Positions 1 through 64,000 of a stretch of DNA of 64,000 nt are shown piece after piece (the first letter of the stretch is position 1; each line of letters starts with the position of its first letter). The DNA is from Candidatus Campbellbacteria bacterium GW2011_OD1_34_28. GTDB taxonomy: Bacteria; Patescibacteriota; Minisyncoccia; Phycocordibacterales; UBA12079. The stretch covers positions 357,722-421,721 of the forward strand of contig CP011215.1 of assembly GCA_001029775.1 (NCBI GenBank), read 5' to 3'. The position numbers and the translations under genes were made by a program. The notes beneath the pieces were generated by a model. The model had not been told where the DNA came from and ran no database searches. It saw nothing but the letters and a program-made list of their open reading frames with translations.

Positions 1-228
1 ACGGCTGACAAAGTTATGGCAAACAGAGAAGTAAAAGGAGTAAGAATCTGTGTGTCAGGAAGACTTGGAGGTGCTGAAATGGCAAGAAAAGAACAAGTAA
101 AACAAGGAAGAATTCCTCTTCAAACATTGAGAGCAGACATTGATTATTCAGTAAAGAGAGCAAATCTTACTTACGGTGTTATCGGAGTAAAGGTTTGGGT
201 TTACAAAGGAGACGTTTTTAATAAATAA
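1..228 (+). CDS. rpsC: 30S ribosomal protein S3, C-terminal part (5' end outside window)
   Basis: Frame is open from nt 1; C-terminal motif ...[12 protein letters not shown] typical of S3; followed by rplP as in the S10 operon. Confidence 0.85.
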
Positions 229-323
229 TATTTATTAAAAATATCCAATATCCAAAAAACGAATTAGAAATTGATAAATTGGACAAACTTTTAGAAATTA
301 GAAATTGGTAATTAGAAATTTGT

Positions 324-758
324 ATGTTATTTCCAAAGAAAGCAAAACATAGAAAATGGCAAAGAGGCCGAACACATCCCGACAAATTGGGAACGGCTGT
401 TCGTGGAGCAAAAGTTTCTTTTGGTTCTTTTGGACTTAAAGCATTGAGTGGCTCAAGAGTTAGATCAAATCAAATAGAATCGGCCAGAGTGGCTGCCAAC
501 AGAAAGATTGGTAAATTAGGAAAAATGTGGATTAGAATTTTCCCAGATATGCCTTTTACAGCAAAAGCCGCTGAAGTACCTATGGGTAAAGGAAAAGGTG
601 ATCCAAAGGGATATTGTGTTCAAGTTAAGCCAGGAAGAATTTTGTTTGAAGTAGACGGTGTTTCAGAAGAAGTAGCAAGAGAAGCTTTGAGAAAGGCTGG
701 AACAAAATTGCCAGTAAAGACAAAAGTAGTAAGCAGAGAAGAAGTAGACAACATTTAA
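324..758 (+). CDS. rplP: 50S ribosomal protein L16
   Basis: 144 aa; MLFPKK..HRK..RGR N-terminus and conserved L16 core; S10-operon position. Confidence 0.95.
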   Translation: MLFPKKAKHRKWQRGRTHPDKLGTAVRGAKVSFGSFGLKALSGSRVRSNQIESARVAANRKIGKLGKMWIRIFPDMPFTAKAAEVPMGKGKGDPKGYCVQVKPGRILFEVDGVSEEVAREALRKAGTKLPVKTKVVSREEVDNI

Positions 759-796
759 TTTGACTTAACATCGAAAATAGATAGTATATAACAGAT

Positions 797-994
797 ATGA
801 AAAAACAAGATAAACAAAATATTGATGACTTGCAAAAAATGCTTGCAGAAAAGAAATCAGCTTTGAGAGCCTTTCGTTTTGGAATATCAGGAAGTAAAAG
901 TAAAAATGTAAAAGAAGGCAGTAATTTAAAGAAGGACATTGCTAAGGTGCTGACTGAATTGAGGAAAAGAGAGATACAAGAAAATATACAATAA
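797..994 (+). CDS. rpmC: 50S ribosomal protein L29
   Basis: 65 aa helical protein between L16 and S17; LRAFRF motif. Confidence 0.85.
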   Translation: MKKQDKQNIDDLQKMLAEKKSALRAFRFGISGSKSKNVKEGSNLKKDIAKVLTELRKREIQENIQ

Positions 995-1018
995 TTTAAA
1001 ATTTTTAATTTATAAAAA

Positions 1019-1291
1019 ATGAACAAAGAAACACAAACAGAGAAAAAAGAAAGCACAAACAACGGTAAGATTTTGTCTGGTGTTGTTGTTTCTGACAAAA
1101 TGAAAGATACCATAGTTGTTAAGGTTCAGAGATTTGTTAAACATCCAAAATATCAGAAATATGTAAAGATTGATAAGAAAATCAAGGCTCACGATGCAGG
1201 GAATACAGCAAAGATCGGAGACAAAGTAGAAATTGTAGAAACAAAGCCGATTTCAAAAGACAAACACTTCAGGTTAGTGAAAAGTTCATAA
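1019..1291 (+). CDS. rpsQ: 30S ribosomal protein S17
   Basis: GVVVSDKMKDTIVVKV..KHPKYQKY motif. Confidence 0.92.
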   Translation: MNKETQTEKKESTNNGKILSGVVVSDKMKDTIVVKVQRFVKHPKYQKYVKIDKKIKAHDAGNTAKIGDKVEIVETKPISKDKHFRLVKSS

Positions 1292-1389
1292 AGTTCATAA
1301 AGTTTAAAGTAACGAATTCTGCTTTATAAAATTTGTTGCAAGATAACTTTAAAAACTTTATAACTTTATAAACATTTAACTCAAATATT

Positions 1390-1761
1390 ATGATTCAACC
1401 ACAGACAATAGTAAAAATAACAGACAATTCGGGAGGAAAAATCGGAAGAGTTTTCAAAATTCCCGGAGGATCAAAAAAGAGATATGCGAGAATAGGTGAT
1501 ATCGTTATCTTGTCTGTGCAAACAGCAGAACCAAGAAAACAAGTAAAGAAAAAAGATGTTTTGTCTGCTGTTGTTGTGAGACAAAGACAGCCTTTCAGAA
1601 GAAAAGACGGTTCTTACATTTATTTTGATGAAAACGCAGTTGTAATAATTGATAAAAACAAGAAAGAACCAAAGGCAGGTAGAGTTTTTGGACCAATCCC
1701 AAGAGAGATTTCAGAAATGGGTTATCAAAAGATTGCTTCATTGGCACCAGAGATAGTATAA
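1390..1761 (+). CDS. rplN: 50S ribosomal protein L14
   Basis: MIQPQTIVKITDNSGGK N-terminus, 123 aa. Confidence 0.95.
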   Translation: MIQPQTIVKITDNSGGKIGRVFKIPGGSKKRYARIGDIVILSVQTAEPRKQVKKKDVLSAVVVRQRQPFRRKDGSYIYFDENAVVIIDKNKKEPKAGRVFGPIPREISEMGYQKIASLAPEIV

Positions 1762-1794
1762 AAAGCTTATAGCCGATAGCTAATAGTAAAAAAT

Positions 1795-2103
1795 ATGAAA
1801 ATTAGAAAAGACGATAAAGTAATAGTGATTGCTGGAAAAGACAAAGGCAAAACAGGTAAAGTTTTGAAGGCTATTCCCGCTGAAGACAAAGTTGTTGTTG
1901 AGGGTGTTAATCTTAAAAAGAAACATCAAAAAGCAAACAAAAGCGGAAAAAAAGGCCAAATTATTGATAAAATTTTTCCAATTCACGTTTCTAATGTTAT
2001 GTTGGCTGATCCAAAATCAGACAAACCAACAAGAATTGGTAAGAAATTGGTAGGAGACAAGTTTGTTAGGATTGCTAAAAAGAGCGGAACAACTCTAAAA
2101 TAA
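1795..2103 (+). CDS. rplX: 50S ribosomal protein L24
   Basis: KIRKDDKVIVIAGKDKGKTGKV KOW motif. Confidence 0.92.
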   Translation: MKIRKDDKVIVIAGKDKGKTGKVLKAIPAEDKVVVEGVNLKKKHQKANKSGKKGQIIDKIFPIHVSNVMLADPKSDKPTRIGKKLVGDKFVRIAKKSGTTLK

Positions 2104-2108
2104 TATCT

Positions 2109-2678
2109 ATGGAAACATTAAAAGAAAAAAAGAATAAAATTTTTGATTTGATGAAAGGTGAGTTTGGTTATACAAATGTTATGCAAGCTCCAAAAATTGA
2201 AAAAATTGTTGTTTCTGTTGGTATTGGTTCTGTAAATGATAAAAATAAAATAACCCTTATTGAAGACCGAATCACAAAAATTACTGGACAAAAGCCATCT
2301 GTAAGAAAAGCAAAGAAATCAATCGCTGCTTTTAAATTGAGAGAGGGAACAGAAGTTGGATATCAAGTAACATTGAGAGGTCCAAGAATGATGTCTTTTT
2401 TTGATAAACTAGTAAATGTTGCATTGCCAAGAATGAAAGACTTTAGAGGTTTGACAACAAAAGGTGTAGATTCAATCGGAAATTATACTTTGGGATTGAG
2501 AGAACACACAATTTTCACAGAAGCATCTGATGAAGAATTGAAAAATGTTTTTGGTTTGGCAATTACAATTGTAACAACAGCAAAAACAAAAGAAGAAGCT
2601 ATTACTTTGTTAAAAAATCTAGGATGGCCATTTAAAAAGCAAGAAGATGAGCCAAAAAAGAAAAGAAAGATTAAATAA
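2109..2678 (+). CDS. rplE: 50S ribosomal protein L5
   Basis: 189 aa; conserved L5 core (KIVVSVGIG, GYQVTLRG). Confidence 0.95.
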   Translation: METLKEKKNKIFDLMKGEFGYTNVMQAPKIEKIVVSVGIGSVNDKNKITLIEDRITKITGQKPSVRKAKKSIAAFKLREGTEVGYQVTLRGPRMMSFFDKLVNVALPRMKDFRGLTTKGVDSIGNYTLGLREHTIFTEASDEELKNVFGLAITIVTTAKTKEEAITLLKNLGWPFKKQEDEPKKKRKIK

Positions 2679-2694
2679 TTTAAAATAAAATAGA

Positions 2695-2724
2695 AAAACC
2701 TCGGCTTGCGCCGAGGTTTTTCTA
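2695..2724 (+). terminator. Rho-independent terminator after rplE (cctcggc-ttgc-gccgagg + T-run)
   Basis: Perfect 7-bp GC stem followed by TTTTTCTATTTT. Confidence 0.6.
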
Positions 2725-2780
2725 TTTTAAATTATTATTTTTTTGTAATTCGAAAATTTTTAGGTAAAAATTGAAAATTA

Positions 2781-2810
2781 AAAAAGACAGGGACGAGCCC
2801 TGTCTTTTGT
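2781..2810. terminator. Bidirectional terminator hairpin gacaggg-acga-gccctgtc flanked by A-run and T-run
   Basis: Lies just 3' of the minus-strand ORF 2814-3119 and downstream of rplE. Confidence 0.5.
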
Positions 2811-2813
2811 GTC

Positions 2814-3119
2814 TTAATGACGGCAATTTGCCTCCGCGCTCTTTGTTTTTGGTTTTTTTTGTTGAAGGCGAGTTTTCGTTCCGACGATATTTCCGATAAT
2901 CTCGAATCTCTCATTGGGAAAAAATTTGAAGAGAGGACCTGCTTCAGACCGTGTTTCTCTAAAACACTCACCGCAAATGTGGTCGGCAATGATAAGGGAC
3001 TCTTTTTCTTTTCCGTTACGGGTAATTTTTTTTGTAAGGAATGTTTCTCCTACAAAAAATACCTCTCCAGGCAGTATGTCACTGTATGCCTTGGTTATAA
3101 TCGTCTCGTCCATGTCCAT
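2814..3119 (-). CDS. Hypothetical small protein (101 aa) with CxxC...CxH; non-ribosomal insert within the spc operon
   Basis: Minus-strand ORF with GAGAGGTGG Shine-Dalgarno 6 nt before ATG; its own terminator hairpin; no recognised family. Confidence 0.45.
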   Translation of the reverse strand: MDMDETIITKAYSDILPGEVFFVGETFLTKKITRNGKEKESLIIADHICGECFRETRSEAGPLFKFFPNERFEIIGNIVGTKTRLQQKKPKTKSAEANCRH

Positions 3120-3317
3120 TGTCCACCTCTCGCTCCGAAGGTTAATAAAAATACTTTTATCTGTATCAAGACTATCACAAATTTTTACTTCTTCAAAACT
3201 TGCAGGGACTCGGTTCCCGCAGGTTTAGTTTTTACAAATTTTTGTTAAAAAATACCAAGATTTAAACTTGGGTAGTGATGTATAAATAAAAACTAGATTT
3301 ATGTCGTAAGTAAGATT

Positions 3318-3373
3318 AAACCAAAAAATTACGAAATTTTCACGGTCGTGAAAATTTCGTAATTTTTTGGTTT
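3318..3373. repeat. Palindromic repeat, family P (AAATTACGAAATTTTCAC-GGTCGTG-...), variant copy
   Basis: Near-perfect 50-bp palindrome; related copies at 27927-27972, 28617-28663, 47794-47845. Confidence 0.7.
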
Positions 3374-3514
3374 GGAATTTGAAATTTGAAACATTTGAAT
3401 TTTAAAATCTTAAAATTACAAAAAGTAAAAAGTTCGCACGGGAGTTTTATTGAAGTATGAATTTTTTAATTTTTGACTTTAAAAATAATTGATATTTGAG
3501 AAATAAAAAATCAC

Positions 3515-3548
3515 CCAGCAGAAGCGCTTCTGCTGGGTGATGTGGTTG
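3515..3548 (-). terminator. Minus-strand rho-independent terminator (tcacccagcagaagc-gcttctgctgggtga + T-run on minus strand)
   Basis: 14-bp perfect stem; on minus strand followed by TTTTTTATTT. Confidence 0.6.
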
Positions 3549-4092
3549 GTGTCCTCGGACGCGTTCCGAGAACCCCCAGAGGCCGGCTTTGTGCCGGTTT
3601 ATCCGTGGAGGGGAATTTCACCCCTCCTGATCGATGGTCGCCGATGTGGGGCGTGTCCTTGACCCAAAACGCAGGCAATCTGACTTGCGTCTGTCGTTGG
3701 CACATGCCGTTGGCAACCTTCCTTGCCGTCGGTATCTCCACCGGAATCATCTATCGTGGCCTGCTAGCAAGCCACAACTCCTCCGGTACCGACTTCCAGA
3801 ATCCGTCAAGACGCTTTTTGTCTTCCATGGCGTGGCGGAACCAGTCTAAAATCGCTATGCGTGGCGATTCTCGACGGGATTTTCTCGTGCGACTGGCCCA
3901 GTATTTTAGGGCCGGCCGGTCTTGGAACTTCAGCCGAAGGCTATCGGGCAGGTGGTGGTGGCCCCGGCGACGATCGAAATCCGTTCGGGTCGCGGGGGTG
4001 CAGGGGTCTGGTTGTCGGCTTTCAGCAAGGTTTTGGCGATTGCGGGATGTCCTTTGTTCATGGCGTTTTTTCCTCCTCTGTTGTGGTTGGTG
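3541..4092 (-). other. GC-rich (~58-60%) ~0.55 kb non-coding island flanked by 11-bp direct repeats TGTGGTTGGTG; candidate structured RNA or foreign insertion
   Basis: GC far above the window background. All ORFs here are R/W/P-rich nonsense in every frame. Direct repeats at 3541-3551 and 4082-4092. Minus-strand terminator abuts it. Contains a 44-codon minus-strand ORF with a GGAGGA SD. Confidence 0.4.
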
Positions 4093-4430
4093 AAGAACAA
4101 TATTTTATAAAAACATCTTAGCACTCGTCAAAAATTTGTCAAGTGTTTATTTTGTATACATCTTTTGTTTTTATCGTATTTTTGTAATTCAAAATTAGAT
4201 ATTCAATTAAAATTTTAAATTTGAAATTACCTCCATACCCTAAACGCTATATGCTAAACCCTATTAGAATGTTGACTTTGAATCAGGTCTTTGATAAGAT
4301 ACTGTCTAGTTAATTAAAGCCTTGCGCTTTATTAGCGACGTAGAGTGAAAGAAATGAAAATTCATTTTCATTTCTGAACCGAGGAGCTAATATAAGGGCG
4401 CCTGCCGCTTTTATTTTAATTTTAAAAACA

Positions 4431-4616
4431 ATGGCAAAAAAATCAGTAATCGCTAGAGCAAATAGAACACCAAAATATTCTTCAAGAGTTGTTAGAAGAT
4501 GTTTTAAATGTGGCAGAAAACACGGATACATGAGAGATTTTGATTTGTGTCGTATTTGTTTCAGAGAATTAGCAAATGAGGGCAAATTGCCCGGAGTTAC
4601 TAAATCATCTTGGTAA
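4431..4616 (+). CDS. rpsN: 30S ribosomal protein S14, Zn-binding type Z
   Basis: 61 aa with [10 protein letters not shown]...CRICFRE zinc-ribbon. Confidence 0.93.
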
Positions 4617-4787
4617 AAAAAGAGCCAATAGCTAATAGCCGATAGCTGATAGTAAAAAATATGAAATTATTTTTGTAATATCCTATAAGCTATGAGCTGT
4701 CAGCTATAAGCTCGGTTAAATTCAATATAAATTACAAATATTAATAAATATTCGGGCTGTAGCAATGGCTAGACGACGAATAATAAT

Positions 4788-5177
4788 ATGGATAAAATTT
4801 CAAACTTAATAATAAATATAAAGAACGCAGGAAATGTTGAAAAAGAACATGCTTCTGTTCCTTTTTCTAATTTCAGAATGGAAATAGCTAATCTTCTAAA
4901 AAAAGAAGGTTATTTGAAAGATGTTGTAAAAAAAGGCAAAAAACCAAAATTTACAATTGAAATGGAGATTGCCTTCAAAGAAGACGGAACTCCAAGAGTA
5001 GAAGATGTAAAAAGAGTCTCAAAACCATCAAAGAGAATTTATTTTGGAGCAAAAGATATCAGACCTGTCAAAGGAGGAAGAGGTATTTTGGTGCTTTCTA
5101 CTCCAAAAGGTATTTTGACAGATAGACAAGCAAGAAAAGAAAATGTTGGAGGTGAAGTTTTATTTAAAATTTGGTAA
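4788..5177 (+). CDS. rpsH: 30S ribosomal protein S8
   Basis: 129 aa; ends ...GGEVLFKIW; spc-operon position. Confidence 0.95.
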   Translation: MDKISNLIINIKNAGNVEKEHASVPFSNFRMEIANLLKKEGYLKDVVKKGKKPKFTIEMEIAFKEDGTPRVEDVKRVSKPSKRIYFGAKDIRPVKGGRGILVLSTPKGILTDRQARKENVGGEVLFKIW

Positions 5178-5185
5178 AAAATATT

Positions 5186-5719
5186 ATGAGTAGAATAGGA
5201 AAAAGAGAAATATCAATACCTGAAAAGACAGAAGTCATCATTGATGGTAACAAAGTTACTGTTAAGGGCCCTTTGGGTGAGCTAACGAGAGAAATTAGAT
5301 CTGAAATAAAAATCAAGATTGAAAATGGGATTATTACAATGACACCAATAGATGAAACTGTTTTTGTGAGATCTTTGTGGGGAACAACATCTTCTCATAT
5401 ATCAAACATGATTGACGGAGTAAACAAGCCCTTCGAAAAGAAATTGATTGTTGAAGGAGTTGGTTTTAGAGCAGATGCAAAGGGAAAAGATTTGGTTATG
5501 AACCTTGGATTTTCACACGAAGTAATCATTCCTATTCCTGCCGATCTTACTGTAACGACAGAAAAGAACACAATCACAATTTCCGGAATTGACAAAGAAA
5601 GAGTTGGAAAGTTTTCCGCAGATGTGAGATCAAATAAAAAACCAGAACCTTACAAAGGAAAGGGAATCAGATATAGCGACGAGGTAGTAAGAAGAAAACA
5701 AGGAAAGAAAACAGCATAA
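5186..5719 (+). CDS. rplF: 50S ribosomal protein L6
   Basis: MSRIGKREI start (ORF-track start 5171 is probably too early); two L6 repeats. Confidence 0.93.
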   Translation: MSRIGKREISIPEKTEVIIDGNKVTVKGPLGELTREIRSEIKIKIENGIITMTPIDETVFVRSLWGTTSSHISNMIDGVNKPFEKKLIVEGVGFRADAKGKDLVMNLGFSHEVIIPIPADLTVTTEKNTITISGIDKERVGKFSADVRSNKKPEPYKGKGIRYSDEVVRRKQGKKTA

Positions 5720-5760
5720 AATATTTAAACATTTAAATATTTAAATATAAATTAAAAAAT

Positions 5761-6111
5761 ATGGACAAGTCAATTGCTAAAAAAGAAAAAAGAAATAGAA
5801 GACATAACAGAATCAGAGCCAAAGTAAAAGGTACAGCTCTTATGCCTAGATTGAATGTATTTAGATCAAATACGGCTATTTATGCTCAGATAATAAACGA
5901 TGATGCAGGAAGTACATTGGTATCTTTTTCTTCAAATGAAGTGAAAGGAAAGAAAGGTCTTGAAAGAGCAAAGCAAGTAGGAACTGAATTAGCAAAATTG
6001 GCTGTTGAAAAGAAAATAAAAAAGATAGTTTTTGACAGAGGAGGATATATTTATACAGGAAATATTAGAGCATTGGCAGAAGGAGCAAGAGAAGGAGGTT
6101 TAATTTTTTAA
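5761..6111 (+). CDS. rplR: 50S ribosomal protein L18
   Basis: RLNVFRSNTAIYAQIIND...ALAEGAREGGL. Confidence 0.93.
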   Translation: MDKSIAKKEKRNRRHNRIRAKVKGTALMPRLNVFRSNTAIYAQIINDDAGSTLVSFSSNEVKGKKGLERAKQVGTELAKLAVEKKIKKIVFDRGGYIYTGNIRALAEGAREGGLIF

Positions 6112-6161
6112 TAAATTAAAAAATAAATATTTAAAAATTTAAATATTTAAATATTGATAAG

Positions 6162-6749
6162 ATGGAAAATCAAGAAGAAAAAAATAATATTGTTGCCGAA
6201 GCAGGTGTTAAAGAAGAAAATAATTCTGCGGCTGTTGAGGTTGCAGGTGACAATTCAAAGAGACCTTTTTTGAAAAAGAACTTCAAATCAAGAAAACCAA
6301 GAACAAAACCTGAAAGACAAAAATCTGAATTTGATCAAAAAATTATCGATATTAGAAGGGTTACTCGTGTTGTTAAAGGAGGAAGAAGATTCAGCTTTAG
6401 CGTAGCAATGATTCTTGGAAATAAAAAAGGATCTGTTGGGGTTGGATTGGGAAAAGCATCTGATACATCTTTGGCAATTGATAAGGCAATGAGAGATGCT
6501 AAAAGAAAGATGGTTAGAGTTAAATTGACAAAAGATATGACAATCCCTCACGAAGTTAGCGCAAAATATTGTGCTTCTGATGTTGTGATTAGACCTGCAA
6601 AAGGAAGAGGAGTAGTAGCAGGTAGCTCACTTAGAACTGTTCTAGAATTGGCAGGAGTAAATGAAGTGGGAGGAAAAGTTTTGTCTAGAAGCAAAAATAA
6701 AATTAATAATGCAAGAGCTGCTATAAAAGCTTTGTCAAAGTTAAAATAA
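6162..6749 (+). CDS. rpsE: 30S ribosomal protein S5 with N-terminal low-complexity extension
   Basis: RVTRVVKGGRRFSFSVAMILG S5 signature. Confidence 0.93.
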   Translation: MENQEEKNNIVAEAGVKEENNSAAVEVAGDNSKRPFLKKNFKSRKPRTKPERQKSEFDQKIIDIRRVTRVVKGGRRFSFSVAMILGNKKGSVGVGLGKASDTSLAIDKAMRDAKRKMVRVKLTKDMTIPHEVSAKYCASDVVIRPAKGRGVVAGSSLRTVLELAGVNEVGGKVLSRSKNKINNARAAIKALSKLK

Positions 6750-6753
6750 AAAT

Positions 6754-7188
6754 ATGCAACTTAATAATATAAAAAAGAATAGATCAAACAAAACCTCTAT
6801 TCGTATCGGAAGAGGAGGAAAAAGAGGAAAGACATCTGGAAAGGGTACCAAAGGACAAAATGCTAGAACCGGTAACAGCACAAGACCTGAAATCAGAGAT
6901 ATGATAAAGAAGCTTCCTAAATTGAGAGGTTATCGTTTTAATTCTTTCAAGGTGCCAAGCACTCCAGTAAATTTGTCTGATTTAGATAAAGTTTTCGCTA
7001 ACGGAGAAAAAGTGACTCCAAGAATTTTGATTAACAAAAAAATCGTTAATTTGAAAGACGGAAAAGTTCCCACAGTAAAGATTTTGGCGACAGGGGAAAT
7101 CTCAAAGAAAATAAATGTTTCAGGTTGTGTATTTTCTCAAACAGCAAAAGAGAAAATTGAAAAAGCAGGAGGAACGGTAAAAATTTAA
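6754..7188 (+). CDS. rplO: 50S ribosomal protein L15 (follows S5 directly; no L30 gene)
   Basis: GRGGKRGKTSGKGTKGQNARTG motif; only 4 nt after rpsE. Confidence 0.92.
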   Translation: MQLNNIKKNRSNKTSIRIGRGGKRGKTSGKGTKGQNARTGNSTRPEIRDMIKKLPKLRGYRFNSFKVPSTPVNLSDLDKVFANGEKVTPRILINKKIVNLKDGKVPTVKILATGEISKKINVSGCVFSQTAKEKIEKAGGTVKI

Positions 7189-7214
7189 ACATTTAAATAT
7201 TTAAATATTGTTTA

Positions 7215-8483
7215 ATGAATTTCACAAACAAACTAAAACTAATATTTCAAGATAAGAACCTAAGAAGTAGAATTTTGTTTTTGCTTGGTTTTTTGGTTTT
7301 GTTTAGAGTACTAGCCGCTATTCCAATTCCAGGAGTTGATGCAGAAAAATTGTCACAATTTTTCTCAAACAACCAATTCTTTGGTTTGATGAACATCTTT
7401 TCAGGAGGAGGTCTATCTACTTTGTCTATCATAATGCTCGGAGTAGGTCCTTACATCACCGCATCAATTATTATGCAGTTGATGACAATGATGTCTGAAA
7501 GATTGAAAGCTTTGTATCACGAAGAAGGCGAGGCAGGAAGAAGAAAAATTTCTCAATATTCAAGATTGCTTACTCTTCCTTTGGGAATGTTGCAAGGTTT
7601 TGCTTTTCTAAATCTGTTAAAAAGTCAGGGTATTTTGGGTGAATTGACCAATTTTGAGATGCTAGTAAACATTTCTGTTATCGTTGCTGGTTCTATTTTG
7701 CTTGTTTGGATCGGAGAATTGATGAGCGAGTTTGCTATTGGAAACGGAGTATCAATCATAATCTTTGCAGGTATTGTGGCTAGTTTGCCAACGACAATCA
7801 GTCAAATGGCAGTTACTTTTGATGTATCACAAATCCCCGTTTACTTGGCATTCTTGGTTGTTGCTATTGTCATCATTACAGGTGTAGTCGTTGTCACAGA
7901 GGCAGAAAGACCAATTCCTATCAATTATTCAAAAAGAGTAAGAGGTGGAAAAGTTTACGGTGGTGTCTCAACATATCTTCCTCTACGAGTAAACCAAGCG
8001 GGTGTTATTCCGATTATCTTTGCACTTTCAATCTTGTTATTTCCACAAATGATTTTTAGTTTCTTGTCTCAGCTAAACAACGAAGTGATAAAGAATATTT
8101 CTGATGTTGGTTTGGATTTGTTGGCAAATCAGTGGGTATATGGAATATCATACTTTGTTCTTGTATTCTTGTTTACTTATTTCTACACAGCTGTTACTTT
8201 TGATCCAGAAGCAATCTCAACAAATTTGCAAAGGGGAGGGGCTTTTATTCCAGGAATTAGACCAGGAGCAAATACTTCTCAATATATTGCAAAAGTTTTG
8301 ACAAGAATTACTCTTGTTGGAGCATCTTTCCTTGGTTTCATTGCAATCTTGCCTTTGATAATGCAAGGTCTTACAGGAATTGCATCTTTGGCAATAGGAG
8401 GTACCGCACTTTTGATTGTGGTCTCTGTTGTCCTAGATTTGATTAAAAAGGTGGATGCACAGGTTTCTATTAGAGAATACTAG
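7215..8483 (+). CDS. secY: Preprotein translocase subunit SecY
   Basis: 422 aa, 10 TM helices, conserved SecY motifs. Confidence 0.95.
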   Translation: MNFTNKLKLIFQDKNLRSRILFLLGFLVLFRVLAAIPIPGVDAEKLSQFFSNNQFFGLMNIFSGGGLSTLSIIMLGVGPYITASIIMQLMTMMSERLKALYHEEGEAGRRKISQYSRLLTLPLGMLQGFAFLNLLKSQGILGELTNFEMLVNISVIVAGSILLVWIGELMSEFAIGNGVSIIIFAGIVASLPTTISQMAVTFDVSQIPVYLAFLVVAIVIITGVVVVTEAERPIPINYSKRVRGGKVYGGVSTYLPLRVNQAGVIPIIFALSILLFPQMIFSFLSQLNNEVIKNISDVGLDLLANQWVYGISYFVLVFLFTYFYTAVTFDPEAISTNLQRGGAFIPGIRPGANTSQYIAKVLTRITLVGASFLGFIAILPLIMQGLTGIASLAIGGTALLIVVSVVLDLIKKVDAQVSIREY

Positions 8484-8800
8484 TAAAAAGGTGTAAGGAA
8501 TAAGGTATAAGTAGTAAGTGGGCGGGAAATTTGCTTCGCAAATTTCCCGCCCTGTTCGTTTCTAAATTTTAATATAATTCGTCTTTGCGAGCGAAGCGAA
8601 GCAATCCACGTCGTTCGTCGTGTTTTAAAAATTATTTCATTAAAAATTGTTTATAAATTAAAAATTATAAATTAAAAATTATAAATTAAAAATTTTAACT
8701 CCTATTTTCTAAATTCTCACTACTTACCCCTCACACCTTTCTCCTTACCCCTTACTACTTAGAGTTAATATGTTATAATCCAATTCATATAATTAAACAT
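8484..8800. repeat. Composite MITE-like repeat region with ~40-bp imperfect inverted ends
   Basis: 8492-8520 is the inverted complement of 8715-8760. Interior holds the hairpin gggcgggaaatttgc-ttcg-caaatttcccgccc, repeat family A (8581-8610) and a 14-bp AT tandem repeat x3 (8650-8695). Confidence 0.45.
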
Positions 8801-8803
8801 ATT

Positions 8804-10222
8804 ATGGAAAAATATAAAGCTACAATCGGTTTGGAAATCCACGCGGAATTAAAGACAAAGACAAAGATGTTTTGTGATTCCAAGAATGATCCAGACGAAA
8901 CAAAACCCAATGTAAACATTTGTCCTGTGTGTATGGCACATCCAGGGACTTTGCCTGCGATAAATAAAACCGCGGTAAAAAGTGTTTTGAAAGTCGGACT
9001 GGCATTGAATGGAAATTTGGCAGATTTTACAGAATTTGATAGGAAAAATTATTTTTATCCAGATATTCCAAAAGGTTATCAGATCAGTCAGTACAAATAT
9101 CCTCTTGTTTCAGGAGGAGAATTAAACGGGGTTAAAATTACCCGTGTTCACCTAGAAGAAGATACCGCTAGATCTAGTCACGACACAGCTGGGCACAGTT
9201 TGGTTGATTACAACAGAGCAGGTATTCCGTTGATGGAATTGGTTACAGAACCTGTCGTAGAAAATGCACAACAAGCAAGAGACTTTGCAAAAGAATTGCA
9301 ACTTCTTTTGCGATATTTGGGAGTAGCAGAAGCAAACATGGAAAAGGGGGAGATGAGAATAGAGGCAAATATTTCTGTTAGCGATACTGAAAATTTTGGA
9401 ACAAAGGTAGAGGTAAAAAATCTCAACTCTTTCAAGGTGGTTGAAAAAGCGATTGAGTATGAAATAAAAAGACAGATAGAAGCAATTGAAAATGGAGAAA
9501 AAATAATTCAAGAGACGAGAGGTTGGGACGAGAACGGACAAAAAACTTTTTCACAAAGAATGAAAGAGGGTTCTGCTGATTACCGATATTTTCCTGACCC
9601 AGATTTACCAAAATTAAAAATAAGCGAGATACCAGAATTTTCAAAAGAAAATTTGAAAAAAGAAATTTCAGAATTGCCAAAAGAAAAAAGAGAAAGATAC
9701 ACAAAAGATTATGGAATCAAATCAGAGGATTTGGAGATGTATGTTACTGACAGCGAATTTGGAAATTTCTTTGAGGGAGTAGCAAAAGAATTGAAAGGGG
9801 ATAGAGACTTGATCAAGCTTGCTTCAAATTATATTACATCGGATGTTGTAGGATTGAAAAAAGATTCTTCAGTAATTGGGTTTGGAAAAATTGAAATAAG
9901 TACTTTTGCAGAATTGATAAAAATGGTCGGAGAAGGAAAAATTTCTTCTCGTGGAACAAAAGATATTTTGAAGATTATGTTTATCGAGGGAGGTGCTCCA
10001 AACGAGATAGCTGAGAAAAATAATTTACTTCAAAAGAGTGATGAGGGAGAGTTGGAAAAAATTGTTTTGAAAATAATTGAAAACAACAAAACGGTTGCTG
10101 ATGAATTTAGATCAGGCAAAGAAAGCTCTCTGCAATTTTTGATTGGGCAGGGGATGAAAGAAACGAAAGGATCCGCCAACCCAAAAATCCTAACAGGTCT
10201 ATTCAAGAAAAATTTGAAATAA
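8804..10222 (+). CDS. gatB: Asp/Glu-tRNA(Asn/Gln) amidotransferase subunit B
   Basis: GLEIHAEL..., CPVCMAHPGTLP; 472 aa. Confidence 0.93.
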   Translation: MEKYKATIGLEIHAELKTKTKMFCDSKNDPDETKPNVNICPVCMAHPGTLPAINKTAVKSVLKVGLALNGNLADFTEFDRKNYFYPDIPKGYQISQYKYPLVSGGELNGVKITRVHLEEDTARSSHDTAGHSLVDYNRAGIPLMELVTEPVVENAQQARDFAKELQLLLRYLGVAEANMEKGEMRIEANISVSDTENFGTKVEVKNLNSFKVVEKAIEYEIKRQIEAIENGEKIIQETRGWDENGQKTFSQRMKEGSADYRYFPDPDLPKLKISEIPEFSKENLKKEISELPKEKRERYTKDYGIKSEDLEMYVTDSEFGNFFEGVAKELKGDRDLIKLASNYITSDVVGLKKDSSVIGFGKIEISTFAELIKMVGEGKISSRGTKDILKIMFIEGGAPNEIAEKNNLLQKSDEGELEKIVLKIIENNKTVADEFRSGKESSLQFLIGQGMKETKGSANPKILTGLFKKNLK

Positions 10223-10344
10223 TTTGATATAACGAATCCGATCCACCCGTCTTTGCGAGCGACAGCGAACTTCGGATTTTTTAGGCAAAAAATTCGGAGC
10301 AATAAATCTAGATTTGTAATTTGTAACTTACAATATAAAATCAA

Positions 10345-10635
10345 ATGAGAGAAAAAACCGCCTATGTTTATATAATGGCAAGTAAGAAAAACGGAACATT
10401 GTATACGGGCGTAACATCTAATTTAGAAAAAAGAGTTTGGGAACACAAAAATAATATTGTAAAAAGTTTTACACAAAAATACAATGTTCACAATTTAGTT
10501 TATTTTGAATTCGGAGAAAATATTTTATCTGCGATAGAAAGAGAGAAACAAATTAAAAGTGGCTCTAGAAAAAAGAAAATAGAATTGATTGAAAAAGATA
10601 ATCCTGAATGGAATGATTTATCAAAAAACTTTTGA
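10345..10635 (+). CDS. GIY-YIG nuclease family protein (96 aa)
   Basis: YVYIMAS..GTLYTGVTSNLEKRVWEHK GIY...YIG motif. Confidence 0.8.
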   Translation: MREKTAYVYIMASKKNGTLYTGVTSNLEKRVWEHKNNIVKSFTQKYNVHNLVYFEFGENILSAIEREKQIKSGSRKKKIELIEKDNPEWNDLSKNF

Positions 10636-11165
10636 TGACGTGGATCGCGTCGGCTTCGCCTCGCGAAGACGATCCGCACGAACAACGTGGACCTGCCTCT
10701 TTTCTGAAAGAAAAGCAACGACACGGCGAGGCAGGTTGTTTCATTGCGTTCGCAATGACAAATTTCTAAAAGAAATTTGTCACCTTCGTCGTCATTGCGA
10801 GCGTAGCGAAGCAATCCATCATGAACTGTTTGTCCGAAATTAATGGACGTGGACCTGCCTGCCGGCGAGGCAGGTCGCTTCGGCTTCGCCTCGCGAAGAC
10901 GACCCGCACGAACAACGTGGACCTGCCTGCCGGCAGGCAGGTCGCTTCGTCGCTTCGTTGCACTCCGCTTCTCGCGAAGACGAAGCCACGTCGTCATTGC
11001 GAGCGTAGCGAAGCAATCCAGGACGACGAACAACTCAAAATAAACGACGTGGATTGCTTCACTTCGTTCGCAAAGACGGAATTTCTCAAAACGAAATTCC
11101 GTCACCTTCGTCGTCATTGCGAGCGTAGCGAAGCAATCCATAACAACTCGGTCTTGCAAAGAAAA
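10636..11165. repeat. Dense cluster of nested palindromic repeats (families A, B, C); non-coding
   Basis: Three forward copies of cgtcgtcattgcgagcgtagcgaagcaatcca (10788, 10990, 11110) plus an inverted copy at 11045. A 48-bp unit is duplicated (10650/10880). cctgcctgccggcaggcagg palindromes. Irregular spacing. Confidence 0.75.
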
Positions 11166-11347
11166 ATTACTTTTTTGTTGTTCTAATTTTCAAAAAATAA
11201 AAAGTTATCCACATTTAAAAATATACTATTTTTCGTAGTCTAAAAAACCTATATTTTAAGCCATCTCGTTTAGACGAGATAAATTAAAATAAGGGTTTTT
11301 TGACGGTGAATTTTTTCAAATAAAAAGTTATTATTATAGTAATAGAG

Positions 11348-14300
11348 ATGAGGGAAGAAATTATTTTAAATAGTAAAAAATTTCTCTCACTGAAAACTGC
11401 TGCGAGAGAAACAAACTATACCAATGACTACATTGGTCAGCTTTGTCGTTCAGGCAAAATCAATTCTCAAATGGTAGGAAAAATTCGTTTTGTGGAAGAA
11501 GATTCCTTGCTTGAATATGTTAAAAAAGCGAATGGTTTTGTAGATATAAAATATGCAGATATTGAAAATATTGCTATCAAAAATAACAAGGATCTCGGCG
11601 ATTTCTCGTCTGTACGAGATACTGATTTTGCTCATTTCCGTCAAGACAAAGCCAACAGTTTGTATGTAAACATTTTTGAAACAGTTTTCTCTAAAAAAGT
11701 AGTTCATGTCTATATCGCAATACTTGTTTTGTGTGGATTGTTTTTTGGTAGTACTTTGGACATACAAGGAGGTTTTGCAAAAATAAAAAATAAATCTGCC
11801 GAAGGATTGGCAAAAATTGTCATGGGAGCAAAAGTGGCGTCTGACAAAATTTCGGAAACGACATTAGCTGTTGCAAATGGCGAGATTGATTACGAAAAAG
11901 TTTATAAAAATTACTCAAATTTTTTAGGAGAGATGTCCGTTGATTTTGCCGAAGGTGAAGTAAAGTATTTCAAAAATGTTACTGGTGTAGGTAGCAAAGT
12001 AACCGAAGCAATTTTTAATCCAAGCGATACTTTTGTAACAGTTAAAACAGAGACAAAAAAAATTCAGGGAAGTGTAGAAGAAATAATTTTTGGTGGTGTG
12101 ATTTATTTTGAAAATCTTTCTACTAATTTAATTCGTGTAAATGAAAAAATTTCTCAAAATGGTTTTGCACAAGAAAAAAATTTGGCATTGTTGAGTCAAG
12201 ACAGTTTTGGATTTACAGAAAAATTTGCAATTACTTGGTATAGAACGATATCAGGTTTTTTTAGTTCCGCTGAAAAAATAGCCGACAGCACGGACGAAGC
12301 TGACAGCGGACAGCTAACAACCAACAGCACAGACGAAGACGACTCGTCCGTCTTTGCGAGCGATAGCGAAGTAATCCAGGAAGAAGACGAAGCCAACAGC
12401 CAACAGCCAACAGCTAACAGCACGAACCAAAACACAACCATCGTTACAAACCCAATCAGAGAAATCATAAAAGAAACCGTTGTAGAAAGAGTTATCCAAA
12501 CATCAGGCGTCACACTGGAAGATCTACAAAAACTAAACAACGAACTCCGAAGTGAAATCTACAAACTCTCATCAAATACAAATGCTCAAATCACCAACAC
12601 CTACCAAGTCATCTCTGCTACTAACAACATCGACAATCTGGGTAGTGTCACAATCACCGACTCAAACATCAGTTCCTCAAATGTCTCAGGAACAGAACTA
12701 AGCTTTACCAACGGAACAATTCAAAACCTAACTGTCACAGGCACAGCTACCTCTACATACGGTGGCCCTATTTCTGCAACCAGTGGAACATACTCTGGCA
12801 ATCTAACCGTAACAGGCAACACCACTCTAAACACTCTTACCGTATCAGGAGACACAATCTTTGACACAGACACTCTTTACATCGATTCAATCAACAACCG
12901 TGTAGGCATCGGATCAACAACACCCACAGATACTCTTTCAATAAACGGAGCAACATACCTTGCACCAATATCAGCTCCATCAATCACAACCGACAGACTT
13001 TACAACATCTCCAATGATTTATACTGGGGTGGTAATCTTTTATCAGGTTCTGCCGTTGGTAATTGGACATCCAACGGAACAGATGTTTGGAGAGCATCAG
13101 GAAATGTGGGTATCGGCACATCATCACCATCTTCAGATTACAGACTATCTGTTCAAGGTAACACTTACATCAAAGGTAATCTTAGGGTAAACGGAAATAC
13201 TACAATTTCAGATAGCGGAGAATTAACAGTCGGAGACAAAGTTATCTCAGAAGGAGAAATCGGAGTTGGAACATCTTCTCCCTATGCCAAACTATCTATC
13301 CAAGGAACAACTGTTTCCACAACCACTTTTGGTATCTATGGTTTTGCAAATCAAACACAGTCTCTCTTTGATGTATATGACAATCCTACGAATAATTTAA
13401 ATGTGTTTAGAATCACGAGTGATGGCAGCGTCGGTATCGCTACATCATCACCTTTTAGAAAGTTGAGTGTAGAAGGTAGTGCGTGGATTAGTGGAGACTT
13501 AACAGCCAACAGTTTCACTGCTACTTCTTCAATGAGCGCTCCTTACTTTACTGCAACAGACTCAAGTGCAACAAGTACTTTTGCAGGAGGCTTGGCTGTT
13601 GGAACAAACAAATTTGTTGTTGATTATTCTACGGGAAATGTGGGGGTGGGGACGGTGAGTCCGGATCAAAAATTGGATGTAAATGGCTGGGGTCGTTTTG
13701 AGGGGGCTGGGTCTACAAATCGTAGTGATTCTGGTGCAATAGAGTTTTATAACAATAATGCTTCATCTCTTAATGTGCAAGCTCAAATAAAGGGTCTACG
13801 AGGTATAGGTTCATATAATTCTGGTCAATTGGGATTTTTCACTAGACTAGCGGGTACACTTTATGAGCGAATGACACTAGATGAAAACGGCAACGTCGGC
13901 ATTGGGACGATGGTGCCGGGATATAAATTGGATATTGCTGGTTCTGTGGCAGCCCCGACGACTTTACTTGTCCAAGCAGGAGGCATAACTGAAAATACTG
14001 GGAATGCTTTTCGTGTTTATAGAAACAGAGCTTCCTCTTCTACAAACGCTCCGTTAGTAGATTTTATAAATGATGCAGCAACGGATGACCAGCCACTTTT
14101 TAGACTTCAACAAGATGCACCAGCTGATATTCTCCAAGTTTTTGATGGAGCAACTCAAGTGTTTACAATCCTAGACGGCGGCAACGTCGGGATCGGCACC
14201 ACTTCACCTCTCGCAAAACTATCTGTCAAAGGAGCAGGAACAACCACAGGCATAAACTTCCAAACAACCAATTCGGCTGACACTCCGTTGGTGACTGTTT

Positions 14301-17300
14301 TGGATAGTGGGAATGTGGGAATTGGGACGGTGAGTCCGGGAGCGAAGCTTGAAGTTTTTGGCGACATGATAATAGGAGACGTGACGAATGGAAGCGTTTT
14401 TAGATATAATCCAACCACGAACACGATTGTGAACGGTGCACATGAAAATAGTATAGGTGTTGGTTCCTCAAATTCTATAATAGCTGCAGGAGGAGCTACT
14501 GCAAGTTCTAATATCAATAGTATTGGAACTGATTCTTACGTGACTACGATTAGTGGTGGATACGATAACACAATTGGAAATGACTCTCCTGCCGCAACTA
14601 TCAGCGGGGGTGCTCACCATCGAATAGATACAGGAGGAACACATGGAACAATAGGTGGTGGATCAACCAACACCATACAGGCCGGCGGAGATTATGGTTT
14701 CATTGGAGCAGGATTGAGTAATATTGTTGGAGGCACATATGCGTTCATAGGAGCAGGAAGCAACAATGTGGCTACAGGATTTAGATCTGCCGTCATGGGA
14801 GGTTATTCTAATGATGCAACGGGTCAATATGCCACCATTCCTGGCGGTTGGGGTAATGCCGCATCGGGTGATTATTCTTTTGCTTTCGGTTATAGGGCGA
14901 ATGCTGCCGCGACTGGCGTGGTTGTATTCAAAGATTCAGTAAACGCGCAATATACGGTTAATACAACTAATATGTTTGGAGCGAATTTCACAGGTGGTTA
15001 TCAGTTGCTCGGTGGTAACGTCGGCATCGGCACCACCTCACCTTTCGCAAAACTCTCTGTCAAAGGAGCAGGAACAACCACAGGTGTAAACTTCCAAACA
15101 ACCAATTCGGCTGATACTCCGTTGGTGACTGTTTTGGATAGTGGGAATGTCGGTATTGGGACGACGAATCCTGGAGCAATGTTGGAGTTATCTTCTATAA
15201 GTATTAATGGTTCAGTTTTACGTTTATCTAATAATAATAATACAATTGCCCAAGGTGAAGAATTAGGAAGTATAGAATTTTTTAGTGGAGATAATAGTGG
15301 TTCTTACCCAGATACAGTAAAAGCAAAGATTTTATCTCTCACTGAAGATTCTGTAAGTCGTGATGGAAATCTAGTTTTCAAAACTTCACTTTTGTCTGAT
15401 GCCTCACCAGTAGAAAGAATGAGAATAAATAGTAATGGCAACGTCGGCATTGGTTCCACCTCACCTTTTGCAAAACTATCCGTCAAAGGAGCGGGAACAA
15501 CCACAGGGATAAACTTCCAAACAACCAATTCGGCTAACACTCCTTTGGTGACTGTTTTGGATAGTGGAAATGTTGGTATTGGGACGACAGCGCCTAGTGA
15601 AAAATTAGAAGTTGCTGGAAATATTTTGTTATGGAATAGTGTCAATGATAATACATTAAGATTTAAAGATAATAATGTCGCTCACGGATTAACTGACCTT
15701 GTTTCTACATATATACATACTGAATTAAGAAATGAAGATGTGTCAGCAGGAGGAACAAGACTATTGGGGGTTACTGATCAGGATCTTGCCTCAGGAATTA
15801 ATTTGTATGGAGTGTTGGGTGTGACTGACCCAACTGATACTGTTCCTGCAATTAAAATTAATGGGGCAAAGAAAAACACTACTAATGTGCAATCTCTTGG
15901 AAACTTAGAAACAGTTTTTCAGGTTCAAAATAATACTTCCCCGTTATTGACTTTATTGGGAAATGGCAACCTCGGTATCGGCACCACCTCACCTTTTGCA
16001 AAACTTTCCGTCGTCGGAGATGTTGTTGCCGACTATTTCAACGCAACTTCAACCACAGCAACATCAACATTCGCTGGCGGTTTAACAGTGGGAACAAACA
16101 AGTTGGTGGTGGATAGGAGTACGGGCAACGTCGGAATCGGGACGGCGAGTCCGAGTCAAATGTTATCAGTTGGCGCAAGCAGTCAGTTTACGGTTACTTC
16201 AGCAGGTGTCGTAACCGGACAAAATTTTGCAGTAACCAGTGGGGCTTATGTAATAGATGTCAGTAACGGTTTAAGGTTGTATTCAAATGGTGGTCTGGGA
16301 ATAAAATTTACGACTTGGGATGGCAGCTATGTTGATAGGATGGTCGTTTCAACAACAGGTAACATCGGCATCGGCACCACTTCACCTTTTGCAAAACTTT
16401 CAGTAACAGGAACCGGAACAGGCACTGGCTCGGCTTTTCAAGTTGCCGATTCTGCCAACTCACCAAAATTTACTGTTTTGGATAATGGGAATGTGGGGGT
16501 GGGGACGGTGAGTCCGACTCAAAAATTAGACGTTAATGGAAATATTCATTTAGGATCCAGCGTTGATGATTTAACAACGAGAAATATATATTTGGCCTCC
16601 AATCGTTATTTAAGCCTTACTTCTACAGGGCTAGATGTTTCGAACTGGTATGGTTCCGATGGCAGCGCTCATAAAGTTGGGTTTAATGGGAAAGAAGTAT
16701 TGGTGGTTGGATCTAACGGAATTGTTGCTATAGGCAATAATATTAATGGCGGTCCTGGTGATTACATGCCTCTTGTTTTACAGGGAAATGAATCGGGCGA
16801 TGTATTAATTAAAAGCGATCAATATCAATGGGGCGTTGATACGCGTCCAATAAGAATAATTACAGATGACCCCTATGCCAATACCGGACAGACTTTAAAT
16901 GCTGGAAATATAGTTCTTCAAACAGGAATAGGGACAAATGGAGGAGCAACAGGAATAATAAAATTTGAAATTGGTGCATCTGGTTCTGAAAAAATGCGAA
17001 TTGACACTTCTGGCAACATCGGCATCGGCACCACCACCCCATGGAGAACTCTTTCCGTAAACGGAACAGCTGCTTTCACCGGTCTAACCAACGACGGAAC
17101 AGGTTATTACGCTTGTATATCAACCAACGGAGAACTAGCCACATCAACAACCGCTTGTGGAGCATCGTCAGAAAGATTTAAAACAAACATAAATGATCTA
17201 ACATACGGTCTAGACACAGTCCTTCAACTACGCCCTGTATCTTTCAACTGGAAATCAGACTTTATCAATTCTTCTTCAACTCAAATCGGATTTATTGCAG

Positions 17301-18079
17301 AAGAAGTTGATTTGTTAATCCCAGAAGTCATCGGACACGATGACAAAGGTAACATCATGAACCTTGATTATCCAAAGTTGACGGCGGTCTTGGTAGGTGC
17401 AATGAAAGAACTTAATACAAAAATCTCGGCTATTGCTTCTTCGACCCCAATCGTCTCAACAGGAATTGTTGATTCCGTTCTATCTCATCTAGAAAGTTTG
17501 GGTGCAAAATTTGTTGACGGTATTGCTTACTTCAAAGATGTTGTCGTAAAAACTTTGACAGCAGAAAAGGTTATCACAAATGGAATTGAGATGGTGGACG
17601 AAGTAACAGGAGAAATATATTGTGTGAGAATTCAAAACGGAGCGATGGTTAATATTGCGGGAACTTGTGATACAGCTAATAGCCAACAGCCAACAGCAGA
17701 ACCTTCAAACACCACTCCTCCCACAATAACAATCACAGGCAACAACCCAGCCGTAGTAGAAATAAACAGCAACTATATTGATCTAGGTGCTACAGCAGTA
17801 GACTATCAAGGAAACTCTCTAATAGTAGATACAATAGACGCAGATACAGTAGACACAACAACAGCAGGAGAATACACAGTTACTTACACAACATTTGATG
17901 GAACACTGACTTCAACAAGTACAAGAACAGTACTTGTTGAAGATTCAACAGCTGTAACAACAGAACCAGCAACGACAACAGAGCCAACAGCAACGACAAC
18001 AAATCCTGTGGTAGAACCGACAGCTACGACGACAGATCCAGTGGTAGAACCGACAGCGACAACGACAGAGCAGATTTAA
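11348..18079 (+). CDS. Giant (2243 aa) membrane-anchored fibre-like surface protein. Order: N-terminal HTH-like segment, TM helix, many GNVGIGTTSPxAKLxV and Hep_Hag-like beta-roll repeats, peptidase-S74 intramolecular chaperone domain, C-terminal Ig-like (DUF5011-type) domain and Thr/Pro-rich tail.
   Basis: Single uninterrupted ORF. The S74 motif is SSERFKTNINDL...PVSFNWKS...GFIAEEV...PEVI...DYPKLTAVLVGAMKELN. The Ig-like motif is ITITGNNPAVVEINSNYIDLGATAVDYQGN...GEYTVTYT. Confidence 0.85.
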   Translation: MREEIILNSKKFLSLKTAARETNYTNDYIGQLCRSGKINSQMVGKIRFVEEDSLLEYVKKANGFVDIKYADIENIAIKNNKDLGDFSSVRDTDFAHFRQDKANSLYVNIFETVFSKKVVHVYIAILVLCGLFFGSTLDIQGGFAKIKNKSAEGLAKIVMGAKVASDKISETTLAVANGEIDYEKVYKNYSNFLGEMSVDFAEGEVKYFKNVTGVGSKVTEAIFNPSDTFVTVKTETKKIQGSVEEIIFGGVIYFENLSTNLIRVNEKISQNGFAQEKNLALLSQDSFGFTEKFAITWYRTISGFFSSAEKIADSTDEADSGQLTTNSTDEDDSSVFASDSEVIQEEDEANSQQPTANSTNQNTTIVTNPIREIIKETVVERVIQTSGVTLEDLQKLNNELRSEIYKLSSNTNAQITNTYQVISATNNIDNLGSVTITDSNISSSNVSGTELSFTNGTIQNLTVTGTATSTYGGPISATSGTYSGNLTVTGNTTLNTLTVSGDTIFDTDTLYIDSINNRVGIGSTTPTDTLSINGATYLAPISAPSITTDRLYNISNDLYWGGNLLSGSAVGNWTSNGTDVWRASGNVGIGTSSPSSDYRLSVQGNTYIKGNLRVNGNTTISDSGELTVGDKVISEGEIGVGTSSPYAKLSIQGTTVSTTTFGIYGFANQTQSLFDVYDNPTNNLNVFRITSDGSVGIATSSPFRKLSVEGSAWISGDLTANSFTATSSMSAPYFTATDSSATSTFAGGLAVGTNKFVVDYSTGNVGVGTVSPDQKLDVNGWGRFEGAGSTNRSDSGAIEFYNNNASSLNVQAQIKGLRGIGSYNSGQLGFFTRLAGTLYERMTLDENGNVGIGTMVPGYKLDIAGSVAAPTTLLVQAGGITENTGNAFRVYRNRASSSTNAPLVDFINDAATDDQPLFRLQQDAPADILQVFDGATQVFTILDGGNVGIGTTSPLAKLSVKGAGTTTGINFQTTNSADTPLVTVLDSGNVGIGTVSPGAKLEVFGDMIIGDVTNGSVFRYNPTTNTIVNGAHENSIGVGSSNSIIAAGGATASSNINSIGTDSYVTTISGGYDNTIGNDSPAATISGGAHHRIDTGGTHGTIGGGSTNTIQAGGDYGFIGAGLSNIVGGTYAFIGAGSNNVATGFRSAVMGGYSNDATGQYATIPGGWGNAASGDYSFAFGYRANAAATGVVVFKDSVNAQYTVNTTNMFGANFTGGYQLLGGNVGIGTTSPFAKLSVKGAGTTTGVNFQTTNSADTPLVTVLDSGNVGIGTTNPGAMLELSSISINGSVLRLSNNNNTIAQGEELGSIEFFSGDNSGSYPDTVKAKILSLTEDSVSRDGNLVFKTSLLSDASPVERMRINSNGNVGIGSTSPFAKLSVKGAGTTTGINFQTTNSANTPLVTVLDSGNVGIGTTAPSEKLEVAGNILLWNSVNDNTLRFKDNNVAHGLTDLVSTYIHTELRNEDVSAGGTRLLGVTDQDLASGINLYGVLGVTDPTDTVPAIKINGAKKNTTNVQSLGNLETVFQVQNNTSPLLTLLGNGNLGIGTTSPFAKLSVVGDVVADYFNATSTTATSTFAGGLTVGTNKLVVDRSTGNVGIGTASPSQMLSVGASSQFTVTSAGVVTGQNFAVTSGAYVIDVSNGLRLYSNGGLGIKFTTWDGSYVDRMVVSTTGNIGIGTTSPFAKLSVTGTGTGTGSAFQVADSANSPKFTVLDNGNVGVGTVSPTQKLDVNGNIHLGSSVDDLTTRNIYLASNRYLSLTSTGLDVSNWYGSDGSAHKVGFNGKEVLVVGSNGIVAIGNNINGGPGDYMPLVLQGNESGDVLIKSDQYQWGVDTRPIRIITDDPYANTGQTLNAGNIVLQTGIGTNGGATGIIKFEIGASGSEKMRIDTSGNIGIGTTTPWRTLSVNGTAAFTGLTNDGTGYYACISTNGELATSTTACGASSERFKTNINDLTYGLDTVLQLRPVSFNWKSDFINSSSTQIGFIAEEVDLLIPEVIGHDDKGNIMNLDYPKLTAVLVGAMKELNTKISAIASSTPIVSTGIVDSVLSHLESLGAKFVDGIAYFKDVVVKTLTAEKVITNGIEMVDEVTGEIYCVRIQNGAMVNIAGTCDTANSQQPTAEPSNTTPPTITITGNNPAVVEINSNYIDLGATAVDYQGNSLIVDTIDADTVDTTTAGEYTVTYTTFDGTLTSTSTRTVLVEDSTAVTTEPATTTEPTATTTNPVVEPTATTTDPVVEPTATTTEQI

Positions 18080-18084
18080 TATAA

Positions 18085-18395
18085 TCCGAATGCCTCGAAT
18101 TAGAATCCGAATGCCCCGAATTTCGAATTAATCCGAATTATTAGGAATAAAATTCGTCTTCGCGAGCGAAGCGAAGCGATCCAGAACGACGAACGAACGC
18201 CGTGGATTGCTTCGGACTTCGTCCTCGCAAAGACGGACGGAAGACGAAGTTGGGCAAAGCCCAACTTCGTCAACGAATTTTCTTTCAGAAAATTCGGATG
18301 ATTCGGCAATTCGGAGCACCTGCCTGCCGGCAGGCAGGTTAGGATATAATTTGTAGTATTCGGATTATATTAAAAAATTAAAATTTAACAAAAAA
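18085..18395. repeat. Nested palindromic repeat cluster (AATCCGAAT/ATTCGGATT arms, inverted family-A pair, family-C palindrome)
   Basis: The inverted partners are visible in the sequence. The ORFs called here run through the repeats. Confidence 0.7.
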
Positions 18396-18398
18396 TAT

Positions 18399-19457
18399 AT
18401 GGACAATACAAATAATAATAAAATTAAAGTAGCAATAAACGGATGTGGTCGTATCGGACGAGCGTTTTTAAAATTGGCTGAAGAAAATCCGCAGATTGAG
18501 GTAGTCGCTGTAAACGATTTAGGAAGTGTTGAAAATATCGCATATCTTTTGAAATATGATAGTGCCTACGGAAAAAGTGATTTGGATATAAAGGTTGAAA
18601 ACGGTTTTCTTTCTATCAATGGTAGGGAAATAAAATATTTGAGTGAGAAAGATCCAAAAAATCTGCCTTGGGGTGCTTTGGATATAGATGTCGTAGTTGA
18701 ATCAACAGGAGTTTTCAATTCTTACGAGAAATCAAATGCTCATATTGATGCAGGTGCAAAAAGAGTTGTCATAACTGCACCAGTAAAAAATGCACCTCAC
18801 GCAGAAGGCGTTCCAGATTATGGGGCAATTGGGCAAACTGTTTTAATGGGAATAAACGAAGATGATTTGAAAAAATGTAAAATCAGCTCCAATGCTTCTT
18901 GTACAACCAATGCAGGAAGCCCTGTTTTGGAAATTTTGAGAAAAGAAATTGGAATTGAAAAAGCGATGTTGAATACAATTCACGGATATACATCTACTCA
19001 AAAAATTGTTGATTCACCAAGTGAAAAAGATTTTAGAAAAGGTCGTGCCGGAGCACAAAATATTATTCCTTCTACAACAGGGGCCGCTGTTGCGACAACA
19101 CAGGTAATCACAGATTTGAAAGGAAATTTTGACGGTATTGCTGTTCGTGTACCAGTTATCTCTGGATCTATTTTAGATATTACTTTTATTGCAAAAAGAA
19201 ATACAAGTGTTGAAGAAATAAATAATATTTTGAAAAAAGCGAGCGAGGACCCAAATTGGAAAAACTTGTTTGCTATCACCGAAGAACCAATTGTTTCGTC
19301 AGACATTGTTGGCAGTCGATATGCTTCTATTGCCGATTTGTCATTTACAAGAGTAGTGGGAGGAAATTTGGTAAAGGTGTTGGCATGGTACGATAATGAA
19401 ATGGGGTATACGAGTGCTTTGGTGAGACATGTGGTGAAAGCAGGGGAAAGTCTTTAA
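18399..19457 (+). CDS. gap: Glyceraldehyde-3-phosphate dehydrogenase, type I
   Basis: NGCGRIGR NAD motif, SNASCTTN catalytic Cys region. Confidence 0.93.
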   Translation: MDNTNNNKIKVAINGCGRIGRAFLKLAEENPQIEVVAVNDLGSVENIAYLLKYDSAYGKSDLDIKVENGFLSINGREIKYLSEKDPKNLPWGALDIDVVVESTGVFNSYEKSNAHIDAGAKRVVITAPVKNAPHAEGVPDYGAIGQTVLMGINEDDLKKCKISSNASCTTNAGSPVLEILRKEIGIEKAMLNTIHGYTSTQKIVDSPSEKDFRKGRAGAQNIIPSTTGAAVATTQVITDLKGNFDGIAVRVPVISGSILDITFIAKRNTSVEEINNILKKASEDPNWKNLFAITEEPIVSSDIVGSRYASIADLSFTRVVGGNLVKVLAWYDNEMGYTSALVRHVVKAGESL

Positions 19458-19459
19458 TA

Positions 19460-19545
19460 GTTTTTAGTTTTTAGTTTTTGCGAAGCAAAATTCGTCACAC
19501 TCGTCGTCTTTGCGAACCGAAGGTGAAGCAATCCAGAAATTAATC
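19460..19545. repeat. Family-A-related repeat (tcgtcacactcgtcgtctttgcgaaccgaaggtgaagcaatccag)
   Basis: Sequence match to the repeat core. Confidence 0.6.
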
Positions 19546-19550
19546 AAAAT

Positions 19551-21494
19551 ATGTCTTTTTCTAAAACAACAAAAATAATAATTGCTACAATCATCGTCAT
19601 TGGTGGTTTTGCTCTTTTTTATTTTTTTCAAAATAAAAGTGATGAGAAGAACATGTTCTCTTTGGGAGAATTTAATCTGCCCGAGAGTTTTTTTGTGGAT
19701 GACGAGACAGAAATAAAATTTGAATGGACGGACGACAACAAGGGTGAAGATTTGATTATTCAATCAGATAAAAAAAGTTATTTTGGGATAAACAAGTCTG
19801 AAATTTATTTTTCTGTTTCCAGTTTGAATAAAGACGCTCAAAACTTTAATTTGCGATTTTTGTTTGGAGAAGAATCAGCAAAATTGGAAAAAATAGAAAA
19901 AATAAATTCAGGAGGCATTACGAGCGAATTGTCTTTATCCGAAAATACTTTCGTTAAATTTGACAGTATGGACGGATTCAGTTCTTCCTTGTATGTTGGG
20001 GACATTATTCAACCAGAGCAGACTAATTATTACAAAGCCGTGATTGCTTACAACCCGAATACAAAAGGCGAATTTTATATAGAAGCAAAAGGCGACAAAG
20101 GTGCTTATGGTCTCCTTGACCCATGGTACAATTCCACGGGCCTCGTCGGTTATTGGTCATTTGATGGAAATGATATGGACTGGTCAGCCACAACTGCGGA
20201 AGTGATTGATCGAAGCGGGCAGGGAAATCATGGGGATGCAACTAATATGACAAGTGCAAGTGTGGATATTGGAAAGGTTGGACAGGCTTTAGTTTTTGAT
20301 GGGGTGGATGATTCTATAAGTATTGGTATTGGTACAGATTATTTTCCGATGGATACTTTTTCTATGTGTAGTTGGGTTAAATCTCCAGGGCTTGCAGATG
20401 GGATGACACTTAATGGAATTTTAAGCATAACATATGGTTTGTCAATTTCATTGGATAATAGTGGTAGGTTTTTATCAAGAATGGATGACGGAGTTACCGC
20501 TATAAGTGTATCAGCAGGGGATAATTTAGCTGATAATGAATGGCATTGGGTATGTTTAACTTTTGATGGTATAAATAGGCACATGTTTGTTGATGGTGTA
20601 AATAAGTTATCAACACCAACTACATGGCTTGGAACAACTAGGTGGCCAACAAATGCTGGTAATATTGGATATGAAAATAATAATAAAGCACTTTATAAGT
20701 TTAATGGTTCAATTGACGAAGTTCTCGTCTACAACCGCGCGCTTTCCGTGGATGAAATAAGTGCTTTGTATAAATTGGGAACTAGAAAATCGCAGGTCAA
20801 AACCACAGGGTCTAACAAAATGAAAATAAACACATCAACCGTTAATCGTCTCACTGATGGCCTTGTTGGTCACTGGACTTTTGACGGCGCGGATATGGAT
20901 TGGTCATCAACAACGGCGGAAGTGTTGGACAGAAGCGGAAATGAAAATAATGGTAACGTTTTTGGTGAGACAAAATCTGCAATCGGAAAAATAGGACAAG
21001 CCCTAGAGTTTAACGGACAGAATGATTATGTTTTGTTTAACAATCCCCAAATAACAGGATCCGAGGTTTCCACTTTTGTCTCATGGTTTAAGGTAGATGA
21101 CCCCAGCAGATTACAAATGATTTTATATTGGGGTAACTTTTCTGATTATCTAGGTATGATGCAAGTAATACACGTTTCAACCGCAAAATGCGGTGGGACA
21201 TATAACACTATTAATTATTGGGTTGATACCGAGACAGTGGTCGCGGGGGAATGGAATCATTTAGCCTGTGTTTATGACGGAACGAACGTTCTGGCTTATC
21301 TTAACGGAGTTTATTACGGGAGTAATGTATACCCGGCAGCGGTAACTTCTAGCTCCCTTTATCTATCTAGGTATGATGCTACAAAGTATTTTAATGGCTC
21401 AATCGATGAAGTCAGAATTTATAACAGAGTCCTCTCTCCAACCGAAATAACAGAACTCTACAATATGGGAGCAAAAAAAATAAAAATTAGATAA
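19551..21494 (+). CDS. Membrane-anchored protein with two concanavalin-A-like lectin (LamG_3) domains
   Basis: N-terminal TM; two copies of LVGYWSFDG..DxSG.GN.G...FDG..D...YKFNGSIDEV.VYNR.LS..EI..LY. Confidence 0.7.
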   Translation: MSFSKTTKIIIATIIVIGGFALFYFFQNKSDEKNMFSLGEFNLPESFFVDDETEIKFEWTDDNKGEDLIIQSDKKSYFGINKSEIYFSVSSLNKDAQNFNLRFLFGEESAKLEKIEKINSGGITSELSLSENTFVKFDSMDGFSSSLYVGDIIQPEQTNYYKAVIAYNPNTKGEFYIEAKGDKGAYGLLDPWYNSTGLVGYWSFDGNDMDWSATTAEVIDRSGQGNHGDATNMTSASVDIGKVGQALVFDGVDDSISIGIGTDYFPMDTFSMCSWVKSPGLADGMTLNGILSITYGLSISLDNSGRFLSRMDDGVTAISVSAGDNLADNEWHWVCLTFDGINRHMFVDGVNKLSTPTTWLGTTRWPTNAGNIGYENNNKALYKFNGSIDEVLVYNRALSVDEISALYKLGTRKSQVKTTGSNKMKINTSTVNRLTDGLVGHWTFDGADMDWSSTTAEVLDRSGNENNGNVFGETKSAIGKIGQALEFNGQNDYVLFNNPQITGSEVSTFVSWFKVDDPSRLQMILYWGNFSDYLGMMQVIHVSTAKCGGTYNTINYWVDTETVVAGEWNHLACVYDGTNVLAYLNGVYYGSNVYPAAVTSSSLYLSRYDATKYFNGSIDEVRIYNRVLSPTEITELYNMGAKKIKIR

Positions 21495-21508
21495 AGATTA
21501 TACACAAA

Positions 21509-21527
21509 GACTGGGTCCGACCCAGTC
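21509..21527. repeat. Perfect hairpin gactgggtc-c-gacccagtc, copy 1 (upstream of RAYT gene)
   Basis: Identical copies at 21728-21746 and 22230-22248. Confidence 0.8.
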
Positions 21528-21549
21528 TCACTGTGTTAAAATAAAAAAC

Positions 21550-22251
21550 ATGAGAAGAAAAGTACTATTTGTAAACGGAGAATTTTATCATATCTTTAAT
21601 AGGGGAACAGATAAAAGAAACATATTTTCGGATAAAAATGATGCATTTAGATTTCTTGAAAGTATCGAAGTTTTTAATAATATTGAAGCCGGCAATAATA
21701 TCTTTCGCACTCATAGATTGAAAAATGGACTGGGTCCGACCCAGTCTAATCCAGAGAAGATAGAGAAAAAAGAACCAATAGTGAATATTATTTGTTATTG
21801 TTTAAATTCAAATCATTATCATTTTATATTGGAACAATTAGTTGATGGTGGAATAAGTGAATTTATGAAGAGGCTAGGAGGTGGCTATACTTGTTATTAT
21901 AATGAAAGACATAAAAGATCGGGGGTATTATTTCAGGGTAAGTTCAAAGCTGCTCATATAAAATCAAATGAACAATTATTGCGCCTTAGTTCTTATGTGA
22001 ATTTGAACAATAAAGTCCATCAAAAATTTGATAAATATAAAAAAAATTTCCTTGATTTGATTGCAAATAGATCAAGTTGGGAAGAATATATTAAAAAAGA
22101 TAATAAATACAGTATTTGCAAAAAAGATATCATTTTAGGACAATTTAAAAACAGAGAAGATTATAGAAAAAATGCCGAAGATGTGATAAAAGAAATTAAA
22201 GAAATGAGGTATGGGGAAGAAGTAAACTCGACTGGGTCCGACCCAGTCTAA
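21550..22251 (+). CDS. IS200/IS605-family HUH transposase, REP-associated tyrosine transposase (RAYT)-like
   Basis: EFYHIFNRG..IF, HUH motif NHYHFIL, GYTCYYNERHKRSGVLFQGKFKA..LSSYVNLNN; flanked by identical hairpins. Confidence 0.7.
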   Translation: MRRKVLFVNGEFYHIFNRGTDKRNIFSDKNDAFRFLESIEVFNNIEAGNNIFRTHRLKNGLGPTQSNPEKIEKKEPIVNIICYCLNSNHYHFILEQLVDGGISEFMKRLGGGYTCYYNERHKRSGVLFQGKFKAAHIKSNEQLLRLSSYVNLNNKVHQKFDKYKKNFLDLIANRSSWEEYIKKDNKYSICKKDIILGQFKNREDYRKNAEDVIKEIKEMRYGEEVNSTGSDPV

Positions 22252-22307
22252 ACGACCCAGTCTAAAAAGAATTTTGTTTGAAATTAATATAGTATAATAA
22301 AGATATT

Positions 22308-22760
22308 ATGAAAATATATATTGCATCAGATCATGCAGGTTACGAATTGAAACAAAAATTGATTGAGTATCTTCTAGATGAAGATTTTGATGTTTCTGAT
22401 GAAGGGGCATTTGAATTTGATGTGCAAGATGATTATCCAGATTTCATTTCAAAGGTAGCCGAAAAGGTTTCAAAAGATCCTAAAAATTCAAAAGGAATTA
22501 TTTTGGGTGGTTCGGGACAAGGAGAGGCAATTGTTGCCAATCGTTTCAAAAATATAAGAGCGGTTGTCTATTATGGCGGTGATATGGATATTGTTAGATT
22601 GTCTCGAGAACACAATGATGCAAATGTTTTGTCTTTGGGTGCGCGGTTTATTTCTTTTGATACAGCAAAGAATACAGTCAATTTATGGCTCAACACAGCC
22701 TTTTCTGAAGATGAAAGGCATTTAAGAAGAATTAAAAAGATAGATTCTTTAGATTTTTAA
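22308..22760 (+). CDS. rpiB: Ribose-5-phosphate isomerase B
   Basis: MKIYIASDHAGYELK...ILGGSGQGEAI. Confidence 0.85.
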   Translation: MKIYIASDHAGYELKQKLIEYLLDEDFDVSDEGAFEFDVQDDYPDFISKVAEKVSKDPKNSKGIILGGSGQGEAIVANRFKNIRAVVYYGGDMDIVRLSREHNDANVLSLGARFISFDTAKNTVNLWLNTAFSEDERHLRRIKKIDSLDF

Positions 22761-22763
22761 AAC

Positions 22764-23417
22764 ATGAAGATAACGCCCGCAATCATCCCAAAAAGTTATG
22801 AAGATTTAAGACAAAAGATTTCTTTAGTTAAAGATTTTTCTCATTTTGTTCAGATTGATATAACCGATGGTATTTTTGTCCCATCAACCAGTTGGCCATA
22901 TTCCGACTCTGTTTGGTCAGAGGGGATTTTTTTGGATATGCCATTTTGTAATGAATGCAATTTTGAATTTGACTTGATGATTCAAAATCCAGAGAAAACA
23001 ATTAACGACTGGGTTATGGAAGGAGCGAGTAAAATTGTTGTTCATGTTGAATCAACAGACAATTTGGAGTTGTTGATTGCAGAACTAAAAGAAAAAAATA
23101 TAGAGGTTGGTTTGGCTTTTAATATTGAAACACCTTTGGATCTGTATTCACATCTATTAGACAAGGCCGATTTTATTCAGTTGATGGGGATAGAAAAAAT
23201 TGGTTTTCAGGGACAGGCTTTTTCCGAAAAAATTTTTGAAAAAATAGCTGACTTAAGAAAAAGAAAGCCTGATGTTATAATGAGTGTTGATGGTGGGGTG
23301 AACTTGGAAAATGCAAAGAGACTGAAAGAAGCGGGTGTTAGTAGGGTGGTGGCTGGGTCTACGATTTTTGAAAGTGATAATATAGAGAAAGTTATTGAAC
23401 AGTTTAAGGAAATATAA
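22764..23417 (+). CDS. rpe: Ribulose-phosphate 3-epimerase
   Basis: VQIDITDGIFVP, MSVDGG, VAGSTIF motifs. Confidence 0.72.
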   Translation: MKITPAIIPKSYEDLRQKISLVKDFSHFVQIDITDGIFVPSTSWPYSDSVWSEGIFLDMPFCNECNFEFDLMIQNPEKTINDWVMEGASKIVVHVESTDNLELLIAELKEKNIEVGLAFNIETPLDLYSHLLDKADFIQLMGIEKIGFQGQAFSEKIFEKIADLRKRKPDVIMSVDGGVNLENAKRLKEAGVSRVVAGSTIFESDNIEKVIEQFKEI

Positions 23418-23421
23418 ATTT

Positions 23422-24261
23422 ATGATGGATGAAAATACAATAAAAGAATTAGAAAAGAAAGCAATTGATATCAGGGTTTCTGTTTTGGAATCTTTGGTTT
23501 CAGCGGGATCGGGACACACAGCAGGACCGCTTGGAATGGCAGATATTTTTACCGCTCTCTACTTTCATATTATGAAACACAATCCAAAAAAACCAGATTG
23601 GAAAGATAGAGATTATTTAATTTTATCAAATGGACATATTTGTCCGGTGCTCTATGCAACAATGGCACATGCGGGATATTTCCCAAAATCAGAACTTAAA
23701 AATTTGAGAAAATTGGGATCGCCTTTGCAAGGACACCCACACAGAGAATGGATGAAAGGTTTGGAAACAAGCTCGGGACCTTTAGGGTCTGGTTTGTCAC
23801 AGGCGGTGGGGATGGCGATTGCTGATAGAATGGATAATGGAATAACATCAGATAAAACTTTTTATTGTTTAATGAGCGACGGAGAAATTCAAGAAGGACA
23901 AACTTGGGAAGCAATAATGTTGGCAGGAAAAGAAAAATTGCAAAATATTATTGCAATTATTGATAGAAACAATATTCAAATAGAAGGAAATGTGGAAGAT
24001 ATAATGCCGTTGGAACCGTTGGATGAAAAGTTTGAAGCATTCAATTGGCATACAATTGAAATTGATGGGCACAATTTTGAACAAATAAATAATGCTGTAA
24101 ACGAAGCAAAAGCGATTACAGAAAAACCAGTTGTGATAATTGCCTATACAATTCCTGGAAAAGGGATAAAAGAATGGGAGAAAAAATATGAATGGCACGG
24201 AAAACCTCCGACGAAAGAAGAAGCCGAAAGAGCTATAAAAGAATTGAAAGCAGAGATGTAA
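23422..24261 (+). CDS. Transketolase, N-terminal (TPP-binding) subunit
   Basis: GSGHTAGPLGMADIF...SNGH; start chosen at MMDEN (ORF-track start 23395 overlaps rpe). Confidence 0.85.
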   Translation: MMDENTIKELEKKAIDIRVSVLESLVSAGSGHTAGPLGMADIFTALYFHIMKHNPKKPDWKDRDYLILSNGHICPVLYATMAHAGYFPKSELKNLRKLGSPLQGHPHREWMKGLETSSGPLGSGLSQAVGMAIADRMDNGITSDKTFYCLMSDGEIQEGQTWEAIMLAGKEKLQNIIAIIDRNNIQIEGNVEDIMPLEPLDEKFEAFNWHTIEIDGHNFEQINNAVNEAKAITEKPVVIIAYTIPGKGIKEWEKKYEWHGKPPTKEEAERAIKELKAEM

Positions 24262-24264
24262 TTT

Positions 24265-24435
24265 TAGCAACTAGCAACTAGTTTTTAGCAAACGAATGAC
24301 GACGTGGATTGCTTCGTTACACTCGCAAAGACGGATTTTGCGAAGCAAAATCCGTCACAAATTTTCTTTGGAAATTCGTCTTTGCGAACGAAGTGAAGCA
24401 ATCCACGATAGTTTCTAAAAACTAAAAACTAATAT
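24265..24435. repeat. Inverted pair of family-A repeats flanking the hairpin gacggattttgcgaagcaaaatccgtc
   Basis: gacgtggattgcttcg...cgaagtgaagcaatccacg. Confidence 0.75.
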
Positions 24436-24439
24436 TATT

Positions 24440-25420
24440 ATGTTAGAAAAAACTTTAAATAAAAAAATATTTGATAGGGAGGTTGAAAAAAAATCTACTC
24501 GTCAGGGTTATGGCGAGGGTTTGTTAGAGGCGGGGGAGAAAAACAAAAATATTGTTGCTCTTTGTGCAGACCTTACTCATTCTACATTTACAAATTTGTT
24601 TGCGGATAAATTTCCGGAAAGATTTGTTCAGATGGGTGTTGCTGAACAAAATATGGCGAGCGTGGCGTCTGGTATGGCGAGAATGGGCAAGATTCCTTTT
24701 ATTTCTTCTTATGCGATGTTTTCTCCAGGGAGAAATTGGGAACAAATTAGAACAACAATTTGTTATAATAATACAAATGTAAAAATCGTTGGTGCTCATG
24801 CAGGGATATCTGTTGGCCCAGATGGAGGAACTCATCAAGCGATAGAAGATATTGCTTTGACCCGTGTAATTCCAAGAATGACAGTGATTTATCCCTGCGA
24901 TTATCTTGAAGCAAAAAAAGCTGTTTTGGAGATGGCAAAAACCGACGGCCCTGCTTATATTAGACTGGCAAGAAATAATACACCTATTATTACGACAGAA
25001 AAAACTCCTTTTAAAATCGGAAAAGCACAAACATTTTTTGAATCAAAACAAAAAGCGCAAGTAGGAATTGTTGCCTCAGGGCATTTAGTTTACGAAGCTT
25101 TGATATCGGCAAAAGAATTGGAAAATCAAGGAATCGGGGTTAAGGTAATAAATCTTTCAACAATCAAACCATTGGATGAAAAAGCAATTATTGATTTAGC
25201 AAAAAGTGTTAAAGGAATTGTTACAGTAGAGGAACACCAAAAGGCAGGTGGTATGGGTTCGGCGATTGCTGAATTGTTGTCACAAAAATATCCTACAAAA
25301 ATTGAATTTGTTGCTATCAATGACGAGTTTGGACAATCGGGTGAACCTGATGAATTGATTAAATTCTATAAATTGGATTCAAATTCTATTATCAAAGCAG
25401 TTAAAAAATTATTAGTATAA
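24440..25420 (+). CDS. Transketolase, C-terminal (pyrimidine-binding) subunit
   Basis: FVQMGVAEQNMASVASGMA...; 326 aa. Confidence 0.88.
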   Translation: MLEKTLNKKIFDREVEKKSTRQGYGEGLLEAGEKNKNIVALCADLTHSTFTNLFADKFPERFVQMGVAEQNMASVASGMARMGKIPFISSYAMFSPGRNWEQIRTTICYNNTNVKIVGAHAGISVGPDGGTHQAIEDIALTRVIPRMTVIYPCDYLEAKKAVLEMAKTDGPAYIRLARNNTPIITTEKTPFKIGKAQTFFESKQKAQVGIVASGHLVYEALISAKELENQGIGVKVINLSTIKPLDEKAIIDLAKSVKGIVTVEEHQKAGGMGSAIAELLSQKYPTKIEFVAINDEFGQSGEPDELIKFYKLDSNSIIKAVKKLLV

Positions 25421-25424
25421 TTGA

Positions 25425-25525
25425 GCACATAGCGTATAGCGTGTAGCGTGTAGGGAACGAATTTTGCCTTTGGCAAAATTCGTTCAAAACCTATACCCCA
25501 TACCCTAAACGCTATACGCTAAAAA
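25425..25525. repeat. Family-D palindrome: TAG-rich heptamer arms (agcgtatagcgtgtaggg / ccctaaacgctatacgct) around a GC hairpin
   Basis: Arms are mutual inverted complements. Central hairpin is gaacgaattttgcc-tttg-gcaaaattcgttc. Related copies at 26700-26745, 41640-41730, 50700-50785. Confidence 0.7.
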
Positions 25526-25529
25526 GATT

Positions 25530-26699
25530 ATGAAAAAAACTTTATTTTTTGTGGGTGTTCTCGTAATTATTGTGGGTTTTTTGTGGCAAGTTGGTTTGAG
25601 AATGAAAGATGAAAAGGTCGTAGAAGAAGTTTCTCTTGGAAAAGATCCCCAAAACAGCACTTATATTTTAGATAATGAAAAAATAACTTTGGTTAATGGT
25701 TCTTTTGAATCTGACTCGGATTCAAAAATGATTGTAAAAAATTTTGGTGAACCTGTTTATGGTGATTTAAATGATGACGGAAAAGACGACGCTGTTTTGA
25801 TGCTTACTCAAGATTCAGGAGGAAGTGGTACTTTCTATTATGTAGGAGTTGCTTTGAATAGTGAAGATAAGGGTTTCGCTGGGACAAACTTGATCTTGTT
25901 GGGAGATAGAATCAGTCCGCAAAATATTGAAATAAAAAACGGAATTGCGATTGCAAATTATGCAGAAAGAAAAGAGGGTGATCCTTTTACTACCAGTCCA
26001 TCTGTTGGTGTCTCTAAATATATGTTTGTCGAAGAATCTTCCTTAGAAGAAGTTATTGGTTTGCAAAAAGGAGAGACGGTTTTGTGGGGAGGTTTGGTTT
26101 GGGGTGGCGAAGTTCGCACATTTATTCCATGTGGCGATGGCAATCCAGAATATTGGATAACTGGAAGTTCTACTGCTTTGCAAGAAATTAAAAGTAGATA
26201 CGAAACAGAAACAAAAGACGTCTTGCCTAAAAATTACGCACCTCTTTTTTCTGTAATTGTTGGAAAGATTGTAGATGCTCCAGAAGATGGTTTCGGCGCA
26301 GATTATCAGCAGGGGATTGAAATAAGTCAGGTTATAAAAACATCTAGGTCAGGAAATTGTAAAAGTGATTTGATTGTTTTGGATACCCCGCTTGTTGGTT
26401 CTGAAATATCTTCTCCTTTGAAGATAGAAGGAAGGGCCAGAGGAACCTGGTTTTTTGAAGCAAGTTTTCCTATAACTTTGACTGATTGGGATGGGAGAAT
26501 AATTGCACAAGGTATTGCGACTGCAACAGATGATTGGATGACAGAAAAATTTGTTCCTTTTACGGCCAATTTGGAATTTGAAAATCCACAAAATATAGGA
26601 GATTTTAGTCGAAGAGGAGCATTGATTTTGCAAAAAGATAATCCGTCTGGATTGCCAGAACATGATGATGCTTTGGAAGTAACCGTATATTTTAAATAG
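25530..26699 (+). CDS. Membrane-anchored hypothetical protein with C-terminal Gmad2/GerMN-like Ig domain
   Basis: N-terminal TM; C-terminal region resembles GerMN/Gmad2 fold (low-confidence family call). Confidence 0.45.
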   Translation: MKKTLFFVGVLVIIVGFLWQVGLRMKDEKVVEEVSLGKDPQNSTYILDNEKITLVNGSFESDSDSKMIVKNFGEPVYGDLNDDGKDDAVLMLTQDSGGSGTFYYVGVALNSEDKGFAGTNLILLGDRISPQNIEIKNGIAIANYAERKEGDPFTTSPSVGVSKYMFVEESSLEEVIGLQKGETVLWGGLVWGGEVRTFIPCGDGNPEYWITGSSTALQEIKSRYETETKDVLPKNYAPLFSVIVGKIVDAPEDGFGADYQQGIEISQVIKTSRSGNCKSDLIVLDTPLVGSEISSPLKIEGRARGTWFFEASFPITLTDWDGRIIAQGIATATDDWMTEKFVPFTANLEFENPQNIGDFSRRGALILQKDNPSGLPEHDDALEVTVYFK

Positions 26700-26790
26700 T
26701 TTAAGGTTAGGGTTTAGCGTATAGGAGACAAATTTTGCCAAAGGCAAAATTTGTCTTTGCGAGTGAAACGAAGCAATCCATAATCAAAAA
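26700..26790. repeat. Family-D arm, hairpin and family-A repeat
   Basis: ggttagggtttagcgtatagg...caaattttgccaaaggcaaaatttg...ttgcgagtgaaacgaagcaatcca. Confidence 0.65.
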
Positions 26791-26822
26791 ATTGAGAGGT
26801 TCGACCTCTCAATTTTTTTTGT

Positions 26823-27845
26823 TTAATTTATTTTTACAGGTCTGTAATTTTCCGGAGCCTCTTTTAAATATTTTTCAAGTTTCTCTCTGGTTAACAATCC
26901 TTCTTGTGCCCCTAAATATTGAACAACCGACATTGAATTGATGGGTCCCCACATCAATGCTTCGTCTATTGATTTTCCTAGAACTAAAGCAGATGTAAAG
27001 GTAGAAGAAAAAGAGTCGCCGGCACCTGTTCTGTCCACAGGTGATTTCTCGTCGGGATACATCGGCATATGCCACATTTCGTTTCCGTCATATGAATATG
27101 CTCCGTTTGGACCGTCTGTAATAACAACTATTTTTGGACCCAACTCTCGCATCATTTTCATTAATTCTTTAACATCAGCATTGTCTACATTTTTTCCCAA
27201 TGGTTTTAATATTCTTTGGGCTTCTTCTATATTGCAGAAAAATAATTCAGAAACTTCATAAACATTTTTTAATTTTTCATATCCCAAATTAATTTGAAAT
27301 GTTCCTGGTTGAAACGCCATTTTTATTTCTGGATTTTCTTTTACATATTTTGCGATCTCTAGTTGGTAGTTAAGAGAATTTTCCGCCAGAGAACTTAGAT
27401 AAATCCATTTTGGTTTTCCGATGTCTGGCAGTTTGTAATCAAATTCTGCGTGTTTAACCAAAATAGTTCTATCAGAATTGAAAGATAAAACAAAGTGATA
27501 ATTTGTTGGATGCTCTTTATGAGTTCTTATAAAATCGGCTATAACACCATCTTTTTTTAAAGAATTTAGGCATTTTATTCCATTTTCGTCATCTCCAATT
27601 TCTGCAATCAGTGCAGATTTTAATCCCAGTCGTGAAGCTGAAACAGAAGCGTTAGGACTGTTTCCAACTGCCGAAATTTCTGTTGATTTTCTGTAAGGAA
27701 TTTTATCGGCAAAATTCATACAAATTTTCTCTTTTCCGTCTTCTTTGTATGTCTCTGCTTCTATCAATTCAATAAAATTATCAACAACAATATCGCCGAT
27801 GGCAATAAAATCTAGGTCTTTATTTTTTTTATTTAATCCAAACAT
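26823..27845 (-). CDS. PfkB-family carbohydrate kinase (ribokinase-like)
   Basis: Two Gly motifs and DRTGAGDSFSS anion-hole motif. Confidence 0.85.
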   Translation of the reverse strand: MFGLNKKNKDLDFIAIGDIVVDNFIELIEAETYKEDGKEKICMNFADKIPYRKSTEISAVGNSPNASVSASRLGLKSALIAEIGDDENGIKCLNSLKKDGVIADFIRTHKEHPTNYHFVLSFNSDRTILVKHAEFDYKLPDIGKPKWIYLSSLAENSLNYQLEIAKYVKENPEIKMAFQPGTFQINLGYEKLKNVYEVSELFFCNIEEAQRILKPLGKNVDNADVKELMKMMRELGPKIVVITDGPNGAYSYDGNEMWHMPMYPDEKSPVDRTGAGDSFSSTFTSALVLGKSIDEALMWGPINSMSVVQYLGAQEGLLTREKLEKYLKEAPENYRPVKIN

Positions 27846-27926
27846 GTAATTAGTATATAGTATATAGTTTTTAGTTTCTAGTGTTGGGGTTGGGGACTAT
27901 GGGTAAACCTCAATTGTTTGTGTTTA

Positions 27927-27972
27927 TAAAAATTACGAAATTTACGCGACCGCGTAAATTTCGTAATTTTTA
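27927..27972. repeat. 46-bp perfect palindrome AAAATTACGAAATTTACGCGACCGCGTAAATTTCGTAATTTT (family P)
   Basis: Identical copy at 28617-28663; in divergent promoter region between the PfkB gene and ORF 28000. Confidence 0.85.
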
Positions 27973-27999
27973 TTTTTAAAGTTATAATATGACATATAT

Positions 28000-28551
28000 A
28001 TGAAACATATAAATGTTCAAAAAGTTATTTTAAATACTGTCGCTGTAGCAGGGTTGATTGGTGTTGCCGTTTTGGCTCCAAATGCTTTACAGGTTGTAAA
28101 GCAATTTACTCCAAAAAAGAAAAAATGGACAAGAGAAACATATTATATGAATGATTCGATTGAAAATTTGTTAGAGAAGGGATTGATAGAAAAGGTTAGA
28201 AAGGGCAATACTGAATTTATTAAACTTACGAAAAAGGGTGGTGAGCTGAGCGCAAGATATGAATTGGGTGATTTGGAAATAGAAAAACCTAAGAAATGGG
28301 ATAAAAAATGGAGGGTAATAATTTTTGATATTTCAGAAAACAAAAAAAGCCTGAGAGATTTGTTAAGATTAAATTTAAACAGGTTAGGTTTTGTTAAATT
28401 GCAAAATAGTGTTTGGGTTTTTCCTTATGAATGTGAAGAATTAATTTTCTTATTAAAGACAAAGTTTTTTATAGACAGCGATGTTTTGTATATGGAGGTT
28501 AATAGAATCGAAAACGAAAAATGGTTAAAAGAAGTTTTTGGCTTGAATTAA
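28000..28551 (+). CDS. Hypothetical membrane-anchored winged-helix protein with PaaX-C-like domain
   Basis: N-terminal hydrophobic helix, wHTH-like segment, C-terminal WRVIIFDISE...GFVKLQNSVWVFP resembling PaaX C-domain. Confidence 0.4.
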   Translation: MKHINVQKVILNTVAVAGLIGVAVLAPNALQVVKQFTPKKKKWTRETYYMNDSIENLLEKGLIEKVRKGNTEFIKLTKKGGELSARYELGDLEIEKPKKWDKKWRVIIFDISENKKSLRDLLRLNLNRLGFVKLQNSVWVFPYECEELIFLLKTKFFIDSDVLYMEVNRIENEKWLKEVFGLN

Positions 28552-28616
28552 CCCCGCCTAATATAAGAACAGATTATTGTTTTTGTGTTTGAGAGATTAA
28601 TAACTGAAATTCAAAA

Positions 28617-28663
28617 CAAAAAATTACGAAATTTACGCGACCGCGTAAATTTCGTAATTTTTT
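28617..28663. repeat. Second identical copy of the family-P palindrome
   Basis: Exact match to 27927-27972. Confidence 0.85.
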
Positions 28664-28864
28664 TTAAAATACTTGAATCATCTTAAATTGCAATCGGACT
28701 GAGCCGGTCTGAATTGAACTGAATCGAAATGACTGAACTGAATCGAATCGATTTGAATTTTTGAACTCCCAGACTTGGTATATTTGGAGATATTTTATTT
28801 TTGTGATAATTTTGTTTTAGGTTTGTCGCTGCATATAAATATAAAGGAATAGCAGGAGGAATTT

Positions 28865-29242
28865 ATGCCAGAAGTAAGGTTGGTTGCGTCCAAAGAGACT
28901 TTCAACAAGTTTTCAAAATCTCAACGAAAGGAATTTTCTGATGTTTTAAGATGCTGTGTTGCTACCAGTTTGAGTCTTTATCGATTAAAACCTTTTACAG
29001 AAGATAGCATAACTGTTCACTGGGATATCCCCGAGGAATCTTACAACGAGAACGATCTTGTTGTTAAGATTGAATTTTCTGTTGGAGGAAATGGCTTCAA
29101 TCCCTCTTATGAACAATTGAAGAACATTACTTCAGGTATATCCGCATTTATTTTCAAATGTCTCATTCATTCTAACTTGTTAGAGGTTGCTGTGTGGCTT
29201 CGCCCTCAACAAAATGGTGTGTGGATGTTGAAAAAGTCATAA
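28865..29242 (+). CDS. Hypothetical protein (125 aa), possibly tautomerase-superfamily fold
   Basis: ORF with AGGAGG SD; starts MPEVRL; terminator 29253-29280. Confidence 0.45.
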   Translation: MPEVRLVASKETFNKFSKSQRKEFSDVLRCCVATSLSLYRLKPFTEDSITVHWDIPEESYNENDLVVKIEFSVGGNGFNPSYEQLKNITSGISAFIFKCLIHSNLLEVAVWLRPQQNGVWMLKKS

Positions 29243-29252
29243 TTTTCATTTT

Positions 29253-29280
29253 GTGTTAAAAACCCGTGAAGTGCTTCACG
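29253..29280 (+). terminator. Rho-independent terminator cccgtgaagtgcttcacggg + T7
   Basis: Perfect stem and T-run. Confidence 0.65.
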
Positions 29281-29308
29281 GGTTTTTTTCTATGTTAATA
29301 TATAATAT

Positions 29309-30169
29309 ATGAAAACTTTAAAACAAATTATTCAAGAAGCCGATAATGGAAAAACAGCAATCGGACATTTTAATATTTCTAATATAGAAGGTTTGTGGGG
29401 TATTTTTAATGGAGCAAAAGAATTGAATGTACCTGTAATAATTGGGGCGTCAGAAGGAGAGAGAAAATTTTTTGGAACAAAACAAATTGTTGCAGTGGTA
29501 AAAAGTTTGCGAGAAGAATTTGATTATCCTATTTTTTGCAACGCCGATCATTGCCATTCATATGAAAGTTTTAAAGAAGCAGTAGATGCTGGGTTTGATG
29601 CGGTTATATATGACGGTGCAAAACTTTCACTGGACGAGAATATAAAAGAAACAAAGAGATGTGTTGAATATGCAAGAAGTGTTAACCCAGAAATCGTGGT
29701 GGAGGGGGAAACAGGATATATCGGAGATTCATCAAAATTACTAGATAGTATTCCTGACGGGGTAGCAATGAATGATGCAATGACAAAATCAGAGGATGCT
29801 GAAAGATTTGTTAAAGAAACAGGCGTGGATTTGTTTTCCCCTGCTGTGGGTAACATTCATGGTATATTAAAAGATATTGCTAATCCAAGATTGGATATTG
29901 AAAGGGTGAAAGTAATAAGAGAAAAAGCAGGCGTTCCTTTGGTTTTGCATGGAGGATCTGGAATAGCGGATGAAGACTTTGTTTCTGCTATAAAATCTGG
30001 AATTGCTATCGTTCATATAAATACAGAGATAAGGATTGCATACAAAGAATCTGCCAAAGAAAGCTTTGCTAACTGTGGTGAAGAAATCGCCCCTTATAAA
30101 ATAATGGAGAAATCAGTTTTGGCTATAAAAGATGTAGTCAAGAAAAGACTAGAACTTTTTAGTAAATAA
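29309..30169 (+). CDS. fba: Class II fructose/tagatose-bisphosphate aldolase
   Basis: IGHFNISN...ADHCHS, GETGYIGD, HGGSG. Confidence 0.82.
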   Translation: MKTLKQIIQEADNGKTAIGHFNISNIEGLWGIFNGAKELNVPVIIGASEGERKFFGTKQIVAVVKSLREEFDYPIFCNADHCHSYESFKEAVDAGFDAVIYDGAKLSLDENIKETKRCVEYARSVNPEIVVEGETGYIGDSSKLLDSIPDGVAMNDAMTKSEDAERFVKETGVDLFSPAVGNIHGILKDIANPRLDIERVKVIREKAGVPLVLHGGSGIADEDFVSAIKSGIAIVHINTEIRIAYKESAKESFANCGEEIAPYKIMEKSVLAIKDVVKKRLELFSK

Positions 30170-30189
30170 TTTTTTGTTAACATATAACT

Positions 30190-30435
30190 ATGTCACAAGT
30201 AAAATTTGAGGAATTTCAATCACAATCTTCTTATCGGGGATTTGATGACACATCTAAAATGGTGAAATGGGTTATTAAATATTCTGGCGGTTTTATTAAA
30301 AGCAAGATAGGGGCGAATTATTTTTTGTTAGGTGTTTTTGTCGTCTTTACTATTTTATCTTTATTTACGATATTTTCTTCTGCTGGAAAAGATCCTCTAA
30401 ATGGTGAAGTTCCTGTAGATCAAATTATTCCGTAA
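30190..30435 (+). CDS. Small membrane protein (cassette partner 1)
   Basis: MSQVKFEEF...KYSGGFIK then a TM helix; paralogous to 31121 and 34701. Confidence 0.5.
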   Translation: MSQVKFEEFQSQSSYRGFDDTSKMVKWVIKYSGGFIKSKIGANYFLLGVFVVFTILSLFTIFSSAGKDPLNGEVPVDQIIP

Positions 30436-30449
30436 TAAAGATTTATAAA

Positions 30450-31094
30450 ATGATGAGGTGTTTTTTAAAAGAAGAAAAAAAATATAATAAAATTTCAGCA
30501 GACACTGATGTATTTTTCCGAAAAAATAAGGGTTTCACTCTTATTGAGCTTTTAGTTGTTATTGCTATTATAGGAATGCTTTCTTCTGTTGTTTTGGTGA
30601 GCCTCAGTTCTGCTAGATCAAAATCTCGCGATGCAGGACGTATTGCTAGTGCAAAACAACTTCAAACTGCATTAGAGTTGTATTATAGTGAAAATGGACA
30701 CTATCCAATCTCCACAGGCGGTTGTGGATCAACTGTTCCAAATACAGCTTGGTGTAATAGCGTTCAATCTTTATCTGGTGGTCACTGGATTCACGACAAT
30801 GGTGTTTCAAGTGTTCTTGACCCTTTTCTGTCTGCCGAACCAATCGATCCAAAGCAAGGTTCTTCGCCTAATTTTCTGCCTCTGAACGGCGGGACATTTT
30901 ATTATTTTTCGTCTGGTTATGGAGGTAGTGGGAAATGGTATATGATAATTTTCGGTCTAGAAAATAGTCATGCAATTGAGAATATTGACGGAGCTCGTTC
31001 TTGTCCTTACACAGGCTATCCCGATGGTCGATTGTTCAATTATGGTAACGGAACAAATAATATTGTCACATTAGGAGCCGGGTGTAATTATTAG
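30450..31094 (+). CDS. Type IV pilin-like/pseudopilin protein with long leader
   Basis: ...KNKG|FTLIELLVVIAIIGMLSSVVLVSL class-III signal peptide; Cys-rich C-terminal domain. Confidence 0.75.
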   Translation: MMRCFLKEEKKYNKISADTDVFFRKNKGFTLIELLVVIAIIGMLSSVVLVSLSSARSKSRDAGRIASAKQLQTALELYYSENGHYPISTGGCGSTVPNTAWCNSVQSLSGGHWIHDNGVSSVLDPFLSAEPIDPKQGSSPNFLPLNGGTFYYFSSGYGGSGKWYMIIFGLENSHAIENIDGARSCPYTGYPDGRLFNYGNGTNNIVTLGAGCNY

Positions 31095-31120
31095 CATTAA
31101 TTTATATTAAGAATAAAATT

Positions 31121-31384
31121 ATGTCACAAGTAGAGTTTGAGGAATCTTCAACACAATCCAAAGTATTTTTTAATAAAAAGGAATCAAGAATTGTTGAATT
31201 TATTAAAAAATACTCTGGAGGATTAATTAAAAATGAAAGACAGGTAGCTTATTTTTTGTTAATTTTTGCCTGTCTTTCTGTTTTTTTATTTTTTAAAACC
31301 TTGTTTTTTGGCGGGCCTAACACAAATTCTCCGACGGGCCCAATAATAGAGGAAGCAGGGTCTCAAGTAGATATAATCTTCTAA
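31121..31384 (+). CDS. Small membrane protein (cassette partner 2)
   Basis: MSQVEFEES...KYSGGLIK then a TM helix. Confidence 0.5.
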   Translation: MSQVEFEESSTQSKVFFNKKESRIVEFIKKYSGGLIKNERQVAYFLLIFACLSVFLFFKTLFFGGPNTNSPTGPIIEEAGSQVDIIF

Positions 31385-31390
31385 ATTATT

Positions 31391-31960
31391 ATGTTTTTTA
31401 TAAAAACTAAAAACTCTTTAAATATAATATTTAAAGCAGAGACAAAATTAAAAAATAATAAAGGTTTTACCCTTATTGAATTACTTGCTGTTATTGCAAT
31501 AATAGGAGTTCTTTCGTCTGTTGTTCTGGCTAGTCTCAATTCTGCAAGAGAGAAAGCTAGAGACTCAAGAAGAAAATCCGATCTTGAACAAGCTAGAATT
31601 GCGTTGTCATTTTATTTCGATAAACACAACAATTGGATGCAGACTGGAAGTGGTTGTGGATCTGGTGGCAATGGTAATGGGTGGTTTAATTATGTAGGGG
31701 GTAGTTATCCAAAGGCTATGTCAAAATGTTTGCTTGATGAGGAATTTTCTGTTGCGGAAATAATAGATCCCACCGGAGGGAAGACATCCAATCCTACGAC
31801 AGGTTTTTCTTACATGAAGTATTCCTGTGGCGTACCTACCAAGACTTATGTTTATGCCAAACTGGAAGGAATTCCACAAAGTTCAACAGCGACCAATGGG
31901 ACATGTTGTGCCAGCTGTGACTCAAATTATGGTATGAATTATTATGTAATTGTTAATTAA
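31391..31960 (+). CDS. Type IV pilin-like protein with long leader
   Basis: KNNKG|FTLIELLAVIAIIGVLSSVVLASL. Confidence 0.75.
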   Translation: MFFIKTKNSLNIIFKAETKLKNNKGFTLIELLAVIAIIGVLSSVVLASLNSAREKARDSRRKSDLEQARIALSFYFDKHNNWMQTGSGCGSGGNGNGWFNYVGGSYPKAMSKCLLDEEFSVAEIIDPTGGKTSNPTTGFSYMKYSCGVPTKTYVYAKLEGIPQSSTATNGTCCASCDSNYGMNYYVIVN

Positions 31961-32092
31961 ATATAAATTTTTCAAACCATCTGTTGCTTTTTATCTCATA
32001 ATATAGTATCTTTATCACTGTTTAGAGGGTTTTTATATCATCTCATTTTTAATTAATTTTAAATTTTGAGATTTAAATTTTTAATTTGAAAC

Positions 32093-32719
32093 ATGTTAAC
32101 ACTTAACGTAAAAACAAGAGATTCAAAGAATAAGTTGAATGAAATTAGAAATGGAGGCGAAATCCCTGCTGTTTTTTATGGTAGAGAAGTTAAGTCAACA
32201 TCGATCTCTGTTTCTGCAAGTGAATTCAAGAGCGTTTGGAAAAAAGGAGGAAATTCATCAATCATCAACTTGAAAGGATTAAAAGATGAAAGAGAGGCAG
32301 TAATTCATGATATGGACATAGACCCTGTGAGTAACCAAGTAAGACATATTGATTTTTACATTGTTAAAAAAGGAGAAAAGATGGAGACGACAGTTCCTTT
32401 GGAATTCGTGGGAGAAGCTCCTGCTGTTAAAACACTAGGGGGTGTTTTGGTTAAAGCTTTGAGAGAATTGAATATAGAAGTTCTTCCAAAAGATTTGCCA
32501 CAACATATCGATGTGGATATTTCTTCTTTGGTAGATATGGACAGTCAGATTGCTGTAAAGGATTTGGTTTTGCCAACAGGTGTTACTGTAACTGATGATG
32601 CAGAAGAAGTGGTTGTTTTGATTACACATGCAGAAGAAGAAAAAGAAAGTGAACCTGTGGATATTTCAAGTATAGAAATTGAAAAGAAAGGAAAGAAAGA
32701 AGAAGAACCTGCTGAATAA
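32093..32719 (+). CDS. rplY: 50S ribosomal protein L25/general stress protein Ctc
   Basis: 208 aa; N-terminal L25 fold motifs, acidic C-terminus. Confidence 0.85.
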   Translation: MLTLNVKTRDSKNKLNEIRNGGEIPAVFYGREVKSTSISVSASEFKSVWKKGGNSSIINLKGLKDEREAVIHDMDIDPVSNQVRHIDFYIVKKGEKMETTVPLEFVGEAPAVKTLGGVLVKALRELNIEVLPKDLPQHIDVDISSLVDMDSQIAVKDLVLPTGVTVTDDAEEVVVLITHAEEEKESEPVDISSIEIEKKGKKEEEPAE

Positions 32720-32736
32720 TTAATTTTTTTAAAAAA

Positions 32737-32766
32737 CCCACGCGATAATCGCGCGGGTTTTTTATT
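32737..32766 (+). terminator. Rho-independent terminator cccacgcg-ataatc-gcgcggg + T-run
   Basis: Stem-loop then TTTTTTATTTTTT. Confidence 0.6.
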
Positions 32767-32812
32767 TTTTACACCCTTTTCTCAAAAAGAGAAAAAAGTT
32801 ATAATAAAGGTA

Positions 32813-34195
32813 ATGAAAAAAAGCACGAAAGGTTTAAGCATAATATTGCTAATGGTTGTTTTTTTGGTGTTTCCAAATCTGACAAAATCAGAGGTTACTT
32901 GCAGTATTAATCTTGATGGAAAAACAGATGAAGAGTTGCAAATAGCTTTGAAAAAATGTGAAGAAGAAATCGCTGAACAAAATGCACTACTTCAACAGAA
33001 ACAAAGAGAGTCTGTCACCATAGAAAGAGACATTGATATTATAAATAGTAAAATTACAAAAACTCAGGCTGATATTAGAGCAAAAGATATAAAAATTTAT
33101 CAGTTAAAACAGGGAATTTCTTCTAAAAAAGAAACATTGACTGAATTAAACAATAGATCAGAGAGAACTTTAGAGTCTATATCAGGTATCATAAAAAAGA
33201 CAAATGAACTGGATGATTTTTCTGTTGTAGAAGCGTTGCTTTCACAAGAGAGTATTTCTGAATTTTTCGTTGATTTTGATGATTTTGATATTTTGGAAAG
33301 TGATTTACAAAACAATTTGATGGCAATTAGGCAAATCAAAGGAGAAACAATGACCGCACAGCAGATTTTGGAAGAACAACAAAGAAACGAATTAGCTTTG
33401 AAAATTGCAAAAGAAGAAGAAAAGAGGAAAGCAGAGGCTTATAAAAGTGAAAATAAAAAATTGCTAAGTGTTAATAGAGCACAAGAAGATGAATACAAAA
33501 AAACAATTGCTGAAAAAGAAAGAATAAAAAATGAAATAAGGAATAGAATCTTCCGAACAGTCGGTGGTACTGAAATGAAATTTGGTGAAGCATTAAGATT
33601 GATTCAACCTTATGAGGATGCTATTGGTATTGAATCCGCTTTGGTTTTGGCTGTTTTGACACAAGAATCTGCCATTGATGGGGTAATAGGTAAAAATTTG
33701 GGAAGATGTACTTATAATCAAACTGCAAGCAACAGTGCCGGAACCGTTATGAGTAATTCTCAAAAACCATCATTTTTGGCGATTATGAAAGAGCTAGGAA
33801 TGGACCCAGATACGACACCCGTTTCTTGTCCTATTTATGGTGATGGAAATTATGGAGGAGCAATGGGACCTTCTCAGTTTATGCCAAGAACTTGGTATGA
33901 TATTGATACGGGATATGGATACAAAACAAGAGTTGCAAAAATACTGGGGATAAGCGCACCTTCGCCTTTTGTTAATCTTGATGCTTTCGTAGGAACAGCT
34001 AGTTATCTGAGTGACGCAAGAGCTTCTTGTTCAGCAAAATTTACAAGTCAATTTGAGATTTGGAGTTGTTCAGCTGCTAGGTATTATGCAGGAGGAAATT
34101 ATGCAAAGCATATGTATTCAAAATATAGTTATGGATACAAGGTTGCGGAAAGAGCTATGCAGTTCCAGAAAGATATAGATACGCTAGACCTTTAA
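32813..34195 (+). CDS. Secreted coiled-coil protein with C-terminal lytic transglycosylase (SLT)-like domain
   Basis: Signal/TM, ~250 aa coiled coil, then LAVLTQESA...GAMGPSQFMPRTW. Confidence 0.65.
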   Translation: MKKSTKGLSIILLMVVFLVFPNLTKSEVTCSINLDGKTDEELQIALKKCEEEIAEQNALLQQKQRESVTIERDIDIINSKITKTQADIRAKDIKIYQLKQGISSKKETLTELNNRSERTLESISGIIKKTNELDDFSVVEALLSQESISEFFVDFDDFDILESDLQNNLMAIRQIKGETMTAQQILEEQQRNELALKIAKEEEKRKAEAYKSENKKLLSVNRAQEDEYKKTIAEKERIKNEIRNRIFRTVGGTEMKFGEALRLIQPYEDAIGIESALVLAVLTQESAIDGVIGKNLGRCTYNQTASNSAGTVMSNSQKPSFLAIMKELGMDPDTTPVSCPIYGDGNYGGAMGPSQFMPRTWYDIDTGYGYKTRVAKILGISAPSPFVNLDAFVGTASYLSDARASCSAKFTSQFEIWSCSAARYYAGGNYAKHMYSKYSYGYKVAERAMQFQKDIDTLDL

Positions 34196-34240
34196 TAAAT
34201 TAAAGGTCTAGAATTGTAAATTTTAAATTTTAAATTAAAA

Positions 34241-34686
34241 ATGACAATTCAAAATTTAAAAATAAGGAAAGCGGAAACGAAAGAGGATATTGAAAAAGCA
34301 TTAGAGGTTAGAAAAAAAGTGTTTATTGACGAACAAGGAATAATCATTGATATAGAAAGGGATAACCATGACTGGTCTGATGCTGTTCATGTTATTGCTA
34401 TATAAATGATGATGGTAGTTGTGTTGGGACAGGAAGATTTATTCCAACAAAAGACGGTGCAAAAATTCAGAGAATGTCTGTCTTGTCCGAATATCGTAAT
34501 TGTGGACTCGGTGGCGAAATTTTGTTAAAACTTTTGGAGCTAATTGAGCAAGACGGTTTTAAGAGAGTTTATTTTTCAGCTCAAAAGACTGCCGAAGATT
34601 TTTATAAAAAATTTGGTTTTTCTTCTTATGGGGATGTTTTTGAAGAAGTTGATCGTCCTCACATAATGATGGATAAAGTGTTGTAA
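34241..34686 (+). pseudogene. GNAT-family N-acetyltransferase interrupted by a frameshift at a TATATA tract (~34400-34405)
   Basis: N-terminal part ends HVIAI* at 34405; continuation NDDGSCVGTGRF...KIQRMSVLSEYRNCGLGGEIL is in the +2 frame. Confidence 0.7.
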
Positions 34687-34700
34687 TGTAATTTAAATTT

Positions 34701-34967
34701 TTGTGGTATATTTGTTATATGAAAGGAATTCAATTTGAAGAAGAAAAATATAATAGTATAAGAGACTCTCAATCATTAGGGTCTGATTTTATTACTAGAA
34801 TTTTGTTGAAAACAGGTCTTTTTAATAATGCAGAAAAGGCAAGAAAGACAGCGATTTTTTTTGTTTTGCTGGTTGTTATTTTTTCCACATTTCTTTTTGT
34901 GAATTCTTTTAGAGGGGGGTATGAAGAGACTACAGAAAATAGCGATTATTATGTTCCTGCTGAATAA
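34701..34967 (+). CDS. Small membrane protein (cassette partner 3)
   Basis: MKGIQFEEEKY... then a TM helix. Confidence 0.45.
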   Translation: MWYICYMKGIQFEEEKYNSIRDSQSLGSDFITRILLKTGLFNNAEKARKTAIFFVLLVVIFSTFLFVNSFRGGYEETTENSDYYVPAE

Positions 34968-35493
34968 ATCAAAAAAAATAATTGAAAAACATAATCAAGG
35001 CTTTACTTTAATAGAAGTTCTTTTTGTTATTGGAATTATCTCTATTTTATCGGCAGTTATTTTGACGAATTTACATGATGCTAGGGGTTTTGGCAGAGAC
35101 GCCAAGAGACTTATTGATATGAAAGAGATTCAAAATGCTTTGGAGTTTTATTATGACACTAACGGTAGATATCCAAGTTCTGATACAGATGGTTGTGGCG
35201 GTTGGGATATTGGTAACCAGAGTTATCCTTTTATTAGAAATGGTCTTGTTGAATCAATGCCAAATCCTCCAGAAGATGCTGTTGCTACCGGTAATTGTAG
35301 TGGATATCGATATTATAGGTATAGTGCGGGTTCCAGTGGATGTCCCGTATCAAAAGGGGCTTTCTATGTTTTGGGTGTCACTGATATGGAATCGTCTGCA
35401 AGACCACATAGTCAAAGTGTTGGTTGGAGTTGTCCTAGTAGAAACTGGCAAAATGAAATGGATTGGGTTACGGGAAGATTTGAAAGACCATAA
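34951..35493 (+). CDS. Type IV pilin-like protein
   Basis: ...HNQG|FTLIEVLFVIGIISILSAVILTNL; start uncertain (ORF-track 34921). Confidence 0.7.
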   Translation: MFLLNKSKKIIEKHNQGFTLIEVLFVIGIISILSAVILTNLHDARGFGRDAKRLIDMKEIQNALEFYYDTNGRYPSSDTDGCGGWDIGNQSYPFIRNGLVESMPNPPEDAVATGNCSGYRYYRYSAGSSGCPVSKGAFYVLGVTDMESSARPHSQSVGWSCPSRNWQNEMDWVTGRFERP

Positions 35494-35542
35494 AGTTGTT
35501 CATATTTGCTTAGAAATTAACTTTGTGATATAAATACTGGGT

Positions 35543-35758
35543 ATGAAAAAAGATATTCATCCAAAATACAATTCAGAAGCATCAGTAATTTGTGCTTGCG
35601 GAAACAAATTTACAATAGGATCTACTCAAGACAAGATTGAAGTGGAAATTTGTAGTGCCTGCCATCCTTTCTACACAGGAAATGAAAAAGTTATGGATAC
35701 TGCGGGAAGAGTGGATAAATTTAAAAAGAGAGTGGAAGCAGCTAAAAAATCAAAATAA
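35543..35758 (+). CDS. rpmE: 50S ribosomal protein L31
   Basis: MKKDIHPKY...CxC...[10 protein letters not shown]. Confidence 0.9.
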
Positions 35759-35763
35759 AAAAA

Positions 35764-35790
35764 CTCGCCATTGGCGAGTTTTTTTATTTT
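35764..35790 (+). terminator. Rho-independent terminator ctcgcc-attg-gcgag + T7
   Basis: Stem-loop with T-run. Confidence 0.6.
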
Positions 35791-35866
35791 GATTTTTTAG
35801 CTAGTAGCAAGGATTGAGTAGTAAGTAATAAGTTAAAAAATTTGCTTTGCAAAATTTTTTACGTTT

Positions 35867-36853
35867 TTGTACTTGATACTTACTACTTACTACTCTATAC
35901 TAATTCCTATGGATTTAAATAAATTTAAAGAAAATCAAAAGACAAGTTTTTTGGCGGGAGAATATGAAAGACTTGAAAGAGAAGAAAAAAACATCGATGA
36001 GATGCTTTCTTTGGATTTATCAATGAAAGATCTTGTTGAAGAAGAAAAAAATAATTTGAAAATTCAGAAAGACGCAATATTGAAACAGATGGAAGAGATT
36101 GTTTCTCAGGAAGAAAAAGAAGAAAAATTTCCCAACGAAATTATTATGGAAATTAGAGCAGGAGCAGGGGGGGACGAAGCCTCGTTGTTTGCTCAGAATT
36201 TGGCTGAAATGTATGAAAAATATGCAATAAAAAGAGGGTGGCAACTTAAGAAAACAGAGGAATCTTTGGGGACTATGGGCGGTTACAAAGAAGTTATTTT
36301 TGAGATCAAAGGATTGGATGTATACAAAGATTTGAGATTTGAAAATGGAGTTCACCGAGTACAGAGAATTCCTGTAACTGAAAAGCAGGGGAGAATTCAC
36401 ACCTCAACATCTTCAGTAATGATTCTTCCAATGAGAAAAAAAACCAAGTTTGTTATTGATCCATCTGATATAGAGATGGAACTTTCTCGTTCTGGTGGTG
36501 CTGGTGGTCAAAATGTTAACAAAGTTGAAACAGCTGTTCGTCTTATTCACAAACCAACAGGAATTGATGTTCGATGTACTTCGGAAAGGAGTCAGTTGAA
36601 AAACAGAGAAAAAGCAATGTCTATCTTGGTCGCAAAATTGGAACAAAAGAAAGACGAGGAAGATATGGCAAAAATTTTGGAAGAGAGAAGTCAACTGGTT
36701 GGTACGGGGGATCGATCTGAAAAAATTAGAACATACAATTATCCACAAGATCGAATTACAGATCATAGACTGAAAGAGTCTTGGTCAAATATAGAGAATA
36801 TATTGAATGGTGATTTACAGCCAATAATTGACGAATTTAAAGATTTAAAATAA
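35867..36853 (+). CDS. prfA: Peptide chain release factor 1
   Basis: PVT tripeptide ([14 protein letters not shown]), GGQ motif ([11 protein letters not shown]); true start may be MDLNKF at ~35909. Confidence 0.88.
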
Positions 36854-36865
36854 ATTTTTCTTTTG

Positions 36866-36894
36866 TTGCAAAATGACCCTTAATTTGGTAGTAT
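36866..36894 (+). promoter_or_regulatory. Sigma70-like promoter TTGCAA-17-TAGTAT upstream of rpsB-tsf, followed by GC-rich structured 5'UTR
   Basis: -35/-10 spacing 17; ~85-nt leader before rpsB. Confidence 0.45.
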
Positions 36895-36983
36895 CTTTGG
36901 GTATGCGGGTTCTGTCAAAGAAGTGCTTTGATGGGCGAGAGCCGTAAGAATCCAAATTTATTAAATAAGAAAGTAAGAAAATA

Positions 36984-37706
36984 ATGGAAAATATAATTGA
37001 TAAAATGTTTAAAGTGGGTGCCCACTTTGGGTATTCAAAGACAAAAAGACATCCTTCTGTAAAGAAGTTTATTTTTGGTGCAAAAAATAGAGTAGAAATT
37101 TTTGATTTGGAGAAGACGGTTAAATCTTTGGAAGATACAAAAATTTTTGTAAGAGATTTGGCTTCTTCAGGAAAACAAATTCTTTTTGTTTCAAGCAAAA
37201 GCGAAGCAAAAGAGGCTGTTGAAATAGGGGCTTCATCAATCGGTGCTCCTTTTGTTGCAGGAAGATGGATTGGAGGAACTTTGACCAATGCAACAGAAAT
37301 AAGAAAAAGAGTAAGTAAATATCAAAAATTATTGAATGACAAAGACAAAGGACTTTTGACAAAATATACCAAAAAAGAAAGATTGCTTATTGATAGAGAC
37401 ATAGAAAAATTGTCAAGAAAATTCTCAGGATTGACTAGCTTGGAAGGAATGCCCTCAGCTTTGTTTGTAGTTGACCCTAAAAAAGAAGAAATTGCTGTAA
37501 AAGAAGCTTTTGAAAAAAATATACCTGTAATTGCTCTTGCAAACTCAGATTGTAATATTAAAGGAATTAAATATCCTATCGCTGCAAATGACTCATCAAG
37601 ATCAAGTATTCAATTTTTTGTGGATGAAATAGTAGGTGCTTACAATGAAGGAAAGAAAAATGCTCCTAAGAAAGTTGTAGAAGACAAAAAAGAAATCAGA
37701 AAATAA
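36984..37706 (+). CDS. rpsB: 30S ribosomal protein S2
   Basis: FKVGAHFGYSKTKRHP... Confidence 0.95.
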   Translation: MENIIDKMFKVGAHFGYSKTKRHPSVKKFIFGAKNRVEIFDLEKTVKSLEDTKIFVRDLASSGKQILFVSSKSEAKEAVEIGASSIGAPFVAGRWIGGTLTNATEIRKRVSKYQKLLNDKDKGLLTKYTKKERLLIDRDIEKLSRKFSGLTSLEGMPSALFVVDPKKEEIAVKEAFEKNIPVIALANSDCNIKGIKYPIAANDSSRSSIQFFVDEIVGAYNEGKKNAPKKVVEDKKEIRK

Positions 37707-37804
37707 TTATTAACAAAGCCAATAGCCAATAGCTGGTAGCAAAAAAATTCCAAGGGAAATTTTTTGCCTTAAACTATAAGCTATAAGCTATAAGCTAAAA
37801 TATT

Positions 37805-38383
37805 ATGGTTACAATAGATCAAATTAAAGAATTAAGAGAAAAGACCGGAATCTCAATCGGTCAATGTAAAAAAGCCCTAGAAGAAGCAGGGGGTGATATA
37901 GAAAAAGCCGTAGTTATTCTAAGTAAAAAAGGAGGAGACTTTGCTGCAAAAAAATCAGACAGAATGTTAAAATCAGGAACTATTGCAACTTATGTTCACA
38001 GCAATGGAAAAGTTGGTTCTATGGTGGAGCTTTTGTGTGAAACAGATTTCGTTGCTAAGAACGAAGAATTCACTAAATTGGCTTATGATATTGCTATGCA
38101 AATAGCTGCAACAAATCCAACTTTTGTGAAAAAAGAAGAGATCACAGAAGATGACAGACAAAAAGCAATTGCAGTTTTTGAAGAAGAGGTAAAAGACAAG
38201 CCGACTGAAATGAGAGAAAAGATTTTGGAAGGGAAAATAAATTCATATTTCAAGGACAAGGTTTTGACAGAGCAAGACTTTATCAAAAATCCAGAAAGTA
38301 CAATCAGTAAACTTATTGAAGGGGCTGTTCATAAATTTGGTGAAAGAATGGAAATAGGCAAGTTTGTTAGATTTCAACTCTAA
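37805..38383 (+). CDS. tsf: Elongation factor Ts (short form)
   Basis: IKELREKTGISIGQCKKALEEAGGDIEKA UBA-like N-terminus. Confidence 0.92.
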   Translation: MVTIDQIKELREKTGISIGQCKKALEEAGGDIEKAVVILSKKGGDFAAKKSDRMLKSGTIATYVHSNGKVGSMVELLCETDFVAKNEEFTKLAYDIAMQIAATNPTFVKKEEITEDDRQKAIAVFEEEVKDKPTEMREKILEGKINSYFKDKVLTEQDFIKNPESTISKLIEGAVHKFGERMEIGKFVRFQL

Positions 38384-38399
38384 GCTATAATTATAGATT

Positions 38400-38780
38400 A
38401 TGATAACTACGTCATTTATAATTTCCTTGAGTTTGTTAGCTTTGTTGTTTGGTCTAAAAATTTTTGAAACCAAAACAAACAAAGTAATCATTTCCAAGGA
38501 AATTTTAGATAAGAGTGATGATAAATTGAAGCAATTCTTTATTTATATTTTTCGTCATTATAAAAAATTCTTGTTTGAAGTTTATAAATTACCTAAATTT
38601 TTTGAAGAAATAAAAAAAGATTTGAAGAAATTTTTTGCAACAAAAAGAGACAGAATCGCGACAAAAGTAATCAGAGCTTTGAATATTCACAACATCAAAG
38701 ACATTGATAGAAATAGAGGATCGGTGTCTCTTTTTTTAAGGACAATTTCCGAAGAAAAGGAGAGAAACAAAGGGTTGTAA
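38400..38780 (+). CDS. Hypothetical membrane protein
   Basis: N-terminal TM helix; Lys-rich; no family recognised. Confidence 0.4.
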   Translation: MITTSFIISLSLLALLFGLKIFETKTNKVIISKEILDKSDDKLKQFFIYIFRHYKKFLFEVYKLPKFFEEIKKDLKKFFATKRDRIATKVIRALNIHNIKDIDRNRGSVSLFLRTISEEKERNKGL

Positions 38781-38810
38781 TTTTTTCATAATAATATATA
38801 ATTTTTTATC

Positions 38811-38884
38811 AGTTGGTAGTTGGTAGTTGGTAGTTGGTAGTTGGTAGTTGGTAGTTGGTAGTTGGTAGTTGGTAGTTGGTAGTT
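38811..38884. repeat. Heptanucleotide microsatellite (GTTGGTA)x~10 abutting the tRNA 5' end
   Basis: Unit matches the tRNA D-loop sequence cagttggtag. Confidence 0.85.
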
Positions 38885-38957
38885 GCCATCTTAGCTCAGT
38901 TGGTAGAGCAACGGTTTTGTAAACCGTAGGTCCTCGGTTCGAATCCGAGAGATGGCT
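38885..38957 (+). tRNA. tRNA-Thr (anticodon UGU)
   Basis: Cloverleaf: acceptor gccatct/agatggc, D-arm gctc-agttggtag-agc, anticodon stem acggt/accgt with loop tttgtaa, T-arm ctcgg-ttcgaat-ccgag. Confidence 0.85.
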
Positions 38958-39147
38958 CAGAAAAAGTTTACAGTTAACAGTAAACAGTTTACAGTAACAA
39001 AAAAATCCCTGCGGGGATTTTTTGTTTGTTGCTCTAACGACTGAGCTAGCTCAGTAGGATAAAAAGCAAACTGCTTTGCTTTTTATCCGGTTTTTGCTTT
39101 AGCAAAAAATTTCCGTTATCGAGTGAAGCGAGATAGGAAATAGGTGG

Positions 39148-39181
39148 GAGAGCAACGGTTTTGTAAACCGTAGGTCCTCGG
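39148..39181 (+). other. Partial duplicate of tRNA-Thr (D-stem 3' strand through T-stem 5' strand)
   Basis: agagcaacggttttgtaaaccgtaggtcctcgg identical to the intact tRNA; remaining T-loop/acceptor piece at 39483-39498 beyond the GIY-YIG gene. Confidence 0.6.
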
Positions 39182-39224
39182 CCCGCCCAGCACTCAATTT
39201 TATTTTTTTTGATATAATTTTTGC

Positions 39225-39473
39225 ATGTACTATTTTTATGTTTTAAAAAATAATGAGAATGAATTATATTATGGTTCAACGAGTGATATCAAAAAAAGAA
39301 TTTTTGAACATAATAATAACCGCTCAATTTCTACTAAAGGAAAAACTTGGAAATTAATTTATTACGAAGCATATTTATTTGAAGATGATGCCCGTAATCG
39401 TGAGCATCAAATTAAGCATCACGGACAAGCAAAGAGGTGGTTGAAAGAGAGAATCAAAAATTCTTTGAAATAA
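39225..39473 (+). CDS. GIY-YIG nuclease family protein (82 aa) inserted in tRNA-Thr duplicate
   Basis: YYFYVLKN..ELYYGSTSDIKKRIFEHNN; flanked by inverted cccagcactcaatttt / aaattgagtgctggg. Confidence 0.8.
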   Translation: MYYFYVLKNNENELYYGSTSDIKKRIFEHNNNRSISTKGKTWKLIYYEAYLFEDDARNREHQIKHHGQAKRWLKERIKNSLK

Positions 39474-39575
39474 AATTGAGTGCTGGGTTAAAATCCGAGA
39501 GATGGCTCAGAAAAAGTTTACAGTTAACAGTAAACAGTTTACAGTAACAAAAAAATCCCTGCGGGGATTTTTTTG

Positions 39576-39790
39576 TTTTGAATGAGACGAAGTTTCGTCC
39601 GTCTTTGCGAGGTACGAAGCAATTCACGACGGACGTGGATCGCTTCACTATTGTTCGCGAAGACGGAATTTCGCAAAGCGAAATTCCGTTCGACCCGTCC
39701 GTCATTGCGAGCGGTAGCGAAGCAATCCACAAAAACTGTTTAGATTTTGTTTTTTTAGGGCTTAGTGATGTTTTCAACACATGAATCTTT
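39576..39790. repeat. Family-A repeat cluster (forward, inverted, forward copies plus the hairpin gacggaatttcgcaaagcgaaattccgt)
   Basis: Direct sequence match to the repeat consensus. Confidence 0.75.
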
Positions 39791-39887
39791 AAAGGACCGT
39801 TTTTTGTTGACATTTTTTCGCTCTTGGTTAAGAATGATGAGGAAACCGGCTTTGTTGACCAAAGCCATTGTACCTTAAAATCTTGCT

Positions 39888-41123
39888 TTGTTGATCAAAG
39901 TGAGAAAAATGGAGGATGCCATGACAAACATTGAATGTGAAGATCCAAAAGAAACAGAGAGAAGGGAAAAAGAAACGGGTTTATTATCTTTGATTAGTTC
40001 TTATGGCTGGATATTACATCACCCGATTTTACTTTCTGTGGTAGAGGACGCTCCATCCCCAAAGTCTGCCGATAATTACATTATGACGCAGTTTAGCGGA
40101 TGCAGTACGGGCAGAAACATATTGGCACAGGCGGTTAGAAATGCCGTAAGAATAAAAGAGAAGGTTGAAAAGGGTGTCTGGGCAGAATTGCTTAAAAAAG
40201 AAAAAAATGCTCGTCTGTCAGATTTGTTTTGTTTTGATCATGGGGAACCTGTCGATATAGAAATGGGTGGGCAACAGATTACTTTTTCTACGGACATAAA
40301 ATTTTCAGATAGAACAATAGCTTGTTCTCACTGGCCGTTGTTTCTAAGAGAGTTTTGTCGCGAAAGCGATGACTACAAAGAAACCAGTGTTGATTGCCCT
40401 GGTGATGATTTTGTTTTTGGAGATGTCGACGAACTGGGAGAATCTTTTTGGAATGATCGTTCATTTAAAAGGGAAGTATCATCCAAAAATTATAAGATTG
40501 AAACCTCTGCGGTGAGAAGAGAATTTCCTCTCCCAAAGTGTGCTTTCTATCAGATTTTTATCAAGGACAAATTTATTCTTAAAAGTCAGATCGTAAAAGT
40601 TAAACCAAAGAAAGGAGAAATTTATCATCGTTTCTATAAAATCGTTTCTATTTATAACAAGGATTGTTATGGAGGCTTATGCGAATCTATCGATATCTCT
40701 TATCCTATTGATTCATTCAACAATCGTAGAAGAGAAGGCCTTCTCACTTTTAGTAAAGAAGTAAGTCCAGTAGACGGCAGAAATAACGGCCAGCTCTATG
40801 TTTTGTTGAGATTGAATTTTTTATTCGGAAATGATTTTCTCCTTATACCTAAGGGAAATGGTACTGGTGGAGAAAACGATTTTTTGAATTACATCAGTGT
40901 CAGAAGCAAACTGTGCCAAGAGAATCTTTTGTTCCAACCGATGTCTCCGGCTCCGAGTTGTGAGGTTGTCGGGCGAGCTGTTTCCAGACTATACGAAGAC
41001 TTTCTTTGTGCATGGAATTTTTACACAAAAAACAAAATCAGTCTGTGTGGTATTTTAGATCAGGGGCTGCTTAAAAATCCTCCCGATAATTTGCTCGATT
41101 TTTTCACAGGGAAAAAAATGTAA
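39888..41123 (+). CDS. Hypothetical Cys-rich protein (411 aa), no recognised domain
   Basis: Long ORF with terminator hairpin ggggtcgc-ttcg-tgcgacccc at 41129-41149. Confidence 0.5.
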   Translation: MLIKVRKMEDAMTNIECEDPKETERREKETGLLSLISSYGWILHHPILLSVVEDAPSPKSADNYIMTQFSGCSTGRNILAQAVRNAVRIKEKVEKGVWAELLKKEKNARLSDLFCFDHGEPVDIEMGGQQITFSTDIKFSDRTIACSHWPLFLREFCRESDDYKETSVDCPGDDFVFGDVDELGESFWNDRSFKREVSSKNYKIETSAVRREFPLPKCAFYQIFIKDKFILKSQIVKVKPKKGEIYHRFYKIVSIYNKDCYGGLCESIDISYPIDSFNNRRREGLLTFSKEVSPVDGRNNGQLYVLLRLNFLFGNDFLLIPKGNGTGGENDFLNYISVRSKLCQENLLFQPMSPAPSCEVVGRAVSRLYEDFLCAWNFYTKNKISLCGILDQGLLKNPPDNLLDFFTGKKM

Positions 41124-41261
41124 TACAAGGGGTCGCTTCGTGCGACCCCTTTAAAATTGTTTATTTTCAACACTTGCTCGATTTTTAAAACCCTGTTATT
41201 ATTATTTATAGCAGTAATCTAGTCAATTACCTGCACGATTAGAAGTTTTATTGAAATAAAG

Positions 41262-41585
41262 ATGGAAAGAGATCAAGAATTTTTGGAGTTTGTAGTAAAG
41301 TCCCTAGTTGACGAACCTTCAACTGTTAAGGTTGAAAGAAAGGTTGATGAAATGGGAGTTTTGATGACTCTAGATGTAGCCCCTGGAGATATGGGCAAGA
41401 TTATTGGTAGAAGCGGTAATACTGCTAAAGCTATAAGAACATTGTTGAGAGTAGTTGGAATGAAAAACAATGCTCGTGTTAACTTAAAAATCAACGAACC
41501 AGAAGGTGGAATGAGATCTGCAAATATGGTTCAAGCTGCTGATAGCGCAAGCGTTGATGCAGCACTAGAAGATCTAAAGATGTAA
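41262..41585 (+). CDS. KH-domain RNA-binding protein (YlqC/UPF0109-like)
   Basis: GKIIGRSGNTAKAIRTL KH GxxG motif. Confidence 0.8.
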   Translation: MERDQEFLEFVVKSLVDEPSTVKVERKVDEMGVLMTLDVAPGDMGKIIGRSGNTAKAIRTLLRVVGMKNNARVNLKINEPEGGMRSANMVQAADSASVDAALEDLKM

Positions 41586-41736
41586 TAATTTAAATTGATT
41601 ATACAAGCAAAAAGTCGTATCATTTGAGTACGGCTTTTTGTTTGTATAATCAAAGCGTATAGCGTATAGGGTGTAGGGTAATAGAAAATTTTTTAAAAAT
41701 TTTACTAAACGCTACACCCTAACCCCTATAAAAGAA

Positions 41737-42387
41737 ATGATTTTTCACATAATAACATTATTTCCAAATTCTTTTGATTCGTATATAAACGAGTCTATTT
41801 TGGCACGCGCTATAAAAACAAAAAAAATAAAAATAAAATTTTATAATCCTAGAGATTTTGCCAATAATAAAAGACAAGTAGATGACAGGCCTTATGGTGG
41901 AGGTCCAGGAATGGTTATAAAGGCTGAACCCGTAATAAAAGCGGTTCTGAAAGCAATGGGGAAAAAAACTGGTGTGAAAATAATTTTCTTAAGTCCGTCA
42001 GGAAAGCAATTTGATAATTCTTATGCAAAAAAGATTTCCAAGACCCATAAAGAAATAATAATAATTGCAGGTCACTACGAAGGCATAGACGCTCGCGTGA
42101 AGAAAATATTTAAAACAGAAGATCTTACTATTGGGCCTTATGTCTTAACGGGGGGAGAATTGCCTGCAATGTTGATAGTGGATGTAATAACAAGACAAAT
42201 AGAAGGTGTTTTGGGGGATGCTCAGTCTCTCGAAGAAAACAGAAATGCATCACCAGAAGTTTACACCAGACCAGAGAGTTTCAAATATAAAAATAAAAAT
42301 TACAAAGTGCCAAAAGTTTTACTCTCAGGGAATCATAAGGAGATAGAGGAATGGCGACAAAATAAAAATTCCAAAATCGGCTCATAA
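41737..42387 (+). CDS. trmD: tRNA (guanine37-N1)-methyltransferase
   Basis: IITLFP..F; RQVDDRPYGGGPGMV. Confidence 0.93.
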   Translation: MIFHIITLFPNSFDSYINESILARAIKTKKIKIKFYNPRDFANNKRQVDDRPYGGGPGMVIKAEPVIKAVLKAMGKKTGVKIIFLSPSGKQFDNSYAKKISKTHKEIIIIAGHYEGIDARVKKIFKTEDLTIGPYVLTGGELPAMLIVDVITRQIEGVLGDAQSLEENRNASPEVYTRPESFKYKNKNYKVPKVLLSGNHKEIEEWRQNKNSKIGS

Positions 42388-42559
42388 CTTCGTCAGTTTC
42401 AGAAAAAATATTTTCACCGTATGTTCAATACGGCTCAAATATTTTTTCTTCGCTTCCTCGTTCTGCACTCGATTTATGAAATTTTTTAGAATTATTTAGT
42501 GTTTAGAATTTAGAGTTTGTAAATTATATCAGATTTTTTTTTAAAAAATCTGATATAAT

Positions 42560-43528
42560 TTGTCTATGATCTACAAATTAAAAGTAGCTGTTTTGAGAGG
42601 AGGACCTGGTCTTGAATATGAATCATCAATGAATGCTGGTTCTTATGTCTTAAAAAATTTATCTTCCGAAAAATATGTCGTCTATGATGTTTCTATCTCT
42701 AGAAATGGCGACTGGTTTTTAAATGGCATTTCAATTTCCCCCGAAAAATTACTAGGGAGAATTGATTTGGTTTTTAATGCTTTGAAGGGTGAATATTCAA
42801 GAGGAAAAATTCAGAGAATGTTGGACGATTTTGGTATTCCTTATACAGGTTCAAAAACTTTGGCTTCTGCCTTGGCAACAAATAAATTTTTAACTAAAAA
42901 AGTATATCAAGACAGCGGTATAAAGACACCTTATCACGCTTTGTTTCGAAAAGAAGATTACGATAGAAAAAAAGCCCATCAGGTTTTTAGAGAAATGCCT
43001 GCACCTTTTATAGTAAAGCCTGTAAATACAGATGTTTCTTTTGGCGTTGGTTTGGCATATACATTGGAAGAATTAATAAATCTAATTGAAGGAAATTTTG
43101 AATCGTTTGATATGGTCCTCGTTGAGGAATATATCAGAGGAAAAGAAGTTGTCTGCGGAGTAATAGACAATTTTAGAGAAACAAAAAATTATACTTTTTT
43201 ACCAACTGAGATAAAAAAGAATAAATCTTTTCTTTGTAATTTATCAAAATTGAATAATGATTTTGAGTTGATAATTCCAACTGATTTAAGTTATGATCAA
43301 AAAGAAAAAATAAAAAAAATTACCATTGATGCTCACAATGCTTTGGATTTAGGACACTACTCTCATTCTGATTTTATTGTTACAAACAAAGGTGAAATAT
43401 ATTTACTCGAAACCAATTTTATTCCTGACATTCAAGAAGGCTCTGTTTTGGAGAAAATATTAGAAGCCTCAGGAACAAATCTCTTAGAATTTATTGAGCA
43501 TTTGATTCAATCTGCAAGAAAATATTAA
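42560..43528 (+). CDS. ddl: D-alanine--D-alanine ligase
   Basis: ATP-grasp; KVAVLRGGPGLEYESS...FNALKGEYSRGKIQRMLDDFGIPYTGS. Confidence 0.88.
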   Translation: MSMIYKLKVAVLRGGPGLEYESSMNAGSYVLKNLSSEKYVVYDVSISRNGDWFLNGISISPEKLLGRIDLVFNALKGEYSRGKIQRMLDDFGIPYTGSKTLASALATNKFLTKKVYQDSGIKTPYHALFRKEDYDRKKAHQVFREMPAPFIVKPVNTDVSFGVGLAYTLEELINLIEGNFESFDMVLVEEYIRGKEVVCGVIDNFRETKNYTFLPTEIKKNKSFLCNLSKLNNDFELIIPTDLSYDQKEKIKKITIDAHNALDLGHYSHSDFIVTNKGEIYLLETNFIPDIQEGSVLEKILEASGTNLLEFIEHLIQSARKY

Positions 43529-43568
43529 AAATTTGATAAGTCTTTTCCAATAGGTTATCATAGTACTA

Positions 43569-44438
43569 ATGGATATAGAAAAATTAACAAAAGCACAAAC
43601 TGTTCTTTTGACTTTGCTGATAAGCTTTGTCACTTCTATTGCTACAGGTATTGTTACCGTCACTTTGATGGACCAGGCTCCTCCTACCATAACTCAGACA
43701 ATTCAAAGAGTTGTTACAAAAACGATTGAAACAGTTTCACCAGAAAATACACAAACTGCTTCTGCAAAAAATGATATAGTCGCTGTCAAAGAACAAAATT
43801 CAGTCGCTGATGTTGTCGACAAGACGAAAGAAATTTTTGGTAGAATCGTAAATAAAACAGAGAATGGCGAAATTTTTTCTGGGTTTGGTATTTTTGTCGA
43901 TAAAAGCGGTATTTTTATGACTAACAGTTCAAATCTTGTTGAAGGAGGAGATTACGCTGTTTACATAGGGGACAGAAAAATTGATTTACAGAAAATAAGT
44001 ATAAACGAAAGTAAGCATATCGCTTATTTGAAAGTTGTACAAAATGATTCTCCAATATTTAAAACTTTTTTTAAAGAGGCAAATATTGTCAGTCCTGATT
44101 CTTTAAAACTTGGACAATCAATTATTGTTTTGGGTGGAATTGAATCTACAGAGGTATTTACCGGTATTGTTTCAGGATTCGTAAAAGACAATTTACTAGA
44201 TGACACAGCTTCAACGACACCGTCAGAGTCTTCCGAAATTAAAGATTTATCAATTTTGGCAATAAAAACAAACGTCTCTTCACCAAGTGTTTTTGGCGGA
44301 GCCCCCGTATTAAATCTAAAAGGGGAGATAGTCGGAATCAATATTGAAACCGGAACAAATTCGTTTATCCCAGTAGATTTTGTATCTTTTGATATAAAAA
44401 ATATCTTGAATCAGGATTCTGCTAAAAAGATTGACTAA
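43569..44438 (+). CDS. Membrane-anchored trypsin-like (HtrA-like) peptidase-fold protein, probably non-catalytic
   Basis: N-terminal TM; C-terminal ...SSPSVFGGAPVLNLKGEIVGINIE resembles GNSGGPLvnl.GevIGINT with the Ser replaced. Confidence 0.4.
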   Translation: MDIEKLTKAQTVLLTLLISFVTSIATGIVTVTLMDQAPPTITQTIQRVVTKTIETVSPENTQTASAKNDIVAVKEQNSVADVVDKTKEIFGRIVNKTENGEIFSGFGIFVDKSGIFMTNSSNLVEGGDYAVYIGDRKIDLQKISINESKHIAYLKVVQNDSPIFKTFFKEANIVSPDSLKLGQSIIVLGGIESTEVFTGIVSGFVKDNLLDDTASTTPSESSEIKDLSILAIKTNVSSPSVFGGAPVLNLKGEIVGINIETGTNSFIPVDFVSFDIKNILNQDSAKKID

Positions 44439-44531
44439 CCTCTAATATATATTATATTGTAATCTTGTCTTAAAAGTTTATTAATTTTTTTTTCTAAAGA
44501 CTAAAGATTAAAGACTAAAAACTTAAAAATT

Positions 44532-47204
44532 ATGATGCCACCATTAAATCAACTAACAACAAAAGCAAAAGAAGCGATTAAAAAAGCACACGAACTTGCT
44601 ATTGAAAGAGGACAAAATCATGTCGGTCCTGTGCATCTTTTTACTGCTCTTATGTTACAAGAAGAAAGTATCGTTATTTCAGTTTTAGAAAGATTGGGTG
44701 TTGATACAATGCTTTTGACCGAATCACTTTTTGAATTACTTGAAGAACCAGAAAGAACATCTACACTTAATCCCTCATATCAAATTTATTTAACTCCAGA
44801 ATTGGCGACTGTATTGGAAAATTCTACAAAAATTTCTTCAGAAATGGGAGATGAATTTATTTCAACAGAACATTTTCTGCTTTCATTATTGGATTCTTCT
44901 GGAAGCACAAAAGAACTTATTTCTAGATTTAAGATTGAAAAAGAAGTGGTAGAAGAAGTAATCAAAGAAGTTAGAGAGGGAAAGGTTTCTGAAATGAAGC
45001 AGCCGAAAAAATTTAAGGCTTTGATTAAATATACAAGGAATCTAACTCAATTAGCTTTGGACAACAAACTTGATCCCGTGATAGGAAGAGATGCCGAGAT
45101 AAGAAGAATCATCCAGATACTTTCTCGAAGAACAAAAAATAATCCAATATTGATTGGAGAAGCAGGGGTGGGAAAGACGGCAATTGTTGAAGGATTAGCT
45201 TTGAGAATTGTTCAAGGTGATGCGCCAGAGTCGTTAAAGGGGAAAGAATTACTTTCTCTTGATTTAGGGTTGCTTGTTGCTGGAACAAAATACAGAGGAG
45301 AGTTTGAAGACAGATTAAAAGCAATAATGAAAGAGGTTGAAAAATCAAATGGAAAAGTAATTTTGTTTATAGACGAGATTCACACAATCGTTGGAGCAGG
45401 AGCGTCTGAAGGTTCAATGGATGCATCAAATATGATAAAGCCAGCCTTGGCCCGTGGAGAATTGCGCGCAATCGGAGCGACTACTTTAAAGGAATATCAA
45501 AAATATATTGAGAAAGATCCTGCATTAACAAGAAGATTCCAACCAGTTATGGTAAATGAGCCATCTCTTGAGGATGCGAGAGCCATTCTTCGTGGACTTA
45601 AAGAAAAATATGAATTGTATCACGGAGTAAAAATAACTGACGATGCTATTGTTGCGGCAGTAGATTTGTCTAGTCGTTATATTACAGACAGATTTTTGCC
45701 GGACAAGGCCGTTGATTTGATTGATGAAGCTGCTTCTTCTTTAAAAATTTCTCTTGAAAATAAACCTCCTATTTTGGAAGATGCTCATAGAAAGATAATG
45801 CAATTGGAGATTGAGAAACAGGCTTTGACCAAAGAGAAAGATGGAAAGAAAAATAGTTCTAGATTAAAAGTGATTGATTCTGAAATTGGGGAATTGAAAG
45901 AAAAAACATCTGAATTGGAATTGAAATGGAAAAATGAAAGAGATGCTCTCTCTGGTATTAAATCGATAAAAAGTCAGCTAGAAAAAATAAGATCAGAAGC
46001 TGATCAAGCCGAAGCAATAGCGGATTTGTCCAAAGCGGCCGAGATTCGTTATGTAAAAATTCCTCAATTGGAAAAAGAGCTGGAGGTAAATACAAGCAAA
46101 CTGAAAAAACTTCAAAAATCAAGAAGAATTTTAAACGAGGAAATAAATGAAAATGAAATTGCTGATATTGTTAGTCGCTGGTCTGGTGTTCCGGTAACAA
46201 GAATGTTAGAAGAAGAAGTACAAAAATTAAATAGAATAGAAGATGAATTGAAAAAAGGTGTAATCGGACAGGAAGATGCTATTAGAAAAGTTTCTGATGC
46301 AATAAAGAGATCAAGAGTAGGAATCGCTGACCCAAATAGACCGATCGGATCTTTTATGTTTTTAGGACCAACAGGTGTTGGTAAAACAGAATTAACAAAA
46401 AAGCTTGCTGGATTTTTGTTTGATGATGAAAAAGCCTTGATTCGAGTGGATATGTCCGAGTTGATGGAGAAACATTCCGTTTCTAAATTGATCGGTTCTC
46501 CTCCAGGATACATCGGGCACGATGAAGGAGGAAAACTTACTGAACAAGTTCGTCACAGACCATATTCTATAGTCTTGTTTGACGAGATAGAAAAAGCTCA
46601 CCCCGAAGTTTTCAATGTTCTTTTGCAAGTTCTTGATAATGGAAATTTGACTGACGGAAAGGGAAGAACAGTCAATTTTAAAAATACAGTTATTATAATG
46701 ACTTCAAATATTGGGTCAGAGTTTATAGATAAAATGGAAGCGATTGGTTTTGGACAAAACAAAAGCGATGTAGAAAATTATCGTGATGCAAAAACAAATG
46801 TAATGAAAGCACTAAAAGACAATTTTCGTCCCGAATTTATAAATAGATTGGATGAGATAATTATATTTGATGTTTTGTCTCCTGAAGTGATTAGAAAAAT
46901 TGTTGATATTCAGGTTGGTTTAATAGCAGAAAGATTGGAAGAAAAAGATGTGAAATTTGAAATTTCTCCAAAAGCGATAGAGCATTTAGCAAAAGAGGGA
47001 TACAACCCACAATATGGAGCAAGACCACTAAAGAGATTAATTCAAAACAAAATATTGACTCCGATTGCAAACAAAATGATTGAAAACAACATGATGTCAG
47101 GAGGGGGAGTTTTTGTGGATGAAAAGAGTGGGGAATTTGTTTTTGATGTTAAAAAGAAATCAAAAGGAAATTCTGTCAAAAAAAAAGTAAAAACGAAAGT
47201 TTAA
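44532..47204 (+). CDS. clpB: ATP-dependent chaperone ClpB
   Basis: 890 aa, Clp-N, two AAA+ modules (GEAGVGKT; GPTGVGKT), middle coiled-coil. Confidence 0.95.
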
Positions 47205-47309
47205 ACAAAAAATAAACAATCCAAAGATGGATTGTTTATTTTTTTATTGATATTTGCTATTATTATTTTTAGAAAATTTAGAGGATAATTTTAAACAAGG
47301 AGGTTGATA

Positions 47310-47534
47310 GTGCACCCAATTGGAGTTGAATACGAAGAATACACTGTGGCTTTGGAAATAAATAAGATTCAAGATCCTCATCAAAAGGCTATTAGAATTA
47401 AGAAATGGGAAAAGGAGACTGGTAAAGATTTTCCGTGGGGTTTCCCGAACGCTGAATCTCTTTTGCTTGAATTTGGAGATTGGGAGAATGCTGTAAACAG
47501 TATAGCTTCTCTTTTTAAAAAACAACAGAATTGA
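47310..47534 (+). CDS. Hypothetical small protein (74 aa)
   Basis: AGGAGG SD 8 nt before GTG; terminator aaaaaacggggg-aaa-ccccgttttt directly after. Confidence 0.45.
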   Translation: MHPIGVEYEEYTVALEINKIQDPHQKAIRIKKWEKETGKDFPWGFPNAESLLLEFGDWENAVNSIASLFKKQQN

Positions 47535-47650
47535 AAAAACGGGGGAAACCCCGTTTTTGTTTTGCAAAATTATCTTTTTAGTTTATAATCAACAGGTAAT
47601 AAATGCGTCCATATTGGATAAATTTACAATAGAATATAGAATAAATGCAC

Positions 47651-47732
47651 GCGTCGGTACTCAAGTGGTCAACGAGGGCAGACTGTAAATCTGCTGGCTT
47701 AGCCTTCGCAAGTTCGAATCTTGCCCGGCGCA
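47651..47732 (+). tRNA. tRNA-Tyr (anticodon GUA), long variable arm
   Basis: Acceptor gcgtcgg/ccggcgc, anticodon stem gcaga/tctgc with loop ctgtaaa, T-arm gcaag-ttcgaat-cttgc; terminator at 47738-47770. Confidence 0.85.
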
Positions 47733-47793
47733 CAATTAAAAAAATCTGACTTTTGTCAGATTTTTTTAATTTGATTTTATAAAATTTTCTTTT

Positions 47794-47845
47794 AACAAAT
47801 CATCTTAAAATTTATGCGACCGCATAAATCTTAAGATGATTTGTT
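47794..47845. repeat. Family-P palindrome variant (aacaaatcatcttaaaatttatGCGACCGCataaatcttaagatgatttgtt)
   Basis: 52-bp perfect palindrome sharing the GCGACCGC core. Confidence 0.8.
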
Positions 47846-48140
47846 TTTTTATTTTTAAATTTAAAAATATTTAAAAAAATTTTTTTCACAAAAATATTTT
47901 TAGAAATAAAAAATAAAATTTATTTTTTTAAATTTTTTAAAAAATTTTTGTAAAAAAATTATCCACACTTTTTGCAAAAAAATATTTCTTACTTTGAAAA
48001 AAGTTGTATAATTATAGTAAAGAAAAAACATTTTTTGTTTAGACTTATTTTTAAAAATTTTTTTAAAAAAGATTTTTTGAAAATAAGTCTAACGGAAAGG
48101 TCGAATCTTTATTATTAAAAAATTAAATTTTTTAAATAAC

Positions 48141-48302
48141 ATGCCTACAAAGAAAAAAGCTGCTAAAAAAACAACAAAGAAGAAAGTTGTTAAGAAAGCT
48201 GTTAAAAAAGTAGCAAAGAAGAAAGTTGCAAAGAAGAAAGTTGCTAAAAAAACAGTTAAGAAAGTAGCAAAGAAGAAGACAGTAGCAAAGAAAAGAAAAT
48301 AA
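48141..48302 (+). CDS. Small lysine-rich basic protein (53 aa), histone H1/Hc1-like (absent from ORF track, <60 aa)
   Basis: MPTKKKAAKKTTKKKVVKKAVKKVAKKKVAKKKVAKKTVKKVAKKKTVAKKRK; terminator hairpin 48326-48352; long AT-rich upstream region. Confidence 0.55.
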   Translation: MPTKKKAAKKTTKKKVVKKAVKKVAKKKVAKKKVAKKTVKKVAKKKTVAKKRK

Positions 48303-48398
48303 TTTCTTTTCAAGTCTCAAAAAAACAAAAATGTCCTATCACAGATAGGGCATTTTTGTTTATTGCATAATAGATTTAAATATATATTATTGAGGGTA

Positions 48399-49541
48399 AT
48401 GATTAATAAAAACAGAAAAAAAGTATTTGTAGGATTGTCTGGCGGGGTAGACTCGTCTGTTTCTGCTGTTTTATTAAAGAATCAAGGATATGATGTTACG
48501 GGTGTTTTTATCAAGGTTTGGCAACCTGAATTTGTAAAATGTGATTGGAGAGAAGACCGATTAGATGCTATGCGTATTTGTGCAAAACTGGAAATACCTT
48601 TTATGGATTTAGATTTGGAAGAAGAATATAAAAAACAAGTTTTTGATTATATGATTGAAGAATACAAAAACGGAAGAACTCCTAACCCGGATGTAATGTG
48701 CAATAAAGCAATCAAGTTTGGTGGATTTTTGAAATTTGCTTTGGATAACGGTGCGGATTATGTTGCGACGGGTCATTACGCACGCTCTGTGGAGCGTGAA
48801 TTTCTAATTTCCAATTTCCAATTTCCAAATAAGGAATTCTCTAATTCTCAAGAATTAGAGAATAGATTTGAGTTGTTGGCGGGGAAAGATGATAACAAAG
48901 ATCAGTCTTATTTTCTTTGGACATTAACTCAAGATCAACTGAAATATATTTTGTTTCCTGTAGGGCATTTAGAAAAACCAAGAGTGAGAGAATTGGCAAA
49001 AAAATATGATTTGCTGACTGCAGAAAAAAAAGATAGCCAAGGCCTTTGTTTTGTTGGTATGGTAGAGATGAAAGATTTTCTTAAGAGATTTTTGCAAGAA
49101 AAAAGAGGAGATGTATTAAATGAAAATGGAAATATAATCGGATACCATGACGGAGCTTTTTATTATACCTTTGGTCAGAGACACGGATTTGTAATTACCG
49201 AAAAGACATCCGATGATAAGCCTTATTTCGTTATCGAAAAAAGCATAGAGAAAAACACAATTACTGTTTCAGAAAAACTTCGTGAAAAAAATATTTTTGA
49301 TAAAAAAGAAATTGAAATTGAAAATATAAACTGGATTTCTGGAAATGAACCAGATTTAGATAAAAAATATCAAGCGAGGATAAGATACCGACAACCACTG
49401 CAATCGTGCAAAATATATAAGAACTCGTCTTCTGAAAATTTTAAAGTTATTTTTGATGAACATCAAAAATCAGCCTCATCTGGGCAATCCGTTGTTTTTT
49501 ATGATGGCGAGGTTTGTTTGGGAGGAGGAATTATTTGCTAG
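48399..49541 (+). CDS. mnmA: tRNA-specific 2-thiouridylase MnmA
   Basis: VFVGLSGGVDSSV PP-loop; contains an in-frame insertion with AATTTCC x3 at ~48800. Confidence 0.9.
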   Translation: MINKNRKKVFVGLSGGVDSSVSAVLLKNQGYDVTGVFIKVWQPEFVKCDWREDRLDAMRICAKLEIPFMDLDLEEEYKKQVFDYMIEEYKNGRTPNPDVMCNKAIKFGGFLKFALDNGADYVATGHYARSVEREFLISNFQFPNKEFSNSQELENRFELLAGKDDNKDQSYFLWTLTQDQLKYILFPVGHLEKPRVRELAKKYDLLTAEKKDSQGLCFVGMVEMKDFLKRFLQEKRGDVLNENGNIIGYHDGAFYYTFGQRHGFVITEKTSDDKPYFVIEKSIEKNTITVSEKLREKNIFDKKEIEIENINWISGNEPDLDKKYQARIRYRQPLQSCKIYKNSSSENFKVIFDEHQKSASSGQSVVFYDGEVCLGGGIIC

Positions 49542-49608
49542 TTATTATTTAATGGTATATAGTTTTTAGAGATTCTTATTAATTTTTGGAAAAAAAAGGT
49601 GATATTCA

Positions 49609-49815
49609 ATGGGAATTGAAAAATTTAGACATGATTATGATTGTGGACAGTGTTTGTTTAAAGAACAAAATCTTCATGAATGTCCCAAAAACGGACGACG
49701 ATGTTTGTATTATGTTTGTATCTCGGTTGTTTTGCTTCATTTAGATAAAGCGAGAAGACCAAAATATTATGAACAAGGAATGAACATTATCGCCACAAAC
49801 GGGGGACGAGTTTGA
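49609..49815 (+). CDS. Hypothetical small Cys-rich protein (68 aa)
   Basis: Ends at terminator gggggacgag-tttgat-gctcgtccc + T-run (49800-49831). Confidence 0.35.
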   Translation: MGIEKFRHDYDCGQCLFKEQNLHECPKNGRRCLYYVCISVVLLHLDKARRPKYYEQGMNIIATNGGRV

Positions 49816-49851
49816 TGCTCGTCCCATTTTTTATGATATAATTTTTGATAT

Positions 49852-50688
49852 ATGCAAGATATATATATAGTAAAATTAAACGGGGAAAGAGAGCTATTTG
49901 ATATAACAAAATTAAAAAACTCTTTAAGAAGGGCTGGTGCTGATGAAAAATCAATTCAGGAAATCTCTTTAAAAATAGTTGAGGAATTAAAAGACGGAAC
50001 AACAACAACAAAAATATACAAAAAAGCTTTTTCTTTTCTTAGAAAAAAAGATAAAGTAATTGCAGGTAAATATTCTGTGCGTAGAGCAATAGAAGGTCTT
50101 GGTCCACACGGCTTTCCTTTTGAAGATTTTATAGGAGAAATATTTAGAGCAAAAGGTTATGATGTTGAGGTAGGACAGACCGTTAACGGCAAGTGTGTTA
50201 TGCACGAGATGGATGTTGTTGCACACAATGAAAAGGAAATTATTGTTGGGGAAATAAAGTTCCACAACGACACCGCTTTAAAATCTGATTTAAAGGTTGC
50301 TCTTTATGTAAAAGCACGACTTGATGATATAAAAGAGGGTGATTTTTATCAGCGTTTTGGAGAAGGAAAAGAAATAAAACATTATCTGATAACAAATACA
50401 AAATTTAGTGGAAGAGCTATCCAGTACGGTAATTGTGCCGGTTTAAATTTGATAGGGTGGAATTATCCTTCACAGGGAAATCTTCAAGATTTAGTCGAGG
50501 AGACAAAAGTACATCCTTTGACTTGTCTGGTATCTTTAACAAAAAAAGAAAAACAAGAATTTCTTAATCAGGGAATCGTTTTATGTAAAGATATTATTGG
50601 GGGCGGAGAAAATATTCTTGGCACAGTAGGAATATCTGGACAAAGAGTAGAAAAAGTTTTGGCAGAAGCAAAAAATATTTGTAAATAA
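49852..50688 (+). CDS. ATP-cone domain fused to Mrr-like (PD-(D/E)xK) restriction-endonuclease domain
   Basis: N-terminal IYIVKLNGERELFD..KL..SL..AG ATP-cone; C-terminal FEDFIGEIFRAKGYDV...MDVVAH..EIIVGEIK. Confidence 0.65.
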   Translation: MQDIYIVKLNGERELFDITKLKNSLRRAGADEKSIQEISLKIVEELKDGTTTTKIYKKAFSFLRKKDKVIAGKYSVRRAIEGLGPHGFPFEDFIGEIFRAKGYDVEVGQTVNGKCVMHEMDVVAHNEKEIIVGEIKFHNDTALKSDLKVALYVKARLDDIKEGDFYQRFGEGKEIKHYLITNTKFSGRAIQYGNCAGLNLIGWNYPSQGNLQDLVEETKVHPLTCLVSLTKKEKQEFLNQGIVLCKDIIGGGENILGTVGISGQRVEKVLAEAKNICK

Positions 50689-50788
50689 ATTATTAAATTA
50701 AGCGTATAGCGTATAGTGTGTAGGGAAACGAATTTTTGCGAAGCAAAAATTCGTTCAAACTAAACCCTAATCGCTAGACCCTAAATAT

Positions 50789-51340
50789 ATGAGTTACGAT
50801 TTTTCAAAATTTAAAAAAGAACTTTCTGAAATAGAAAGTTGGTTAACAAAAGAATATACAACAATTAGAACAGGGATGGCATCTCCTGCACTTTTGGATA
50901 GCGTAAAGGTTGAGAGCTACGGTTCTTTTATGCCGATTAACCAATTAGCAACTGTTGGTACCGAAGATGCTCGTACGATCAGAGTTTCTCCTTGGGACAA
51001 ATCTCAGGTTAGGGGAATAGAAAAAGCGATAAATGATGCTAACCTAGGTGTTTCTGTTGCTTCAGATAGCGCAGGAGTAAGGGTTATTTTCCCAGAATTG
51101 ACTTCAGAGAGAAGAGTTTTGCTGATTAAATCTGCAAAAGAAAAATTGGAAAAGGCAAGAGTTTCTTTGAGAGGGGAAAGAGAAAAGGTCTGGGAAGATA
51201 TTCAGAAAAAAGAAAAAAATGGTGAAATGGGAGAAGATGAAAAATTTAGTTTGAAAGAAGAAATGCAAAAATATGTAGATGCATCAAACAAAAAATTTGA
51301 AGAAATTTTTAGTAAAAAAGAAAAAGAAATTTCAATTTAG
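50789..51340 (+). CDS. frr: Ribosome recycling factor
   Basis: 183 aa; RRF motifs. Confidence 0.92.
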   Translation: MSYDFSKFKKELSEIESWLTKEYTTIRTGMASPALLDSVKVESYGSFMPINQLATVGTEDARTIRVSPWDKSQVRGIEKAINDANLGVSVASDSAGVRVIFPELTSERRVLLIKSAKEKLEKARVSLRGEREKVWEDIQKKEKNGEMGEDEKFSLKEEMQKYVDASNKKFEEIFSKKEKEISI

Positions 51341-51808
51341 ATGGAAATAGAAAACAAAGAATTACATAGAATCGCTCTGACTGCTATTATTCACAAAGAT
51401 GGAAAATTTTTGATTACTAAAAGAAGTCTGGACAAAAAAGCTTTTCCTGGAAAATGGACAGTTCCTGGTGGAGGGCTGGAAACCGATGATTATATCAACA
51501 CAAAACCAACAACCGAAGCTGGTCAGTGGTATTATGCGGTTGAAAACGCTTTGAGAAGAGAAATAAAAGAAGAAGTAAATATCGAAGTTGATAAACCCAA
51601 ATATTTGTTGGATCTGACTTTTATTAGACCAGACGGTATCCCTGTTGTGGTGCTAAGTTTTTACTGTAATTATGTTTCAGGAGATGTTAAACTAGATGAT
51701 GATAGCGTTGATTATGCTTGGGTTGATGTGAATGAATTGGACAAATATGACTTGATTGATGGTATAGCTGACGAAATAAGGGAGGTTGCAGAAAAAATTA
51801 AAAATTAA
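51341..51808 (+). CDS. NUDIX hydrolase
   Basis: GKWTVPGGGLE...REIKEEVNI Nudix box. Confidence 0.78.
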   Translation: MEIENKELHRIALTAIIHKDGKFLITKRSLDKKAFPGKWTVPGGGLETDDYINTKPTTEAGQWYYAVENALRREIKEEVNIEVDKPKYLLDLTFIRPDGIPVVVLSFYCNYVSGDVKLDDDSVDYAWVDVNELDKYDLIDGIADEIREVAEKIKN

Positions 51809-51857
51809 CAATTATGGTGCTGTCAGCTGTGGGCTGTCAGCTGTAAGCTTATAAAAC

Positions 51858-52952
51858 ATGACAATTATTTTATTTATTATAGTTCTCGCAGTTTTGATTT
51901 TGGTTCACGAGTTTGGACATTTTATCACTGCTAAAAAATTGGGAATGAGGGTGGATGAATTTGGAATAGGATTTCCTCCGAGAATTTTTGCTATTAAAAA
52001 AGGTGAAACCGAATATTCTATAAACTCGGTTCCTTTAGGAGGCTTCGTTAAAATTTTTGGAGAAGATCCCGATGATACTTCTATAAACGGACCAGACAAA
52101 GGAAGAAGTCTAATAAATAAACCAAAATGGGCGCAAGCAATTGTAATCTCTGCCGGTGTTATATCCAACGTTATTTTTGCTTGGTTTTTAATCGCTATTG
52201 GTTTCATGATTGGTTTGCCTGTTTCTGTAGATCAGCCGGGATTTGAGGATGCTCTGGACCAAAAAGTAGTGATTGTTGATGTTAAAAAAGATTCACCTGC
52301 AATGAATGCAGATTTGCAAATAGGCGACAAGCTGGTTTCTTTGAGTACTGAATCAGAAACAATAAAGGATTTTGGAGAAGATAAGATGAGAGATTTTATT
52401 TCTGTTCATGGGGGAGAAGAAATAGAAATCGTGATTGAAAGAGGAAAAAATAATACAGTAACTACATCTGCGATTCCAATTGCTGGAATACTTGAGGGAG
52501 GTTATGCGATAGGAATTGCAACAGATGTTGTAGGAATTGCCAAACTTTCATTTTTTGATGCATTGTGGGAAAGTGCCAAATTGACAAAAGATTTACTCAT
52601 AGCAATTGTAGAGAGTTTTGCAGGATTTATTACAAGTTTGTTTGATGGAACAGGCAACTTCTCAAACCTTGCTGGACCTATTGGTATCGTTGGAATGGTG
52701 GGGGATGCTTCTCAATTTGGTTGGGTTTACCTATTAAATTTTGTCGCATTTATTTCTATCAACTTGGCAATTATAAACTCTATTCCTTTTCCTGCACTGG
52801 ACGGAGGAAGATTGTTGTTTATCGTGATTGAGTCTATTGTGAGAAAAAATATAAAACCAATTGTAACCAATACTCTTAATACAATAGGATTTGTTCTGCT
52901 AATTGTTTTGATGATTGCAGTGACCTATAACGATATTTTGAAATTGTTTTAA
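51858..52952 (+). CDS. rseP: RseP-like site-2 protease (M50, PDZ)
   Basis: HEFGH zinc motif in TM1, PDZ, C-terminal LDGG. Confidence 0.88.
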   Translation: MTIILFIIVLAVLILVHEFGHFITAKKLGMRVDEFGIGFPPRIFAIKKGETEYSINSVPLGGFVKIFGEDPDDTSINGPDKGRSLINKPKWAQAIVISAGVISNVIFAWFLIAIGFMIGLPVSVDQPGFEDALDQKVVIVDVKKDSPAMNADLQIGDKLVSLSTESETIKDFGEDKMRDFISVHGGEEIEIVIERGKNNTVTTSAIPIAGILEGGYAIGIATDVVGIAKLSFFDALWESAKLTKDLLIAIVESFAGFITSLFDGTGNFSNLAGPIGIVGMVGDASQFGWVYLLNFVAFISINLAIINSIPFPALDGGRLLFIVIESIVRKNIKPIVTNTLNTIGFVLLIVLMIAVTYNDILKLF

Positions 52953-53062
52953 ATAAAATCAAACTAAAAATAACCCAGATTTTTATAGTTTGGGTTATTT
53001 TTTATTGTATTTAACTTGGTGGAGCTTGATACTAATTACTTGATACTTTATACTTAATCCTA

Positions 53063-54295
53063 ATGAAACAATCACAATTATTTACAAAAACAAGAAAAGA
53101 GGCGCCAAAAGACGAGGTGTCAAAGAACGCACAGCTTTTGATACAAGCAGGCTTTGTTTATAAAGAGATGGCGGGCGTTTATTCTTATTTACCACTTGGA
53201 CTAAGGGTTTTAAATAAAATAAACGATATTATTAGAAAAGAAATGAATAAAATTGGTGGACAGGAATTATTCTTAACTAATCTTCAAGATCCTAAAATCT
53301 GGGAAGCAACAGGCCGATGGAGTGATGATGTTGTGGATAATTGGTTTAAAACAAAATTAAAAAGCGGGACAGAGCTTGGTCTCGGATTTACTCACGAGGA
53401 GCCAATTACCAGAATGATGAAAGATCACATTAGTTCTTTCAGAGATCTTCCCCTTTCTGCTTATCAAATTCAAACAAAATTTAGAAACGAATCACGAGCA
53501 AAAAGCGGTATTATGAGGGGGAGAGAATTTTTAATGAAAGATCTATATTCTTTTTCTAGAGACGAGAAAGAGCACGATGATTTTTATAATAAGGCAATAA
53601 TCGCGTATACAAATATTTTTTCTAAAGTTGGTTTGGGCGAAAAAACTCACGTTACTTTTGCATCTGGAGGAACTTTTTCTAAATATTCACACGAATTTCA
53701 AACTGTTTCAGACGCTGGTGAAGACATTATTTATATAGCACCAAACGGTTTAGCTGTTAATGAAGAGGTATTCAATGATGAAGTTTTAAAGGATTTAGGT
53801 TTTGAAAAAAAGGATCTTAAAAAGGAAAAATCAATAGAAGTCGGTAATATCTTTAGTTTGGGAACAAAATTTTCGGAAGCTTTTGATTTAACTTTTTCTG
53901 ATGAAAAAGGAGAGAATAAATTTGTTGTTATGGGTTGTTATGGTATTGGTCCAGGAAGATTAATGGGTACTGTGGTTGAAGCATTGTCTGACGAAAGAGG
54001 AATTATCTGGCCAGAGACTATTGCTCCTTTCAAAGTTCATTTGTTAAGTTTGGGTGCAAATGAAGAAACAGAAAAAATTTATAATCAATTACAACAAAAT
54101 GGAATAGAAGTTTTGTTTGATGACCGAGATAAAAAAGCAGGGGATAAATTTGCAGACAGTGATTTGATAGGTATTCCTTATCGTGTAGTTGTTTCAGAAA
54201 AATCTCTGTCTCAAGGCGGAGTAGAATTGAAAAAGAGAGCAGAAAATGATGGAAAAATTTTTTCAATAAATGATCTTATTGAATTGTTAAAATAG
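53063..54295 (+). CDS. proS: Prolyl-tRNA synthetase (short form without editing domain)
   Basis: Class IIa motifs FRNESRAKSGIMRGREFLMKDLYSF; C-terminal anticodon-binding domain. Confidence 0.82.
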   Translation: MKQSQLFTKTRKEAPKDEVSKNAQLLIQAGFVYKEMAGVYSYLPLGLRVLNKINDIIRKEMNKIGGQELFLTNLQDPKIWEATGRWSDDVVDNWFKTKLKSGTELGLGFTHEEPITRMMKDHISSFRDLPLSAYQIQTKFRNESRAKSGIMRGREFLMKDLYSFSRDEKEHDDFYNKAIIAYTNIFSKVGLGEKTHVTFASGGTFSKYSHEFQTVSDAGEDIIYIAPNGLAVNEEVFNDEVLKDLGFEKKDLKKEKSIEVGNIFSLGTKFSEAFDLTFSDEKGENKFVVMGCYGIGPGRLMGTVVEALSDERGIIWPETIAPFKVHLLSLGANEETEKIYNQLQQNGIEVLFDDRDKKAGDKFADSDLIGIPYRVVVSEKSLSQGGVELKKRAENDGKIFSINDLIELLK

Positions 54296-54389
54296 GACAA
54301 AATGTGTTGAAAAATAAAGGCTCGGACGCCTGTGGTGTCCGAGCCTTTAAAATTTGTCTTTTATCTTTCTTTTGTGTAATATTAAGCCA

Positions 54390-55472
54390 ATGGCTTTTCT
54401 AAATAATATAAATGAGCGAATAAAGAAAAAATTTGATGGTTGGTTTGCCAACGATGTTGGTATTGATTTGGGTACTGCTAACACATTAGTTTACAGAAGA
54501 GGAAAAGGTATCGTTTTAGACGAACCATCTGTTGTTGCTGTAAATCAAAAAACAGGAAGAGTAGTGGCAATTGGAGAGCAAGCAAAAAAAATGATAGGAA
54601 GAACGCCTGGTCATATTATTGCTATAAAACCTCTGGTTGATGGAGTGATTTCTGATTTTGAAGTGACGGAAGAAATGATTGCTTATCTTATCAACAAGGC
54701 ACAAAAAGATTCTAAAAAAATGATAGGACCAAGAGTTCTTGTTGGAGTTCCTTCGGGAATTACAAATGTTGAAACAAGAGCAGTTAGAGACGCTGCTAGA
54801 AATGCTGGCGCTCGAGAAGTACACATCATTGAAGAGCCAGTGGCGGCTGCTATTGGGCATCGTCTTCCTGTAAAAGAACCCGTGGGAAGCGTAATTATAG
54901 ATATTGGAGGAGGAACTACCGATATCGCTGTTATCTCACTTGGCGGTATTGTAAACGCTAAAAATTTAAGAATTGCAGGAGACAAATTTAACCAAGACAT
55001 TATTTCTTATATGCGAGATGAATATAAAATGTTGATTGGTGAAAAAACAGCGGAAAATTTGAAAGTAGCCATCGGATCGTTAATTCCTCAAAAACAAAAA
55101 GAAAAATATTTGGCTAGAGGAAGAGATCTTGTGACAGGACTTCCGCGAGAAATTAGCGTAACGGATGAAGACATCAGAAGAGCAATCGGTCCTTCTATTG
55201 ATATAATTTTAGATGCGGTGAAAGAAGTTTTGGAGACAACCCCTCCCGAAATTGTTTCGGACATAATTCACAGAGGAGTATATTTGGCAGGAGGAGGCGC
55301 TTTGATAAAAGGGCTGGACCAATTGTTGAGTGCTTATATTGAAGTTCCTGTTTATATTGTTGATGAGCCTTTAACCGTTGTTGCTAGAGGAACAGGGATT
55401 GTCTTGGAAGACTTAGATAATTATAGAGAAATGTTGATTCAAAATGACGATGAATTACCACTTAAAAACTAA
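54390..55472 (+). CDS. mreB: Rod shape-determining protein MreB
   Basis: GIDLGTANTLVY...; start at MAFLNN (ORF-track 54354 probably too early). Confidence 0.92.
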   Translation: MAFLNNINERIKKKFDGWFANDVGIDLGTANTLVYRRGKGIVLDEPSVVAVNQKTGRVVAIGEQAKKMIGRTPGHIIAIKPLVDGVISDFEVTEEMIAYLINKAQKDSKKMIGPRVLVGVPSGITNVETRAVRDAARNAGAREVHIIEEPVAAAIGHRLPVKEPVGSVIIDIGGGTTDIAVISLGGIVNAKNLRIAGDKFNQDIISYMRDEYKMLIGEKTAENLKVAIGSLIPQKQKEKYLARGRDLVTGLPREISVTDEDIRRAIGPSIDIILDAVKEVLETTPPEIVSDIIHRGVYLAGGGALIKGLDQLLSAYIEVPVYIVDEPLTVVARGTGIVLEDLDNYREMLIQNDDELPLKN

Positions 55473-56238
55473 TAATAGAAAGAAGAGCAGAAAACTTTTT
55501 TGGTTTGTCTTGGTAGTTCTTATAATCTTTGCTTACCCTAAGACAAATAATTTGTTTAGTGGTGTCTTCAAATCAGCTCTTGATCCTTTTTGGAATAATG
55601 ATAAAAAACAAGAAGAAAAATCTCTAAATTTTTTTGGATTTTTTTCAGCGAAAGAAAAATTGCTTTCTGCCAATGAACAATTAGAAAAAGATTTGTCAGA
55701 AGCAGAAATGATGCTTGCAGATAGAAATTTGCTTTTAAAAGAAAATTTGGAACTAAAAGACATTCTGGGTCGTTTGGCTACAAACAATATGATTTTGGCA
55801 TCTGTCTTAGCAAAACCAAATGCGTCTCTTTATGATACCGCGATAATTGATGCTGGAAGCAATCTGGGAATAAAAGTTGGAGACAAAGTTTTTGTACTGG
55901 GAAATATTTTGGTAGGAGAGATTGCAGAGGCTTCAAAAAATAATTCCACAGTAAAATTTTATTCATCTTTCAAAGAAGAGGTTTCTGTGATGGTTGGTTT
56001 GTATAATATAGAAGCTACAGCAGTTGGTCGTGGGGCAGGTAATTTTGAAATTAAATTACCGAGAGACATAGATATAAAAGTAGATGACCCTATTTTTATT
56101 GCTGGAACAGAAGCTCGTGTTTTAGGCAATGTTTCCGAGATAATTTTTGATCCAAAAGACCCTTTTCAATTAGTTTTGATTAAAAGTCCTGTTAATTTGT
56201 TTGAGTTAAAATGGGTTCAAATATTAAAATCAGAATAA
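55444..56238 (+). CDS. mreC: Rod shape-determining protein MreC
   Basis: TM, coiled coil, beta-barrel region ASLYDTAIIDAGSNLGIKVGDKV. Confidence 0.82.
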   Translation: MTMNYHLKTNNRKKSRKLFWFVLVVLIIFAYPKTNNLFSGVFKSALDPFWNNDKKQEEKSLNFFGFFSAKEKLLSANEQLEKDLSEAEMMLADRNLLLKENLELKDILGRLATNNMILASVLAKPNASLYDTAIIDAGSNLGIKVGDKVFVLGNILVGEIAEASKNNSTVKFYSSFKEEVSVMVGLYNIEATAVGRGAGNFEIKLPRDIDIKVDDPIFIAGTEARVLGNVSEIIFDPKDPFQLVLIKSPVNLFELKWVQILKSE

Positions 56239-56483
56239 TAATAGACTTCCTGATAGTTATTTTTATTGCGATGGCTTTTCCTTGGTGGCTGTCACTGGGC
56301 CTAGTGTTTTTGGGTATTTTTTTGTATCGCAATTTTTACGAGGCGTTTCTATTTGCTTTTGTGATGGACTCTGTTTACTCGGTCACTAAAAATTTATTTT
56401 TTGGAAGGATGTTTGTCTATATAGTAATTGTTTTTGTATTGTTTCTTTTTGTGCGTTGGTTTAAAGAGAGGTTAAGACTATAG
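56211..56483 (+). CDS. mreD: Rod shape-determining protein MreD-like small membrane protein
   Basis: Position between mreC and PBP2; 3 TM helices. Confidence 0.5.
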   Translation: MGSNIKIRIIIDFLIVIFIAMAFPWWLSLGLVFLGIFLYRNFYEAFLFAFVMDSVYSVTKNLFFGRMFVYIVIVFVLFLFVRWFKERLRL

Positions 56484-56490
56484 TTTTAAA

Positions 56491-58182
56491 ATGAGACTTT
56501 TAAATAGAAAAAATAGATTTAATGGAGAAATAGATCCAGATGAAATCTTTCTGGATTCTTCAAACTTGCCGAAATTTAATAAACAACAGTTTGAAGGAAC
56601 AATAGAAAAACCAATTGGGAAAAAGACTTTTTTCTTTTTTGGTTTTTTCTTTTTTCTTGTTCTGGCAATTTTTTCTTCAAAGATTTTTGCTCTACAGATT
56701 ATTGATGGGGAGAAAAATTTTTCAAAATCGGACAGTAATCGTCTAGATCATTTTGTGGTTTTTTCTGAGAGAGGCCTCGTATATGATAGAAATGGAAAAG
56801 AGCTTGTTACAAATGAACTAAGTAGCACCACTGAAGAAACACACAATAAAAGATCTTATATAAAAAAAAGTGGTTTATCTCATGTGTTGGGTTATGTGAC
56901 TTATCCTCAAAAGGATAGTTCCGGAAATTACTATGAAACAAAAACTATCGGAAGAGATGGTGTTGAGAAAATTTTTGATGAAAAATTGAATGGCAAAAAT
57001 GGAACAAAACTTATTGAAGTAGATGCTTTGGGACAAGTTATCTCTGAGGCAATTTTTGAACCATCAATTGAAGGTGAAAATATAACGCTATCTATAGATT
57101 CCGAATTGCAAGCTTATATGTACGAAACAATACGAACACTTGCAAACAGAGTCCATTTTACGGGTGGTGCTGGTGTGATTATGGATGTAACAAACGGAGA
57201 AATCTTGGCTTTGACCAATTATCCCGAATACAGCTCGGACGTTCTTTCAAACAGCGAGGACAATAATCTAGTTGCAGGCTATATTTTTGATGAAGGCAAT
57301 CCTTTTTTGAATAGGGTAACATCTGGTTTATATATTCCGGGATCTATCGTAAAACCTTTTATGTCTTTGGGTGTTTTGAACGAGGGATTGATTGATCCCA
57401 AAAAACAAATTTTGAGTACTGGTTCTATCTCTATTCAAAATCCTTATAATCCAGATCAAAAAACTGTTTTCAAAGATTGGAAAGCTCATGGGTGGGTAGA
57501 TATGCGACAAGCAATTGCTGTTTCTTCCGATGTTTATTTTTATGCTGTTGGAGGGGGATATGGTGATCAAAAAGGATTGGGAATTACAAAGATAAATGAA
57601 TATATGAAAATGTTTGGCTTCGGCAAACCGACTGAGGCCGAAGTTACCAAAGAAGAAATTGGAAATGTTCCAAATCCTGAATGGAAAAAAGAAAATTTTG
57701 AAGGAGAGGATTGGACATTGGGAAATACTTATCACACATCTATTGGACAATATGGTTTTCAGGTAACCCCCTTGCAAGCAGTTCGCGCGACCGCTTCTGT
57801 CGCTAATAATGGGTATTTGTTGAAACCCACTTTTATTAAAGACAGTGAATTAAATAAAAAATATCCAGAGAGAATTCCTATTGATTTAAATAATTTTAAA
57901 ATCGTAAAAGAGGGGATGCGACAGGCGGTTACAGAAGGAACCGCCCAGGGTCTCAGTGTCCCTTATACAAAAGTTGCGGGGAAAACAGGTACCGCCGAAT
58001 TGGGTGTAAGTAAAAAATATGTTAATGCTTGGATAATAGGGTTTTTTCCTTATGAAAATCCAAAGTATGCTTTTGCTGTGATAATGGAACATGGGCCAAA
58101 AGAAAATACTGTTGGAGGTTTGTATGTAATGCGTCAGACTTTGGATTGGATGAGTATCAACAGACCTGAGTATTTTAAATAA
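56491..58182 (+). CDS. mrdA: Penicillin-binding protein 2 (elongasome transpeptidase)
   Basis: SIVKP (SxxK), SSD (SxN), KTGTAE (KTG). Confidence 0.9.
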   Translation: MRLLNRKNRFNGEIDPDEIFLDSSNLPKFNKQQFEGTIEKPIGKKTFFFFGFFFFLVLAIFSSKIFALQIIDGEKNFSKSDSNRLDHFVVFSERGLVYDRNGKELVTNELSSTTEETHNKRSYIKKSGLSHVLGYVTYPQKDSSGNYYETKTIGRDGVEKIFDEKLNGKNGTKLIEVDALGQVISEAIFEPSIEGENITLSIDSELQAYMYETIRTLANRVHFTGGAGVIMDVTNGEILALTNYPEYSSDVLSNSEDNNLVAGYIFDEGNPFLNRVTSGLYIPGSIVKPFMSLGVLNEGLIDPKKQILSTGSISIQNPYNPDQKTVFKDWKAHGWVDMRQAIAVSSDVYFYAVGGGYGDQKGLGITKINEYMKMFGFGKPTEAEVTKEEIGNVPNPEWKKENFEGEDWTLGNTYHTSIGQYGFQVTPLQAVRATASVANNGYLLKPTFIKDSELNKKYPERIPIDLNNFKIVKEGMRQAVTEGTAQGLSVPYTKVAGKTGTAELGVSKKYVNAWIIGFFPYENPKYAFAVIMEHGPKENTVGGLYVMRQTLDWMSINRPEYFK

Positions 58183-58189
58183 AAATAAA

Positions 58190-58470
58190 AAAGAGGGAGC
58201 CAAAGCTCCCTCGTTTGTGACGTTACGAAAATAATTTTCTACATCCTTTCAGCAACAGGATTGCATTAAGGGATGGTTATTTCCGTGGTTGATCGTAATC
58301 CTGTATTTACGACCAGTCTGATTACTCACTCTCACAACTGTCGTTCCCCCTTGAGGACATGGTTCATTTCGGTCGTGGCTTTCATCTTTTATTTTCCCTC
58401 GCCGGTACTTTTGGGCTTTAATGCACGTCACAGCATCAAGCCCTAATTCCCAACTTTCGTTGTGGGATAC
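58190..58470 (-). ncRNA. Candidate ~275-nt structured sRNA (unclassified) with own promoter and terminator
   Basis: Minus-strand TTGACT-17-TATATT promoter (+ coords 58499-58504 / 58476-58481). GC-enriched body with multiple hairpins and no credible ORF. Terminator gagggagctttggctccctc + U-run at 58186-58215. Confidence 0.4.
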
Positions 58471-58556
58471 GAGTAATATATTAAATTAAGAGTATAAAGT
58501 CAATGACTTGTGGTTTTTTGGGCAATATTGTGGTAAAATGACATCTATATAAAATT

Positions 58557-59018
58557 ATGGCAAAAGAATACTTAACAAAAGAAAGATACGAAGAGCTTAA
58601 GAAGGAACTTGAGAATCTTACGACTGTCAGAAGAAAAGAAATCGCAAACGAGCTTGATCAAGCCGTTTCTTTAGGCGATTTGAAAGAAAATGCCGAATAT
58701 CATCAGGCAAGAGAAGATCAGGCAAATTTGGAACAGAGAATTTTACAAATAGAAATGATTTTGCAAGACGCAGAGGTTGTTAAGGGTAGCAAAAAAGATA
58801 TAGCCGGAGTAGGAAGCGAAGTAAAAATTTGTAAAAAAGGTGAAAAAGATTGTGTAATTTATAAAATTGTCGGAGCCGAAGAGGCAGATATGACAGTTAG
58901 AAAAATTTCATCAAGCTCTCCTTTGGGTATGGCAATGCTAGGAAAAAAAGTAGATGATGTTTTCACTTTTAGTGCTCCTAAAGGCAAAATGGAATACACA
59001 ATTATTGAAATAAAATAA
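58557..59018 (+). CDS. greA: Transcription elongation factor GreA
   Basis: LTKERYEELKKEL...GDLKENAEY. Confidence 0.92.
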   Translation: MAKEYLTKERYEELKKELENLTTVRRKEIANELDQAVSLGDLKENAEYHQAREDQANLEQRILQIEMILQDAEVVKGSKKDIAGVGSEVKICKKGEKDCVIYKIVGAEEADMTVRKISSSSPLGMAMLGKKVDDVFTFSAPKGKMEYTIIEIK

Positions 59019-59053
59019 AGTTTTATTTCCATAATTTCATTCATATAATAGCT

Positions 59054-60664
59054 GTGGAAAACAAAACAGAAACAAAGCATTGGAGTGAATCTTTTGCCGA
59101 CGAGGTGTTGGAAAAATCTCCTAATAAAAATATCTATACTTGTTCGGCTGGAATCAGCCCATCGGGCACTATTCACTTTGGAAATTTTAGAGATGTAATC
59201 ACTTCTCTCGGTGTTTTTGAAGAATTAAAGAAAAGAGGTAAAAAAACGAGAATAATTTTTTCTTGGGACGATTTTGATCGTTTTAGAAAAGTGCCCGTAG
59301 GGATAGACGCTTCTTTTGAGCAATACATCGGATTGCCGTTGTCAGTAGTCCCTTGTCCCGAAGGAAAATATTCTTCTTATGCAGAAAAATACGAAAAAGA
59401 ATTTGAAGCCTCAATGAAAGATTTGGGAATTGATTTGGAATATCGTTATCAGTCACAAGAATATAAATCTGGAAAGTATGACGATTTGATTATAAAGGCC
59501 CTTCAAAACAGAGAGAAAATCGCTGATATTCTTTTGTCTTTTATGACAGAAAAAGGAAAGGAAAACAAAAGTATTGATCCACAAGAATACAAAAAAAACT
59601 TTTATCCTGTTTCCGTTTATTCTTCTTTTACAGGCAAAGACAATACAAAAGTGACGGCCTATGACGGAGATAAAAAAATTACCTATAAGTGTTTTGATAC
59701 AAAAAAGGAAGAAACTATTGATATTACAGAAACAAGAATCGTCAAGTTGGCATGGAAAGTAGATTGGCCAATGAGGTGGTTTTTTGAGGGGGTAGATTTT
59801 GAACCAGGAGGAAAAGACCACTCTTCTCCGGGGGGCAGTTTTGATGTAGCAAGTGTTATTGTGAAAGAAATTTTTGAAAGTGCTGCTCCTGTTTTCAAAG
59901 GTTACGAGTTTGTTGGATTGCAAGGGCTAGGGGGAAAAATGTCTGGATCAAAAGGGAACAGTGCTTCTCCAAAACAGTTGTTGGAAATTTATACTCCAAA
60001 TATTTTAAAATGGCTGTATCTGAGAAAAAGACCAAAACAAAGTTTTTTGTTGGCTTTTGATTCTGAGATCTATAGACAATACAGTGAGTTTGATAAAGAG
60101 GTTGCCGATTTTCTTTCTGGGACTTTAGACATTTCTAGTCGGGTATCTCTTGCTTTAGCGGGACTGACAAAAGAGAATTCTTTTAAAAACCCGATTCCAT
60201 TTAGACAGATAGTCGGTTTTGGGCAAATTGTACAATGGAATAAAGAAAAATTGTTAACTATTTTGAAAGAGCTTGAACTTGATTATGATATTCAATCTAT
60301 TGATGACAGACTGCCAAGAGCGAAAGCGTGGTTGGAAACATACAACAGAGATGAACTTGTAGAGTTGAGAGAAAATATAAATATTGATTTTGTAAAAACA
60401 ATTTCTGAAAAAGATAAAGAAAATATTCAAAAATTGAGAGAGGGATTATCGGTAAATGAAAAGATGTCGGTGAAAGAATTGGAAACTTTTGTTTATGATA
60501 TTCCAAAGGACAAAAATTTGGACGAAAAAGAAAATGCTGTTTTGCAAAGAGATTTTTTCAGAGTGGTTTATAACCTTTTAGTTAGCAAAGACAAGGGCCC
60601 GAGACTCTCAACATTTTTGTGGGCGGTGGATAGGGAAAAGGTTCTTGCTCTGTTGAAAATTTAA
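59054..60664 (+). CDS. lysK: Lysyl-tRNA synthetase, class I
   Basis: HWSESFADEV, SPSGTIHFGNFRDV (HIGH-like), SWDDFDRFRKVP, KMSGSKGN (KMSKS); GTG start. Confidence 0.85.
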   Translation: MENKTETKHWSESFADEVLEKSPNKNIYTCSAGISPSGTIHFGNFRDVITSLGVFEELKKRGKKTRIIFSWDDFDRFRKVPVGIDASFEQYIGLPLSVVPCPEGKYSSYAEKYEKEFEASMKDLGIDLEYRYQSQEYKSGKYDDLIIKALQNREKIADILLSFMTEKGKENKSIDPQEYKKNFYPVSVYSSFTGKDNTKVTAYDGDKKITYKCFDTKKEETIDITETRIVKLAWKVDWPMRWFFEGVDFEPGGKDHSSPGGSFDVASVIVKEIFESAAPVFKGYEFVGLQGLGGKMSGSKGNSASPKQLLEIYTPNILKWLYLRKRPKQSFLLAFDSEIYRQYSEFDKEVADFLSGTLDISSRVSLALAGLTKENSFKNPIPFRQIVGFGQIVQWNKEKLLTILKELELDYDIQSIDDRLPRAKAWLETYNRDELVELRENINIDFVKTISEKDKENIQKLREGLSVNEKMSVKELETFVYDIPKDKNLDEKENAVLQRDFFRVVYNLLVSKDKGPRLSTFLWAVDREKVLALLKI

Positions 60665-60728
60665 TTTGAAAAATGAGGACATAGCCGAAATATTGCAATA
60701 TTTCGGCTATTCTGTTAATATATGCCTC

Positions 60729-61259
60729 ATGTTAAAAATCAGATTACAAAGAGTTGGAAGAAAGCACGATCCTTCATTCAGGATTGTTTTAACTGATTCT
60801 AAAAATGGTCCAAAGAGCGGTAAATTCTTGGAAATTCTTGGAAATTATGACGCTAAAAAAGACACCAAGGTTGTTAATGGAGAAAGAGTAAAAGAATTGA
60901 TTTCTCAAGGAGCACAGATCTCAGATACTGTTCACAATATTTTGATAAGTGAAAAGATAATAGAGGGAAAGAAGAAAAATGTTTTGCCAAGCAAATCTCC
61001 TGTGGTAGATGAAGCAAAGATAAAAGCAGAAGAAGAAGCAAAAAAGGCAAAGGAAGAAGCTGAGGCAAAGGCTAGAGCCGAGGCACAAGAGGCTCAGAAA
61101 AAAGCAGAGGCAGAAGAAAAGGCAAAAGCTGAAGCAGAAGCACAGGCTGAAAAGGAAGCAAAGAAAGAAGAAACTCCAGCAGAAGAAGTCCCGGTTGTAG
61201 AAGAAGCACCAGTTGTTGCGGAAACTACTGAAACTGTTGAAACTGCCGAAACTGAATAA
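60729..61259 (+). CDS. rpsP: 30S ribosomal protein S16 with Ala/Glu/Lys-rich C-terminal extension
   Basis: MLKIRLQRVGRKHDPSFRIV; tail of (AEAK)-type repeats. Confidence 0.88.
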   Translation: MLKIRLQRVGRKHDPSFRIVLTDSKNGPKSGKFLEILGNYDAKKDTKVVNGERVKELISQGAQISDTVHNILISEKIIEGKKKNVLPSKSPVVDEAKIKAEEEAKKAKEEAEAKARAEAQEAQKKAEAEEKAKAEAEAQAEKEAKKEETPAEEVPVVEEAPVVAETTETVETAETE

Positions 61260-61276
61260 TAAAAAATTTAAAAAAA

Positions 61277-61310
61277 CTTGCAGGGACTCGGTCCCTGCAA
61301 GTTTTTTGTT
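61277..61310 (+). terminator. Rho-independent terminator cttgcaggga-ctcgg-tccctgcaag + T6 (degenerate copy at 3199-3230)
   Basis: 10-bp perfect stem, T-run. Confidence 0.7.
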
Positions 61311-61344
61311 TCATACACACACATATAAACACAGAAAAATTTTT

Positions 61345-61572
61345 GAAAATAAAAATACCCCCATCAGTCGCGAGACGACGGGGGCATTATGTTGTTTTCG
61401 GTCTCTGATGTGAGACCGGAGAACCTGATGTTCGTCTTTGGTGATGGTTCTCATCCCACCAAGACTATCCCTGTAATACCCCGTAACTAGCCGAGAGGCG
61501 CTAATGGTGTCACGAAGCCTAGGCTGTTGAACTTCTGTCGAAACACCCGCCTAGTGATGTTTGATATTTAAA
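61345..61572 (-). ncRNA. Candidate ~220-nt structured sRNA (unclassified) with consensus promoter and terminator
   Basis: Minus-strand TTGACA-16-TAATAT (+ coords 61594-61599 / 61572-61577). GC-enriched body. Terminator cccccgucgucucgcgacugauggggg + U-run at 61345-61383. No ORF. Confidence 0.45.
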
Positions 61573-61715
61573 TATTAGCACACCTTAAAAATCTGTCAAT
61601 GGTTTTGGATAATTCAAAAAAGTCTTTATAGACTTTCGTTTTTATAAATCATATACTTATGATATGAAATCCCTTTGGAAAATATTGGGATATTAAAAGC
61701 TAATTTTTTAATGAA

Positions 61716-62216
61716 ATGAATAAAATAACTATAATTATATTGTTGATCATTTTCATTGCCGCAGGATTTTTCTTTTTAAGAGGAGATGAAGACGCATGGA
61801 TTTGTGAAGATGGTATTTGGGTAAAGTATGGGAACCCTTCTACTGAAGTTCCAACAGAACCTTGTGACGATGGTGTGGTAAGTAATTTTGAAGAATGTAT
61901 TGCAGATGCAAACAATGTTGTGATGGAAAGTTTTCCTCGGCAATGTCGCGATTCAAAGACAGGCAATTCTTTTGTGGAAGATATCGGTCTAAATGATAAC
62001 GCGTCTACTACTGGTACGGGAGAAAAATTTTTTTGTCCTGCTGATAGAACAGAAACAGATTTTTGTATAGAGCTTTATGAACCAGTTTGTGCGACTGTAA
62101 ATATTCAGTGTATCAAAGCACCTTGTGACCCTATAAAAGAAACATTTTCAAATTCTTGTACGGCTTGTATCAATCCTTTGGTAGAAAGTTATACGCAAGG
62201 GGAGTGTAAAAATTAG
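61716..62216 (+). CDS. Secreted Cys-rich protein with C-terminal Kazal-like domain
   Basis: Signal/TM; C-terminal C..LYEPVCATV...C..PC.P..ETFSNSCTAC...Y.QGEC. Confidence 0.5.
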   Translation: MNKITIIILLIIFIAAGFFFLRGDEDAWICEDGIWVKYGNPSTEVPTEPCDDGVVSNFEECIADANNVVMESFPRQCRDSKTGNSFVEDIGLNDNASTTGTGEKFFCPADRTETDFCIELYEPVCATVNIQCIKAPCDPIKETFSNSCTACINPLVESYTQGECKN

Positions 62217-62247
62217 TAGGTAGTAAGTAGTGAGTAGTGGATAGAAG

Positions 62248-62283
62248 AAGGCGGGAAATTTGCTTCGCAAATTTCCCGCCTTT
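62248..62283 (+). terminator. Terminator ggcgggaaatttgc-ttcg-caaatttcccgcc + T5 (same hairpin as after secY)
   Basis: Identical hairpin at 8520-8552. Confidence 0.7.
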
Positions 62284-62433
62284 TTGTATTTAAAAATAAA
62301 ATAAAAAACCCCGCACGAATGCGGGGTTAGACAGACGGGGAGAGGTTCTTGTTCTCCAACCAGCTTCGTTGACGAAGGGGTTGAAATTACCCTTTTAGGG
62401 GACTCGTGGTCCCACCCTGCTGTCTTTTCGAGG

Positions 62434-62655
62434 CTACTCGTTGATCGGAGGAAACGCCTCCGCAACAAGCTTGTTCGCCATATCGGTGGCGAATTCCCGG
62501 GCCTCATCGGGGCTGATTCTCAGCTCAGCTGCCGTCGTCCCGATTTGTCGGGCCACCACGTTGGGCATCAAACTGCCGATGCCCTTTGACCGCGCCTGGT
62601 TTAAAACAAGCAGGTACGCGATCTGGTTTCTTCTTTCTTCTGTCATCTTTGCCAT
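62434..62655 (-). CDS. GC-rich (~58%) small hypothetical protein (74 aa), possible DNA-binding regulator
   Basis: GGAGG SD 7 nt before ATG. Inverted repeat TTCACGAAGGATTCGTGGAA upstream at ~62680. Minus-strand terminator ccccgcattcgtgcgggg + U-run at 62293-62316. Confidence 0.5.
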   Translation of the reverse strand: MAKMTEERRNQIAYLLVLNQARSKGIGSLMPNVVARQIGTTAAELRISPDEAREFATDMANKLVAEAFPPINE

Positions 62656-63144
62656 AGGAAACCTCCTTTTCGGCAATTTTTCCACGAATCCTTCGTGAAT
62701 AGGGTAGCAGAGAATCCTCAAACTACAATACAATTATACATCATATATTTGTATTTGTAAATGGTGTGAGTTTCATAAAATTCACAAACTTGGTTTTTGC
62801 TTAATACTTATACCTTAATCCTTAAGCCTTGGTTTCTATACCCTAACCGCTACACCCTATACCCTGAATGAGTTTTCCACAATTGACAAATCTTTTTGTT
62901 GACAAACTGTTATTTTTTAGATAAACTCTTACCCATCATATATCGGATCTAAGATTGAGTTTCGGCAGAACCCCTGATATTTATTAATAGCGCGCACATT
63001 AATAAAACCGTCCGAGGCAGAAGGATGGTCAAATTTATTTTGTTTAAGGGTGATATTAAATAAGAAAAAGTTAGAGAAACCTCTTTGAGGTGACTTTTTT
63101 GTTTTAGTATTGTCAATTTTATTAGCGAAAAAATAGAAAACATC

Positions 63145-64000
63145 ATGAGTACAAAGAAACTAGAGAAAAAATATTTCGGCAAATTCAAAGAGCCGATGAT
63201 TGAATTACCAGACATGGTCAATTCACAATTGGAGTCATACAAGTGGTTTATGGATCAAGGACTTCAAGAAGTGTTAAGTGAATTCACACCAATCAAAGAT
63301 ACTTCTGGAAAAAAGTTTGAAATGGAGTTTAAGGGTTTTGAATTTGAAAAACCAGAGCACGATGAATTTTATGCAAAAGATAACAAACTTTCTTATACCA
63401 CTGCGCTTAGTGTAAAAGTAAAGTTGTCTAACAAAACATTTAATACAAGCAAAGAACAAAATATTTTCTTGGTTGATTTTCCTATGATGACAAATCACGG
63501 AACTTTCATAATCAACGGAGTAGAAAGAGTTGTTGTTCCACAGCTAGCTCGTTCTTTCGGAGTGTTCTTTACTGCACAAGAATTGAAGGGTAGAAAACAA
63601 TTCGGAGCAAAAATAATTCCTCAAAGAGGTGCTTGGATAGAATTTGAATCTGATTTGGATGGAGTTATTTATGTAAGAATCGATAGAAAGAGAAAGTTCT
63701 CAGTTTCTTCTCTTTTGAGAATTTTTGGTGTGAACGATAAAGAAATGGTTTCTATGTTCAAGGATGATATCGTTAAAAAATCTATTGAAGTTTCAATCAA
63801 AAAAGATTCTGCCAAAACAGCAGAAGAATCATATGTCGAAGTTTATAAAAGATTGAGAGATGGAGGAATGGTTGCTCCTGCTCATGCAAAAGAATTTGTA
63901 GATTCTATTTTTGAAGTAGAAAAATACGATATTTCAGAAGTGGGAAGATTTCACTTTAACCAAAGATTTGGAAACCCTACTGACAAAAAAGCTCTTACAA
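63145..64000 (+). CDS. rpoB: DNA-directed RNA polymerase subunit beta, N-terminal part (continues past window)
   Basis: MSTKKLEKKYFGK...PDMVNSQLESYKWF...TNHGTFIINGVERVVV; tandem TTGACA promoter-like elements at ~62880-62925. Confidence 0.95.
   Translation, partial: MSTKKLEKKYFGKFKEPMIELPDMVNSQLESYKWFMDQGLQEVLSEFTPIKDTSGKKFEMEFKGFEFEKPEHDEFYAKDNKLSYTTALSVKVKLSNKTFNTSKEQNIFLVDFPMMTNHGTFIINGVERVVVPQLARSFGVFFTAQELKGRKQFGAKIIPQRGAWIEFESDLDGVIYVRIDRKRKFSVSSLLRIFGVNDKEMVSMFKDDIVKKSIEVSIKKDSAKTAEESYVEVYKRLRDGGMVAPAHAKEFVDSIFEVEKYDISEVGRFHFNQRFGNPTDKKALT

Follow-up and report, generated by a model that had tools for sequence, protein, structure and literature searches.

A candidate structured non-coding RNA gene between mrdA and greA in Campbellbacteria-like Paceibacterota

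In an ultra-small CPR (Paceibacterota) bacterium, the minus strand of the gap between mrdA and greA carries a candidate RNA gene whose promoter and terminator delimit about 275 nt. Our reading is that it is an independently transcribed, structured non-coding RNA gene whose product acts by binding protein, and we give this joint explanation a probability of about 0.55. Its two parts carry different weights: the locus is very probably a real structured non-coding RNA gene, and the protein-binding mechanism is a tentative proposal. An independently transcribed, structured non-coding RNA on the minus strand was also the original prediction, and conserved signals, covariation, the lack of an ORF and the lack of an Rfam match support it. 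All positions are those of the window, by which we mean the whole 64-kb stretch of DNA that was analysed.

The RNA gene is convergent with mrdA, its terminator facing the mrdA 3' end, and is transcribed divergently from greA. The ORF list of the window contains no ORF on the minus strand downstream of it, which makes cis control of a coding gene unlikely. The near-consensus minus-strand promoter noted earlier is present at 58475–58503; it is of the sigma-70 type, with the -35 hexamer TTGACT (58498–58503), a 17-nt spacer and the -10 hexamer TATATT (58475–58480), and agrees with the consensus at 10 of 12 positions. Matches of such quality are expected by chance 1.8 times per 900 nt, so that a single match is not above chance, but all six homologous sequences have TTGACT at -35, TATAYT at -10 and 17 nt between the two, while the letters of the spacer vary. 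Transcription is predicted to start near 58468. At the other end, an intrinsic terminator (GAGGGAGC-UUUG-GCUCCCUC plus a U-run; 58183–58212, stem-loop 58193–58212) closes the gene, with a compensatory G-C to A-U change in the homologue L179 and a long U-run and strong stem in all six sequences. Its arrangement of GAGGGAGCUUUGGCUCCCUC followed by UUUUUUAUUU exists on the minus strand only; the further suggestion of a shared use by mrdA is plausible, though less well supported, as the plus-strand tail after the stem reads GTTTGTGACG.

The body of the RNA (58213–58468) has 43.4% GC as compared to 35.0% for the window, which is about 1.5 SD above the mean and near the 93rd percentile of 256-nt windows. 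The gene is thus GC-enriched, as had been claimed, but "well above background" was somewhat generous, with three other islands of the window reaching 57–59% GC. Other GC-rich, foreign-looking islands and repeats are present in the window.

Five further distinct homologues were recovered, all from close Campbellbacteria-like relatives and all in the mrdA–greA gap. The wider search comprised 80 GreA-anchored species genomes, a metagenome scan with an invariant 17-mer of the RNA, 12 contig look-ups, nhmmer and a covariance model of the 5' domain. The last two did not find the RNA at about 90 more distant Paceibacterota loci. The metagenome scan gave 88 matches, three of which belong to the RNA family (L146, and L134 and L155, both matching L081), the others being LSU rRNAs or chance occurrences such as L169, which lies in a ClpV-like ORF. 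After all searches the family counts six distinct sequences; it is a new orphan RNA family, narrow in distribution and confined to a small Campbellbacteria-like clade of Paceibacterota. In L083, whose GreA is 70% identical, the same site holds a different promoter-to-terminator unit of about 165 nt; our model does not detect it and its homology is unproven. This unit contains a 7-nt long-range complement, and its fold is no better than that of shuffled sequences (z = -1.15).

The RNA gene is non-coding. A 60-aa GTG ORF (58249–58431, minus strand) and a 57-aa plus-strand ORF with a hydrophobic C-terminal half do exist and would suit a small protein gene or a type I toxin–antitoxin pair, but no ORF is conserved on either strand among the six homologues: frame, start and length differ, even in the ~98%-identical L146. 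One-nucleotide indels separate the homologues, and substitutions follow base-pairing, not codons; a coding reading is left with next to no probability. The only AUG at Shine–Dalgarno spacing falls within a GAU triplet that covaries with AUC in a helix. The earlier reading of the locus as non-coding is thus borne out, and conservation of a protein-coding type, which would have spoken against an RNA gene, was looked for on both strands across the six homologues and is absent. Over the six sequences G-U pairs outnumber A-C pairs by 31 to 2, which identifies the transcribed strand as the minus strand.

The comparison with homologous intergenic regions that had been proposed as a check rests on six distinct related sequences from one narrow clade, a set with little statistical power, in which 94.3% of 353 pair cells are standard pairs and 14 pairs have changed on both sides, a number reached by none of 500 shuffles. 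Only 33–45% of cells are paired in controls with slid partners, and covariation extends over at least eight helices. Without the terminator, the body of each of the six sequences has a more stable fold than its dinucleotide shuffles (z from -1.7 to -4.6), and the copy of the RNA in the window, taken with its terminator, gives z = -3.6. Invariant nucleotides are concentrated in junctions and loops while the helices vary, as is typical of RNAs with a defined three-dimensional fold; with signals, junctions and loops invariant and helices changing by compensation, the fold appears to be under purifying selection.

The 5' domain opens with hairpin H1 (UCCC-AC-AAC-GAAA-GUU-GGGA, UCCCACAACGAAAGUUGGGA; 58448–58467), which shows compensatory changes. 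Its loop is of the GNRA type in five of the six homologues (GAAA, or GGCA in L081) and reads AAAA in L179, and in L081 the inner stem has been swapped for a longer, different one. Hairpin H2 (58413–58443) follows, in which GGGCUU-GAUGC and GCAUU-AAAGCCC enclose the loop UGUGACGU; the loop is invariant in the six sequences, and the stem carries a G-C to A-U change in L081 and a U-A to C-G change in L179. Both UCCCACAACGAAAGUUGGGA and GGGCUU...AAGCCC had been predicted as hairpins, and the compensatory changes back them. Between H2 and H3 lies the invariant 17-mer (AAGUA-CC-GGCGA-GG-GAA; 58394–58410), identical in all six sequences and predicted to form a sarcin–ricin hairpin, here module 1. The H3–H4 arm (GAU-GAAA-GC-CACGAC, then H4, then GUUGUG-AGA-GU-GAGUA-AUC; 58320–58386) is supported by covariation, GAU/AUC being replaced by GGC/GCC in L001 and a C-G pair by U-A in three sequences. 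H4 itself (58339–58359) is a variable hairpin that is kept in all six homologues despite two sequence types.

The sarcin–ricin consensus is AGUA/GAA, and nucleotides 212–215/225–227 of the H. marismortui 23S rRNA are a crystallographic instance of it (PMC1865062). In our RNA, the pattern and its strand polarity fit two invariant instances, the 58394–58410 hairpin and the internal loop of H3, where GAA(A) stands opposite (G)AGUA (module 2). From sequence pattern and context, both are predicted to be sarcin–ricin-type modules. Module 1 shares its design with E. coli 23S nt 241–256 (AGUA-GC-GGCGA-GC-GAA): both consist of AGUA, a 2-bp stem, a GGCGA loop, a second 2-bp stem and GAA, 14 of 16 positions are equal, and the remaining two amount to a compensatory exchange of G-C for C-G in a 2-bp stem. 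The H. marismortui element (23S 212–227) is built to this design as well. The exact 17-mer also occurs at the corresponding place of metagenome LSU rRNAs. The RNA could thus be a decoy, a special case of protein binding, whose hairpin imitates 23S 241–256 or resembles the sarcin–ricin loop (H95) and titrates either a protein of the ribosome, a factor for its assembly or modification, or a toxin aimed at it. We regard this version as decidedly unlikely: outside the module there is no rRNA similarity, and unrelated RNAs contain sarcin–ricin modules too, so that two RNAs alike in this design need not bind the same ligands. Only the module itself is common to our RNA and the 23S element, whose closing helix (CCCC/GGGG) is missing here. 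An LSU rRNA fragment or pseudogene was also rejected, as no local alignment to E. coli 23S scores above 26 and 19 of 300 shuffles do as well or better; the alignment to E. coli 16S likewise does not exceed shuffles, and an LSU covariance model finds no match at the locus.

The 3' domain is built from H6 and H7–H9. H6 (58289–58316) pairs CUGGUCGU with ACGAUCAA around the loop AAAUACAGGAUU; seven of its eight positions covary, its cognate duplexes average -12.8 kcal/mol versus -6.9 for non-cognate ones, and its loop motif ACAGGA (58299–58304) is invariant. H7 (ACGGAAAUA / UAUUUUCGU; 58225–58286) shows compensatory pairs, has lost one nucleotide from each strand in L001, and encloses the variable arm H8–H9 (58242–58275). 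Two genomes that agree at 96–99% of the flanking third-codon positions are only 71% identical in this domain, and the alleles are therefore mosaic. The variable modules are H4 and the H6–H9 arms; divergence in these peripheral helices outpaces that at synonymous sites nearby, and strains carry them in shuffled combinations, while loops and junctions do not change. Hypermutation of the type driven by diversity-generating retroelements (DGR) was considered and rejected, as the window holds no second copy of the domain that could be a template repeat. The fast mosaic evolution could reflect weak constraint on this half of the RNA.

Such evolution of two modules, the very narrow distribution and the foreign-looking islands and repeats elsewhere in the window would also suit a remnant without cellular function, decaying or selfish, that derives for example from a mobile element or an earlier leader RNA and was kept by chance in a young clade. 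We hold this to be very improbable. The promoter hexamers, terminator, junctions and loops are invariant and the helices change by compensation; no flanking repeats or transposase were found at the RNA gene, a phage BLAST search with it gave no match, and three viral contigs that match a 16-mer are similar in the motif region only.

Two putative tertiary contacts would fold the domains further. The H2 loop (58425–58432) is perfectly complementary over 7–8 nt to ACGUCACA (58216–58223), which lies 4 nt before the terminator, and neither side varies among the six sequences; about two such 7-mer complements are expected by chance in 270 nt, and a pseudoknot between the H2 loop and the 3' tail is possible. 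The apical loop UCCUGU (58255–58260) is complementary to the ACAGGA loop of H6, and ACAGG and CCUGU are invariant islands within the most variable region; these two loops probably pair with each other. With both pairings invariant, covariation speaks neither for nor against either.

Alternative secondary pairings also exist. CACGACCG is able to pair with GUUGUG or CUGGUCG, and CUGGUCG with ACGAUCAA as well; all three can form in most homologues. The hairpin CGACCG...UGGUCG that had been proposed at first is among the possible pairings, but it competes with the better-supported CACGAC/GUUGUG and CUGGUCGU/ACGAUCAA. CGAGGGA is present twice, in the invariant junction and as the 5' strand of the terminator. 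This multiple complementarity and the position of the terminator opposite the mrdA 3' end are what an orphan riboswitch-like RNA could use, sensing a ligand or signal and gating termination, and thereby read-through antisense to mrdA, through the alternative pairings. The likelihood of such a switch is low, since there is no conserved antiterminator, the sole candidate UCCCUU lying in the hypervariable H8, the terminator is strong with its long U-run in all six homologues, no riboswitch family matches, and the pairing of CACGACCG with CUGGUCG has far less support than H6 and is mismatched in L081. That pairing does hint at a switch, and a static ribonucleoprotein picture does not explain it.

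As a whole, the RNA consists of a conserved 5' core, made up of H1, H2, the invariant purine-rich junction and the H3–H4 arm and carrying the two sarcin–ricin-type modules, and of a fast-evolving 3' arm pair, H6 and H7–H9, probably in contact through the ACAGGA and UCCUGU loops. The H2 loop may also base-pair with the stretch that directly precedes the terminator. Under the protein-binding reading, the compact folded RNA would act in trans, bound by at least one protein, as a ribonucleoprotein or in a decoy-type role, and the invariant sarcin–ricin modules would be its recognition surfaces. We infer that a trans-acting, protein-bound RNA is to be preferred over antisense pairing or cis control.

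The antisense alternative is a trans-acting small RNA that uses the purine-rich AAAAGUACCGGCGAGGGAAAAUAAAAG or the conserved loops as an mRNA seed. Its own promoter and intrinsic terminator are the usual anatomy of such RNAs, and the long invariant segment is probably partly single-stranded. We nevertheless consider it unlikely: nearly all of this long RNA is structured, covarying helices and recurrent 3D modules included, the invariant 17-mer can be read as a hairpin module complete in itself, and a complement to this 17-mer with up to three mismatches occurs nowhere in the 64-kb window except at the gene itself. In the window, which is a fraction of the genome, no Hfq or CsrA homologue was seen; approximate query sequences, indicative only, gave no match for CsrA or RnpA and a non-significant best hit for Hfq (E 0.9 over 20 aa).

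The genomes of CPR bacteria are tiny and hold little DNA to spare, and a conserved, structured RNA gene of about 275 nt with a promoter of its own is therefore unlikely to be idle. To our knowledge, almost nothing is known of the non-coding RNAs of uncultured CPR lineages, and this clearly bounded RNA is a candidate for a new family, with recognisable 3D building blocks and an unusual evolutionary signature. Should it turn out to bind a factor of the ribosome or of transcription, it would offer a testable route into CPR regulation; if it does not, it is one more narrowly distributed orphan motif. As a long shot, it may be a clade-specific CPR ribonucleoprotein RNA in which the invariant core, with its rRNA-like sarcin–ricin hairpin, lures or docks either a factor associated with the ribosome or a toxin directed against it, and the arms are recombining allelic cassettes under diversifying selection, a player in conflict or compatibility rather than housekeeping.

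The RNA had been left unclassified pending a search of Rfam, and it remains so. In searches of Rfam 15 at the gathering threshold, at E ≤ 10 in the 501-nt region and in four homologues (L001, L180, L179 and L081), and at E ≤ 1 over the whole window, the RNA matches no family; L083 was covered as well. The only weak matches that appear (MicX, L20_leader and STnc50) are driven by the terminator. The lysine and other riboswitch classes do not match at E ≤ 10, and no gene lies downstream. Among further candidates, 6S RNA is rejected because our RNA has a multi-arm fold with a 5' hairpin, not a rod of paired ends, and RF00013 does not match; tmRNA, because ARAGORN finds two tRNAs only in the window and Rfam gives no match; and SRP RNA, because the Domain IV (helix 8) motif is absent from the sequence and Rfam returns none at E ≤ 10.

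A highly diverged housekeeping RNA (RNase P RNA, 6S, SRP or tmRNA) is a further alternative, and AAAGUACCGG does resemble the P4 5' strand AAAGUCCGG. Diverged CPR RNase P RNAs that escape standard thresholds, found only below the Rfam noise cutoff, have been described (Lui et al. 2021; PMC8172020). In size the RNA is close to the smallest RNase P RNAs, with which it also shares invariant junctions, variable peripheral helices, pseudoknot-like pairing and an AAAGU(A)CCGG string. The partial J3/4 resemblance reported at first does not go beyond this short string likeness. RF00010 and RF00011 give no match at E ≤ 10 in the 501-nt region and four homologues, or at E ≤ 1 in the whole window. P1, P2, P4 and CR-I to CR-V are absent: the 5' and 3' ends are unpaired, the 5' end forming a local hairpin; GUACCGG has no complement, and the nearest candidate for the P4 3' strand, CUGGU, is used in H6 and mutates in L001 while ACCGG is invariant; and the strand pairing of J3/4-P4 (AGGAAAGUCC) with J2/4-P4' (ACAGAA..GGCUUA) was not found. 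The covariation topology is neither that of RNase P nor a 6S rod. RNase P RNA would be expected in all related genomes; this RNA is missing from the same locus in relatives and from the ~90 other Paceibacterota loci, though the rnpB gene need not be syntenic. Taken together, a housekeeping origin is extremely improbable.

T-box leaders share with our RNA the length, the intrinsic terminator, S-turn AGUA/GAA modules, a pseudoknot and a GUACCG(G)CG string, and the setting is alike in having an aminoacyl-tRNA synthetase gene nearby. They differ in that the string here lacks UGG and the orientation of S-turn module 2 relative to the arm is inverted, and a T-box leader is rejected because no gene lies downstream, some 190 nt separate the T-box-like string from the terminator that follows it, and RF00230 does not match. 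With 6S, Ms1 and CsrB/RsmZ, the RNA has in common a stand-alone gene of the abundant small RNA type, and protein binding may be shared as well; GGA motifs are not enriched here (about 7 found versus about 6 expected by our own estimate, most of them unconserved).

A comparison can also be made with the orphan structured non-coding RNAs of GC-rich intergenic regions in AT-rich genomes described in Breaker-type searches, such as raiA motif RNA, OLE, ROOL and HEARO. Our RNA matches none of these in Rfam 15, is narrower in distribution (six sequences from one clade) and differs in its mosaic, fast-evolving 3' domain. It has the conserved promoter and intrinsic terminator of its own that generally mark small RNA genes, and shares with these orphans the stand-alone gene in a GC-enriched gap of an AT-rich genome, covarying helices, probable pseudoknots and recurrent 3D modules.

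The mrdA-greA gap of this AT-rich window (35.0% GC), which the relatives of its GreA and MrdA proteins place in a Campbellbacteria-like member of Paceibacterota (CPR/Patescibacteria), carries an orphan RNA gene on its minus strand: the original observation is confirmed, and its reading is supported by promoter and terminator, covariation, G-U bias and the lack of an Rfam family. We regard it as probably a new family of orphan, structured ncRNAs in bacteria, known so far from very few relatives and with transcription predicted. Both flanking clusters, mreB-mreC-mreD-mrdA and greA-lysK (class I)-rpsP, are encoded on the plus strand, and the gap spans 374 nt from the mrdA stop at 58182 to the greA start at 58557. 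On the minus strand, a promoter TTGACT-17-TATATT (58503-58475) precedes an RNA body of 43.4% GC that ends in a GC-rich, 8-bp terminator hairpin followed by UUUUUUAUUU (58212-58193). The terminator scan called this hairpin in the minus orientation only; the plus-strand tail behind it reads GTTTGTGACG. greA appears to have an extended -10 of its own, TGGTAAAAT (58531-58539), so the two promoters would diverge from adjacent sites, and the gap would not serve as a leader of greA.

When species-representative genomes were scanned with GreA as anchor, 80 Paceibacterota loci were obtained, among which a single one, the closest relative (L001, GreA 95%), has a homologue of the RNA. Searching with the GreA and MrdA proteins and then inspecting the contigs revealed homologues in Campbellbacteria RIFCSPLOWO2 (L081/L082; GreA 78%, MrdA 73%), L179 (MrdA 96%) and L180 (MrdA 93%), while a metagenome scan with an invariant 17-mer of the RNA returned L146, with ~97-98% identity to the window across 6.4 kb, and copies of L081. 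Every homologue occupies the mrdA-greA gap and is encoded antiparallel to the two genes; the -35 (TTGACT), the -10 (TATAYT) and their 17-nt spacing are kept and the spacer sequence varies. The RNA is absent where MrdA or GreA identity is ~71% or less (L084, L085, L178, L181 and L182), and a covariance model of the 5' domain, run over 712 kb of Paceibacterota loci, recovered the six members and nothing else. Searches for a link to phages or viruses were negative. With homologues confined to close relatives, the family is real but very narrow, or evolving too fast to trace.

Another relative in this identity range, L083 (GreA 70%), has a different promoter-to-terminator unit of ~165 nt at the same site (1960-2140, minus strand), recognised by neither nhmmer nor the covariance model. 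This unit has a similar -35 context, two 5' hairpins, an A-rich linker and a strong terminator directly preceded by a 7-nt long-range complement (GUAACGC/GCGUUAC); its folding is no better than that of shuffles. It may be a diverged or truncated orthologue. Downstream of greA, the RNA-carrying loci and L083 encode a lysyl-tRNA synthetase of class I (PF01921) whenever their contig includes that gene (window, 59054-60664; likewise L081, L083 and L179); in the RNA-less relatives L084, L085, L174 and L175, this position is taken by the class II enzyme.

The secondary structure was derived from RNAalifold and manual comparison. On the minus strand, it comprises a 5' hairpin H1 (58448-67) with a GNRA loop in five of the six sequences, H2 (58413-43), an invariant junction, the H3-H4 arm (58320-86), H6 (58289-316), H7 enclosing H8-H9 (58225-86) and, as the last element, the terminator. 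Standard pairs fill 94.3% of 353 pair cells in the six-sequence alignment, falling to 33-45% when partners are slid by 1-3 columns, and both sides change at 14 pairs, a number reached by 0 of 500 shuffles. The strongest helix is H6, where 7 of 8 positions covary and cognate strands average -12.8 kcal/mol vs -6.9 for non-cognate combinations. Elsewhere, H7 of L001 has lost one nucleotide on each strand, H3a changes from GAU/AUC to GGC/GCC, and the terminator stem of L179 swaps G-C for A-U. All six bodies fold better than dinucleotide shuffles (z -1.7 to -4.6).

Two long-range contacts can only be proposed, since neither strand of either varies: UGUGACGU in the H2 loop would pair with ACGUCACA, 4 nt upstream of the terminator, and ACAGGA in the H6 loop with UCCUGU in the H9 loop. 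The latter is more persuasive, since nothing else than these hexamers stays fixed in the molecule's most variable region. The predicted CGACCG...UGGUCG hairpin can form in most homologues; it competes with H3c and H6, is less well supported than these, and is possibly an unexplained alternative conformation. It belongs to a three-way complementarity (58309-58378), in which CACGACCG pairs with GUUGUG (H3c) or with CUGGUCG, and CUGGUCG also pairs with ACGAUCAA in H6. The alternative shows double changes in L001, L179 and L180 and could be a switch, a folding intermediate or a coincidence; a sensing switch controlling read-through transcription antisense to mrdA is quite unlikely in our assessment.

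The RNA is non-coding and on the minus strand. G-U pairs outnumber A-C in the helices by 31 to 2, so a minus-strand RNA is the only consistent reading. Among ORFs of at least 25 codons on both strands, frame, start and length differ across the six sequences, which also show single-nucleotide indels, and the window's 60-aa ORF is already broken in L146. A coding gene is the least probable reading.

Rfam 15 gave no match at gathering scores; at E<=10 at the locus, at E<=1 across the window, and in L001, L180, L179 and L081, it returned weak terminator-driven matches only (MicX, L20_leader, sraA and similar). The locus, the window and these four homologues matched no model for an RNase P, 6S, SRP, tmRNA or T-box RNA, for a riboswitch of the lysine or another class, or for an intron, and ARAGORN found no tmRNA. 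Since some CPR RNase P RNAs need sub-threshold scores (Lui et al., PMC8172020), the suggested resemblance to RNase P J3/4 was also compared with RNase P anatomy. P1 is missing, since the 5' end folds locally into a hairpin; GUACCGG has no complement; and its nearest partner, CUGGU, sits in a different, strongly covarying helix and changes in L001 while ACCGG stays fixed. The resemblance is thus a short string coincidence, and a diverged RNase P or other housekeeping RNA is very improbable.

The window also holds other elements. Two GC-rich islands (3505-4125 and 62300-62660; 57-59% GC vs 35%) each contain a short ORF on the minus strand, preceded by a strong ribosome-binding site of GGAGG type, end in a GC hairpin and T-run, and have no Rfam match at E<=1; in the first, ~400 nt of GC-rich sequence beyond a ~64-aa ORF lacks a convincing ORF. 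Their appearance suggests small genes of foreign origin or additional unknown RNAs. GC-rich palindromic repeats, with units such as TCGTCATTGCGAGCGTAGCGAAGCAATCC and GACCTGCCTGCCGGCAGGCAGGTC, cluster at 10640-11140, are dispersed at 8569, 18144, 24366 and 26741, have similar counterparts in other Paceibacterota loci (L174, L177), and are REP/MITE-like elements. The 3' part of tRNA-Thr (38885-38958) recurs with its downstream terminator at 39142-39181 and 39480-39573, apparently as scars left by integration events at this tRNA gene, and a 2243-aa ORF (11348-18079) with internal ~58-177-nt repeat families (D1-D3) probably encodes a surface protein that is large and repetitive.

Compared with L146, the window has third-codon identities of 95.6% in mrdA and 99.3% in greA, yet the RNA 3' domain (58233-58318) is only 70.9% identical; the H3/H4 segment and terminator region are 100% and the H1-H2-junction segment 95.2% identical. 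The H3c/H4 module occurs in two types, {window, L146, L081} and {L179, L001, L180}, and the window's 3' domain is nearest to L179 (89%), not L146 (72%). Both patterns conflict with flank relatedness while the helices are maintained throughout, which points to probable recombination among diverged alleles and/or diversifying selection on the peripheral arms. No template repeat suggesting a DGR was found in the window, and a mere remnant is distinctly improbable. This mosaic evolution, with the module content, makes the RNA of moderate interest.

Sarcin-ricin modules are classical protein-recognition elements, and the RNA has two candidates. We tentatively favour (probability about 0.35) a trans-acting RNA, which would work as an RNP or decoy through a defined 3D fold and bound proteins, because junctions and loops are invariant with varying helices, because of the two modules, the GNRA loop and the probable tertiary contacts, and because no gene lies downstream on its strand. 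Antisense sRNAs or cis leaders less typically show this set of features, and a base-pairing sRNA is a doubtful alternative. An rRNA-mimic decoy, a special case of protein binding, is unlikely: beyond the 17-mer module the RNA is not rRNA-like, as 19 of 300 shuffles equalled or exceeded its score against 23S.

One module, invariant and with correct strand polarity, is the H3 internal loop, where GAU-GAAA-GC lies opposite GY-GAGUA-RYC. The other is the invariant junction 17-mer, AAGUA-CC-GGCGA-GG-GAA (58394-58410), in which AGUA/GAA, the sarcin-ricin consensus (PMC1865062), surrounds a 2-bp stem and pentaloop; the likeness was noticed because the 17-mer matched LSU rRNAs in the metagenome scan. 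The hairpin design was also seen in a third context, an apparently intergenic site of a large phage contig (L184, IMGVR_UViG_3300037245_003526, 244 kb; 420-470), as the 16-mer AGUACCGGCGAGGGAA in the loop of a GGGGAGG/CCCCCCU hairpin. The 17-mer has the same design as E. coli 23S nt 241-256, AGUA-GC-GGCGA-GC-GAA, from which it departs at two positions that together make up a compensatory swap within the 2-bp stem.

Follow-up and report, generated by a model that had tools for sequence, protein, structure and literature searches.

We identified, on the minus strand of the window, what is very probably a genuine structured small RNA (sRNA) gene of a new, previously undescribed family. The window is the whole 64-kb stretch of Campbellbacteria DNA analysed here, and positions refer to it unless a homologous locus (L-number) is named. 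As a whole, the locus is best explained as a gene of this kind whose ~215-nt product acts as a trans-acting regulator, a reading that we consider probable. The mechanism proposed for it, in which the RNA would act in trans as an antisense regulator of ribosome-binding sites (RBS) through a maskable anti-RBS seed, is tentative and modelled on the invariant segments of the RNA.

Promoter, predicted transcript ends and genomic context

A promoter scan returned a minus-strand TTGACA −35 hexamer (61599–61594) and a TAATAT −10 hexamer (61577–61572) separated by a 16-nt spacer. This was the top-scoring match of the region, with 10 of 12 positions and the TG of an extended −10 (Table 1), and it is close to the consensus of a sigma-70-type promoter. 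The pattern TTGACA-N13-TGnTAnnAT occurs twice in the 64-kb window, compared with 0.02 occurrences expected, and the second copy belongs to another GC-rich structured unit. The body (61385–61566) has a GC content of 48–49%, compared with 35% for the window and genome and 23–30% for the immediate flanks. At its 3' end, the terminator hairpin CCCCCGUCGUCUCGCGACUGAUGGGGG (61384–61358), followed by UAUUUUUAUUUU, was recovered by RNAfold, RNAalifold and the covariance model. Among the five homologues, the terminator helix is 92.8% paired, with one-sided G·U/A-U changes, and the U-run is kept in all five. A simple terminator scanner did not call the hairpin, presumably because its stem is imperfect. 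The predicted RNA would thus run from 61565 to ~61349 on the minus strand, a length of ~215 nt. Overall, the locus has the generic features of a stand-alone bacterial sRNA gene, i.e., its own promoter, its own Rho-independent terminator and no ORF conservation.

Most of what the first-pass annotation had described at this locus was borne out, including the positions and 16-nt spacing of the −35 and −10 elements, the GC-enriched body, the terminator with its U-run, the lack of coding potential (no ORF is conserved in the five copies) and an orphan RNA gene of ~220 nt near rpsP, which we place at ~215–220 nt, downstream of and convergent to rpsP. Each sequence element that it listed lies at the position given for it or no more than two bases away. 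The hairpin that it had written as GGUCUC-UGAUGU-GAGACC is real, but the letters were those of the plus strand; the RNA reads GGUCUC-ACAUCA-GAGACC (61417–61400).

Table 1. Features of the sRNA locus in the window and homologous copies of the RNA
Feature	Location	Strand	Basis or remark
−35 hexamer TTGACA	61594..61599	-	promoter scan; invariant in 5/5 homologues
Extended −10 TGcTAATAT (TG at 61580–61579)	61572..61580	-	promoter scan and pattern count
Predicted 5' end (~A61565) and unpaired 5' tail	61555..61565	-	start placed from the −10 spacing
P1: outer CUAGGC/GCCUAG, GGG bulge, inner UGUUU/GAACA, variable apical hairpin	61519..61554	-	RNAalifold, pair counts
P2: 10-bp helix GCUUCGUGAC/GUUACGGGGU and apical 4-bp hairpin, loop with UCUC	61478..61518	-	pair counts
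Junction J2/3 AUUACAGGGAUA	61466..61477	-	near-invariant; unpaired in consensus
P3: hairpin GUCUUGGUG/CACCAAAGAC, loop segment GAGAACC (61452–61446)	61434..61465	-	pair counts, alignment
Invariant 24-nt block CAAAGACGAACAUCAGGUUCUCCG	61417..61440	-	identical in 5/5 homologues
P4: variable hairpin GGUCUC-ACAUCA-GAGACC	61400..61417	-	hairpin in 5/5, sequences differ
Variable A-rich linker	61385..61399	-	poor conservation in sequence and length
Intrinsic terminator: hairpin 61384–61358 and U-run UAUUUUUAUUUU	61346..61384	-	RNAfold, RNAalifold, pair counts
Palindromic terminator of convergent rpsP	61271..61307		17-bp stem, T-runs on both sides; context, outside the RNA
Homologous RNA copy	L017:4626-4849		synteny
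Homologous RNA copy	L018:960-1185		synteny
Homologous RNA copy	L037:133-373		synteny
Homologous RNA copy	L038:41-266		synteny

The RNA gene is convergent to rpsP (60729–61259, plus strand), whose palindromic terminator could serve as a back-stop for the sRNA. Its divergent neighbour encodes a 166-aa Cys-rich, secreted-looking protein (61716–62216, plus strand), greA and a class I lysS lie upstream of the locus, and rpoB lies downstream. A riboswitch or cis-regulatory leader was rejected, as the minus strand downstream of the RNA holds only two terminators and the convergent rpsP; the body had no cis-regulatory match in Rfam. As a side observation, the lysyl-tRNA synthetase between greA and rpsP in the window (59054–60664) is of class I (PF01921), and the same position in L034 (832–2325) is taken by a class II-type synthetase (PF00152 and an anticodon-binding domain).

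Homologues and distribution

Homologues were sought by syntenic look-ups through homologues of the Cys-rich protein and of rpsP, and those through the Cys-rich protein yielded four further copies (Table 1). These are mutually distinct, and each folds into the same four hairpins and has TTGACA, a TG-extended −10 (CAGTAT, TAGTAT or TATTAT, with TG ahead of each) and a terminator with a U-run. Wherever the contig extends as far as rpsP, the copy is convergent to that gene and located downstream of it. The five lineages are close (95–98% identity in the N-terminal domain of S16, the rpsP product), and the five RNA copies share 70–86% identity, comparable to the adjacent protein-coding DNA; past the terminator, identity in the spacer falls to 29–71%. 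The divergent neighbour is the Cys-rich protein in the window, L017 and L038, and a 180-aa protein in L018 and L037.

Neither nhmmer nor inspection by eye revealed an RNA copy at the syntenic site of L001, the species representative closest to the window (LysRS 76% identical); L001 has both rpsP and the Cys-rich protein, but an ArsR-like gene takes the place of the RNA. The RNA was also absent from the syntenic site in L019–L022, L033, L035 and L036. A GC-rich 73-aa gene occupies the same slot in L019–L022 and L033 (S16 N-terminal domain 87% identical), and nothing comparable was present there in L035. L034 and L039 were uninformative, their contigs stopping short of the syntenic site.

A covariance model built from the five sequences (R1) scored its own copies at 216–257 bits and everything else in the 165 kb searched at ≤17 bits. 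It retrieved no sixth copy, and the single 17-bit match lies in a GC-rich unit, at 3497–3653. In the metagenome collection, the invariant 20-mer AAGACGAACATCAGGTTCTC occurred at nine loci, all of them chance matches, and by eye seven of the nine fall in one shared GC-rich, coding-like sequence; the collection evidently lacks the JGI sample that bears the identical copy, and the 20-mer scan is therefore silent on distribution. Viral contigs searched with three patterns gave chance seed-length matches only, and phage and plasmid records showed no similarity to the RNA. In the sequences covered here, the RNA family occurs in a single genus-level Campbellbacteria clade within CPR/Patescibacteria.

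As for the lineage itself, contigs of GCA_000990765.1, GCA_003489565.1 and a JGI metagenome are identical to the window, and its S16 shares 98% identity with the S16 of 'Candidatus Campbellbacteria bacterium RIFCSPLOWO2_01_FULL_34_15'. Candidatus Campbellbacteria is the label that suits the window best, although the nearest species representatives in the genome collection carry the name Saccharibacteria. The public labels of L001–L003, L018 and L022 conflict, ranging over Saccharibacteria, Campbellbacteria, Pacebacteria and even Gammaproteobacteria (L003), and such disagreement among close relatives makes record-title taxonomy unreliable in this CPR region.

Consensus fold and covariation

The minus strand folds with z = −5.0 (0 of 200 shuffles equal), compared with z = −2.5 for the plus strand (RNAfold). 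For the five sequences, RNAalifold and a hand-checked structure agreed on the consensus layout, which consists of an unpaired 5' tail, four independent hairpins (P1–P4) and the terminator. The tail segment CAAACAUC (61563–61556) is invariant in the alignment, and the predicted ensembles give the tail a mean unpaired probability of 0.7–0.9 in four of the five sequences. Helices 1–3, which make up P1, are 100% paired, and the P1 tip differs in sequence and length among the five. P2 (helix 4) is also 100% paired, with three pairs changed on both sides and four on one side; it occurs in five sequence versions, every one of which retains 10/10 bp. Three to four of its pairs are G·U and would turn into C·A mismatches if the plus strand were the one transcribed, which marks the minus strand as the RNA strand. 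The P2 loop is predicted to be unpaired in most homologues. In P3 (helix 6), 92.7% of cells are paired and one G-C pair has become A-U through changes on both sides; the P3 loop segment GAGAACC is invariant. An insertion of ~16 nt is found in P4 of L037.

Within the invariant block, the segment GGUUCUC (61425–61419) is complementary to the P3 loop GAGAACC. The resulting loop-to-block helix (helix 7) has 7/7 pairs in all five copies and eight pairs in L017 and L038, and it takes the place of P3 in the minimum-energy fold of L038, where P3 is weakened. It lies beyond a covariation test because its two sides never vary.

Over 66 pairs (327 cells), 94.8% were paired, compared with 38–49% when the partners were slid by 1–3 columns. 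Seven pairs changed on both sides, and column shuffles matched the paired percentage in 0 of 500 and the covariation score in 4 of 500; with only five distinct sequences from one narrow clade, this covariation is real yet statistically thin. Read from this alignment, compensated variation in the stems combined with invariant loops and junctions is the pattern of a selected RNA structure.

The interval between rpsP and rpoB is variable among relatives, containing the sRNA, the GC-rich 73-aa gene, an ArsR-like gene or the 180-aa gene. Such a hot spot would also suit a locus without function, a GC-rich relic of DNA that is foreign or has decayed. It might be what is left of the 3' part of a small GC-rich gene cassette, of which the window has two others, and its transcription would be incidental or absent; the 3' end of a 610-nt unit at 4142–3497 does weakly resemble the 3' half of the sRNA (17 bits). 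However, four helices are kept by compensatory changes across five lineages at an overall RNA identity of 70–86%, and little or nothing has changed in the promoter, terminator and 24-nt block, whereas identity past the terminator is down to 29–71%. A remnant of this kind is highly improbable.

Coding potential

No ORF on either strand was conserved in the five copies. The 47-aa ORF on the RNA strand of the window has lost its AUG in L017 and L038. On the plus strand, GGAG-N6-AUG at 61418–61430 opens MFVFGDGSHPTKTIPVIPRN, the start of an MFVF... ORF whose frame is shifted by a 2-nt indel in L037 and whose stop is moved in L038. A type I toxin-antitoxin system was rejected, as this opposite-strand ORF is frameshifted in L037, variable in length and not hydrophobic.

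The same stretch admits an explanation in which the RNA is the cis-antisense partner of the plus-strand micro-ORF, either as a type I toxin-antitoxin pair or as a small-protein gene, and in which the block is conserved through its overlap with the plus-strand ribosome-binding site and start. In 5/5 copies, the plus strand indeed retains the Shine-Dalgarno (SD)-like motif, the start codon and the four opening codons (MFVF) without change. Beyond them the ORF does not hold, as the L037 frame shifts after residue 8, the stop position differs in L038 and the peptide is not hydrophobic. Moreover, the changes at residues 5, 6, 9, 15, 19 and 20 coincide exactly with the varying positions of P3 and P2, where the RNA shows compensation, and each G·U pair corresponds to a C·A mismatch on the plus strand, which folds more poorly. 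The promoter scan found no plus-strand promoter from the rpsP terminator to the ORF. We regard an antisense partnership with this micro-ORF as very unlikely.

Comparison with known RNA families

At the gathering thresholds, Rfam 15 returned only two tRNAs from the 64-kb window, and with lax filters (E ≤ 10) over 61200–61750 (551 nt), the body was unmatched and terminator look-alikes alone were reported. Searches of the whole window (E ≤ 0.1) and of L037 and L038 (E ≤ 5) likewise produced only tRNAs or terminator-like noise. ARAGORN detected two tRNAs and no tmRNA in the window, and Rfam recognised no ribozyme or riboswitch core. The first-pass annotation had considered one of three islands in the window, this locus among them, to be probably a housekeeping RNA (6S, SRP, RNase P or tmRNA), with divergent or novel RNAs as a further possibility, and had named a strong Rfam match to a well-known family as one of the outcomes that would count against its reading. 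No such match was obtained even at E ≤ 10, and together with the absence of a tmRNA call and the four-hairpin fold, this turns the evidence against the housekeeping assignment and in favour of a divergent or novel RNA.

tmRNA is marked by a tRNA-like domain (acceptor stem, T-arm and 3' CCA), a tag reading frame and a 5' GGGG...UUCGAC. The likeness of the window copy to tmRNA (RF00023) lies in its structured part, which opens GGCGGGUG-UUUCGACAG, reminiscent of GGGG...UUCGAC. The tmRNA-like element that had been reported, UUCGACAG, is present at 61542–61535, inside the variable P1 tip, but is not conserved; it occurs only in the window lineage, with UUUCGGUAA in L017, L018 and L038 and UUUCGAAAG in L037, and on this alignment its tmRNA-like look is coincidental. 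tmRNA was rejected on the lack of a T-arm, CCA end or tag frame and on the negative results of ARAGORN and Rfam (gathering thresholds and E ≤ 10); with regard to RF00023, the sRNA differs in having no tRNA-like domain, CCA end, tag ORF or pseudoknot series.

6S RNA is a rod with a large central bubble, closed by a stem in which the 5' end pairs with the 3' end. The sRNA resembles it (RF00013 and related families) as an abundant-looking orphan of ~200 nt that is GC-rich relative to an AT-rich genome, but it has no closing stem, central bubble or terminal stem and carries its own terminator hairpin. A 6S-like long bulged hairpin had been raised as a question for fold prediction; the consensus shows four independent hairpins, with unpaired ends and no central bubble, and Rfam gave no 6S match, which led us to reject this family.

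SRP RNA (4.5S or large bacterial) is characterised by helix 8 (domain IV), which is capped by a GNRA tetraloop and has conserved loops, both symmetric and asymmetric. It was rejected, as there was no Rfam match at E ≤ 10 and P1–P4 contain no GNRA loop or GGAAGCAGC-like sequence on reading the alignment. Bacterial RNase P RNA has ~300–400 nt and the conserved regions CR-I to CR-V; it was rejected because ~215 nt is too short and Rfam gave no RNase P match.

A GC-rich orphan transcript unit with a strong promoter in an AT-rich genome, together with the resemblance of GGCGGGUGUUUCGACAG in the window copy to a tmRNA 5' end, might still suggest that a tmRNA, 6S, SRP or RNase P RNA has diverged in CPR too far for the curated models to recognise it. 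However, no Rfam match to these families appeared at E ≤ 10 over the 551 nt or in two homologues, ARAGORN was negative, UUCGACAG is replaced in L017, L018 and L038, and the RNA shows no T-arm, CCA end, tag frame, end pairing, central bubble or GNRA-capped helix 8. It is also too short, at ~215 nt, for a bacterial RNase P RNA, and the syntenic site of close relatives is without a copy. The chance of such a housekeeping RNA thus appears minimal, and, judged from sequence, the sRNA is not tmRNA, 6S, SRP or RNase P RNA.

In the literature, we found no description of this RNA, nor of regulatory or structured RNAs of CPR/Patescibacteria. The locus resembles the GC-IGR candidates in being a long GC-enriched intergenic region with a covarying multi-stem structure (PMC11109978). 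That survey contains no mention of CPR, Patescibacteria, Parcubacteria or Saccharibacteria (PMC11109978). The sRNA differs from the GC-IGR candidates in that Rfam 15 holds no motif matching it. In a further published survey, the GC-IGR approach has reportedly yielded candidate structured ncRNAs from GC-rich intergenic regions of AT-rich genomes.

Proposed mechanism

Regulation by the RNA would occur in trans, by way of those of its segments that are unpaired and invariant. Putative seeds are the 5' tail CAAACAUC, the UCUC of the P2 loop and, above all, the block part GAACAUCAGGUUCUCC. The complement of the 24-nt block is GGAGAACCUGAUG, a Shine-Dalgarno-like sequence with an AUG. Its 3' part, GAACAUCAGGUUCUCC, is partly unpaired in the predicted ensembles, and the complement of that part, GGAGAACCUGAUGUUC, reads as an SD sequence placed 6 nt ahead of a start codon; given this resemblance to a ribosome-binding site and start codon, the block would pair with the translation-initiation regions of a few mRNAs. 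A second UUCUC is found in the P2 loop and a second AACAUC in the 5' tail. The P3 loop GAGAACC and the block segment GGUUCUC could form either an H-type pseudoknot or a mutually exclusive helix, the latter hiding the seed.

Within the 64-kb window, the target search with the block, tail, J2/3 and P2 loop gave nothing beyond the tail of the background; non-self duplexes reached −21 to −25 kcal/mol at best, values to be expected there after many tests. An apparent GGAGAAC site in the neighbouring 3'UTR was rejected, as it reads AAAGAAC in L018 and L037. By a crude rule, SD-like motifs precede only ~5 of 61 gene calls (long ORFs) in the window, so an anti-SD seed would have few clients.

The closest parallel to the proposed mechanism may be with the RsaE/RoxS-type sRNAs of Firmicutes, which attack ribosome-binding sites through repeated pyrimidine-rich unpaired motifs. 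Like them, the present RNA has a gene of its own, with a separate promoter and an intrinsic terminator. It likewise presents conserved, unpaired C/U-rich motifs that are complementary to an SD-like sequence, as UUCUC occurs both in a hairpin loop and in a linker. In contrast to them, it is twice as long and far more structured, shows no sequence or covariance-model similarity to them and belongs to a host that seems to use few SD sequences.

The density of structure is above that of most base-pairing sRNAs, and a protein-binding or tertiary-structure role fits equally well. With no target in the window, few SD motifs and this dense structure, a structured RNA acting by shape stays a serious rival to the antisense mechanism, although we rate it as rather unlikely; it could be a protein-binding scaffold or sponge, a lineage-specific stand-in for a housekeeping RNA, or an RNA that senses a ligand or has catalytic activity, with the invariant junctions and the loop-to-block pseudoknot as its tertiary core. 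Such a role is in keeping with ~59 nested pairs in ~215 nt at a GC content 14 points above the genome, with several distinct unpaired stretches that never vary (GGG bulge, J2/3, P3 loop and block), with a possible H-type pseudoknot of 7/7 invariant pairs and with a consensus-strength promoter shared in the window only with another GC-rich structured unit. On the other hand, the adjacent partner gene is inconsistent (Cys-rich versus 180-aa protein), Rfam shows no recognisable ribozyme or riboswitch core, and the narrow distribution is odd for a housekeeping function, though sampling is poor.

Other GC-rich units in the window

A transcript-like GC-rich (58–62%) unit of ~610 nt was observed on the minus strand at 3497–4142. 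Its promoter, TTGACAAATTTTTGACGAGTGCTAAGAT (4142–4115), has almost the architecture of the sRNA promoter, its terminator (~3541–3503) is strong, and it folds with an RNAfold z of −5.8 and without a match in Rfam. The sole ORF, of 43 aa, lies at the 5' end and has a GAGGAGG Shine-Dalgarno motif. The 3' part comprises GGUUCUCGG, a hairpin, ACCACAUCA and the terminator, and bears the weak likeness to the sRNA 3' half (17 bits with R1).

The GC-rich 73-aa gene (MAKMTEERRNQIAYL...) is found in the window at 62295–62745 on the minus strand, with a strong AAGGAGG Shine-Dalgarno motif and no Pfam match. It has counterparts at L019:2484-2939, L018:2469-2917, L037:1633-2047 and L017:5571-6019, and in L019 and L033 it sits downstream of rpsP, in the slot that the sRNA occupies in the window. 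Its conserved 3'UTR of ~140 nt (62295–62436) contains hairpins with compensatory changes between lineages and may be a second structured RNA element. The small ORFs of these two GC-rich islands carry strong SD motifs (GAGGAGG and AAGGAGG), unlike most genes of the window.

A more far-reaching idea, which we hold to be improbable, is that the sRNA, the 610-nt unit (4142–3497) and the 3'UTR (62295–62436) would form a small Campbellbacteria-specific set of structure-dense, GC-rich transcripts with strong promoters and that the loop-to-block pseudoknot would act as a switch exposing or hiding an anti-SD/anti-start seed, which would constitute a new RNA class. If true, this would be a post-transcriptional control device in ultra-small bacteria with seemingly almost no known regulatory RNAs and, in the window, few genes led by an SD sequence.

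Two further features of the window were recorded. A GTTGGTA tandem heptamer of ~10 copies (38812–38884) abuts the 5' end of tRNA-Thr (38885–38957). A 96-aa ORF (10345–10635) is GIY-YIG-like by eye and is followed, up to 11081, by ~450 nt of GC-rich (up to 69%), seemingly repetitive sequence reading ...HCERSEAIH... and ...DCFATLAMT... in several frames.

Implications

A new family among stand-alone bacterial sRNAs is in itself unsurprising. If the RNA is merely genus-restricted, it would be a useful annotation and a new Rfam-type family that holds no surprise for specialists. The locus offers a clean, covariation-backed candidate with defined ends and hence an entry point into the RNA biology of CPR. 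If the block proves to be a translation-initiation seed, it would offer a first way to approach how these reduced bacteria, which depend on hosts, regulate genes after transcription.
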